In this document: piece by piece, positions 1 to 41,466 of the stretch | How the letters are laid out: every line of letters begins with the position of its first letter | How positions within the stretch are numbered: position 1 is the stretch's first letter | IMG/VR virus record: IMGVR_UViG_3300046779_002061 | Coordinates: 1-41,466 of that record | Reading direction: 5' to 3' (one strand) | Source: a virus | Taxonomy: Duplodnaviria > Caudoviricetes | Length of the DNA stretch: 41,466 nucleotides | Notes under the pieces: model-generated | Told to the model about the DNA's origin: nothing | Databases searched by the model: none | What the model saw: only the letters and a program-made list of their open reading frames with translations | Program-made: the position numbers and the translations under genes

Positions 1-36
1 GGTCATGGCGACGGCTGCAGAGATGGGGGCGAAGTG

Positions 37-372
37 ATGAATCTTCGATATGATTTGAATTGGCAATTACAACGTGCATTGCCAAAAAATCTGACGATTG
101 AGTATTTTTCGTTTGATTATCGTCCAGCATCACAGACATTATACGCAAAAGACAACCACTGGGTATATGGACGTGTATATCGCAACGGTGTCCATGGTGC
201 TATGCGCAATGTGGTCATCGACATGAAGAACCGCGCGGGCGAATGCTTTGAGTTTGATATCGGGATATGGAATTCTGAGCAATTGGTTTTGAATAGCTTT
301 CTGAAACTTCAACCCTATGACATTCAACAGCCCATTGCAGAAGTGATGCGTGAATTGGATTTGCTACCATGA
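37..372 (+). CDS. Hypothetical accessory protein, AT-richer, present in only one allele of this locus
   Basis: ATG at 37 overlaps upstream stop (TGATG); stop overlaps next ATG (ATGA); absent from the equivalent junction at 41203-41207. Confidence 0.8.
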   Translation: MNLRYDLNWQLQRALPKNLTIEYFSFDYRPASQTLYAKDNHWVYGRVYRNGVHGAMRNVVIDMKNRAGECFEFDIGIWNSEQLVLNSFLKLQPYDIQQPIAEVMRELDLLP

Positions 373-557
373 GAGCATCTGTACTCATCATTATCATTAT
401 GATTGTAGTAGCGTGGATGCTTGCCATCCCGCTACTCATCCTCATCGCACTCGATGCGATTATGCCGGGCACAATTGCTGTCAACCAGTGGTCGTACTTG
501 GGTATGCTGTTCATCCTGCTCATTGTGGGCGGGATGATGCGCCAAGGTGGGAAGTGA
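369..557 (+). CDS. Small membrane protein (two hydrophobic helices)
   Basis: 62 aa hydrophobic ORF; allelic copy at 41205-41393 with mostly synonymous or conservative changes. Confidence 0.85.
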   Translation: MRASVLIIIIMIVVAWMLAIPLLILIALDAIMPGTIAVNQWSYLGMLFILLIVGGMMRQGGK

Positions 558-630
558 TGCTCGACCTATCTACACTCAACATCCAACGCTGGCCTGATGA
601 GATTCCGCTTTGGGCAATTGATCGTGGCCC
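504..630 (+). repeat. 127-bp exact repeat of contig end (41340-41466); circular assembly overlap
   Basis: Base-by-base identity ATGCTGTTC...CGTGGCCC; preceding base differs. Confidence 0.95.
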
Positions 631-904
631 TGCACCGAAGTGGCTCCTACACGTGTGGCTAGTGTATCGCACCGACCTGCGATGGGTGGATGTCACGTTC
701 GAGAAGCCGAATGGTGCATACAGCACGTACGCGTGCATCATGTATCCAGATGGCACGTGTGAGAAGAAAGGTATCAGCCATCACGTCGCATGGCGCCTCG
801 ACAAAAAAGCGACATATCTGCAACCATGCACGTATCCGGGACAACTCAAGCCACTCGTGATTGATTTGCGAGAGCCCGAGGCTGTGCAGTGTGAGATGTT
901 TTAG
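557..904 (+). CDS. Hypothetical protein
   Basis: ATG overlaps upstream stop (TGATG); MLDLSTLN... 115 aa. Confidence 0.75.
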   Translation: MLDLSTLNIQRWPDEIPLWAIDRGPAPKWLLHVWLVYRTDLRWVDVTFEKPNGAYSTYACIMYPDGTCEKKGISHHVAWRLDKKATYLQPCTYPGQLKPLVIDLREPEAVQCEMF

Positions 905-913
905 GAGATTATC

Positions 914-1309
914 ATGCTTGAAACCGTATTAGTCTGGCTCTGCCTCCAAGGCAAGTGCATCCAAGTGACGCCGGAAGCCGTTGCCGTGGCCATGTGCGAA
1001 TCAGGTGATACCAAGACACTCGGCACCGGATCATGGACAATCACCAACGACAACAGCGACGGCTCGACCGACGGCGGTGCATGGCAAATTAACGATTATT
1101 GGGTGTGGTCGACCGATGATTTCTGGGTGATTCGACCGTTCGCCGCATCGCTCGGCATGGAGCCAATGGAGTTCCTGCACCGCTACCCATCACCGCAGGT
1201 CGCACCGCCCGCGATTCAGTACGCCATGTTTGAGTATCTGTGGGACGATGGCCGTGGTGCATGGCACTGGTCAGCGAGTGAACACTGCTGGGGCGAGGTG
1301 GTGCGATGA
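914..1309 (+). CDS. Lytic transglycosylase / lysozyme-like (SLT/Rpf-like) protein with hydrophobic N-terminus
   Basis: AVAMCESG (catalytic ES), STDGGAWQIN motif, C-terminal GAWHW; TAGGAG SD. Confidence 0.75.
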   Translation: MLETVLVWLCLQGKCIQVTPEAVAVAMCESGDTKTLGTGSWTITNDNSDGSTDGGAWQINDYWVWSTDDFWVIRPFAASLGMEPMEFLHRYPSPQVAPPAIQYAMFEYLWDDGRGAWHWSASEHCWGEVVR

Positions 1310-1560
1310 AAAAGCGCAAAGAGCCGATCATCATAGAGGGCGACATTCGAGGTACGGCGTATCGCCTTGCGGACTACGGTAAAACGACGACAAAGTTTTT
1401 GCATCTCGATGGTGCATGGTGCGAGATGTCAGATGATGGTTTGCCATATCAAGATAATCCAGCGCTCTTCATGACGCATCTTTCGAACCTTATTACGTTC
1501 ATGACATACAAGCCAAAGACCATGCAGCAGGTAACATTGTTCGATGAGGTGGTGCGATGA
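1306..1560 (+). CDS. Hypothetical protein
   Basis: ATGA-coupled ORF with GAGGTG SD. Confidence 0.75.
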   Translation: MKKRKEPIIIEGDIRGTAYRLADYGKTTTKFLHLDGAWCEMSDDGLPYQDNPALFMTHLSNLITFMTYKPKTMQQVTLFDEVVR

Positions 1561-1748
1561 AGAGAACGTACACCGAAGAGTTCATTCAGCAGATATTGCA
1601 GATGACCGAGACGATGCCAGTGATTAAGGTCGCCGTGCTGCACAACATCCGCGACGTGATGATTTACAAATGGATGAAGCAACGCGGCATCACTCCGCCA
1701 TGCATTCGCAGCGGCACACGGCGACGCAAGGGCGAGGTGGTGCGATGA
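1557..1748 (+). CDS. Small helix-turn-helix protein (resembles IS3 OrfA-type HTH)
   Basis: KRTYTEEF...VIKVAVLHNI...IYKWMKQ pattern. Confidence 0.6.
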   Translation: MKRTYTEEFIQQILQMTETMPVIKVAVLHNIRDVMIYKWMKQRGITPPCIRSGTRRRKGEVVR

Positions 1749-2026
1749 GTGACGTTATCACCACGAAGCGCATTGACGGGTATCGCCTCTCCATCGTGCT
1801 TGACAGTGTACGAGGTGGCTATCACTTCTATGATGTCCTGCTCGATGCAGCATTCAATGGCGAGCCATGCTGCATCGGGCAAATCACCTTTAGCCGTGCG
1901 CATGACCGTGAAGACCTTCAGCGCGCAACCGCAATGCTCGTAAGCAGCCTACAGGAAACCTTGACCGCACTCGTCAAGACGCTGCCAGATGCGGAGTCGG
2001 TGAAGAATGGAGTGCATGAGTTGTGA
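1745..2026 (+). CDS. Hypothetical protein, probable paralog of 2023-2301
   Basis: ATGA-coupled start MSDVITT; collinear similarity to next ORF. Confidence 0.7.
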   Translation: MSDVITTKRIDGYRLSIVLDSVRGGYHFYDVLLDAAFNGEPCCIGQITFSRAHDREDLQRATAMLVSSLQETLTALVKTLPDAESVKNGVHEL

Positions 2027-2301
2027 TTACAAAGCACACCACGACGTTCGTCATGTATACACTCACGGTTGAGCTTGAGGACACGCGCAACGGCTACCAG
2101 TATGGAGTATGGCTAAAGCGTGATGATGGTGAACACTTTTTCATTGATGAGAAAGTGTTTAAGCGCAAGCCAACTCGCGCTCAAATCGAGCGGTTGGCCA
2201 AAGAGATGGCATATCGATTAGATGCCGCCATTGGAGGCTTGGCTGCATGTATATCAAAGTCAGAACATGTAAAAGTAGAAGAGGAGAATGGATCATCATG
2301 A
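2023..2301 (+). CDS. Hypothetical protein, probable paralog of 1745-2026
   Basis: GTGA-coupled ORF. Confidence 0.7.
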   Translation: MITKHTTTFVMYTLTVELEDTRNGYQYGVWLKRDDGEHFFIDEKVFKRKPTRAQIERLAKEMAYRLDAAIGGLAACISKSEHVKVEEENGSS

Positions 2302-2888
2302 CTGAACGAATTTGCAGCAACTGGCGCCATGTGCCGGTATACATGCCGCAGCTTTGGGGGGAAATGGAAGCGAATTTCCACACGATACATTCGGAGCACG
2401 TGAAGCGCGTGCAGGCGAACATGAAGCTTCTCTCGCATCACTACTACACGCTACGCCATGAAGACCTTGCTGCTGAAATTATGCAACGCCACGATATCCA
2501 CGATTGGAGCAAGAAACGTGAGCCAGAGTATACACCGTACGTATGGCGCTACTGCCGCACGACGTGGCGAGCACAGGGTGAGCAGGACATGCGTGTAACG
2601 GCATTCATGGCCGATGAGAGTCTCCAGCGCGCTATCGATATGGCTATCCAGCATCATGTGCTCTACAATCCACACCACCCCGAGTATCATAGAACGCCTG
2701 ATGATATGACGGATGTCGATATCGCTGAGATGTGCTGCGACTGGTTCGCCATGAGCCAAGAGCACGGCACAAGCATCGATGACTGGATCGCCGAGGTTAT
2801 CCCAAGTCGATTCAAGTTTTATGTGTGCTATCCACACATCATTGAGACGTTCGATATCTTGAAGCGAGTCAATTATGCAGCTACATGA
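2298..2888 (+). CDS. HD-like phosphohydrolase (DUF5662-like)
   Basis: HDWSK...E, HH..NPHHPEY, M..VDIAEMCCDW.AMS motifs. Confidence 0.7.
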   Translation: MTERICSNWRHVPVYMPQLWGEMEANFHTIHSEHVKRVQANMKLLSHHYYTLRHEDLAAEIMQRHDIHDWSKKREPEYTPYVWRYCRTTWRAQGEQDMRVTAFMADESLQRAIDMAIQHHVLYNPHHPEYHRTPDDMTDVDIAEMCCDWFAMSQEHGTSIDDWIAEVIPSRFKFYVCYPHIIETFDILKRVNYAAT

Positions 2889-3159
2889 AATATCATTACA
2901 CGATATCAAGGGCCTCGAGTCATTTAGTGAGATATATCAATATGCAGATAAATTCGGTTACACGTGCAGGATTTCACACGATCGTCGGTCGCTTCGACTG
3001 ACAAGGAATGACCTTTGGCAATTTAGTGCAACCCTGACTCGTGCATTTGATGAAATGAATTTTGTGCGTAGGTATCTGATAGAAGGCGGATATAACGAAA
3101 ATCGTATCTATATACAGGCAATAAGTCGTCACGACATTGGTTGGTGGGATTGGATATGA
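2875..3159 (+). CDS. Hypothetical protein (AT-richer)
   Basis: 94 aa ORF filling the gap, coupled to next gene. Confidence 0.65.
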   Translation: MQLHEISLHDIKGLESFSEIYQYADKFGYTCRISHDRRSLRLTRNDLWQFSATLTRAFDEMNFVRRYLIEGGYNENRIYIQAISRHDIGWWDWI

Positions 3160-4184
3160 GAATCGTATGGCGTGATGAGTATCTCGACATCGTCACATCC
3201 AAGTGGCACAAAAAACCGCTCCCGCAAATTGCTGATGAAATCGGTATCGGCAAAACGACACTGTACCGCCACATCAAGCGCCTTGGGTTGACGCCACCAG
3301 CGATTGACACATCCGTAGCATCATCCGCATCGGCCAAGCGTCGCGCCTACCGTCGGCGACAATGGCGCATCGAGGAGGATGAGTACATCATCAAGTACTA
3401 CCATACCAAGTCGCCCAAGGCTATCGCACGCAAGCTCAAGCGCAGTGAGGCAAGTATATTCCACCGCGCGCATCGCATCGGTGCGACCTACGAGCCCGAG
3501 CGCCATCTCTTGCGACGGGATGAGGTGGCGCTTATGCTCGGCATACCCGTAGTGAATCTGGTCAAGCGCTACGCCGAAGATGCGGCATTCCCTATCCCAA
3601 TTGTCCGCAAGGGTCGATATATCCAGATAGACGAATTCGAGTTCCGTGAGTGGCTCAAGGCTGGCCATATTTTAGCCTTCGATCGCGCCAAGATTGCGCG
3701 TGAGCTATGGCGCATGTATGATGAGTGGGAAGCGAGGACTATCAGCAGTGCCGATGTGTATCGTGAGTGTCAGCCAATCGGGGAAGCGCTTCGGGGTGAT
3801 GGGCATCAGCTTCGGCTTGTCACTATCAAACCGATTAACCAGCACATCTACCTGAAGGATGAGATTTTCGAGTATGCATATCGATATGGCAATCGCATCG
3901 TGCCATGGTCATCGCCACGCTTTCTCGCCATCAAGGCGGCGTGGGATACGGAGTTCATTCTCAAGGCCGATGTGATTGCGCATGTTGGCGCTGGACTCTT
4001 TAGCAGGAAAGTGGCGCCACACCTCACTACGACAAACAAGTTCTACGCAAAGCGCATCGATGTATGTACAGCACTTCAGGCGCACGGCAAGCACGATCTC
4101 GCACGTGCGTTTCGAGAAGTGCCGATATCATGGCGGGAGATGATGGCAGATTATGAAAGGAAAAACCATGCCACTAAATCTTGA
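3156..4184 (+). CDS. Multi-HTH DNA-binding protein (paralog of 10357-11388)
   Basis: IADEIGIGKTTLYRHIKRLG and W..EEDEY...IARKLKRS HTH/Myb-like repeats. Confidence 0.7.
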   Translation: MRIVWRDEYLDIVTSKWHKKPLPQIADEIGIGKTTLYRHIKRLGLTPPAIDTSVASSASAKRRAYRRRQWRIEEDEYIIKYYHTKSPKAIARKLKRSEASIFHRAHRIGATYEPERHLLRRDEVALMLGIPVVNLVKRYAEDAAFPIPIVRKGRYIQIDEFEFREWLKAGHILAFDRAKIARELWRMYDEWEARTISSADVYRECQPIGEALRGDGHQLRLVTIKPINQHIYLKDEIFEYAYRYGNRIVPWSSPRFLAIKAAWDTEFILKADVIAHVGAGLFSRKVAPHLTTTNKFYAKRIDVCTALQAHGKHDLARAFREVPISWREMMADYERKNHATKS

Positions 4185-4932
4185 TGACAGGTTCGACGTT
4201 GACGGACAGCACGGATTTATCGTGTTCGAGAATCGTATGGAGCGCGATGCATCACTCACGGTCGCACGCGCCGCACGCACAAGCTACGGCAACGAGCACT
4301 CAGAGCGACCAGCGCAGGGCCTCATCACGAAGCTTGCCGATGAGCAGCACACAAGCCCATTTCGTCACTCGCCCATTAGCCTGACGGTACAGTGCCCCGA
4401 GTTCGTTGCGCGCCAATGGTATAAACACATCATTGGTGGCGAGTACACATTCAAGGACACGGGCTGGAATGAAATATCTGGTCGCTATATCGAGTACGAC
4501 AAAATCTACATACCACCAACGCTCTACCAAAAGGCACGCATCAGTAAGCTTGGGTCATCTGGCGATGCGCATGAGCGGTCTGCGCACTGGGTTGCCGAGA
4601 TGGAGCGATTGATGGACGAGAATGTAGTACTCTATCAGCTCATGGTTAGCGATGGCGTAGCTAAAGAACAAGCGCGGGCAGTCCTGCCGATGTCGTTCTA
4701 CACGCGCTTCACATGGACGGCATCAGAGCAAGCGCTGCATCACTTCTGCAAGCTTCGCACGGCGCCAGATGCACAGCGTGAGATTCGCGAGTATGCCGTG
4801 GTGATTGATCGCATCTGCAGTGGACACTATGGTACATCGTGGAAGGCCCTGACTGAGTCGAGTCAAAAGTGGATTCGTATTGATGACCCGAACTACATCA
4901 TCACGCGCAAAGAGGATATCGAGGGGAGCTAG
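4168..4932 (+). CDS. thyX: FAD-dependent thymidylate synthase
   Basis: ARAARTSY, HTSPFRH, FVARQW.KH, NEISGRY, GVAKEQARAVLP, LHHFCKLR...AQREIR. Confidence 0.93.
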   Translation: MPLNLDDRFDVDGQHGFIVFENRMERDASLTVARAARTSYGNEHSERPAQGLITKLADEQHTSPFRHSPISLTVQCPEFVARQWYKHIIGGEYTFKDTGWNEISGRYIEYDKIYIPPTLYQKARISKLGSSGDAHERSAHWVAEMERLMDENVVLYQLMVSDGVAKEQARAVLPMSFYTRFTWTASEQALHHFCKLRTAPDAQREIREYAVVIDRICSGHYGTSWKALTESSQKWIRIDDPNYIITRKEDIEGS

Positions 4933-4961
4933 TGTGTATATCGAGGGGAGCTAGTGTGTAT
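4916..4961 (+). repeat. 22-bp tandem duplication ATATCGAGGGGAGCTAGTGTGT x2
   Basis: Direct reading; spans thyX stop and SD of next gene. Confidence 0.9.
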
Positions 4962-5193
4962 GAATCATGACAGCGGCAGGCCAGACAGCGATACAATTAG
5001 TAGACTTTTAGACGATTTACAGAAGATGCGGGATGAATCTATCAGAGCATACTCGGTATTTTTTGCGAGCATCCCTGATGACTATATCCTATTCGATGGA
5101 CTAAAACATTCAAGCCTCGTGTACCTGCTACGCCTAGGCAAGCGCAAGCGAAAGGCGCGCCGCATTGTGCACTCACGTAAGGTTCGCGCATGA
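4960..5193 (+). CDS. Hypothetical protein
   Basis: GAGGGGAG SD; coupled to next gene by ATGA. Confidence 0.55.
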   Translation: MNHDSGRPDSDTISRLLDDLQKMRDESIRAYSVFFASIPDDYILFDGLKHSSLVYLLRLGKRKRKARRIVHSRKVRA

Positions 5194-5465
5194 TTACCAC
5201 GTCATCTAGTACACTCATTGAAGAGGCGGCAGCCTCTATGGTCATCGCATTGTGCGCATCATGGAGGCGAGGCGCACCAATATATACAATCGATGGCATG
5301 TGGGAAGCCATGATTGAAGAGCCACACCCAAGTGGCGGTACGGTGATATATCCAGTGCACTACAAGTGGCATTACCTCACGCCACACATCCAAGAGATTT
5401 ATCAGTACGCACGCACGATATATGGAGATACCCAACATGCCCAAACGCCAACCACAGAAAGCTAG
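5190..5465 (+). CDS. Hypothetical protein
   Basis: ATGA-coupled 91 aa ORF. Confidence 0.65.
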   Translation: MITTSSSTLIEEAAASMVIALCASWRRGAPIYTIDGMWEAMIEEPHPSGGTVIYPVHYKWHYLTPHIQEIYQYARTIYGDTQHAQTPTTES

Positions 5466-5718
5466 ACCACAGGCACCATTCGGCGATCGTACGTTCATCG
5501 CACGTGTGCCAGATACCCAATCCGACTACAAGGCCGATGTATACCGCACCGATTGGCAGGAAGTCGAGATAGAGTATCTCATCGATGGGCGCGTCATTGA
5601 CCGCGACGCTATCGCATTCCCCACAGCGGATGCGTGGGCGCGAGCGGGATATGCGACTCAAGAGCGGATTCATGCATGGTTTCGACGGCTCAAAAACTCA
5701 TCCGAAATTGGTCAATAA
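5437..5718 (+). CDS. Hypothetical protein
   Basis: GGAG SD before MPKRQ. Confidence 0.7.
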   Translation: MPKRQPQKARPQAPFGDRTFIARVPDTQSDYKADVYRTDWQEVEIEYLIDGRVIDRDAIAFPTADAWARAGYATQERIHAWFRRLKNSSEIGQ

Positions 5719-5724
5719 ATTCTC

Positions 5725-5753
5725 TTGACAAGTGTATTATAGTATATTATACT
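5725..5753 (+). promoter_or_regulatory. Strong sigma70-type promoter
   Basis: TTGACA (5725-5730)-17 bp-TATACT (5748-5753) in an AT-rich gap. Confidence 0.88.
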
Positions 5754-5805
5754 AGTGTCATGAGGTTCGACGAGTAACCTCCCGATGCTGAAGAGGAGCG
5801 CCGAT

Positions 5806-6159
5806 ATGAGCAAGCCAATGACAATCACCCCAGCCGCCATGATGACCATGATTGACGAGATTCACCAGAGCGTCACCGCTGTGAGCTGGAACACTGCTAG
5901 CGAAGTCGCTCAGACCGTCCGCGACAGCCTCCACGAGGACTGCACCAACGAGTACGGCGAGGCAGTGACCGATGCGATGATCATCGACGTGGTCAACTAC
6001 TGGATTGGCGTGAATCTCGGAATCATGGATGGCCAGCAAATGCGCGCTAATGCCAACGAGATGACCGCCGACCTCGCCGAGGAGCCAGAGGTCTACGGCG
6101 ACATCGCAGAGTACCGCTGGATTCGCGATATGTTCGCAGCCGTCGCCGATCGCGCGTAA
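5806..6159 (+). CDS. Acidic early hypothetical protein
   Basis: AGAGGAG SD; first gene after the promoter. Confidence 0.8.
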   Translation: MSKPMTITPAAMMTMIDEIHQSVTAVSWNTASEVAQTVRDSLHEDCTNEYGEAVTDAMIIDVVNYWIGVNLGIMDGQQMRANANEMTADLAEEPEVYGDIAEYRWIRDMFAAVADRA

Positions 6160-6228
6160 TCACGACGAAACGGGGTGAGCTCACCACTCACTCTGTCCGC
6201 TGGTGAGACCAGCGCTGATGAGTCGATT
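6158..6228 (+). ncRNA. Hammerhead ribozyme, type II (open stem II)
   Basis: Stem II CGAC(6163-66)/GTCG(6222-25); GAAA 6167-70; stem III 6171-79/6187-95; GUC cleavage triplet 6195-97; stem I CGCTGGT(6198-6204)/ACCAGCG(6208-14); CTGATGA core 6215-21; exactly fills an intergenic gap. Confidence 0.92.
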
Positions 6229-6245
6229 GTACTGAAGAGGAGTAC
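6229..6245 (+). promoter_or_regulatory. Leader hairpin GTACT-GAAGAGG-AGTAC containing the SD (also at 5787-5799 and 39992-40010)
   Basis: Three copies with identical loop and differing complementary stems, 4-6 nt before ATG. Confidence 0.75.
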
Positions 6246-6249
6246 CGCC

Positions 6250-6594
6250 ATGAAGACTAAAACCCCAGCCATCGGCCGATTCTACGCCCTGCAATACCTG
6301 ATTAGCTTGTCCTGTGAGCTCCGCTCACTCAACCCCGATAAGTGGGTTGGGAGTGTTCGCCAAGCGGGCTTCGACACCCTCGAGTTCCGCGTCTCCAAGA
6401 GCGATGGTGGTCGCTACTGGATTGGCGACGTGGTCATGGACGGCTTGACCATCGCTCGCTACATCAGCGGGGTTGATCTCCCAACGCCCGCAAAGGGCTT
6501 CGCAGATGCTCGTGCAGCCGTCGCCAAGCTTCTCGGCAACCGCGCGGTCAAAGTACGCCGCCCCGACATCGAGTGGGTCAAGGAGGTGCGGTAA
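6250..6594 (+). CDS. Early hypothetical protein downstream of the ribozyme
   Basis: AGAGGAG SD, MKTKTP start. Confidence 0.8.
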   Translation: MKTKTPAIGRFYALQYLISLSCELRSLNPDKWVGSVRQAGFDTLEFRVSKSDGGRYWIGDVVMDGLTIARYISGVDLPTPAKGFADARAAVAKLLGNRAVKVRRPDIEWVKEVR

Positions 6595-6803
6595 TGACGT
6601 ATCAAGTCCAGCAGGAGATCGCTTTGCGTGAGAAAGTGTTCGAGGTGATTACTCACATCCACGACTGCCACTTCGATGTCCGCACGGCCACGGCAGGAGA
6701 CACAATCGCCGCTATCAGAGACGAATGGAAGACCTGCCCGCTCACGATGGACCAGCTCGACTACTACCTCACCGAATGGGAAACGCAAAACCCGCTCCAC
6801 TAA
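6594..6803 (+). CDS. Early hypothetical protein
   Basis: AAGGAGGT SD; TAATG coupling. Confidence 0.75.
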   Translation: MTYQVQQEIALREKVFEVITHIHDCHFDVRTATAGDTIAAIRDEWKTCPLTMDQLDYYLTEWETQNPLH

Positions 6804-6816
6804 TCCAGACACACAG

Positions 6817-6847
6817 AACCCCCGGCCAATCGGTCGGGGGTTTCTCT
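6817..6847 (+). terminator. Intrinsic terminator, possibly bidirectional
   Basis: AACCCCCGGCC-AATC-GGTCGGGGGTT followed by TCTCT. Confidence 0.75.
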
Positions 6848-6871
6848 ATGTGCACGACATCCCCAAGGGCT

Positions 6872-7020
6872 GTGTGATGGCATACGTGCGTTACCGTTTA
6901 GCTGGCAAAGTCAGAGCGTTCTACTATGCAGTATGAAGTGCGTTACCATCAGGAGCCAATCCTACTCTCACGCACCGTCGAGGTTTTACGACATCTCCAT
7001 AGACTCTGCACGAATCACAC
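6872..7020. ncRNA. Candidate structured non-coding RNA
   Basis: Seven mutually compatible short helices in a ~400-bp gap lacking a convincing gene. Confidence 0.4.
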
Positions 7021-7206
7021 TTCGCTCATACATAGTATACCAGATACACGAATCCCCCTCGCGCCGTGTCACAGTACGCTGGGGGATTCGTGTACGCTGT
7101 TACCTATAGAACTAGGAGAACAATCTCATTGTACCATACTATGCAGAATCGTGCATATTGTGTACGATAGAGGCAGGACAGGTTTTTTTAGTGGAGTGCC
7201 CATGCC

Positions 7207-7425
7207 ATGAATCCAGATAGCTCAGAGTTTCGCGACCTCCGCGATACGGTCATCCGAATGCACGAAACACTCAAGCATCTCACCTCGCGCGTTGACGATA
7301 TCGTCCTTGACCTGAGAGTACGCATCGATAATCACGAGGATCGTCTCCGCGCAGTCGAGCGCAATATCTGGATGGGTATTGGTGGACTGGCAGTCCTCCA
7401 AATCGTTCTCCGCTATTTCATGTAG
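7207..7425 (+). CDS. Small coiled-coil protein with C-terminal TM helix (XhlA/holin-associated-like)
   Basis: DNHEDRLRAVERNIWMGIGGLAVLQIVL; heads the lysis cluster. Confidence 0.7.
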   Translation: MNPDSSEFRDLRDTVIRMHETLKHLTSRVDDIVLDLRVRIDNHEDRLRAVERNIWMGIGGLAVLQIVLRYFM

Positions 7426-7434
7426 GAGATGACC

Positions 7435-7692
7435 ATGGATATCACGACCAAAACACTCGCCATTGTGACCATTGTAAAAGTGCTCGTTGATATGACCAAG
7501 ATGGCAAACCCCACTCTCAAGCCATGGGTACCACCATTCACCTCAACCGTGTTCGGCATTATCACGGCCGTCCTGCTCGATCTCTCGGCAGGTGTGCCTA
7601 TCAACAGCCAAACGCTCGCCACCAGCGTGCTTGCAGGCATCCTTGCCGCAGGTGCAGCCGTCGGTGTCACCGAGCTACAGAAACGAGCCTAG
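7435..7692 (+). CDS. Holin
   Basis: Three hydrophobic segments, GILAAGAAVG motif, directly upstream of endolysin; alternative start 7429. Confidence 0.75.
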   Translation: MDITTKTLAIVTIVKVLVDMTKMANPTLKPWVPPFTSTVFGIITAVLLDLSAGVPINSQTLATSVLAGILAAGAAVGVTELQKRA

Positions 7693-7693
7693 C

Positions 7694-8254
7694 ATGACCG
7701 TACCTGATTTCGCATACGCACCGATGCAGTGGCGTACCGTCGAGGCGTTCCGTGCGCATCTCCGCAAGCACAACCCCAACGTCGTGCCATGGGCACAGGG
7801 GATTGTCCTGCACCACACGGCATCGCCTGTCCCATCCACATGGAAGGGACTCGAGTCGATTGAGTCACTCGCCCGATTCTATCGCTTCCACCATAAATGG
7901 TCAGCTGGCCCGCACCTCTTCATCTGTGCAGGGTCGCCCAATCCCGCCAACGATGGCATCTTCCAGCTTACGCCACTCAATCTGGTCGGCGTCCATGCGC
8001 GCGAGTGCAATTCCACTACGTGGGGGATTGAGGTAGTCGGCAATTACTCAAATCAGCCATGGAGCGATGCCACGACCTCACTCGTCGTCGGTGCCGTGCA
8101 TGAGCTGATGAGCTGGAAGGGTATCACGCCCAACCGCCAAACGCTGCTCTATCACCGTGAGTGCGTACCTGATACGTCATGCCCGGGTCAAGCTATCGTC
8201 GATCGCTTTAATTGGGTACTTGATGGTGTGCAGTGGAGAATGCGCCGTGCATGA
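7694..8254 (+). CDS. Endolysin, N-acetylmuramoyl-L-alanine amidase (Amidase_2)
   Basis: IVLHHT, GPHLF, GVHA...N, GIEVVG, YHRE...TSCPG zinc-amidase motifs. Confidence 0.88.
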   Translation: MTVPDFAYAPMQWRTVEAFRAHLRKHNPNVVPWAQGIVLHHTASPVPSTWKGLESIESLARFYRFHHKWSAGPHLFICAGSPNPANDGIFQLTPLNLVGVHARECNSTTWGIEVVGNYSNQPWSDATTSLVVGAVHELMSWKGITPNRQTLLYHRECVPDTSCPGQAIVDRFNWVLDGVQWRMRRA

Positions 8255-8825
8255 CACCGCAATGAGTTGGCTCAAAATTGTCTACCAACGCTATCAGCAC
8301 TTCCTCAAAGGCCCAACGCTCGAGGTGGGGAGCATCAATATCAATGGGTCGGCGCGTGACGTGTTTGGCAGTTATACACCCTATACAGGCGTGGACATCG
8401 TGCCCGGGTCATGCGTTGACGTGGTGGTCGATATCCGTGACCATGAGGCGGCCAAGCGTGCAGGGATTGGCGTCTACCCGCTCATCGTCTCTACCGAAGT
8501 CCTCGAGCACACCCCACCCGCTCCTCTCCTCGACGCCATGCTCAACCACGCTCACCCGCATGGATGCCTGATGGTCATCACGTGCGCAGGGCCAACGCGC
8601 CAAACACATAGCGCCGATGGTGCGCCCACACTCAAGCCGGGCGAGTACTATGCCAACGTCCACCCAACGCAGTTGACCGACTGGCTACGCACGCTTCCGG
8701 CCAAGGGGTGGTTCGTGGGGTGGTCGGACATCCGCACGAGTGCGGGCGATGGCGACACCTACGCTGCATGGTATATCCAGATGGTACCGACAATCGAAAC
8801 ACACAAAAAGGAAATTGGATCATGA
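8247..8825 (+). CDS. Class I SAM-dependent methyltransferase
   Basis: LEVGSININGSAR, YTGVDI..G..VDVVVD, STEVLEH motifs; GTG start overlapping endolysin stop. Confidence 0.78.
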   Translation: MHDTAMSWLKIVYQRYQHFLKGPTLEVGSININGSARDVFGSYTPYTGVDIVPGSCVDVVVDIRDHEAAKRAGIGVYPLIVSTEVLEHTPPAPLLDAMLNHAHPHGCLMVITCAGPTRQTHSADGAPTLKPGEYYANVHPTQLTDWLRTLPAKGWFVGWSDIRTSAGDGDTYAAWYIQMVPTIETHKKEIGS

Positions 8826-9400
8826 TTCAGAATGACGTATGGATTATTGAGCAAGCCACCAAGCACGGCATGATTGAGCCGTTCGAGGCATCGCAGGTGC
8901 GCACGACGCCTGATGGCAAACGTGTGGTGAGCTACGGTGTGTCCAGCTTTGGCTACGATATGCGTGTGGCAGATGAGTGGATGTACCTGCCGCACTTCTC
9001 GCGCGGTATCACTCGGCCGGTGATTGATGTCAAGCGTGGCGGGCTGGACGGCATGATGGTCACGCAAAAGTCGCCATCAATTAATCTCGGGCCGCATGCG
9101 TTTCTCCTCTGTCGCAGTGTCGAGTACTTTCGTATCCCACGCGACTGCATCGTGCATGTCATCGGTAAATCGACCTACGCACGCTGTGGCCTGTTCGTCA
9201 ACGTCACACCACTCGAGCCCGGGTGGGAGGGTCACGTCACCATCGAGATTTATAACTCGACCGCATGCCCGATTACCATCTACGCACATGAGGGCATCGC
9301 ACAGTGTCTATTCCATGTGGGGGATGATCCTGTCACGTCATATGCCGACCGCGCGGGCAAGTATCAGGGACAGACAGGTATCACCCTCCCCAAACTCTAA
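8822..9400 (+). CDS. dcd: dCTP deaminase
   Basis: MIEPF...VSYGVSSFGYD.R, GKSTYARCG..VNVTPLEPGWEG.VTIE, EGIAQ, SYADRAGKYQGQ. Confidence 0.93.
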   Translation: MIQNDVWIIEQATKHGMIEPFEASQVRTTPDGKRVVSYGVSSFGYDMRVADEWMYLPHFSRGITRPVIDVKRGGLDGMMVTQKSPSINLGPHAFLLCRSVEYFRIPRDCIVHVIGKSTYARCGLFVNVTPLEPGWEGHVTIEIYNSTACPITIYAHEGIAQCLFHVGDDPVTSYADRAGKYQGQTGITLPKL

Positions 9401-9410
9401 AGGGGAAATC

Positions 9411-10412
9411 ATGAAAGTCTACCGCCATGGCAACCGCTGGCGCATCAAGGCGCACGATGATGCGGGGATTCGTCGCTGGATGAGCTTCGACACCGAGGAT
9501 GAGGCCATCGCATATGCCGAGCATGTTTCCCAAGGCATTCGGCGCATCGATGATGTATGGAGTCGCCTCGAGGGCAAGTCCATCATCATGCCACACCATG
9601 AGGTTGAGCTCCCTGCCGAACCGTACAGCCTTGCGTTCCTGAGTGACTTGCACTTTGGCAGCCCACACACCGACTACCGACAGGCGCGCCTTGATGCAGA
9701 GGTGATACGAGACACCCCAGGGATGTATGCGGTATTCCATGGCGACGGTATCGACAATTGGATTATCCCCAAAATGGCAGGGCTCCAGCGTGGTCAGGCA
9801 GTAGACTTTGATGATGAGTGGGCACTCCTACGACGATGGCTATCCATCCTCGGTGATAAGCTTATCATCGTGGTGGCAGGTAATCACGACAATTGGACAC
9901 ATACCCTCGGGGGTATCGACTTCCTGCAAAACCTCGTTGATCCAGCTATCTTCTACGACCCACAGCAAATTCTTTTCACCGTCTCATCAGGTGAGCATCA
10001 GCTCCGTGTGTGCGTGCGTCATAAGTGGCGTGGGCAATCCATCCTGAATCCCACGCACGGTATGGAACGAGCCGCACGGGACATTGACGCCGATGTGTAC
10101 GTTGGTGGTCACACACATATCGCTACACTCGCACGGCAGTTCACCGTACGAGAGCGTGATAGACTCGCACTACTCACGGGGACGTATAAGCGGTATGATA
10201 CGTATGCACGGCAATTAGGATTGCCACCGAGTCAGCACTCAGGAGCGGGTGCGCTCGTCATCGACCCACGCAAGGGTCATACATTTATCAGGGATATTCG
10301 AGAAGCGGCCGACTACCTGACATGGAAGCGGCGCACAGAAAGGGGTGATGACGATCATGCCCAAGCTGGACATCGACAAGGACGCATTAGAACGGGCACT
10401 CGACGGCAATAA
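9411..10412 (+). CDS. Calcineurin-like metallophosphoesterase with short N-terminal DNA-binding-like domain
   Basis: SDLHFG, GDGIDN, GNHD, RH, GHTH motifs. Confidence 0.85.
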   Translation: MKVYRHGNRWRIKAHDDAGIRRWMSFDTEDEAIAYAEHVSQGIRRIDDVWSRLEGKSIIMPHHEVELPAEPYSLAFLSDLHFGSPHTDYRQARLDAEVIRDTPGMYAVFHGDGIDNWIIPKMAGLQRGQAVDFDDEWALLRRWLSILGDKLIIVVAGNHDNWTHTLGGIDFLQNLVDPAIFYDPQQILFTVSSGEHQLRVCVRHKWRGQSILNPTHGMERAARDIDADVYVGGHTHIATLARQFTVRERDRLALLTGTYKRYDTYARQLGLPPSQHSGAGALVIDPRKGHTFIRDIREAADYLTWKRRTERGDDDHAQAGHRQGRIRTGTRRQ

Positions 10413-11388
10413 CACTAAAATTGCCGCACGCATCCTCGGTATAAGTGAATCAAGCGTGCGTAAATACCGTGATGCATATAGCCTCACCGTGTGGCGGACA
10501 TGGAAACGTCACGAGGTAGACTACCTCAAAAAGTACGCCTACACTATCAGCTTTGCCCGCATCGCCAAAAAACTCCGCAAAACCCCCACTGCCGTGCGTA
10601 TGATGGCCAAGCGCCTTGGCATTGTCATTGATGTGCGTGACATGCACACTACGATTGATGAGCTCGCCGAAGAACTCGGGTGCTCTCTCCGTATGATTCA
10701 ATCCATGATGCAACGCGATGATGACCCACTTCCCAGTCTGCCGATGCGCTATGGTCTGAAGGATGCATGGCGGGCGTTTGACATGGATGCCGTGCTGGCG
10801 TGGCTTGAGCGTGGCCACATCCTACGATTCGACCGCGCGCCCATGAATCACCGCATGGGCAAGCTTTACGATGCCGTGCGCCCACGCTGGATAGCGCAAG
10901 GCGAGATGCAAGCGATTGACCCGTGGATTGGCGCTCAAAGCTTTCACGGCCAACGACGACGGGGCCCTCTCCCCAAGCCGCTATATGTCGGCCTTCGGCG
11001 TGACCTCGCCCATGAATCGTATTACTACCTCCCCGATGTGTATCGACACTACTACACCTACGGCGAAACCATCCCCAAAGGCATCAAGTGCGATTGGCTA
11101 CAGGACATCCGTGAGGCGTGGGAGAGTGTGTATATCCAGAGTATCGAGATAGAGCAGTACATCACACGAGGGATGACGTATCACTACCGACGGTTGCACC
11201 GATTCCCACGGCCGCACACTCGCTATGCGTATTTACGGAGTGAGGTGGTGGATTGGTGTATGGCGAATGGATTCCCTGATGTAGCGCACCGTATCAAGCG
11301 GGAGGCTGTCACGTATCAGGAGCTCATGGGCGATCGGGCACGACGACAGCATACAGGGATGCGTCCACGGGATGTATATTCAAACTGA
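10357..11388 (+). CDS. Multi-HTH DNA-binding protein (paralog of 3156-4184)
   Basis: AARILGISESSVRKY; IAKKLRKTPTAVRMMAKRLG; ELAEELGCS HTH motifs. Confidence 0.7.
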   Translation: MPKLDIDKDALERALDGNNTKIAARILGISESSVRKYRDAYSLTVWRTWKRHEVDYLKKYAYTISFARIAKKLRKTPTAVRMMAKRLGIVIDVRDMHTTIDELAEELGCSLRMIQSMMQRDDDPLPSLPMRYGLKDAWRAFDMDAVLAWLERGHILRFDRAPMNHRMGKLYDAVRPRWIAQGEMQAIDPWIGAQSFHGQRRRGPLPKPLYVGLRRDLAHESYYYLPDVYRHYYTYGETIPKGIKCDWLQDIREAWESVYIQSIEIEQYITRGMTYHYRRLHRFPRPHTRYAYLRSEVVDWCMANGFPDVAHRIKREAVTYQELMGDRARRQHTGMRPRDVYSN

Positions 11389-11410
11389 TGACAGTATTGG
11401 AGCGTTGACG

Positions 11411-11839
11411 ATGGATATAATTTTGTTTTGCGACATCGATGGGACGCTATGCGTGATTGATGAAAGCGCACCCAAGCCGCAGACTGATGCAGAGTGGCGA
11501 ACGACGTTTGCGAATGCAAGGCCACGGCCCGAGGTTATTTCCTATGTGCGAAAACTTCAGCAATCGTCCGTATCAAAAACGATCATCTTCACTGGTCGCT
11601 GGGAAGACAATCGCGCGGCGACCGTCAAGTGGCTGCGTAACCAAGGCGTCCAGTATGATGAGCTGATGATGCGACCAAATGGCGACACGCGCGAAAACGT
11701 CGTCATCAAAATATCAATGCTAATTGATACACTCAAGCGCAATCCGACAATGCAGCCGACCGTGATTGATGATGATAACGATGTGATTCGCGCATGTGGA
11801 TATATCGGCATATCGGCCAAAGATGCAAATAGTATTTGA
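11411..11839 (+). CDS. HAD-family phosphatase (polynucleotide 3'-phosphatase-like)
   Basis: DIDGTL, FTGR, T.KWL, L.MRP.GD.R, K, IDDD motifs as in the T4 PNK phosphatase domain. Confidence 0.85.
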   Translation: MDIILFCDIDGTLCVIDESAPKPQTDAEWRTTFANARPRPEVISYVRKLQQSSVSKTIIFTGRWEDNRAATVKWLRNQGVQYDELMMRPNGDTRENVVIKISMLIDTLKRNPTMQPTVIDDDNDVIRACGYIGISAKDANSI

Positions 11840-11870
11840 ACCAACAAATATTTCTTGTTAGATGAATATC

Positions 11871-11896
11871 TAATTCCGTCGAATTCGACGGAATTA
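11871..11896. repeat. Perfect 26-bp palindrome TAATTCCGTCGAATTCGACGGAATTA
   Basis: Direct reading; immediately upstream of terS SD. Confidence 0.95.
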
Positions 11897-11911
11897 AAAC
11901 GGGAGGGATAG

Positions 11912-12358
11912 ATGGCCACACGAAAACAGCGGCAGTCGGCCAAGGGCTCGACGATGACCGCCCAACGAGCACACCGAGCGTTCGAGCTGCGCAAGCTTGG
12001 GCTGTCATACCGTGAGATTGCCAAGGAGCTCGGAACGAGTCACCAGACCATCGCCAAAGACCTCAAAAAGGTATTCGACGCCTACCTTGAGCAATCCCTC
12101 GAGATGCGAGCCTATGAGGTCAGCCTCGAGCAAGCACGCCTCGACGAGATGTGGGTGTCGGTGTACACGGACTTCAAGTCGGGCAACCTCAAGGCCGTCG
12201 AGCAACTGCTCAAAATCATGGAGCGACGGTCGAAGCTTCTCGGCCTCGACATCGTGCAGACGTCCAAGCAAATCAGCGTCAGCGTGACGCCTGAACAGAT
12301 TCAGGGGATGAGTGATGACGAACTCGCAAACCTCATCAGTCAGCTCGAACGCCAGTAA
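11912..12358 (+). CDS. terS: Terminase small subunit (N-terminal HTH)
   Basis: LRKLGLSYREIAKELG; G.LKAVEQLLKIMERRSKLLGLD; directly upstream of TerL. Confidence 0.82.
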   Translation: MATRKQRQSAKGSTMTAQRAHRAFELRKLGLSYREIAKELGTSHQTIAKDLKKVFDAYLEQSLEMRAYEVSLEQARLDEMWVSVYTDFKSGNLKAVEQLLKIMERRSKLLGLDIVQTSKQISVSVTPEQIQGMSDDELANLISQLERQ

Positions 12359-13661
12359 GATTGCACTACTGGCCAAGCTGGAGTTAGAGCGACGTAGGCG
12401 ATCTAAGCCCGGGCTCACGTTCCGTGGTGCAGCCGAGGTCATCCAGTCAACGACGGCGCGCGAGTGGATCATCTCGGGCCCGAGTGAGACCGGCAAAACA
12501 TTCGCCGCACTCTACAAGCTCCACCAGATGGCGCAGGCCTACCCGGGCAGTCGGTGGGTCATTATGCGCAAAACCGCCGAATCGCTCACTACCACGGCCG
12601 TGCGCTCGTGGAAGCGGGTCATCCGTGCGCATGGCACCAAGCCTGAGGAGTTTGGCGGCACCCGTCCATACCTATGGGTCTATCCCAATGGAAGCGTGGT
12701 CAATACCGCTGGCATGGATAACCCCGACAAAATCCTCTCGGGCGAGTTTGACGGCATCTACGTCAATCAGTGCGAGGAGCTATCCAAAGAAGAGTGGGAG
12801 ACCATCACAACCCGCACGACGGGACGTGGTGCCGTCACGCCATATCCGATGGCATTCGGCGACGCCAACCCAAAAGACCCCGAGCACTGGATACTCGAGC
12901 GTTCCCGATCCGGCCAACTGCAGATATACACGTCACGCCACGAGGACAACCCAAGCCTGCACGATGGCACCGACTGGACAGACCAAGGCCGACGCACGCT
13001 GGCCACACTAGACGCACTGACAGGCACACGCTACGCACGCCTCCGCCTCGGCGAGTGGGTGTACGCCGATGACGATGAATCATTCCTCGGCTCAATCAGT
13101 ATGTGGGATGGGTGCATCGAGGAGGCGCTTCCGCCACTCTCGCCACGTCAGCCTATCGTGCTCGGCATGGACGCCGCTATCAGTGGCGACACCTTCGCAC
13201 TTGTGGGCGTTGGTCGCTACGGCGCACAGGCTGACCAGATGCTCGCACTCCGTATGGTCAAGGTGTGGGAGCCAAACGGCACACCACTCGACTATGGCCA
13301 AATCGAGCAGGATATCCGTGCCATCATCAAGCAGTACAACGTCGTGCAGATTGCCTACGATCCATATCAAGCGCACTACCTCGCACAGCGCTTATCAGAT
13401 GCTGTGTGGTGCGAGCCATTCAGTCAGCAGGCACGACGCCTCGAGTCGGATGCCGCACTCCGTCAGCTCATCATGACACGCCGATTGGTGCACAATGGCG
13501 AACATACTATAGTACGTCAGCACTTAATGAACGCCAACGCGAAAGTGGACGAGACGGGTCATCGGCTTCGCATCGTCAAGAGGGATACTAGCAATAAGAT
13601 TGATAGCGTTGTAGCATTATCCATGGCGGCACATGCTGCGCTTGGTTTAAATCTGTACTAG
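12312..13661 (+). CDS. terL: Terminase large subunit
   Basis: Walker A GPSETGKT; nuclease GMD...D, YDP, KIDSVVALSMA; exact start uncertain. Confidence 0.9.
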   Translation: MMTNSQTSSVSSNASKIALLAKLELERRRRSKPGLTFRGAAEVIQSTTAREWIISGPSETGKTFAALYKLHQMAQAYPGSRWVIMRKTAESLTTTAVRSWKRVIRAHGTKPEEFGGTRPYLWVYPNGSVVNTAGMDNPDKILSGEFDGIYVNQCEELSKEEWETITTRTTGRGAVTPYPMAFGDANPKDPEHWILERSRSGQLQIYTSRHEDNPSLHDGTDWTDQGRRTLATLDALTGTRYARLRLGEWVYADDDESFLGSISMWDGCIEEALPPLSPRQPIVLGMDAAISGDTFALVGVGRYGAQADQMLALRMVKVWEPNGTPLDYGQIEQDIRAIIKQYNVVQIAYDPYQAHYLAQRLSDAVWCEPFSQQARRLESDAALRQLIMTRRLVHNGEHTIVRQHLMNANAKVDETGHRLRIVKRDTSNKIDSVVALSMAAHAALGLNLY

Positions 13662-13784
13662 TAGGAGCACTTATGCAGATGCTCTCCTGTCTCTGCAGAC
13701 ACTGCCGAGCCAATCGGCGCTACCGAACACCACAGACCGTCGTGAATTGTGCCGCCATATTTATACGTGCAAAGGTAATATAGT

Positions 13785-15368
13785 ATGACCGATGACGCAA
13801 TCAAGAAAAGTGTGACGCGCGATGATGGCCAGCGTGTCACGCAAAATGGCGGATTCACCGTAGTAGTCGGGCCATCAACGTGGGGGCAATTCCTCGGCGC
13901 TGGTCTCCTCGAGGGGATTAAAGGCGCAACGGGACTGCCACCTTACGGCACCAAGGCCGCCGACGCCATCCTGTCCGAAACGCCGATGATTGAGAACATG
14001 TGGTCGAGTGCCGTATCGACGGCCATCAGCAAGCAGACCGCCATCGGGTTTGAGATTTCCGACACGACCGAAAGCTCACGCCGCATCAAGCAAGCGCAAG
14101 AGCTGATGCTCAATCTGGACGGCAACTACACGGCAGGTCTAGCCAAGGTGCTACGGGATTATCTCACCACGGATAACGGCGCATTTATCGAGATCGTGCG
14201 CTCATCCAGTGCGGCGGGGTCGAAGGTTGTCGGCCTCATGCACCTCGACAGCCTGCGATGCTACCGCACAGGCGACCCGAAGTTCCCGCTCATCTACGTA
14301 GATATGCGTGGCCGTCAGCACGTGATGCGCGCTGATGACGTGTTGATGTTCGCCGACACGCCATCACCACGCACCGAGCACTACGGCATGGGTATCAGTG
14401 CAGCGCGTCGCTCATTCGAGACCATCCTCAAGCTCACTGCCATTGAGACATACGTGCGTGAGAAAGTATCAGGCCGTCGCAACCTCGCTATCCATATCGT
14501 CAATGGCATCACGAGCGACCAGCTTGGACAGGCACTCAACTCCAGTGCGGCCATGCAGGACCAGAAGGGCTACGTAGTCTACAATGGCTCGACGATCATT
14601 CCGATGATTCGGAATGAGACACCATCGATTGCCACAATCCCGCTCGCTGAAATCCCTGATGGATTCGATGCAGCGACTGAGCGAACCGACGCCTACCTAC
14701 GCTATGCGAATGCGCTTGGCATTTTCGTAGGTGAGATTCAGCCACTCTCAGGGCAAGGACTCGGCACTGGTCAGCAGTCAGTCGTACTTGCGCAAGCGGC
14801 CGAAGGGCGAGGTCTGTCATCATTCCGCAAGCAATTCGCCAACGCAATCACGCACAACGTATTCCCCGATGCAGTGAGTTTCTACTTTGCCGAGAGCGAC
14901 CAGAAGGACCGCAAGGAGAAAGCGGAAACCCTCTCAGCGTGGGCAGGCGCACTCAAGCCTCTCATCGAGCTACAGGTCATCAGCGCCGCACAGGCGCTCA
15001 ATGTCCTCGTGGACGATGGCTACCTCCCGCGCGAATTCCTCGCCACAGACTCAACGGCAGGCGGCGTGGTGACAGATAGCGAGAACATCGAGACGACCGC
15101 ACAGGCTGCACAGATTGCCGAGCAAGCGCAGGCCGAAGCACAAGCGCAAACGTCAGCTGAAGCACAGGCCACGGCACAAACGCCAACCGACGCCGAAAAG
15201 GCGCTCATCCGCCTCAAGCAAACCGTGCAAGCACTTGGCAGTGACGCTGACCTCTTCTATCAAGGCGAGCCACCTGCAGGCCGTGCGCCGAGTGGCGGTG
15301 AGCTTGACCGCATGATAGATGATGAGCTCAAGAGCGCACTGCGACTGCTGGAGAAGCTGACATCATGA
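13785..15368 (+). CDS. Portal protein
   Basis: Follows TerL; DYLTTDNGAFIEIVR, L.HLD, YGMG motifs; Ala/Gln-rich C-terminal tail. Confidence 0.82.
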   Translation: MTDDAIKKSVTRDDGQRVTQNGGFTVVVGPSTWGQFLGAGLLEGIKGATGLPPYGTKAADAILSETPMIENMWSSAVSTAISKQTAIGFEISDTTESSRRIKQAQELMLNLDGNYTAGLAKVLRDYLTTDNGAFIEIVRSSSAAGSKVVGLMHLDSLRCYRTGDPKFPLIYVDMRGRQHVMRADDVLMFADTPSPRTEHYGMGISAARRSFETILKLTAIETYVREKVSGRRNLAIHIVNGITSDQLGQALNSSAAMQDQKGYVVYNGSTIIPMIRNETPSIATIPLAEIPDGFDAATERTDAYLRYANALGIFVGEIQPLSGQGLGTGQQSVVLAQAAEGRGLSSFRKQFANAITHNVFPDAVSFYFAESDQKDRKEKAETLSAWAGALKPLIELQVISAAQALNVLVDDGYLPREFLATDSTAGGVVTDSENIETTAQAAQIAEQAQAEAQAQTSAEAQATAQTPTDAEKALIRLKQTVQALGSDADLFYQGEPPAGRAPSGGELDRMIDDELKSALRLLEKLTS

Positions 15369-15937
15369 ACAAGCTTGAGCAACTCATCGCACGATTCGCA
15401 CTCTACCTCGCAGGGCGCACCGCGCGCATGATGCGTGAGGGCGTGGATGGTGAGGGGAATGTGACCGACCTCGAATCCGTCCAGCGATGGTACGAGGATA
15501 TGAAGCGTGAGATCGTGCGCTATCACACGGCAAGCGGGCTTCTCGGGTCTGGAGTGAGTGAGCTCACACCCGAGCTACTGGGCGTCCTGCGCTACTCCCT
15601 CAATACGCAATTGTCCTACTTCGATGGGTTCTATCTCAAGGTGGTGAGTGAGCGGGAGTTCAAGCGGAAAGAGGCGGCACGTGCGGTCTCGTATGCCAAT
15701 GGCATCAAAGAGCCGTACTGGAAGGGGCGCACCGAGTTCTTGCCGCTCCCTGCGATGCCAGCACAGGGAACGCAGTGCATGGGCAATTGCAAGTGCAAAT
15801 GGCGCATCGTGGTACTCGACCGTGAGCGTGGCGACTATGACTGCTATTGGGAGCGCCATGCCGATGACTCATGCCAGACATGCATCGTGCGCGCCTCGAG
15901 GTGGGCGCCATTTGAGATACGCGGACTGGAGGTGTAA
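15365..15937 (+). CDS. Minor head protein, MuF-like Cys-rich C-terminus
   Basis: Post-portal position; LP.MP.QGTQCMGNCKC and W...DSCQTC. Confidence 0.6.
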   Translation: MNKLEQLIARFALYLAGRTARMMREGVDGEGNVTDLESVQRWYEDMKREIVRYHTASGLLGSGVSELTPELLGVLRYSLNTQLSYFDGFYLKVVSEREFKRKEAARAVSYANGIKEPYWKGRTEFLPLPAMPAQGTQCMGNCKCKWRIVVLDRERGDYDCYWERHADDSCQTCIVRASRWAPFEIRGLEV

Positions 15938-15938
15938 C

Positions 15939-16439
15939 GTGGGCGCAAAGGTGACGGTCATCGTACCGCCAAAGTTGGATGCAAAGCGCTTGATTCGTGG
16001 CCTTCGTAATGGTATGAAAAACGCTGCCGAGGATGTGGTGGTGGATTTCATGACCACGACTGCCACATGGAAGCATCAACCAAACTTCAAGACCACTGAG
16101 GTGTCAGCCGCCGAGTGGATTATCTCGACTGACGACAAAGTGTGGTCAATGCTCGATGATGGTACCAAGCCACACATCATCCGTCCAAAGCGTGCTAAGC
16201 GCCTCCGTTTCCAGTGGGGTGGTCAAGGGTCATATAAGGCCAAGACAAAACCGGGCTATCTCGGCTCAAACAAGGGCAAGGTGTCGGGGCCAATCGTATT
16301 TCGCAAGCAAGTACGGCACCCGGGCACGAAAGCCCGCAAGTGGACGGATGCCGCCAAAGTGAAATGGGATAGAGAGCTTGGCGACATCGTCCAGCGTGCT
16401 ATCGACGCTGAAGTGAGCAACATGGGGAGGAACATCTGA
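15939..16439 (+). CDS. Neck/tail-completion protein (HK97 gp10-like)
   Basis: DDGTKPHIIRPKRAKRLRF...VRHPGTKA motif; GGAGGT SD and GTG start. Confidence 0.7.
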   Translation: MGAKVTVIVPPKLDAKRLIRGLRNGMKNAAEDVVVDFMTTTATWKHQPNFKTTEVSAAEWIISTDDKVWSMLDDGTKPHIIRPKRAKRLRFQWGGQGSYKAKTKPGYLGSNKGKVSGPIVFRKQVRHPGTKARKWTDAAKVKWDRELGDIVQRAIDAEVSNMGRNI

Positions 16440-16440
16440 T

Positions 16441-19233
16441 ATGCCATTCCGATCACAGGCACAGTGGAAGTGGGCATTTGCCACGAATCAAGATTTTGCA
16501 CGGCAGTGGGCACGCGAAACGCCCGGTGGCAAGCGCAAGTTCACGCGCCTCTCCAAGAAACTCGGCATGAAGGCGGCCATGGATGAGTACATGACGTCAT
16601 ACAAGGCCGAGCGTGAGTATGTGCGTGACAACTCGGGCAAGTTCGCCGAAAAGCCGGGTGGTGGTATCGACAAAGTCGAGCAGGCAAAGAAGCGCGTGGA
16701 GGGATTTGCCAAGCCTAAAAAAGGTGGTGGTGGTAAGGCTCCTAAGAAAACCGCAGCACAGCGGTCAGCCGAGCGTGCTACCGAGGCGCGCGATAACGCC
16801 ATGAGCACGCTGGATAAAGTGGGATTCGATGCGAGTGATTACGAGCTCCTCAACACGGATGCGTCACAAGATGCCAACGATCCATCAGTCCAACGCCTCC
16901 TCGACAAGGGCCTCATGGAGAAAGTCGGCGACAAGGTGTATGTATCATCACTTGGCAAGCAGGTGACATCAGCCGCCGAGTCAGGCAACGCCGACCGAGC
17001 ACGACAGGCTATCGACCGTGCAGACGCCAAGCGCGCCGAGCGTGATGCACGCCAGCAAGCACGAGATGCTAAACGCGCTGAAGCCGAGGCGAAGCGTGAG
17101 GCCAAGCGACAGGAAGCCGAGGAGAAAAAGAAGAAACCAAAAGGCGGCGGCGGTAAGGGTGGCGCAAAGAAGCCTGATGCAACTGCCAAGCGCACCGAGG
17201 CAAAGAAGAAGCGCGAAGCTGTCAAGCGTGAGCGACAGATTGCACGCCTTGAGCAACGTCTCGAGCGCGAGACCGATGGCGATGTGGCAATTGCACTCCG
17301 TGATGAGATTGAGCGATTGCAGAGCACTAAGACCATCAAGGCTGATGGCCACGCACCGCCCGATGGCGTGCGCCAAGCGGCAAAGCGTGGCCTCGAGTTG
17401 CGCTCGCAGTTTGGGCGTGGTGGCACGGCCGTTGGTATCGCTCGAGCACGCGACCTAAGCAACGGTACACGAGTGAGTGACAGTACCATCAAGCGCATGG
17501 TCAGCTTCTTTGCACGGCATGCTGTCGATAAGCGGCCGGGCTGGGGTGATCCTGCTAATCCGACCAATGGGTACATCGCTCACTTGCTCTGGGGTGGCGG
17601 CGCTGGCAAGGCATGGGCGAATAAAATTGCACGACAGCTTGACGCCATGACGGTCAAGGAAAACATCCCAACTAATCCCGACCTCTGGAAGCGGGCAATC
17701 GCCGCAGCTAAGCGTCGCTATAGTGTCTATCCATCACGCTATGCAAGTGCGTTCGCCTCGACGTGGTATCGCTCTCGTGGTGGTAAATGGCGAGTCAAGT
17801 CTACTGCAACTAAATCCGCAAACGCACCTGCACAGATGACGGTGTACAAATCGAAGGATGGTTATCGCTGGGTGGCCATCAGCTCCACGGCCTATCGCGA
17901 TCGAGACAAAGAGATTGTGTCAACCAAGGCGCTCAAAGGCGCACTCGAGAAAGCACAGGCATCAGGTGAGTATGGCCCGCTCCGCTTCTGGCACGTGCCC
18001 GGACTGGATATCGGCACCACTGACTATCAGGCGCTCAGTGATGACGGCAAATATCTTGTCGAGAGTGGCATCGTGACCAATGACGCTGTGGCCGAGGCGC
18101 TCATGCAGAAGGGCAAGGGCTGGCAGGTATCAATCGGCTTCGAACATCCAAAAACCGAGCCTGATGGCGATGGAGTGTTCGAGAACATTCGCATCTTCGA
18201 GCGGTCAATCACCCCACCCGGACGTGCGGCGAATCCAATGACGGGATTCGATATGGTAAGTGACGAGGTGACTGCCACTAAGTCCGTATCATACAAGCAT
18301 GGCAAGCACGATCAGTCCAGTCATGGACGTAAGACCGCTCGACGTGCGGCATATCAGGCGGCGTATAGCGCAGCAAAAGCCGAGGGGAAGTCCGTCACTG
18401 AGGCTCGTGATGCGGCAAAATCAGCATCACGTGTGGAGCTGGAGAAGCGCGTCGCAGAGCGCCGTGCAGAGGTTGCACAACGTGCCGCCGAGCGTGCGGC
18501 GAAACGTGCGCAGGATAAAGCTGGCACGCAAAATCCGACATATTCCAGCGCTGATAGTATAGCTAATGCGAAGCTGACAACCATCGACCCTGCCACTGGC
18601 GAAGTGAAATCCACACCCCTATTTACACCATCATCAATTAATGCCCCAAATCGACCTGGACTAGATGCACCGCTAACCGATTCGGTTCAGTATGAGTACG
18701 CAGCCGCGCCTACTCCAAATGGTGGAGCAAATAGAGTGGTTTCGCGTGCAGTGAACTCTGCACTTGATTCAATGCCAGTCAGTGATGTATATGGAAATCA
18801 ATATGGGCTATCAAGTATTCCATCATATCTAAAGCCAAATTCAATCGGAATCGCATCTGATGGGTCAGCATATTTATTAGTAGGATTTAATCCAATTGCT
18901 ATCACAGACAGGCCAACCACCGGGGCTAGTGGCAAGCCGGTGTCGCTAACTACTGCACAGGCAAGCGCTATTATCGCTCGATATAATGCGGAAACTGGAT
19001 TGAACCTTCGACTAGGAATTCCAAAAGTCAAGGATTCCTCGATTATCAATCCAAATGCACAAGCAGTGATTCGTAATGGCGGAAAGGTTTGGTCTGGATC
19101 GCGAATTTATGTTAATGATAAACGCATTCCATCTGGCGGAAAGCTTTACTATGATATTGGCGGTCAAAAGTGGTCGGCAAGCGGCGTGCCAGATGATGTC
19201 GCATCGACGCTTATCGCACAGTACTCACAATAG
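16441..19233 (+). CDS. Multidomain protein containing an HK97-like prohead protease (aa ~459-614)
   Basis: SSTAYRDRDKEIVS, LRFWH...IG, VSIGF, ERSITPPGRAANP; located between portal/neck and scaffold/capsid. Confidence 0.75.
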   Translation: MPFRSQAQWKWAFATNQDFARQWARETPGGKRKFTRLSKKLGMKAAMDEYMTSYKAEREYVRDNSGKFAEKPGGGIDKVEQAKKRVEGFAKPKKGGGGKAPKKTAAQRSAERATEARDNAMSTLDKVGFDASDYELLNTDASQDANDPSVQRLLDKGLMEKVGDKVYVSSLGKQVTSAAESGNADRARQAIDRADAKRAERDARQQARDAKRAEAEAKREAKRQEAEEKKKKPKGGGGKGGAKKPDATAKRTEAKKKREAVKRERQIARLEQRLERETDGDVAIALRDEIERLQSTKTIKADGHAPPDGVRQAAKRGLELRSQFGRGGTAVGIARARDLSNGTRVSDSTIKRMVSFFARHAVDKRPGWGDPANPTNGYIAHLLWGGGAGKAWANKIARQLDAMTVKENIPTNPDLWKRAIAAAKRRYSVYPSRYASAFASTWYRSRGGKWRVKSTATKSANAPAQMTVYKSKDGYRWVAISSTAYRDRDKEIVSTKALKGALEKAQASGEYGPLRFWHVPGLDIGTTDYQALSDDGKYLVESGIVTNDAVAEALMQKGKGWQVSIGFEHPKTEPDGDGVFENIRIFERSITPPGRAANPMTGFDMVSDEVTATKSVSYKHGKHDQSSHGRKTARRAAYQAAYSAAKAEGKSVTEARDAAKSASRVELEKRVAERRAEVAQRAAERAAKRAQDKAGTQNPTYSSADSIANAKLTTIDPATGEVKSTPLFTPSSINAPNRPGLDAPLTDSVQYEYAAAPTPNGGANRVVSRAVNSALDSMPVSDVYGNQYGLSSIPSYLKPNSIGIASDGSAYLLVGFNPIAITDRPTTGASGKPVSLTTAQASAIIARYNAETGLNLRLGIPKVKDSSIINPNAQAVIRNGGKVWSGSRIYVNDKRIPSGGKLYYDIGGQKWSASGVPDDVASTLIAQYSQ

Positions 19234-19242
19234 GAGACATCT

Positions 19243-19674
19243 ATGAGCTTCATTCACCGAGTTAAGGCGGCGCTCAATATTCCGTCGCAAGTCCAAGCGC
19301 AAGCAGCCATCGTTGGCCCCGATGTCATGCTCAATATCCCGGGTGGCACGTACACCGCTACGCTCACCGCTGATGTGTGGGATGCGTACGGCCGTGAGTG
19401 GGCGACATCGATGAGTCGTCTCACTGCCGGTGGTCCATTCGGGATTCGCGTGTGGCAACGCGAGAACGCTCGATCGCCATGGCAGCAAATCATCTTTCGA
19501 CAGGACTGCCACGGCACGCTCTATGTCATCCGTGACCAGCTCTGGTTCGTGTGGAACCTGCCAAACTTTCGGGGGAGTGGGCGCAATCAGATTTTGACTT
19601 ACCGCCATACTCGACCAACAGCTACCACGGCATCGAGTGATGGGGTTGTCGGGTCTGATATGTACGAGGCGTAA
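19243..19674 (+). CDS. Hypothetical protein
   Basis: TAGGAG SD, 143 aa. Confidence 0.75.
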   Translation: MSFIHRVKAALNIPSQVQAQAAIVGPDVMLNIPGGTYTATLTADVWDAYGREWATSMSRLTAGGPFGIRVWQRENARSPWQQIIFRQDCHGTLYVIRDQLWFVWNLPNFRGSGRNQILTYRHTRPTATTASSDGVVGSDMYEA

Positions 19675-19684
19675 AAAATGTAGC

Positions 19685-19714
19685 GACCGCGCCTCGAAGA
19701 GGGATGGCGCGGTC
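19685..19714 (+). other. Intergenic hairpin GACCGCGCC...GGCGCGGTC (possible terminator or processing site)
   Basis: 9-bp GC-rich inverted repeat; no clear U-tract. Confidence 0.45.
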
Positions 19715-19773
19715 ATGGGTTATTGTACCACAGATTATGCATGCGTATGATACATGCAGGGGGAGGAGATTCC

Positions 19774-20433
19774 ATGCTAACTGCCGAGAAGAAGAAGGCG
19801 TTGTCGGATTTGGTGGGCGAGTCGGTTGCTGAACGACTTATCTCGACCATGCAGACGCGCGAAAAGGAAGCCCAGATGCAAGGCGTGAGCTATAAGGGGT
19901 TGGACGTCCCGACCGCTGATGAGATTGCGGCGATCCTTGGGTCATGGGATATGAAGGGAAACACCATGCCAACCAACGAAACCCTGAAACAAGAGGGCGA
20001 GGAGACCGTGGTCGAAGAGACTGAGGAAATGGACGAAGAGGAAGGCGACGAGGGCGAGGAGGAATCACTCTTGTCCGAAGCCGAAATCAAAGCCATTGCC
20101 AAGGCCGTCGCCGAGATGATTAGTGGCACCATGAAAGAGATGAGTGAGGAGCTCAAGGGCTACATGGGCAAGCGCGAGAAAGACGATAGCGCCATCGCTC
20201 ATGCCGAAGCACAGGTTGCTGCACTCGAGGAGATGGTCAAGACCATCAAGGAAGTCAGCAAGCGTCTTGAGGCACTCGAGGCTGTCGCTGGCAAGCCGTA
20301 CCGCCCATCAGAGGCTGGTAACAACGTGCTTGGTCAAAGCGCAACCACAAAGTCGGCCGACGTTCCTGCAGGCCTTGATCCACAGTACCACGACGCATAT
20401 CGCGCATTGGCCGATATGAATCTTTTCCGTTAG
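19774..20433 (+). CDS. Capsid scaffolding protein
   Basis: Acidic, coiled-coil, immediately upstream of major capsid; GGAGGAG SD. Confidence 0.75.
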   Translation: MLTAEKKKALSDLVGESVAERLISTMQTREKEAQMQGVSYKGLDVPTADEIAAILGSWDMKGNTMPTNETLKQEGEETVVEETEEMDEEEGDEGEEESLLSEAEIKAIAKAVAEMISGTMKEMSEELKGYMGKREKDDSAIAHAEAQVAALEEMVKTIKEVSKRLEALEAVAGKPYRPSEAGNNVLGQSATTKSADVPAGLDPQYHDAYRALADMNLFR

Positions 20434-20451
20434 GGATAGGAGATACTACCC

Positions 20452-21894
20452 ATGACCACACAGCTGACCAACGAGCAGATGAAGGTTTTGGACGCACTCG
20501 TCCAAGAGCGCTACAAAGCCTCATCCGCCACCACTGGCATTGCGCCAACTGGTAACAATGCACTCTTCAATACCCCCGGCCTCAATCCGTTGGTACCAAC
20601 CACCTACGTGCCACCAAAGGGCGTCGAGCAATTCCTCGAGCGCAACGGGCATGTCAAATCGAGCACCTACATGCAAGAGGTGTACGGTATCATCACTGGC
20701 CAAACTGCCGACAGTGGCAACGATCCAACCACGCCATGTTCAGACGAGGCCGCAACTCCGGGGAGCCTCAAGTTCTGTCAGCAGGTGTGGCCGTTCGGCG
20801 AGTTCACCATGAACTCAAAGTCGATTCGCATGGACAACCTCGGCGAGCTGGTGAACAGCGCCTCGCCAATTGACTTGCAGTTGATGAACAACCCATTTGC
20901 GACCGAGGTTGCGACACAAACGGTGCCAATGCAAGTGAACGAGATTTTCCGTTCAGCCATCGCTAAAGAAATGGTCGAGTTGGCCAATGGCTTCAGCCGT
21001 CGCTACGCTCGCCAAATCTGGACGGGCAACCCGGCTAACACCGTCGGCAACAGCGGTGGTACATTGCAGTTCAACGGTCTCCAGCGCATGGTGAACACGG
21101 GCTACCGTGATGCCATCAGTGGTACCGCTTGTTCGGCTGCTGACTCACTCGTGATGGACGCCAACAACATCATCATCCAGAACAACGCAGGTACGGTTGT
21201 GCGCAACTTCGTTGAGGCATACCGCTCACGCTTGAAGTTGGCCGATGATATCCAATTCGGCGACGTGCAGTACGCATGGGTCATGCGCTATCAGCTGTTC
21301 CTCGCCTTGACCGATATCTGGCCATGCGCATACCTCACCTATCGCTGTTACACGGCCGCTCCAAGTGGTTCAAGCGCCACGGGCTTTGTTGATACCAGCG
21401 CACAGGCCACGTTGCGTGACGAGATGCGCCGCGGAATGTTCCTGCTGATCGATGGCGTGCAAGTGCCCGTCATTATCGACAACACCCTCGACGAGGCCAA
21501 CAGCGGCAACGGCAACTTCATCAGCGATGCCTACCTCTTGCCTCTCGCAGGCGGCGGCATGGGTCAGCTGCTGTACATGGAGTACTTCAACTACCGCAAT
21601 CAGTACGGCTTGGGCGGTCAGTTGGCAGGCGCATTCGCTGGTCAGAACTTCAAGGTGTCGTCCGATGGTCGCTTCGTGACCGTCATGCTCGCACCCAATG
21701 GCTTCTGTCAGCAGATTCAGATGCGCACTCGCAAGCGTGTGATTCTCCGCACGCCATTCCTCGCAGCCCGCATCGACAACCTGCAGTACAACGTGTACGT
21801 GCATGAGCGCGAGTGGCAGCCCGGAACCAGCTTCTTCGAGAACGGTGGCAACACCTCATTCGTTGGCCAGCAGTTCCAAAGCCCAATCGCTTAA
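20452..21894 (+). CDS. Major capsid protein
   Basis: Position after scaffold; QIWTGNP...QFNGL.R HK97-fold-type motif; strong SD. Confidence 0.8.
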   Translation: MTTQLTNEQMKVLDALVQERYKASSATTGIAPTGNNALFNTPGLNPLVPTTYVPPKGVEQFLERNGHVKSSTYMQEVYGIITGQTADSGNDPTTPCSDEAATPGSLKFCQQVWPFGEFTMNSKSIRMDNLGELVNSASPIDLQLMNNPFATEVATQTVPMQVNEIFRSAIAKEMVELANGFSRRYARQIWTGNPANTVGNSGGTLQFNGLQRMVNTGYRDAISGTACSAADSLVMDANNIIIQNNAGTVVRNFVEAYRSRLKLADDIQFGDVQYAWVMRYQLFLALTDIWPCAYLTYRCYTAAPSGSSATGFVDTSAQATLRDEMRRGMFLLIDGVQVPVIIDNTLDEANSGNGNFISDAYLLPLAGGGMGQLLYMEYFNYRNQYGLGGQLAGAFAGQNFKVSSDGRFVTVMLAPNGFCQQIQMRTRKRVILRTPFLAARIDNLQYNVYVHEREWQPGTSFFENGGNTSFVGQQFQSPIA

Positions 21895-21909
21895 GGATAG
21901 GAGGGAGAG

Positions 21910-23007
21910 ATGGAGCGGATCTCTCCCGACGCAATGTCGGGATTACCCACGGTATCAATCGTCATTCCTTGCGGCGGCTCACACCATCAGTACGTTGGTG
22001 TGGCCGTCGCGTCGTGCGTGTGGCAGACATACCAAAACCTCGAGGTCATTGTGGTTGATGACGGACCCGTGGCGATTGGCGACTATGCCGACTCACGCGT
22101 GAAGGTCATCAAGAGTCGCAATCATGGCACGACGACCACGCTCAATCGACCAGCGTGCGCCCGTAATGACGGCATCGCACACGCCACTGGCGAGTTCGTG
22201 ATATTCCTCGATGCGGATGACTACCTACTCCCCAAGGGCGTTGAGGTGCTCATGCGTGGCCATGCATCGCACGACAAGAGTTACACCTTCAGCTCGCATT
22301 ATGCAGGCACACGCCACCAACGCCCACCAGACTACGACCAAAAACTGTATGCCAAGTTCAACATTCATCCCATCACCTGCCTCATTCCCCTCGATGCCGT
22401 GCGAGCGGTCGGCGGATTTGATGAGCGTGCACCCGGGTGGGAGGATTGGACACTGTACCTGCGTCTCGCCATCGCAGGCTACTGTGGCGCATATTATCGT
22501 GGCCCAATTTTCGTGTATCAGGTTCAGCACTCAATTGTCCACCATGCCGATGTGGCAGGTGGGCAGGAGCTGATGGACAGAGTTATCGCGCCATACCAAA
22601 ATGAGAAGGGGGAAATCGCTATGGCCTGCTGTGGATCATCGCCAAAGACGGCATTTAAAACTGCAGTTGCATCACTAGGAGAGGCACCAACTATGGACGG
22701 CATGCAAACACTCGAGTATATCGGCGACCAGCAAGGGTCGTTTATCTTGCAGCACCCCGTGAGCAAGCGCACCTACAAGGCTGGGCGCAATGCATCCGTG
22801 CGTTACCTGAATGTCCCCGCCGAGGATGTGAGCTATTTCCTCGCCTTCGGCACGTTCCGTGTGGTCATGCCTGAAACACCATACACGCCACCACCTGCAC
22901 CTGCCGAGCTTGCCGAGGTAGTCGAGCCAGTCGTTGAGCCTGTGGCAGAAGTCCAAGCCACGACCACGACGGTTAAAACCACGCTTCGTGCGCCAAAGAA
23001 GGCCTAG
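21910..23007 (+). CDS. GT2 glycosyltransferase fused to a C-terminal MACCG-starting, Pro/Thr-tailed domain
   Basis: VSIVIP, EVIVVDDG, ARNDGI..ATGEFVIFLDADD, GGFDE...WEDW. Confidence 0.85.
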   Translation: MERISPDAMSGLPTVSIVIPCGGSHHQYVGVAVASCVWQTYQNLEVIVVDDGPVAIGDYADSRVKVIKSRNHGTTTTLNRPACARNDGIAHATGEFVIFLDADDYLLPKGVEVLMRGHASHDKSYTFSSHYAGTRHQRPPDYDQKLYAKFNIHPITCLIPLDAVRAVGGFDERAPGWEDWTLYLRLAIAGYCGAYYRGPIFVYQVQHSIVHHADVAGGQELMDRVIAPYQNEKGEIAMACCGSSPKTAFKTAVASLGEAPTMDGMQTLEYIGDQQGSFILQHPVSKRTYKAGRNASVRYLNVPAEDVSYFLAFGTFRVVMPETPYTPPPAPAELAEVVEPVVEPVAEVQATTTTVKTTLRAPKKA

Positions 23008-23009
23008 TC

Positions 23010-23624
23010 ATGCTGTACGCTGTTCTGCCGTGCCATAAACGCCTCGAGCAGACAGAGGCACTTGTGCCACGCCTTCGCGCGATGGCAGGGCTACCGATTA
23101 CCGTGATTGCAGTTGGTGGGCAAGAGTCGGCCGTAGTCGTGCGTGCGTGTGCAAACGTTGGCGCACGTGGGGTGATCGCCACGCAAGAGCGCTTGAGCTA
23201 CTGGCAAGCGATGGATCTCGCTACCCGTGAGTTGCCAAGCGAGGCTGTGGTCGCCAACGTGGCGAATGATGTTTTGCCAATGTGGCGATGGTTCCAAATT
23301 GCACAGCAACGCCTCGGTAGTATGTCGGTCATTGGGTTCAATGGCGATGGACACGACATCCACCATGCCTGCCATTTCCTCACATCGATGCACTACATTC
23401 GAAGCCTTGGTGGTTGGCCAACATGGTATAAGCATAATTATGGCGACACCGAGATTTGCGCCCGTGCCATCGAGCAGCGAACATTCTATAAGGAGCCGTG
23501 GGCTGTACTCTATCATAACCACGTGGTCATGGGCAATACGCCTGATGAGGCGCACGCCGACATCCCACCAGATGACCATGATCGGCGACTCTTTCGCCAA
23601 CGACGGGAGGCAGGATGGAAATAA
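23010..23624 (+). CDS. GT2-like glycosyltransferase
   Basis: AVLP.H.R, NDV (DxD-like), LGGW..Y.H.YGDTE, LYHNH. Confidence 0.65.
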   Translation: MLYAVLPCHKRLEQTEALVPRLRAMAGLPITVIAVGGQESAVVVRACANVGARGVIATQERLSYWQAMDLATRELPSEAVVANVANDVLPMWRWFQIAQQRLGSMSVIGFNGDGHDIHHACHFLTSMHYIRSLGGWPTWYKHNYGDTEICARAIEQRTFYKEPWAVLYHNHVVMGNTPDEAHADIPPDDHDRRLFRQRREAGWK

Positions 23625-23884
23625 TCACACACGTTGCACTGTGGCTCATCATCTACCGCATATCGACGGACATTGCGTGGATGGATGGCCCAATGGATGC
23701 GTTCGCCCACTTTCGAGGCGCTGTCATTTCACGCTTTGGCAGTAGCCATTGGCTGTCCGTCGGTGTGCAGTGCCCTATCTGTATTTCTTTTTGGGTGGGC
23801 GGTATACTAGCGATAGCGATGCTTGATTGGCGCGTATTCGCAGGTGCGGGATTCACCACGCTTGCGATTCGATGGAGTAGGTAG
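23615..23884 (+). CDS. DUF1360-like membrane protein
   Basis: YRIS..I...DGP...F..FR and CPICISFW motifs, hydrophobic helices. Confidence 0.72.
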   Translation: MEIITHVALWLIIYRISTDIAWMDGPMDAFAHFRGAVISRFGSSHWLSVGVQCPICISFWVGGILAIAMLDWRVFAGAGFTTLAIRWSR

Positions 23885-25126
23885 ATGACACTCTCACTCG
23901 CACGGTGGCTCCAGTACATGCAGATGCACCCATGGCATAGCATGCAGCTAGCCACAAAAGGCGCAAACTCACTTATTCCAATCCAGAGCTCATGCAACGG
24001 CTTGGTATTTGAGTACGCATGGCAGGTTGCCGACCGTGGCGGACGTGCGGACATCCGACGCGCGATCGCCGAGGCGGAAGTGCAGTGGAACGAGCAAGCC
24101 AACTTCCCTGCACGGCCGACATTCAAGACCGCAACCCTCGAGTGGCCACGCATGGGCAACAAGGCGCTCACACGCTGGACAGCCCTCGATCTGCAGGGCG
24201 AGTGGATGAATGTACGCTTGCCTGATGGGCATGTAAACGCCATCGGGTACGACCACATCACCACGGCCGTCAATGCGCCGATTGTCTATAGTGATGAGGA
24301 TGGCGATGGGCTCTTTGAGACTGCAACCATCACGGCCACGGTGCCAAGCGGAACAACGTCCGACCAGTTGCACATTACCTTTGTGGCAGCTGACGTGCTC
24401 TATCCCGACACACCATCGATTCCTATCCGTGAGGCGTCGATTGCGGGCACAACGGCTACAATTCGCATAGACACCTACAATCTGGTTCGGCCTATCCTGT
24501 ATACGATACCGAAACCAGATTCTCTTGACCCTACGATACTGCCACCGACCGCAGGAAGCCCGTTTGCGTCCACTGTGGATGTGGCACGGCGTTACTGCGA
24601 TCCGACTGGAACCACGCTCGATACTGCACAGGCGGTGTTCATCTGGGAGAGTACGCCCATCCCCCCATGGGCAACATTCACGATTAACACGGTCACTCCT
24701 GACCCCGCCGCACTCGCGTATGCTATAGGCCGCGTCGGGATTCGGGATGCAGATGCAGGTATCGTCTATCTCGGGCAGGGTGTGTATGATAGCACTTCAG
24801 GGACATGGACGGGTCGTGTAGACTTCAGCAACTGCCGACCGCCTGACCGTGTTCTGATTCGCTATCATGCAGGTCGGGACAGCACCCAAGTGGATATGGC
24901 GATTGCACAGCTATCGGCAGCGAATCTCGCTCGTCCTATCTGTGCATGTCAGCCATCCAACAAAGAGTTGTCAGAGTGGCAGACCGACCTCTCGAGGGTG
25001 GGAGCGACCAATGAGCTGTACTCGGTTCCTGTGGACGTGAGCAATCCATTCGGGAGTCGTCGGGGTCACATATACGCATGGCGCACTCTGCAAAACCTGC
25101 GAGTTACGCCCGGATTCTTAGCATAG
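23885..25126 (+). CDS. Head-tail connector / virion structural protein
   Basis: Position; AIAEAE helix, IRYHAG...AIAQL, NPFGSRRG..YAW. Confidence 0.6.
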   Translation: MTLSLARWLQYMQMHPWHSMQLATKGANSLIPIQSSCNGLVFEYAWQVADRGGRADIRRAIAEAEVQWNEQANFPARPTFKTATLEWPRMGNKALTRWTALDLQGEWMNVRLPDGHVNAIGYDHITTAVNAPIVYSDEDGDGLFETATITATVPSGTTSDQLHITFVAADVLYPDTPSIPIREASIAGTTATIRIDTYNLVRPILYTIPKPDSLDPTILPPTAGSPFASTVDVARRYCDPTGTTLDTAQAVFIWESTPIPPWATFTINTVTPDPAALAYAIGRVGIRDADAGIVYLGQGVYDSTSGTWTGRVDFSNCRPPDRVLIRYHAGRDSTQVDMAIAQLSAANLARPICACQPSNKELSEWQTDLSRVGATNELYSVPVDVSNPFGSRRGHIYAWRTLQNLRVTPGFLA

Positions 25127-25136
25127 GGAGACACTC

Positions 25137-26657
25137 ATGACGACACTTGATCGCAATGAGATTTACACGCAGGGTATGACCCGGGCGTTCATCCAACACG
25201 GTGGCCCCGGGACTCAGACCTACCTTTTCGGCCTTGGTGCACAGTACGGCACCATCGAGGGCGCAAGCCTGCCACAGGCAGTCGGCTCCATCGACCCCAT
25301 CTACCAACCAGACCCACGACGGGCGCAAACCTTTCGCTTGGTGGGCACGCAATCGTCAGCTCCCGAGCTTCCAAGCGTCACCGTCAACTTCCACGAGAAG
25401 ATGGGCGGCATTCCACGTCAGCTCCTCGCACCACGCTGCGAGTTCAACCTCTACGAGGTGCATGGACGCTGTAACGATCTCTCCGACTTCAATCGTGGGT
25501 GGAGTGGCTACGTAAACATCTACTCGGGATTCAAATATACGGGCACGGTTGACCTCGGCGCACGTATGTCCATGGATGGCGATGAGGCATTGACCGATGG
25601 TATCGAGGCCACGGGTGAGGCAATCTATCCCGTTGGCGAGATGAGCTTTGGTGAGGAAGCGGGTACCGCTATCGTTGCTGATGTCCTCGATGTCGTATAC
25701 GGCACGGCTATCAACTGTAAGGCGTGTGGTGCAGAGAATGATGGTTCAAAGTTCATCTATGCAGTCACACGTGCCAACGTGGCCAGCCCAAGCGCGCCAT
25801 CACAGGTTGTCTACTCACTCGATGGTGGACAAACATGGACGAACGCGACTATCACAGGCATTGGCACGACGGCCGAGCCACGATATATCGATATCGTGAA
25901 TAATTTGTTGTTCGTCGGCACCGACGCAACCACGCTCTTCTACACGGCACTCAACACCGACACGGGTGCGCCGACCACGTGGCAGTCAGTGACTTTACCT
26001 GTCGCCATGCGTGATGCGTGGGTAGAATCGCCAAACGCCATTTGGTTCGTTGGCGCGTCAGCCATCTACAAGACGACGGACATCACCATTCCTCCAGCAC
26101 TCGTGGACAGCGCAAGCGATACACTTCTGCGAATCCATGGCACGGGCGAGGGTGTAATCGTGGCGGTTGGTCATGCAGGCCTCGTGCGCTACTCACGCAA
26201 CGGTGGTATCTCGTGGGTGACTGGCGTAGCTCCTGTCGCATCGAATCTTCGTGCGGTACAGGTTATCGAAGATCGCTTGTGGTACGTCGGCGCACTCAAC
26301 GGCAATGTGTACAAAAGCGTTGATTTCGGCACCTCATGGGCGGCAATCACCTTCCCGGGTGCAGGCACGGGTCAAATCAATGACATCGTTGCGGCGACAC
26401 GTGAGGTCATCTGGATTGCGCAGGTTATCTCCAGTGTGGCGTATCTAATCACCACCATCGATGGCGGGTTCTCATGGGTCGGGTCAAACTCGAATGCGCC
26501 ACGCATCGAGAACTGGCCAACATTCCAGAATATCCACCGCTTGGCGGCTCCCATCTACGCACCACATGGCATTGCGGCGAACTTCTTGAGCGTTGCTGGC
26601 ACGGCCACGGGTGGCGCGGATGGTATTCTTTTGACGGCCTCGGCAAACATCATCTAA
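25137..26657 (+). CDS. Major tail (tube) protein with C-terminal BNR/YCF48-like beta-propeller
   Basis: Upstream of chaperone and TMP; Asp-box repeats SLDGGQTW, SRNGGISW, SVDFGTSW, TIDGGFSW. Confidence 0.7.
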   Translation: MTTLDRNEIYTQGMTRAFIQHGGPGTQTYLFGLGAQYGTIEGASLPQAVGSIDPIYQPDPRRAQTFRLVGTQSSAPELPSVTVNFHEKMGGIPRQLLAPRCEFNLYEVHGRCNDLSDFNRGWSGYVNIYSGFKYTGTVDLGARMSMDGDEALTDGIEATGEAIYPVGEMSFGEEAGTAIVADVLDVVYGTAINCKACGAENDGSKFIYAVTRANVASPSAPSQVVYSLDGGQTWTNATITGIGTTAEPRYIDIVNNLLFVGTDATTLFYTALNTDTGAPTTWQSVTLPVAMRDAWVESPNAIWFVGASAIYKTTDITIPPALVDSASDTLLRIHGTGEGVIVAVGHAGLVRYSRNGGISWVTGVAPVASNLRAVQVIEDRLWYVGALNGNVYKSVDFGTSWAAITFPGAGTGQINDIVAATREVIWIAQVISSVAYLITTIDGGFSWVGSNSNAPRIENWPTFQNIHRLAAPIYAPHGIAANFLSVAGTATGGADGILLTASANII

Positions 26658-26753
26658 AGCGGATGATGCGGGTGGCTACCGTGACGATGGGAAAAGGTCC
26701 CGCTCCGACCCTGCCACCCGCGCTTGGAGCACTACACACGAATAGGAGAGATC

Positions 26754-27296
26754 GTGGATTATCCATCAATTAAACTTCCAATCAGTGGCTATACCGTACG
26801 CATCCAGCGACAGCGCGCTGAGGTGATGACCCGCCTGCGCTTCGTTGCCGAGCAGGAGCTCATGGGCAAAAAGCCGACGCCACCCGTGCAGTCGGTCGTC
26901 GTAGCTGATGGTTCAACCAAGGACATCGAGAACACGGCAGATGAGGGCTATGTCGCTGCGCTCGAGCAGTGGCAATCAGATGTGCAAACCCTCCTCGCTA
27001 CCAAAATTACGCAATTTATCGCCACGATTGGCGTTGTTGATAATCCACCCGAGGATATCGGCGAGACCATGGCGCAATACAAGGCGCTTGGCCTCGAGGT
27101 GGATGAGAGTCCAAAAGAGTTTTGGGTACTCAATATCGTTGCGCCAAGCAATGACGACCTGGCCAAGCTGATGTTCGAGATTTTCGGGCGCTCGATGCCG
27201 CAGGAGGCGCAGGTAACGTTCTACCGCCAGCTGTTTCAAGGCCGAGTACCGGGGATCGTCGATATGGACGCACCGAGTACCCAAGGGAAAAATTAA
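26754..27296 (+). CDS. Tail assembly chaperone (lambda G analogue)
   Basis: Between tail tube and TMP; TAGGAG SD and GTG start. Confidence 0.75.
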   Translation: MDYPSIKLPISGYTVRIQRQRAEVMTRLRFVAEQELMGKKPTPPVQSVVVADGSTKDIENTADEGYVAALEQWQSDVQTLLATKITQFIATIGVVDNPPEDIGETMAQYKALGLEVDESPKEFWVLNIVAPSNDDLAKLMFEIFGRSMPQEAQVTFYRQLFQGRVPGIVDMDAPSTQGKN

Positions 27297-27486
27297 CTAC
27301 GCTGCCGAGCTCCACTACCGAGAGGCGGCGCGGTGGGCTGGATATAACTGGAGTGAGTTCTTAGCGCTCGAGGACTTTCAGCAGGCGGGCGTCATCGCAC
27401 ACTACGAGACAATCCATCGCATTGAGGCAGTCGAGGCGCACGAGCAGTATAAGGAGTCCCAGCGCAAGGCACGCAAAAAGCGCTAG
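27217..27486 (+). CDS. Start-less tail chaperone extension (lambda T analogue), +1 frame relative to 26754-27296
   Basis: 89 open codons with no in-frame ATG/GTG/TTG; ...REAARWAGYNWSEFLALEDFQQAGVIAHY...; ends just before the TMP SD. Confidence 0.75.
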   Translation, partial: RSTASCFKAEYRGSSIWTHRVPKGKINYAAELHYREAARWAGYNWSEFLALEDFQQAGVIAHYETIHRIEAVEAHEQYKESQRKARKKR

Positions 27487-27503
27487 GATAGGGAGGGTGG
27501 CAG

Positions 27504-30104
27504 ATGGCAGTATCAGAGGCTGGAATCAAGCTCGTTGCCGAGGGTGTAGACGCATATGAGTCTAACGTCAAGCGCGCAAACGACGCCACGCAAAAATTTG
27601 CCAATGATACCCAATCCTCGACGGGAAAGTTTGAGGGGTGGTCGTCCGTTGTCCGTGGCGCATTCGAGAAGGTTGGTGGGCTTGTCACCGAGCAACTCGC
27701 AAATGCAGGACAAGCGCTGATTGGGTTCGGTGTTGATTCCGTCAAACTCGCAGGTGAGTTTGAGGGCAACATGAATCAGTTTGCTGCGGCTGCCTCAATC
27801 CCCGAAAGCGAAATCAAGGACTTCGAAAAGTTATTCGTTGACCTTGGTAAAGAGCTCCCTGTGTCCACCATGGAGACAGTGCAAGCGGCAACAGCACTCG
27901 TAAAAGGCGGTATCGACCCTACAGTGGTAGCGGCTGGTGGCCTCCGTGATACTCTCAATTTCGCCGCCGCCGCTGGTCTTGGGCTCGAGCAGTCGGCTGA
28001 CATTGTCGCCAAGCAGCTCGGGCAGTTCGTGCCAGTCACAGCATCAGCCGCTGAGAAAACCGAATTCATGGCAAAGTCCATGGATCTCATGACCAAAGTT
28101 GCGAATAGTTCCACTGTTGATGTAGATGAGCTCGCAAGTGGTATGGCACAGGCTGGTGGTGTGGCCAATGCCATCGGTATGGATTACGAGGACTTTGCAG
28201 TTACCATGGGCGCAATTAGTCCGTCGTTTAAATCTGCCGAAGAGGCTGGCACGTCGCTCAAAAACTTCCTCACACGCTTACAACCTGCAAGCACTCCCGC
28301 ATTTGATGCGATGCGTGACCTCGGACTTGTGACTGGTGACACCGAGGCCATGATGAAGTTCTTGCAGGATAATGGCGTTAAGCCATTATCTGGCGAGATG
28401 GGCGATCTCGACCAGCAGGTGCGTGACTTTCTCAAAACCGAAAAGGGTCTTACATCGTCACAGATTGAAAAGACCATGTCAGGCATGACAAAAAACGCCT
28501 TTTTTGCGAATGGCGAGTTGCTGTCCATGCAGGAGATTGTCGGCACACTTGAGACTGCTACAAAGGGTCTGACCGACGAGCAGAAAATCCAGTACATGCA
28601 AACTATCTTCGGCGCTGATGCGATGAACACGGTCGTATCACTCGCTGAAATGGGGGTTGAGGGATTTGACGCGTTTGCTGCATCTGTTGATAAGGCGAAT
28701 GGCGTACAAGAGCAGGCCGAAGCGGTTAATAAAGGCTTCGACTTTCAGATGAACAATTTGCAGGGTTCACTCGAAGCTTTTCAGCTGACCATTGGTGGCC
28801 CAATGCGTGATGCGGTCGCACCATTCATTGGCATGATTGCAGAAGCTGTTAATGTAGCTGGCGATCTATTCGCCATCTTCACCGAGAAGCCCGCACCAAT
28901 CGACTCGCAGGCCGACCCAATCACTCAAATGGCAAAGAATCTCGAGACCGCATCTAAGGAAAAGGAGCGATTCGAGTCGCTCCCCGAACCTATTCAGCAG
29001 GTTGTACTTGCGGTACAGGGACTGCTTGATAGGCAAACCGAGTTCACTGACCAATTTCAGATGATGATGGCCGATCTCAATAATCGATTGCAGCCGATTT
29101 TCAGTCTCATCAAAACAACATTCATGAGCGTTGGCGAAACGCTGGTGGGTTTTTTCACTGGCCCAAGCTTTGCTGCCATCGTGAAGAATGTACAGAAGAT
29201 TATCAATACGGTGATTGGCATCCTTGGCCACATGTCAAAGGTATTACAACCCATCATCCAGCGTGCCACTGAAATCATCGGCATTATGCTCGAGTCGCTT
29301 GGCCCAATTAGCACAGCAATCACAAACACATTCACGAGTCCAACCGTAGTCAATGCGATTAATGTGATTGTTGATTTGCTTGGTGCAGTAGTATCGCTTG
29401 GACTTGAGCTGATTCTCATAGCATGGAACAATTTGGTCGAAGATTTCAATTACTGGTGGCCGGTCATCGACAATATCATTCAGGCACTTGGTAAAACGAT
29501 TGAATTTGTTGTGCCATTTGTGACTGAAATCATCAAAGGCCTTGTGAATTATATTAAGGGCGATACGACCAACGCATTTGATGGCCTTGGCAAACTTGCC
29601 AGTGAGACATGGGAAAACATCAAAAGCGCAATCAGCACCAAAATTGAGGAAATCATGATTGAGGTCGGCAAGCTGATTATTGGTATTGATAAGAAATTTG
29701 GCGAAATGGTGAACGCCGCACTCAACTTTGGCAAAGACCTTGTGCAGGGTCTCATCAACGGCATCAACGCCAAAATCAATGATGTAATATCGGCGGCTGG
29801 CAACCTCGTCGATGAGATTAAGAAAAAGCTCAATGTGGGCTTCCTCTTCGGCTCACCATCCAAGATTACCACCGAGATGGGCGAGTGGATTGGTGAGGGT
29901 ATGTCGATTGGTATGGATAAATCCACACGCGACGTGCTCGAGTCATCGCAGAACCTCGTGATGGCTGCGCGTGCGCCGATGATGGCAGCAGCTGGTGGTG
30001 GCGGCACGACCAATGTCACGAATAATTATAGTCTCGGCGTAAGCACGACGGCATCTCCAACCGTCATCGTGCGCTCATATAACCTGATGAGAGGGAGTGT
30101 ATGA
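27504..30104 (+). CDS. Tail tape measure protein (TP901-family core)
   Basis: 866 aa helical; EEAGTSLKNFLTRL, IFGADA, FGSPSK..E.G..IG.G motifs. Confidence 0.92.
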   Translation: MAVSEAGIKLVAEGVDAYESNVKRANDATQKFANDTQSSTGKFEGWSSVVRGAFEKVGGLVTEQLANAGQALIGFGVDSVKLAGEFEGNMNQFAAAASIPESEIKDFEKLFVDLGKELPVSTMETVQAATALVKGGIDPTVVAAGGLRDTLNFAAAAGLGLEQSADIVAKQLGQFVPVTASAAEKTEFMAKSMDLMTKVANSSTVDVDELASGMAQAGGVANAIGMDYEDFAVTMGAISPSFKSAEEAGTSLKNFLTRLQPASTPAFDAMRDLGLVTGDTEAMMKFLQDNGVKPLSGEMGDLDQQVRDFLKTEKGLTSSQIEKTMSGMTKNAFFANGELLSMQEIVGTLETATKGLTDEQKIQYMQTIFGADAMNTVVSLAEMGVEGFDAFAASVDKANGVQEQAEAVNKGFDFQMNNLQGSLEAFQLTIGGPMRDAVAPFIGMIAEAVNVAGDLFAIFTEKPAPIDSQADPITQMAKNLETASKEKERFESLPEPIQQVVLAVQGLLDRQTEFTDQFQMMMADLNNRLQPIFSLIKTTFMSVGETLVGFFTGPSFAAIVKNVQKIINTVIGILGHMSKVLQPIIQRATEIIGIMLESLGPISTAITNTFTSPTVVNAINVIVDLLGAVVSLGLELILIAWNNLVEDFNYWWPVIDNIIQALGKTIEFVVPFVTEIIKGLVNYIKGDTTNAFDGLGKLASETWENIKSAISTKIEEIMIEVGKLIIGIDKKFGEMVNAALNFGKDLVQGLINGINAKINDVISAAGNLVDEIKKKLNVGFLFGSPSKITTEMGEWIGEGMSIGMDKSTRDVLESSQNLVMAARAPMMAAAGGGGTTNVTNNYSLGVSTTASPTVIVRSYNLMRGSV

Positions 30105-32794
30105 TCCGTCAAATCAACCAAGTGCCAGACGCGTCAGGAGCGGGATATTATAACCCATGTTCGGGTGCGCTCTCGATTGTCATGCCATCAGAGGCTATCA
30201 ATCAGGTGATGAATCCGAGCTTCGAGCTCTACAAAACAGCATATACCGACAATGTGGCGTTTGTTGGCTGGACGGCTGCACGACGGGTAGGAGGAAGCAC
30301 AACGACCACGGGAGATATCAATGCATACATCACGGCAGGCAATCCCGTCTGGTCGGGAGTAAACGCATTCTATACGGCCAACGTGGGCACGATAGGGGAT
30401 TTCATCTCGCTCACGTATAGTGCAATTACGCTCACGCAATCCCAAAACTTTGCATTAAGCTTTTATATCTATGGCGCATCAGGTTCGAATAGGCGAACCT
30501 ATACCACTCGCGTACTTAATGGGGCAACAGTTGTTGCCCAAAAGACGTTCACACCTATCGAGGGGCAGTGGCAACGGGTCGAGCTCGTGTTTCTCTCAAA
30601 CGTCACCTCATCCACGGCAACGTTCGTGATTGAGAAATCGTCAATCGCTGGATCGTGGGCAGGCGGAAATGCCTACATCGATGCTGTGCAGTTCGAGCAG
30701 GTCGCCGCACCTGATACCGATATCGGTCTCACTGTATCGAGTATGCATGCCACCACCTATTTCGATGGCGATACCGAGGGGACGATTGATGATTCCACAG
30801 GCGTATACGAGTACGCATGGCAGGGCACGCCACACCGCTCACGCTCGGTGCGCTATGCGACGACGGCATCGGGTGGACGCATCTACAACCTACAGGACGA
30901 GTTCGGGCTTGAAATTATCGGCGTTGCCGAGGCTGGCATCAATCAGCCACAGGTACAGGCCATCACATACGGCTCACAGGATGGCGGATCACTGCAAGAC
31001 ATCATCAACCCCGTGCGCACCGTGACATTCATCGGCCAGCTTGCAGGGGCGAGCAAGGTTGAGCTATCCCGAAAGGTGCAGCGACTCCAAGCGCTGTTGA
31101 GTCGCGACCTGTTTGTCAATCGGCAGGATCGCACATTCATCTTTCAGCACCTCGATGGTCGTGAGAATATCGGCGTACCAATGACTTTCCGTGGTGCATT
31201 CTCGGGTGGTCTTAATGTGTTGGTCACTGATGCGCTCACGGTCAATGTGGATATCTCCATCCAGATGCACGACCCATACTTCTATGGCCATGATGAGTCA
31301 CTACGGGTCGACTCATACGTTGCATCGAGTAGCGCAGTCTATCGCGTATCCCAGTTTGACACCGATATCAAGAGCCCGATGCTAGAGAATGTGGCTACTG
31401 GGCTTAATGGGCCAGTATATGCCATGACCGAGGCGCCTGATGGGCGTGTCTGGATTGGTGGCAATTTCACCCAAAGCAATACGGGACAGTCCTTGCCATA
31501 CATCTGTATCTATAATCCCATCACGAATGCGTTTAGTGCAGTCCCGGGCGCATCGCTCAATGGATTTGTGACAAGCATTAAGTTCGACCGCACGGGGCGC
31601 GCATGGATTGCTGGAAATTTTACAGGCGCGATGGGGAATTATCTGACGACCCACAACGGCACTGCATATGTGAGTACTGGCAATTTCAATGCGCCTGTAG
31701 CTGACATTGAAATTATCAACTCTGACGGCAACATTGAAGTATATGCAGTAGGTGAGTTCACTACTGCACCAAGTGGCGCAGCGCTTCGCATCGCGCGATG
31801 GACGAGTGCAGGAGGCCTCTGGTCGGCATACACTGCAGGCGCAAACAATTTTGTGATTGCGATTGCATACAATCCCGCAATTGACGCGCTGTACGTTGGC
31901 GGCAACTTCACGGCTATCGGAACTGCGGTCACGCGTGTTGCGCAAATCGACCGAATCACTGGTATAGCCACATCGATTGGCGCAACATTTAATGCGCTTG
32001 TGCGTGAGCTGTATGTCGATGCAGATGGCACTCTGATTATCGGCGGTGCATTCACCTCGCCACACGAGTACGTATCATACTACACCAATGGAACATTCAC
32101 ACAGTTCCCCGGATTCGCACAGGGGCTTGGCATATCAGGACTCTATCCCTATCTCAACTCGATTTTCGAGTATAAGGGCGGGATTTTTATTGGCGCACCG
32201 AAGTACATCATCTCCCCATCACTCGGCACTGATACATACCTCCCAGGGATGTCGTACTGGAATGGCACCGCACTTAGTGGTTCCTCGTGGATCCCCATTG
32301 CGAGTGGCCAGTACCTCGAGTATGTCGGCACGACGCTCAGCGATGGCACGCTCATGGTGGGATTGCGAAATGCATCGGGAGACCGCTCATCCGCAGTAGC
32401 ACATGCCGTCAACACTTCTACCGTGCAGGCATATCCCACAATCCGCATGGTGACCGATGGTACGCCTGTACAGATTAATGCAATTGTCAATGTGCGCGAT
32501 GATAAACTCATGATTTTTACCGATCGCACACAGGGGGACGTTAGTATAGCTGATGTGGACTTTATCTCAAAAGACCTTATCACCATCAAGCCAAAGTTCG
32601 GCACAATCGACTCGGCATTTTTCGGCAATCTCATCCGTCTACTTAACCTCGCTGGAACGTTTTCGGATTACACGATTCGACCCGGAACCGTGTCAATTGC
32701 GAGCATCATCAATGACTATGCCGAGGCGACAACCGTCGAGCTCTATTGGCGTCAAACATTTCAGAGCCTCTTCGATGGAGTGAATAAGTCATGA
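30101..32794 (+). CDS. Distal tail/baseplate protein with carbohydrate-binding and beta-propeller insertions
   Basis: Follows TMP; NPSFE...IDAVQFE, TYFDGD; repeated GGNFT/VGEFT propeller blades. Confidence 0.7.
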   Translation: MIRQINQVPDASGAGYYNPCSGALSIVMPSEAINQVMNPSFELYKTAYTDNVAFVGWTAARRVGGSTTTTGDINAYITAGNPVWSGVNAFYTANVGTIGDFISLTYSAITLTQSQNFALSFYIYGASGSNRRTYTTRVLNGATVVAQKTFTPIEGQWQRVELVFLSNVTSSTATFVIEKSSIAGSWAGGNAYIDAVQFEQVAAPDTDIGLTVSSMHATTYFDGDTEGTIDDSTGVYEYAWQGTPHRSRSVRYATTASGGRIYNLQDEFGLEIIGVAEAGINQPQVQAITYGSQDGGSLQDIINPVRTVTFIGQLAGASKVELSRKVQRLQALLSRDLFVNRQDRTFIFQHLDGRENIGVPMTFRGAFSGGLNVLVTDALTVNVDISIQMHDPYFYGHDESLRVDSYVASSSAVYRVSQFDTDIKSPMLENVATGLNGPVYAMTEAPDGRVWIGGNFTQSNTGQSLPYICIYNPITNAFSAVPGASLNGFVTSIKFDRTGRAWIAGNFTGAMGNYLTTHNGTAYVSTGNFNAPVADIEIINSDGNIEVYAVGEFTTAPSGAALRIARWTSAGGLWSAYTAGANNFVIAIAYNPAIDALYVGGNFTAIGTAVTRVAQIDRITGIATSIGATFNALVRELYVDADGTLIIGGAFTSPHEYVSYYTNGTFTQFPGFAQGLGISGLYPYLNSIFEYKGGIFIGAPKYIISPSLGTDTYLPGMSYWNGTALSGSSWIPIASGQYLEYVGTTLSDGTLMVGLRNASGDRSSAVAHAVNTSTVQAYPTIRMVTDGTPVQINAIVNVRDDKLMIFTDRTQGDVSIADVDFISKDLITIKPKFGTIDSAFFGNLIRLLNLAGTFSDYTIRPGTVSIASIINDYAEATTVELYWRQTFQSLFDGVNKS

Positions 32795-33894
32795 TCCGCT
32801 ATCAGGTACGCATCTGCGACGACACAGGCACGACACAGGCTGTACCACGCGACTATCAATCGTGTCGCTATGTGCTCCGCATGGATGGCGAGATTGGTGT
32901 CTGCGAAATGGTGCTCCCGCGCCGCAAGTATGAGGACATGCTCAGGTCGTCCAATCCCGATTGGCGCATTCAGATATGGCGGTCGGTGAATGGATTAACC
33001 TATACACTCGATGGTGATATGGAGTACTTCATCCTCGATTGGGACACCACTGATGATGCGATTAAAATTACCGCGCCATCCCTGCAGCATCTGCTCACAC
33101 GACGCATCAATGCGTTCTATGCAGGGTATCAGGATATCCCATCGGGGACGGGTGCTATCTACTCGGGGCCTGTGACGACGATCATGTATCAAGTGGTATC
33201 GGCCAATTTCGCAAGCGTCAATCCCGAGCGCGATGCACTCGCATTCGGGTACTATCCACCGGGATTCGAAATCAATGGCCCGCTTGGTACAGGGCCATCC
33301 CTTAACGTCCAGTGTAGTCGCGAGAATGTTTTTGATATCATCACAAAAATGGCCGAAGCCTCATTCACGCAGGGGCGTTGGGCGGTCGGGCTTGTGCGAA
33401 GTAATGGCAGTACGTGGCGATTTGATGCGCAGCTTGATTTTGCAGGCATAGATCGCCGACGTACGCTGGTTCTCTCGCCCGAGCTATCGAACGTACAGAA
33501 TGCCGTGCTGAGTGAAAATGCCATCGACCAAAAATCCGCAATCATCGCCGCAGGACGAGGGACTGGTAAGGCGCGGTCGCTCAGTGTGCAGACATCCACG
33601 CCACGCATTAACGCATCAATCATCGGATATAACGAGTCATTCATTGAGGACACCAATGCGCGTGATAATCAAATCGTCAACTTGGCGCGTGCTGAATTGC
33701 GCAAGCGACGATTAATAACTGAGTTTTCATGCGATCTGACACAGTCGCCCAGCACGGTGCGTGGCGTGCACTACGATGTCGGCGACTATCTCCGTGTGAG
33801 CTATATCGGCAAAAGATTTGATATGCGCCTCGATGTCGTCGAGGTCACGCTCACGGGCACGACAGGCGTCGAGCGAGCGAGGTTGACACAATGA
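32791..33894 (+). CDS. Minor tail hub protein (Gp37-like)
   Basis: Position; LL.RRI, AGRGTGKAR, G..YDVGD..RV motifs. Confidence 0.7.
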   Translation: MIRYQVRICDDTGTTQAVPRDYQSCRYVLRMDGEIGVCEMVLPRRKYEDMLRSSNPDWRIQIWRSVNGLTYTLDGDMEYFILDWDTTDDAIKITAPSLQHLLTRRINAFYAGYQDIPSGTGAIYSGPVTTIMYQVVSANFASVNPERDALAFGYYPPGFEINGPLGTGPSLNVQCSRENVFDIITKMAEASFTQGRWAVGLVRSNGSTWRFDAQLDFAGIDRRRTLVLSPELSNVQNAVLSENAIDQKSAIIAAGRGTGKARSLSVQTSTPRINASIIGYNESFIEDTNARDNQIVNLARAELRKRRLITEFSCDLTQSPSTVRGVHYDVGDYLRVSYIGKRFDMRLDVVEVTLTGTTGVERARLTQ

Positions 33895-34376
33895 ACCGAG
33901 AAGTCGTTCGCGATATCGTTGACTTGCAGCGTACGATATCCCAAATCAATGATGAAATCCCTGATGCGGCACTCACACTAACACGCACAGCGGCGCAGGC
34001 CATCACGACTGCAGGTACTACTATCGTGTGGCAGTCACGCATCCGCGGTCAGGGAATCACGTGGTCGGGGGCAAGCATCACAATCCCCACGCCGGGCTGG
34101 TATCATATCAGCGTTGCCTTTCAGCATGGCGCACTTAATGACAATCTGATTCGCCTCGGCGTCAATGGCGTGAATGTCCAATTTGCACCAGGTATCGGCG
34201 ATGTCAATATTGACGTATCATCGGCACACTTCATGCGGTACTTCAATCGCAGCGACGTCATACAAATCAGTGTGCTACCGTCGGCCAATGTCAATATTAA
34301 TGCGCGCGCCGAGAACGGCGTTGCCGAGTCCCCTATGCTGAATATCGTCCAGCTCACCAATCAAGCCGAGGCATAA
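33891..34376 (+). CDS. Tail tip/fiber protein with C1q-like beta domain
   Basis: N-terminal coiled coil; ITIPTPGWYHIS motif. Confidence 0.55.
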   Translation: MNREVVRDIVDLQRTISQINDEIPDAALTLTRTAAQAITTAGTTIVWQSRIRGQGITWSGASITIPTPGWYHISVAFQHGALNDNLIRLGVNGVNVQFAPGIGDVNIDVSSAHFMRYFNRSDVIQISVLPSANVNINARAENGVAESPMLNIVQLTNQAEA

Positions 34377-34377
34377 C

Positions 34378-34716
34378 ATGATCATCTACCTCATCTACCA
34401 AACCGACACGCTCACCACGATGTACGCTGATGAGTATGGCGAGTCCTATGACGTTTTGCCAGACGGCGCCGAGCTAGTAGAATCGCCACCCCTCGAGGAC
34501 GCACTCGATTCCGTGCGAAAACAGCGAAATGCGCTCTTGTTTTCGTGTGACTGGACCCAACTACCCGATGCACCGCTTACCACGTCGCAGAAAGGCGCGT
34601 GGAGGGCGTATCGGAAATCCCTACGAGACATGATGGCGACGTTGGCATGGAATCAGTCCACGTGGCCAACGCCGCCCGATGATAGCATGGAGAACTCGCC
34701 AATCCTTGATGGCTAG
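34378..34716 (+). CDS. Tail fiber assembly chaperone
   Basis: VRKQRNALLFSCDWTQLPDAPL...WRAYR.SLRD...WPTPP. Confidence 0.85.
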   Translation: MIIYLIYQTDTLTTMYADEYGESYDVLPDGAELVESPPLEDALDSVRKQRNALLFSCDWTQLPDAPLTTSQKGAWRAYRKSLRDMMATLAWNQSTWPTPPDDSMENSPILDG

Positions 34717-35489
34717 TTCTCGAGTCGCTTCAGCTCACGGTAGCTGGTAGCGGCTACCCATGCACGCCGACTGGCATTGAGGCGATCAACGATGCGTCCA
34801 TGGTAGCGATGCTCCATTGGGTCGATGTTTGACGTGAATACAGTCGCCTTGTCCACGCGACTATCGATAAGGCGAAATAGCACCGATTGCGCCCAATCGG
34901 TATTTGACTCCGCGCCGATGTCATCGAAAATTACCACGTCGGCTTTTTCAATCGTCTCATACACTGACTCGAGTGTACCCGATTTCATTGCGTCACGCAT
35001 ATAGTCAATCATGGCGGGAACGCTTCGATAGATAACCTCCCACCCATTCCCCGATACCACGTTGGCGATAGCCGCCGCAAGATGCGACTTACCACACCCA
35101 GGTACGCCATACACGTAGAGCCAACCAGACGGCTTGTGCGCCCACGAAAAACACTTTTTGTATGCGACATCGACTAAGTGGCGTTGCGCCGCTCCTGAGT
35201 TCTCCTTGGTGTCTCTGTAGGGACGGTCGATATCAAAGTTCTCGAATGTTTTATGCGCAAGCACTTCGAGGTCTTGATTCAGGCGCTTTTGGGCAGGACT
35301 TGGGCCAGCGTAGCCACACTCGCACTTGGTGAGCTCCTTGCCACGCATGTACCATCCAGCGTCGTTGCACACCGAGCAGTTGCCAACGGACTGAGGAATT
35401 ACCCCCTTGGGCACCTTGCCAGCACGCATCAACTGATACCGCTCACGCCAATAAGCACTGCTGGCCTGATATCGCTCGAGGTTGGTCAT
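34713..35489 (-). CDS. DnaC/IstB-like AAA+ helicase loader
   Basis: Zn motif CSVC...CEC, TFENF, Walker A GVPGCGKS, Walker B IFDDIG, TSN, RIVDRL; likely start MTNLERY. Confidence 0.88.
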   Translation of the reverse strand: MTNLERYQASSAYWRERYQLMRAGKVPKGVIPQSVGNCSVCNDAGWYMRGKELTKCECGYAGPSPAQKRLNQDLEVLAHKTFENFDIDRPYRDTKENSGAAQRHLVDVAYKKCFSWAHKPSGWLYVYGVPGCGKSHLAAAIANVVSGNGWEVIYRSVPAMIDYMRDAMKSGTLESVYETIEKADVVIFDDIGAESNTDWAQSVLFRLIDSRVDKATVFTSNIDPMEHRYHGRIVDRLNASRRAWVAATSYRELKRLEN

Positions 35490-35496
35490 ACTCGGA

Positions 35497-36405
35497 TTAG
35501 TAACCCCGATTTTGTCGAGGGGGCTTAGCAACGGTGGTTGGTCGCTCCCAATCGGTGATCCATTTTTTGTTTGCTTCAAGATACTCGGCAACTTTCCGTC
35601 GGTGCTCGAGTATTTCGGGACTGAGTCGTTCTTCTCCATCGGTCTGCTCCTCTTCTGCAGGTTTGGTGATACGCTTGTACTGGTCAATCATGCCCGCAAT
35701 ATTTCGTGGATTCCAGCCACTGGCTATCCAGTCGCGAATGGCTTTCTGCCAAGTGGCGATATCATCACTACGGACTTCGGTGATAATTCGGTCTCGAGTG
35801 GCGTAGGGTGGAGTGAGGCGGGCGATATCACGATACGCCATAATCCGTGAATCGTCAAGGCGATCGTCTCGAGTCTCAGATAATTTCACTTTTGGCGAAT
35901 CATCAGGTACTTCGAGCGCAACCGCTGTTGCACTCTTCTTTGTTTCTTTCTTCTTTGTTTCTCTTTTGTTTATATCTTTCTTTTGTGTGTTCAAATTTGG
36001 CACTACCCCCTGTTCAAAATTTGAACTACCTACTGGTTCAATTTTGGCACTAGGTGGTTCAATTTCTGAACTACCTAGTTCAGATTTTGCACTACCCAAA
36101 TCTGAACTACCCTGTTCAATTTCTGCACTACCATGCGTGATGCGATAAGTGTAGACTGACACGCCATTCACAGTCTGCTCACGGCGAATGACGGCGTCGC
36201 ACTCTACCAGCTCACGCAGTGCGCGGATCACCGAGTTCTTCGATAGGCCAGTCATCTGAATAAACTGACTAATCGAGATGGTGTCCTCGGTGCGATGCCA
36301 CCCAATGGTTTGGCGCACAATGACTGCATGGACCTTGTATGCAGCTGGCGACACCTTGGCCATGAGCTCATCCACTATGACATTTGGAACGGCGTGCCAT
36401 GACAT
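35497..36405 (-). CDS. Replication initiator (lambda O-like)
   Basis: VPN.IVD...IVRQTIGW...D.ISISQF..MTGLS..SVIRAL.EL winged HTH; internal iterons. Confidence 0.88.
   Translation of the reverse strand: MSWHAVPNVIVDELMAKVSPAAYKVHAVIVRQTIGWHRTEDTISISQFIQMTGLSKNSVIRALRELVECDAVIRREQTVNGVSVYTYRITHGSAEIEQGSSDLGSAKSELGSSEIEPPSAKIEPVGSSNFEQGVVPNLNTQKKDINKRETKKKETKKSATAVALEVPDDSPKVKLSETRDDRLDDSRIMAYRDIARLTPPYATRDRIITEVRSDDIATWQKAIRDWIASGWNPRNIAGMIDQYKRITKPAEEEQTDGEERLSPEILEHRRKVAEYLEANKKWITDWERPTTVAKPPRQNRGY
35935..36132. repeat. Replication origin: ~7 iterons (consensus GTTCAATTTYTG[A/C]ACTACC) next to a T-rich tract
   Basis: Copies start near 35989, 36012, 36036, 36057, 36078, ~36097 (partial), 36114; strand-asymmetric AT tract 35935-35988. 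Confidence 0.82.
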
Positions 36406-36406
36406 A

Positions 36407-36613
36407 CTACCCTCGCTTTGATTCTGGTTGCTCTACCTGTGATTCCCGCTCGTGCGCCTCGAGGCCCTTGATGAGGAGCAAGTGAATCATCTGTGTACGA
36501 CTGAATGTCGGGATGATCTTCCCCATGTCTCGTGTCGCATCCTCCACGCGCTTGAGTAAGCCCTTGTCGATGCGTACACCGACGATAGTTGTATTATCCG
36601 TTGCGGACATCAT
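36407..36613 (-). CDS. Ribbon-helix-helix-like regulator
   Basis: IVGVRIDKGLLKRVE...SRTQMIHLLLIKGL. Confidence 0.65.
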   Translation of the reverse strand: MMSATDNTTIVGVRIDKGLLKRVEDATRDMGKIIPTFSRTQMIHLLLIKGLEAHERESQVEQPESKRG

Positions 36614-37103
36614 ATCCTCCCTTAGTGGCTTCGTCCCACTGTGCCTTCGTCCAATTATTCATCACGCCAGACCACTTACTCTGATTCACGGCCGCATAAT
36701 CAGCAAGCGCATAAGGCATGTCATATGCTCGTGCGATATGCCACGCTGCAACCTCGTAGAAGTCTCGCACGACCACACATTTCCACCCCCGATTTACAAG
36801 TTCATTCATGTACCACGCTTGTGTGTGAGTGAGCTTGTTGTTGCCAACCTTGAGCTCGAGTGCCATGCCGTGATAAAGATGACCATCACCATCGCTATCA
36901 CAGATAGCCACAGGGATCATCACATCAGGCACGCCCGGCCGTACACCCTCACGCTTGAGTCGCTCGGCAGTACTGATATGCCGATGACCTCCGTTTGCTG
37001 GATGGAATGCGAGGCGCATGAACGGGTACTCAAGTGCCATGCCATCAATCCAGCTAAACAGGTGCGATTGCATTGCTGATTCGTTCCACGCTACCCGCGC
37101 CAT
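36594..37103 (-). CDS. VRR-NUC (PD-(D/E)XK) nuclease, likely Holliday junction resolvase
   Basis: ESAMQ, FHPANGG.R, LKREGVRPGVPD, LELK...KL...Q..W motifs. Confidence 0.85.
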   Translation of the reverse strand: MARVAWNESAMQSHLFSWIDGMALEYPFMRLAFHPANGGHRHISTAERLKREGVRPGVPDVMIPVAICDSDGDGHLYHGMALELKVGNNKLTHTQAWYMNELVNRGWKCVVVRDFYEVAAWHIARAYDMPYALADYAAVNQSKWSGVMNNWTKAQWDEATKGGYDVRNG

Positions 37104-37213
37104 CGCCGACCCCCTGCATTCCGTACGGCCACGGCAAGCATGAGCGTCGCCGCGCCAATCACAAGTCCGCCGATGCATCCACCAATAGCAATTGCCACAT
37201 CTCGAATAGTCAT
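37091..37213 (-). CDS. 40-aa single-TM protein (not in ORF track)
   Basis: GAAAGGAG SD; MTIRDVAIAIGGCIGGLVIGAATLMLAVAVRNAGGRRWRG. Confidence 0.65.
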   Translation of the reverse strand: MTIRDVAIAIGGCIGGLVIGAATLMLAVAVRNAGGRRWRG

Positions 37214-37242
37214 AGGTCGCTCCTTTCACATTGACCAACATT

Positions 37243-37271
37243 ATCATAACACATAATTGCAAGTGGTGTAA
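37243..37271 (-). promoter_or_regulatory. Leftward promoter for the replication block
   Basis: Minus strand TTACAC-17 bp-TATGAT with TGn extension. Confidence 0.5.
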
Positions 37272-37281
37272 TACTTGTGTG

Positions 37282-37310
37282 TTGACAGTGTTGTGTATGT
37301 GTGATACCAT
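37282..37310 (+). promoter_or_regulatory. Rightward sigma70-type promoter
   Basis: TTGACA-17 bp-TACCAT with TGn extension. Confidence 0.75.
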
Positions 37311-37337
37311 GACGCCATCATACAGACAGGAGGTGTG

Positions 37338-37643
37338 ATGAAAGCGAAAATCGCGTTATCTCGACGGCATGAGATAACTGACATCGAGGGTCGGGCGACC
37401 CAACGCGCGATTATGGCGGCGAATGACTACGCACGGCAGGCGCGCATCCCCGTAGTGTTTGAGGTTAAGGCGAGTAGGGATGCTCACAGGAACGAGGATT
37501 CGTGCCAAATCCAGCGAGGCGACCGTTGGATGTATGTTGGGAAGTTCAAAGAGTCGCCATCATCCATCCCGCAAGTGATCCGCGATGTATACGACATTGT
37601 GACGCGGGTTGAGGAAGCACATCGGGGGTTATATGGAGACTGA
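37338..37643 (+). CDS. Hypothetical protein
   Basis: AGGAGGT SD. Confidence 0.75.
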   Translation: MKAKIALSRRHEITDIEGRATQRAIMAANDYARQARIPVVFEVKASRDAHRNEDSCQIQRGDRWMYVGKFKESPSSIPQVIRDVYDIVTRVEEAHRGLYGD

Positions 37644-37833
37644 CCTCGACAAGGAGCTAGAGTACAAGCGCAGGGAGTTGCGTTGGGTACGAGAGAATCC
37701 GCGGTACATCATCGGGATAGGACTCGACCAGTGGAAGAAAGAGCAGGAGCTCGTGGTCGAGGTTGCATTCCTGCTACGGTTGCGGCGATTGCGCAAGTCA
37801 GAGCATCGAATTGATAGAAACGAAGAGGAATGA
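37633..37833 (+). CDS. Hypothetical protein
   Basis: GGGGG SD-like run; METDLD start. Confidence 0.6.
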   Translation: METDLDKELEYKRRELRWVRENPRYIIGIGLDQWKKEQELVVEVAFLLRLRRLRKSEHRIDRNEEE

Positions 37834-37834
37834 C

Positions 37835-37942
37835 ATGTACGACTATTCAGAATTTTGGCTGTATTTGGGTGGCACGTTGGTTTGGGCTTTGCTGACGTAT
37901 GGGTATGTGGTCATCAAAAATAAGATTCAGGGTGGTAAATGA
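37835..37942 (+). CDS. 35-aa single-TM protein (not in ORF track)
   Basis: GAGGA SD; MYDYSEFWLYLGGTLVWALLTYGYVVIKNKIQGGK; fills gap exactly. Confidence 0.6.
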   Translation: MYDYSEFWLYLGGTLVWALLTYGYVVIKNKIQGGK

Positions 37943-38208
37943 TGCCAGTAGAAGTGATTCGCGAAAACCAGACGCACATGACAGCGTTTAGTGAGCTCGC
38001 ACGCTCGGTCATGCAGCAGTACAACAGCGATGAGCTGTGGCGTGTTGAGGTGATGGTCGGCAACGAAACTTTCGAGGCATGTAGTGAGGGTTCGCTTGGT
38101 CAAGCAGAAGGCAAGATGCGTGGCAAGCTGTCCGCACGCCGCGCTAAGCTGATTGCACAGCTGGCGATTATTGATGAGGCCATGCGCCAACTTGAGGAGG
38201 AGAAGTAA
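37939..38208 (+). CDS. Hypothetical protein
   Basis: Coupled ORF, C-terminal coiled coil. Confidence 0.7.
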   Translation: MMPVEVIRENQTHMTAFSELARSVMQQYNSDELWRVEVMVGNETFEACSEGSLGQAEGKMRGKLSARRAKLIAQLAIIDEAMRQLEEEK

Positions 38209-38577
38209 ATGTCAGACGAGATGAACACACAAGACGTACAAGCGTACAACCCGGTCGCCATGGATGAGCTGCACGACGCACTCAACCAGTACTTCGAGAT
38301 TGAGTCCGAGATTAAGGCCATCGAGTACACCAAGGCTGAGGTGCGGGCACGCATCGAGATTCTCGCCAAGGATCTCGGCGGTAAAGCGAAGATTGACCAC
38401 GTTGGCAGCGTGCAGGTTGTGCCAGCTAGTGAATCGCATAGCTACGACACCAAGGCACTCGACAAACTCGTGGAGATTATGATTGAGGATGGAGAGTTGC
38501 ACACGGCCAAGCGCATCATGACGTGTCGCAAAACGGTCGAGCGCAAGGAAACGCTCCGCATCGTTGGCGCAAAATAA
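38209..38577 (+). CDS. Hypothetical protein, weak resemblance to Gam/Gp157-like recombination-module proteins
   Basis: GAGGAG SD; coiled coil then beta strands and YDTKAL. Confidence 0.5.
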   Translation: MSDEMNTQDVQAYNPVAMDELHDALNQYFEIESEIKAIEYTKAEVRARIEILAKDLGGKAKIDHVGSVQVVPASESHSYDTKALDKLVEIMIEDGELHTAKRIMTCRKTVERKETLRIVGAK

Positions 38578-38634
38578 CTGCATCGTGGGCGGCGTTCACT
38601 CGAGCGTCGCCCGCCATCGTTGAAAGGAAATATC

Positions 38635-38817
38635 ATGGACATGTGGATGTTTTTCTTTGGCACGTTGGTGGTCATCATCTCGGCAGGGATTCCGCTCATT
38701 CAGGTGTGGCACGCTGAAGTCAAGCGGTCGAACGACTGGCACCACCGTATGATGACCGACGCCTACAACCGCGGATGGAATGAGGCGATCGAGGCGATTA
38801 AGGAGGAGCGGAAGTGA
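38635..38817 (+). CDS. Small TM protein
   Basis: GAAAGGA SD; TM helix, AYNRGWNEA motif. Confidence 0.7.
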   Translation: MDMWMFFFGTLVVIISAGIPLIQVWHAEVKRSNDWHHRMMTDAYNRGWNEAIEAIKEERK

Positions 38818-39218
38818 TTGCAAAAGAAAGTTTCACACCACCGCAATACTACATCACCGTAGATATCTCCCCTGCGTTATCTGTTGGCGTGATGTCGCCT
38901 GACGGTGTGCGCGCCATGATTGACAAGGACTTGGAGAGTTACTGCTTTCACTCATTCCGTGGACTGCCAGCAAAGAAGCGCAAAGAGCTCACCGAGCACA
39001 CTATAAAGATTGCAAAGGAAATTGAATATAGGTATGAAATTGGTATTTTTTGGCGCACGTTTCGCGTTGAGTATGTGGCGGCAATCATTGCAGAGGCTGC
39101 AAAGTATGGATTTCATGTAGAGTATGTTGATGGCATTGAGGTGCACATCCTGCGCACATACTCTCTCGACAAGGTAAATCGATTCATTGATGTATGTAGG
39201 CAGGTGAAGTATGAGTGA
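38814..39218 (+). CDS. Hypothetical protein
   Basis: AAGGAGG SD; GTGA coupling. Confidence 0.7.
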   Translation: MIAKESFTPPQYYITVDISPALSVGVMSPDGVRAMIDKDLESYCFHSFRGLPAKKRKELTEHTIKIAKEIEYRYEIGIFWRTFRVEYVAAIIAEAAKYGFHVEYVDGIEVHILRTYSLDKVNRFIDVCRQVKYE

Positions 39219-39399
39219 TGATGCACGCAATGCATTCGTGGCGGACTTGGCCCTGCTCGTGTCAGTGCTACGCCTTGAGTACCCAAACAAGACTACCAAA
39301 GAGCTCACGGTTATGGCGCTCCGTGAGATGCATCAGGCACGAGTCGCAGCGCAACAGGCTGACGATCACAAGGAGGACGACGATGCAGGGAATGTTTGA
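39211..39399 (+). CDS. Hypothetical protein
   Basis: AGGTGA SD. Confidence 0.65.
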   Translation: MSDDARNAFVADLALLVSVLRLEYPNKTTKELTVMALREMHQARVAAQQADDHKEDDDAGNV

Positions 39400-39712
39400 T
39401 TTACCGACGGTCGAGAAGCTTTCGAGCTGGCACGGCCACGAGCGCTGGATGTGTGGCAAGTGGGTGATCCTGCACGGCATCACGAGTCTCGAGGTGCGCT
39501 ACGATGGTATGGAGATTGTGCGCCTGCAGTGTGACACGATTGAGCAGGCCGTCAAGGCGCGTCAGGCATTATTCGTATACTTGCCAACCTCCACGCACGC
39601 ACACCAGCTCTACCACGCACTCGGATTCACCGATGCAAACGGAATCTCAATCGACTTCCAGACGCCACACCAGCGCATGGAGAAGTGGCTGATATGGGCG
39701 AGGTCACTATGA
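39383..39712 (+). CDS. Hypothetical protein
   Basis: AAGGAGG SD; MQGMFD start. Confidence 0.7.
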   Translation: MQGMFDLPTVEKLSSWHGHERWMCGKWVILHGITSLEVRYDGMEIVRLQCDTIEQAVKARQALFVYLPTSTHAHQLYHALGFTDANGISIDFQTPHQRMEKWLIWARSL

Positions 39713-39900
39713 GCGCACGAGATGAGTATGCAATCGCACGTGTGGAGTTGGCACGACTACGGGACAACCACACCCGCGCCTCGGCTCGGGGAGATCGGGC
39801 AATCGCACTCGCCTATAGCCAGCGCATTGCTGAACATCTGGCCATGATGGCACGCATCGAGCGTCGCATCATACGTGAGGGTGATTCGCACGCACGATAA
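39709..39900 (+). CDS. Hypothetical helical protein
   Basis: ATGA-coupled; GAGGT SD. Confidence 0.65.
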   Translation: MSARDEYAIARVELARLRDNHTRASARGDRAIALAYSQRIAEHLAMMARIERRIIREGDSHAR

Positions 39901-39901
39901 C

Positions 39902-39963
39902 CATTTTCGTGGCGTCACGAAAATGATACCCCTATCCTGCCAACGTTGACAGGATAGGGGTAT
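39902..39963. repeat. Two abutting palindromes: CATTTTCGTG-GCGT-CACGAAAATG (39902-39925) and a 38-bp near-perfect palindrome (39926-39963)
   Basis: Direct reading; the second has one mismatched pair (C39940/A39949) and covers the -35 box. Confidence 0.92.
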
Positions 39964-39974
39964 TATAGTATACT
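39946..39974 (+). promoter_or_regulatory. Strong sigma70-type promoter
   Basis: TTGACA-17 bp-TATACT; shares GTATTATAGTATA with the 5725 promoter. Confidence 0.88.
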
Positions 39975-40014
39975 AACCGTAGGCTCGATTATGTACTGAA
40001 GAGGAGTACACACC

Positions 40015-40359
40015 ATGGCTGTTATCAACATCCCCGCATCCGCGCCCATCTGGCGCAAAGCAACCCACCTGACCGCACAATCAACCGTTATCGACATCTT
40101 CGAGGCCGCATGCTACGTCGTGTGGGCTTCGGGGGAGTGGCACAAGGCCACACGCGCCACCCAGCGTTGTAAGGCTGTCGCCAAGCTGTGCGGCCTGCCA
40201 GACGCCCGCTACGTCGAGCTGTGGCGTGTCGTGCAGGACTACCACGGCATCGTGCGCCAACTCGAGCGCTCAACAGCCTTGGGCGCTATTCGCTTCGAGG
40301 GAGAAGTCCCCTCGACCACGTTCCGCCATCGTGGCTGGAACACTGAAACAGGAGTATAA
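40015..40359 (+). CDS. Early hypothetical protein
   Basis: AGAGGAG SD in leader hairpin. Confidence 0.8.
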   Translation: MAVINIPASAPIWRKATHLTAQSTVIDIFEAACYVVWASGEWHKATRATQRCKAVAKLCGLPDARYVELWRVVQDYHGIVRQLERSTALGAIRFEGEVPSTTFRHRGWNTETGV

Positions 40360-40360
40360 C

Positions 40361-40555
40361 ATGGCTCAAGCCAAGAAGGGCGAAACCCCCAAGGTTCTGT
40401 CCGTCGTACTGTACGATCAGGAGCGCAAGGCCCTCGAGCGCATCATGGCGCTCATGTCGGCCAACGGCTCGCGCCCAACCAAGGGCGATGCCATCCGCAC
40501 GGTCATCCAGATGATTGATAAGCAGTTGAGTGCTGCCAAGGAGCAAACAAAATGA
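40361..40555 (+). CDS. Ribbon-helix-helix-like regulator
   Basis: VLSVVLYDQERKALERI...TKGDAIRTVI; AGGAG SD. Confidence 0.65.
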   Translation: MAQAKKGETPKVLSVVLYDQERKALERIMALMSANGSRPTKGDAIRTVIQMIDKQLSAAKEQTK

Positions 40556-41205
40556 GCTATCAAAAACAGGGTGGCGACCGCTACGCAAACTACATCGGCG
40601 TGAATCAGCGCATCCAGTCGGCCAAGAAGGACATCGTCAGCGTCATCACGACCGACCCAATCCTGTTCGCAGGAAGTGATGTGTTCGGCTACGTGCGTGC
40701 CACGATTACTCTCAACGATGGCCGCATGGCAACGGCAATTGCCTCGTTCCGCCTGAATGCCACGGCAGGCGCCCAAAAGACGCACCCATTCGAGGATGCC
40801 GAATCGTCAGCTATTGGCCGTGCACTCGCGTTCTTGGGCTACCATGTCGACAAAGCCATCGCCAGTGCAGAGGAAGTGCAAGAGGCACACGCACGCGAAG
40901 AAGAGGATGCACAGCTCGAGCAGGAGCGGGCTACCGCCCAATCGCACAAAGAAAAGCTTGAGCTTGGTCGGTCGGCCGTACGTGAGATGATCGCAGAGTG
41001 CCAAGCCTACGGCATTAAGCCTGATAGCTATCCAAAGTTCCGCAAAATCGTGGACATGAGCGTCGATGAGCTCCGCGCCTTCTACCGCTGGATGGATGGA
41101 GAAATCAAGAGCGCACAGCAGGCCGTACAATCCGCGCCTGATGAGGACTTGGACCAGCTCCATGAGGAGGTCATGGCGACGGCTGCAGAGATGGGAGTGA
41201 AGTGA
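40552..41205 (+). CDS. Single-strand annealing recombinase (Rad52/Sak-like)
   Basis: Y..VNQRI, VRATI, EDAESSAIGRALAFLG, IAS.EEV. Confidence 0.72.
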   Translation: MSYQKQGGDRYANYIGVNQRIQSAKKDIVSVITTDPILFAGSDVFGYVRATITLNDGRMATAIASFRLNATAGAQKTHPFEDAESSAIGRALAFLGYHVDKAIASAEEVQEAHAREEEDAQLEQERATAQSHKEKLELGRSAVREMIAECQAYGIKPDSYPKFRKIVDMSVDELRAFYRWMDGEIKSAQQAVQSAPDEDLDQLHEEVMATAAEMGVK

Positions 41206-41393
41206 TGCGTGCATCTGTCCTCATCATTATCGTTATGGTTGTAGTAGCGTGGATGCTTGCCATCCCGCTACTCATCCTCCTCGCACTCGATGCGATTATG
41301 CCGGGCGCAATCGCCGTCAATCAGTGGTCATATCTCGGCATGCTGTTCATCCTGCTCATTGTGGGCGGGATGATGCGCCAAGGTGGGAAGTGA
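41205..41393 (+). CDS. Small membrane protein, second allele of 369-557
   Basis: Four amino-acid differences from the 369-557 product. Confidence 0.85.
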   Translation: MRASVLIIIVMVVVAWMLAIPLLILLALDAIMPGAIAVNQWSYLGMLFILLIVGGMMRQGGK

Positions 41394-41466
41394 TGCTCGA
41401 CCTATCTACACTCAACATCCAACGCTGGCCTGATGAGATTCCGCTTTGGGCAATTGATCGTGGCCC

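What the first reader, a model, noticed from the sequence alone, without database searches (positions are those of the whole stretch)
6158..6228. Type II hammerhead ribozyme splitting an early phage operon
Seen: every hammerhead core element is present in type II permutation: stem II CGAC/GUCG (extendable by AAU/AUU), GAAA, 9-bp stem III with two G-U pairs, GUC cleavage triplet (cut after C6197), 7-bp stem I and CUGAUGA. It fills the gap between gene 1 and gene 2 of a self-contained unit (consensus promoter 5725, three unknown genes, terminator 6817). The stem III loop CUCACCA (6180-86) is fully complementary to UGGUGAG (6201-07) at the tip of stem I, and its CUCACC also matches GGUGAG at 6174-79, so a loop-loop pseudoknot or on/off refolding is possible. 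Known: hammerheads occur in phage intergenic regions, mostly with unknown function. Inference: self-cleavage gives the downstream mRNA a 5'-OH end protected by a hairpin and uncouples its stability from gene 1.
Basis: partly seen in the sequence, partly recalled or inferred. Interest (0 to 1): 0.85.

Follow-up and report, generated by a model that had tools for sequence, protein, structure and literature searches.

The report
Pseudoknot-free hammerhead between phage genes
An uncultured phage carries an intact hammerhead RNA motif in the gap between two small genes, a layout known since 2011; it is predicted to cut the shared message in two, and it belongs to a common short-armed form that the standard RNA library misses and that likely braces itself with one U-A contact instead of the usual pseudoknot.

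Summary
Confirmed: a complete type II hammerhead at 6163-6225 (cut predicted after C6197); no equally good match in 300 simulated windows. A close relative keeps the whole core and changes stem I by two compensatory pairs. The proposed loop III/stem I pseudoknot fails: relative L096 keeps loop III but replaces its partner. Ribozymes between phage genes are known (Perreault 2011) and this scan has 430 earlier notes on them in other genomes. What I add: 483 distinct type II hammerheads from pattern scans fall into two architectures. Of 327 short-armed ones, like this one, 297 have U at position 1.7, a 4-bp stem II and an A just before it, rarely a pseudoknot; 1 of 156 long-armed ones does. That is the geometry of the published U1.7:A Hoogsteen contact. 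Rfam missed this copy and all 30 short-armed copies tested. Likely role: cutting the early transcript into a gene 1 message and a hairpin-capped gene 2-3 message; genes beside such ribozymes are exchanged between relatives. No cleavage was observed; host and gene functions unknown.

The parts
5725..5753 (+). sigma-70-type promoter TTGACA-17-TATACT
   Evidence: 11 of 12 match; both hexamers kept in L001 and L002 while the spacer changes
5806..6159 (+). gene 1, 117 aa, unknown function; stop codon 3 nt before stem II; exchangeable
   Evidence: ORF with SD 5793-98; no PHROG, no Pfam at cut-off, no Atlas hit; replaced by 371 other letters in contig X1-1
6162..6162 (+). unpaired A just 5' of stem II, equivalent of A L2.4; predicted Hoogsteen partner of U6204
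   Evidence: A in 309 of 327 short-armed type II hammerheads; 13 of 56 in chance matches
6163..6170 (+). stem II 5' strand (CGAC) and core G12-A15.1 (GAAA)
   Evidence: unchanged in L001, L002, L096, X1, X2
6171..6195 (+). stem III hairpin, 9 bp; would end the gene 1 message
   Evidence: P 0.99; G6172A turns G-U into A-U in X1 and X2; G6179A opens the loop-closing pair in L001
6195..6198 (+). GUC triplet; predicted cut between C6197 and C6198
   Evidence: position in the consensus core; cleavage not observed
6198..6214 (+). stem I hairpin (6 bp plus a weak U-A) with U1.7 = U6204; would cap the gene 2-3 message
   Evidence: two compensatory pairs 6199:6213 and 6201:6211 and loop change in L001 with U6204 kept; U1.7 in 310 of 327 short-armed copies
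6215..6225 (+). core CUGAUGA and stem II 3' strand (GUCG)
   Evidence: invariant in close relatives
6229..6249 (+). ribosome-binding site GAGGAG (6237-42) in a 5-bp hairpin; the motif CTGAAGAGGAG recurs at 5788 and 39996
6250..6594 (+). gene 2, 114 aa, unknown function
   Evidence: 10 homologs, 59-95% identity, all unnamed or hypothetical; no PHROG/Pfam; Atlas hits below 0.9
6594..6803 (+). gene 3, 69 aa, start overlaps the stop of gene 2 (TAATG); unknown function
6816..6843 (+). terminator-like hairpin, weak U tract
   Evidence: -23.4 kcal/mol; stem unchanged in L001 and L002; not called

Best explanation
The gap between gene 1 and gene 2 holds a complete type II hammerhead motif that is predicted to cut the phage's early transcript after C6197, likely splitting it into a gene 1 message ending in the stem III hairpin and a gene 2-3 message starting with a 5'-OH on the stem I hairpin, whose lifetimes would then be set separately. 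Shown: core, three stems, covariation, position between a stop codon and a ribosome-binding site, same position in unrelated phages. Inferred: (1) transcription from 5725 to the hairpin at 6816-43 gives about 1.1 kb; (2) the ribozyme folds as it is made, stems I and II being held parallel by a trans-Hoogsteen pair U6204:A6162 rather than by a pseudoknot; (3) the cut leaves about 440 nt with a 2',3'-cyclic phosphate and about 650 nt with a 52-nt leader; (4) a 5'-OH on a blunt hairpin is a poor substrate for 5'-monophosphate-dependent decay (RNase E, RNase J; recalled knowledge), so genes 2-3 are likely stabilised and insulated from whatever gene lies upstream; (5) this insulation makes stop-ribozyme-SD units portable, which fits the exchange of neighbouring genes between relatives.
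For: Chance excluded. In L001 7 substitutions fall in the 66-nt element, none in the core: 4 form two compensatory pairs, 2 are in loop I, 1 closes loop III. In a 77-sequence alignment 98.6% of cells pair, 12 of 16 pairs change on both sides, covariation 0.79 against at most 0.13 for slid controls (members were chosen for having stems, so this describes the class rather than tests it). Context: 67 of 87 structured matches have an ORF of 40 aa or more ending within 15 nt upstream and an SD plus start downstream, against 1 of 56 unstructured chance matches (rows not de-duplicated). Leader length after the cut is narrow: median 49.5 nt, 10-90% 42-59, 152 of 181. U1.7 and the flanking A go together: among 351 copies with a 4-bp stem II 298 have both, 32 neither, 21 one; after removing redundancy 51 of 61 short-armed against 0 of 42 long-armed. 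Precedent: tandem prophage hammerheads cut 2-kb polycistronic RNAs in vitro and in E. coli (PMC3088659); three type II copies cut in vivo in Desulfovibrio vulgaris (PMC8782182); an unpaired U1.7 pairing with the last A of loop II gave 61-95 per min (O'Rourke 2015 as reported in PMC11875169). Gene exchange: gene family c0 follows a ribozyme behind 6 different upstream genes, with c1>c0 beside c1>c2>c0 and c7>c0 beside c7>c11>c0; gene 1 is replaced in contig X1-1 with the junction at 6161.
Against: No cleavage or RNA end was observed; only contigs, no raw reads, were available, and the one contig from an RNA library runs through the cut site (uncut RNA or DNA). In a ribosome-free fold of longer stretches stem II has probability 0.02 or less because the end of gene 1 pairs with 6163-67. 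U1.7 can also form a weak pair with A6208 (P about 0.8), and a paired U7 lowered rates in the O'Rourke controls; PMC11875169 found U7 not essential in its own trans constructs. The U:A contact is inferred from conservation of two invariant bases, without covariation. Cutting hardly changes predicted access to the ribosome-binding site (window 0.54-0.65 uncut, 0.64 cut; class mean +0.03, 48 up and 24 down of 145). The host, and so its RNases, is unknown. The review PMC6765202 calls the purpose of such ribozymes undefined.
Confidence: 0.6

Rival explanations
1. Translation-gated cutting: a ribosome terminating at the gene 1 stop codon, 3 nt before stem II, would cover A6162, stem II and GAAA, so the rate of cutting would follow how heavily gene 1 is translated, coupling release of the gene 2-3 message to upstream translation.
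For: In 114 of 137 short-armed copies with an upstream ORF the stop lies within 10 nt of stem II, mode 0-4 nt, inside a ribosome footprint (recalled). In the window the end of gene 1 can also sequester stem II when untranslated.
Against: Tight spacing is equally explained by compact phage genomes and is also seen in the other class (19 of 25). The competing upstream helix is not conserved: 6 of 174 against 6.6 expected. Cutting is irreversible and a fast ribozyme needs only a short gap between ribosomes.
Confidence: 0.15
2. The main selective value is at the DNA level or in modularity: ribozyme-plus-SD repeats serve as recombination joints for gain, loss and swapping of small early genes, like PeSL cassettes of T4-type phages, and cutting is secondary.
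For: Insertion-like gene orders in relatives; near-identical repeats in L011, L014, L060, L129, L131, L134; gene 1 swap ending at 6161; stem I exchanged as a block in L096; PeSL precedent (PMC2839356 abstract).
Against: This genome has a single copy (model R1 finds only 6159-6228; 1 copy in each of G001, G004, G005), so it cannot recombine within itself; a recombination joint needs no catalytic core, stems or U1.7, which are all kept. Any conserved sequence beside variable genes marks swap ends.
Confidence: 0.1
3. The cut serves mainly to shorten the life of the gene 1 message (loss of the terminator-protected end), making gene 1 a brief pulse, with no gain in stability for genes 2-3.
For: Cutting does not open the ribosome-binding site; ribozymes in 3' UTRs can lower expression (PMC6765202 passage).
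Against: The 5' product keeps a 9-bp hairpin 2 nt from its new end; arrays of up to 5 ribozymes in one locus (L022) put one before and after each gene, which fits segmentation better than silencing.
Confidence: 0.1
4. One reading: loop III pairs with the tip of stem I as a pseudoknot or an alternative off-fold that controls cutting.
For: 7-nt complementarity in the window and in L002/L010; duplex -9.6 kcal/mol, equal to stem I itself.
Against: Lost in L001, L096 and contig X2-2 (one shared event) though loop III is kept; 63 of 65 relatives have 4 bp or fewer; it would have to open 4 pairs of stem I.
Confidence: 0.03
5. An inactive relic or chance match.
For: No Rfam hit; no RNA end seen.
Against: Perfect core, compensatory changes, 0 of 300 by chance; Rfam also misses all 30 short-armed copies tested.
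Confidence: 0.04

Closest known systems
Clustered hammerhead ribozymes flanking single genes or short gene blocks in prophages (Perreault et al. 2011, PMC3088659; parts 1-4 of 8, supporting legends and text of Fig. S5 read)
   Same: Type II permutation, consensus core, place between variable small genes of a phage operon, proposed processing of a polycistronic transcript into gene-length mRNAs.
   Different: One copy in this genome; no loop I / 3'-tail pseudoknot, which that paper gives as the type II consensus. Its Fig. S5 did score a U-Nm-Y-N / R-Nm-A contact in type II copies with and without pseudoknot; the proportions are a picture I could not read, and Dataset S1 was cut before the type II alignment.
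Rfam RF02276 Hammerhead_II
   Same: Same core and permutation; short-armed relatives score 26-34 bits.
   Different: The model has a 2-bp stem II, a longer arm I and a conserved 3' tail. The window has no hit at E<=10; 0 of 30 short-armed copies in 14 loci reach 37 bits, 2 of 6 pseudoknot-type loci do.
Minimal hammerhead with the AL4:U1.7 trans-Hoogsteen pair (O'Rourke, Estell, Scott 2015; paper not held, known here from passages of PMC11875169 and PMC9217987), and the same pair in sTRSV (type III) and Schistosoma (type I) ribozymes
   Same: U seven bases after the cut, 4-bp stem II, A at the position of the last loop II base.
   Different: Here stem II is open: the A comes from the 5' flank of a natural type II ribozyme, not from a GNRA tetraloop; the contact is inferred, not measured.
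PeSL cassettes of T4-type phages (Arbiol et al. 2010, PMC2839356, abstract read)
   Same: Small repeated regulatory units between non-essential early genes that go with gene shuffling.
   Different: PeSL is promoter plus terminator; here the unit is stop, ribozyme, SD. Mini-circles not tested; single copy in this genome.
RNase III processing of the phage T7 early transcript; RiboJ-type ribozyme insulators (both recalled, not looked up)
   Same: A cut between cistrons that gives defined, structured ends.
   Different: Protein-free, leaves 5'-OH and cyclic phosphate; natural.

Membership tests
Hammerhead ribozyme class | Core C3UGANGA9, G12AAA15.1, U16.1-H17 | tested here: met
   6215-21, 6167-70, 6196-97
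Hammerhead ribozyme class | Three stems around the core, with covariation | tested here: met
Hammerhead ribozyme class | Self-cleavage after H17 giving 2',3'-cyclic phosphate and 5'-OH | not testable with these tools
   only contigs available
Type II permutation | Stems I and III closed by loops, stem II open | tested here: met
Rfam RF02276 / Perreault type II consensus | Score at or above 37 bits | tested here: not met
   no hit at gathering or E<=10
Rfam RF02276 / Perreault type II consensus | Pseudoknot of 4 or more pairs between loop I and the 3' tail | tested here: not met
   longest helix 2 bp in the window; 35 of 327 short-armed against 108 of 156 long-armed
Hammerheads with the U1.7:A Hoogsteen contact | U at 1.7, 4-bp stem II, A next to pair 10.4-11.4 on the 5' strand | tested here: met
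   U6204, A6162; 297 of 327 short-armed copies
Hammerheads with the U1.7:A Hoogsteen contact | U-Nm-Y-N / R-Nm-A motif in full (4 of 4 bases) | tested here: not met
   window 3 of 4 (penultimate loop base G); in 181 class members the penultimate base is a pyrimidine in 94 and the base after stem II a purine in 126
Hammerheads with the U1.7:A Hoogsteen contact | Contact forms and raises the rate | not testable with these tools
   needs mutant kinetics or a structure
Clustered prophage hammerheads (Perreault 2011) | Lies between ORFs of a phage operon | tested here: met
   tailed phage genes; stop 6157-59, SD 6237-42
Clustered prophage hammerheads (Perreault 2011) | Several copies flanking genes | tested here: not met
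   one copy here; 2-5 per locus in related and unrelated contigs
PeSL-like shuffling cassette | Repeated unit within a genome with recombination shown at the unit | tested here: inconclusive
   single copy here; swap junction at 6161 in one contig; variable gene order in relatives

The most novel reading that the evidence does not exclude
The commonest type II hammerhead of phages is an undescribed pseudoknot-free architecture (6-bp stem I, U1.7, 5-6-nt loop, open 4-bp stem II, flanking A) that nature built on the single U1.7:A Hoogsteen pair known so far from engineered minimal ribozymes; it is invisible to Rfam, is used as a standard stop-ribozyme-SD insulator that makes early genes portable, and because the A and stem II lie under the terminating ribosome its cutting can be tuned by upstream translation.
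Probability: 0.3. Interest if true: 0.6.

Novelty: new member of a known kind. Interest (0 to 1): 0.35.

Why it matters
The locus itself is one more example of a known arrangement. Its use is practical: a single ribozyme in a compact three-gene unit, with natural variants that swap stem I or gene 1, is about the simplest system in which to test the open question of what phage ribozymes do to mRNA stability and protein output. The survey around it shows that a large class of type II hammerheads escapes Rfam annotation, so phage ribozymes are undercounted, and it gives a two-base test (U6204, A6162) of whether natural ribozymes rely on the minimal tertiary contact. Such 63-nt units with a fixed 50-nt leader would also be ready-made insulators for synthetic operons.

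Tried and rejected
Rfam at gathering and at E<=10: no hammerhead hit. Second loose descriptor hit at 5704/5744/5788: weak stems, starts upstream of the promoter, not found by model R1; rejected. CUGAAGA at 5788, 6232 and 39996 as further ribozyme cores: no GAAA partner or stems; they are ribosome-binding-site motifs. Loop III/stem I pseudoknot, loop I/3'-tail pseudoknot, loop I/5'-flank pairing and stem II extension: none above controls. Cleavage as a switch that opens the ribosome-binding site: effect negligible. Conserved upstream helix competing for stem II: 6 of 174 against 6.6. No similar DNA in 50,697 GenBank phages. RNA evidence: 8 runs listed, 6 laid (X1, X2, X3, X5; X1, X2, X4, X6), all contigs, so no ends, strand or level; X4 and X6 gave nothing on 6090-6330; small-share runs say nothing of habitat. 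Gene function: PHROGs, Pfam, ESM Atlas and homolog search gave no name for genes 1-3. Host: terminase homologs carried no organism; the 58 genome hits span many phyla and were not linked to this phage. 69 of 130 loci had no stems and were used as a chance control (56 distinct matches). O'Rourke 2015 and one hammerhead review were not held.

Full report
Observation. The window is a whole 41,466-base contig of a tailed phage: terminase, tape measure, tail, holin, endolysin, replication initiator and thymidylate synthase genes, with repeated ends. The element is as described: CGAC 6163-66, GAAA 6167-70, a 9-bp stem III, GUC 6195-97, stem I 6198-6214, CUGAUGA 6215-21, GUCG 6222-25. It starts 3 nt after the stop of gene 1 (5806-6159) and ends 11 nt before the SD of gene 2 (6250-6594); gene 3 (6594-6803) is coupled by TAATG. 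A promoter at 5725-53 matches 11 of 12. My descriptor found no match with such stems in 300 simulated windows and 2 loose ones. The isolated element folds into the hammerhead as its minimum-energy structure; in longer ribosome-free stretches stem II loses to a helix with the end of gene 1. Rfam reports nothing.

Close relatives. Two viral contigs carry the unit. L002 is identical over the ribozyme. L001 has 7 changes in 66 nt, none in the core: two compensatory pairs in stem I, two loop I changes, one at the end of stem III. L096 has the window's stem III and loop with L001's stem I; contig X2-2 has the same stem I, so these count as one event. Contig X1-1, from an RNA library, keeps promoter, ribozyme (one G-U to A-U change) and genes 2-3 but has another gene in place of gene 1, the junction lying at 6161. 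It runs through the cut site, which says nothing since contigs show neither ends nor strand and may be DNA.

The wider class. Keeping matches with stem I of 5 bp or more and stems II and III of 3 or more left 60 of 130, 134 of 146, 119 of 134 and 127 of 153 loci, 483 distinct ribozymes. Arm I length is bimodal. Of 327 with 19 nt or fewer, 310 have U at 1.7, 309 an A directly 5' of stem II, 313 a fourth pair in stem II, 297 all three, and 35 a possible pseudoknot of 4 bp; of 156 with 20 nt or more, 8 have U1.7, 1 has all three and 108 a pseudoknot. After merging similar stems I the counts are 51 of 61 and 0 of 42. Neither base was in the patterns; chance matches have them in 8 and 13 of 56. All six pairs below U1.7 vary freely. 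The window is a typical short-armed member. Limits: the patterns demand 3 bp of stem II and a GUC triplet, so pseudoknotted copies with 2-bp stems are under-sampled and no share of all type II hammerheads can be given; copies within a phage family are not independent. With U1.7 built into the pattern, 49 of 58 loci from bacterial genomes of many phyla held such a ribozyme. Rfam RF02276 describes the long-armed form: 0 of 30 short-armed copies in 14 loci reached its 37 bits (best 33.6), 2 of 6 pseudoknot-type loci did.

Reading of the two bases. U seven bases after the cut and the last A of loop II form a trans-Hoogsteen pair in the Schistosoma and sTRSV structures, and this pair alone was reported to raise minimal ribozymes to 61-95 per min (O'Rourke 2015, known from passages of PMC11875169 and PMC9217987). 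In the short-armed type II form stem II has no loop, but the A sits where that loop base would. I infer the same contact. Against: it rests on conservation, not covariation; U1.7 faces a base it could pair with weakly in most copies (65 of 77, mostly U-G); and PMC11875169 found U7 dispensable in its constructs.

Function. Structured matches sit between a stop codon and an SD plus start in 67 of 87 rows against 1 of 56 chance matches, with a leader of about 50 nt after the cut. Arrays put one before each gene (up to 5 in L022). The simplest mechanism is processing: the early transcript is cut into a gene 1 message ending in hairpin III and a gene 2-3 message starting with a 5'-OH on hairpin I. 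Protection from 5'-end-dependent decay is inferred from recalled knowledge of RNase E and J; the host is unknown. Cutting barely alters predicted ribosome access, so it is not a translation switch of the unmasking kind. The stop codon is within 10 nt of stem II in 114 of 137 copies, so a terminating ribosome would transiently block folding; whether that matters is open. In related phages genes beside these ribozymes are gained, lost and reordered, which fits units made portable by an insulator, and recombination between repeats where there are several; this genome has one copy, as do 3 of 5 related records.

Comparison with what is known. Perreault et al. 2011 (PMC3088659) described type II hammerheads, their pseudoknot, their place between variable prophage genes and the processing idea, and showed cutting of polycistronic RNAs. 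They noted many copies without the pseudoknot and scored a U/A motif in type II in Fig. S5, whose proportions I could not read; Dataset S1 was cut before the type II alignment, so short-armed copies may well be in their set. De la Pena 2017 says type II contacts are usually Watson-Crick pairs (PMC6155905 passages). Weinberg 2019 leaves the purpose open (PMC6765202 passages). Type II copies cut in vivo in D. vulgaris (PMC8782182 passages). Eight searches of the open library and passages of PMC13481778, PMC10085705 and PMC12192606 showed no description of a pseudoknot-free type II class; most subscription papers are not in that library, so this is weak. The scan itself holds 430 notes on type II hammerheads in phage early operons and several on gene shuffling at them, none on this DNA and none matching the Hoogsteen terms.

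Verdict. The short-armed U1.7:A architecture is well supported as a pattern and may be unreported (about 0.45 on its own; 0.3 for the full novel case). Interest 0.35.

Noticed in passing
window 5788-5798, 6232-6242, 39996-40006: The exact motif CTGAAGAGGAG, an SD in a small hairpin, precedes three genes behind the two consensus promoters and the ribozyme (4 matches at 1 mismatch, 0.47 expected). 39985-40017 matches the gene 2 leader of relative L013 over 33 nt at 94%: a shared early-gene leader module, perhaps a binding site for a translational regulator.
   Followed up: partly
window 39923-39974: A second TTGACA-17-TATACT promoter (39946-74, read) whose -35 half lies in a 22-bp-arm inverted repeat with no spacer; possible operator.
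   Followed up: no
window 1-39 and 369-630 against 41169-41466: Ends repeat at 94-95% identity with about 330 bases present only in the left copy: circular genome assembled from mixed strains, or a variable gene at the junction.
   Followed up: no
window 35985-36132: Iteron-like 21-36-nt repeats followed by an A-rich tract inside the O-like replication initiator gene: likely origin.
   Followed up: no
L030, L059, L066, L070, L099, L125: A variant with a 13-nt arm I (5-bp stem), 5-bp stem II, no flanking A, and the SD directly after stem II.
   Followed up: no
L026, L084: Type II copies with a 22-nt arm I and a conserved loop (CACTTAG) but no 3'-tail pseudoknot; the 5' flank may supply the contact.
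   Followed up: no
L286-L288 and L295-L297: Assemblies of Phycicoccus jejuensis and Streptomyces iakyrus each hold three ribozymes with the same spacing: a shared phage or cross-contamination; sequences not compared.
   Followed up: no
L014 and L060, ends of genes before ribozymes: Unrelated genes end in the same 15-20 nt before the ribozyme (for example ...ETIG stop), a footprint of insertion by duplication.
   Followed up: partly
window 3141-4184 and 10345-11388: Two 347-aa proteins both matching D5-like regulator and excisionase profiles; possible paralogs.
   Followed up: no
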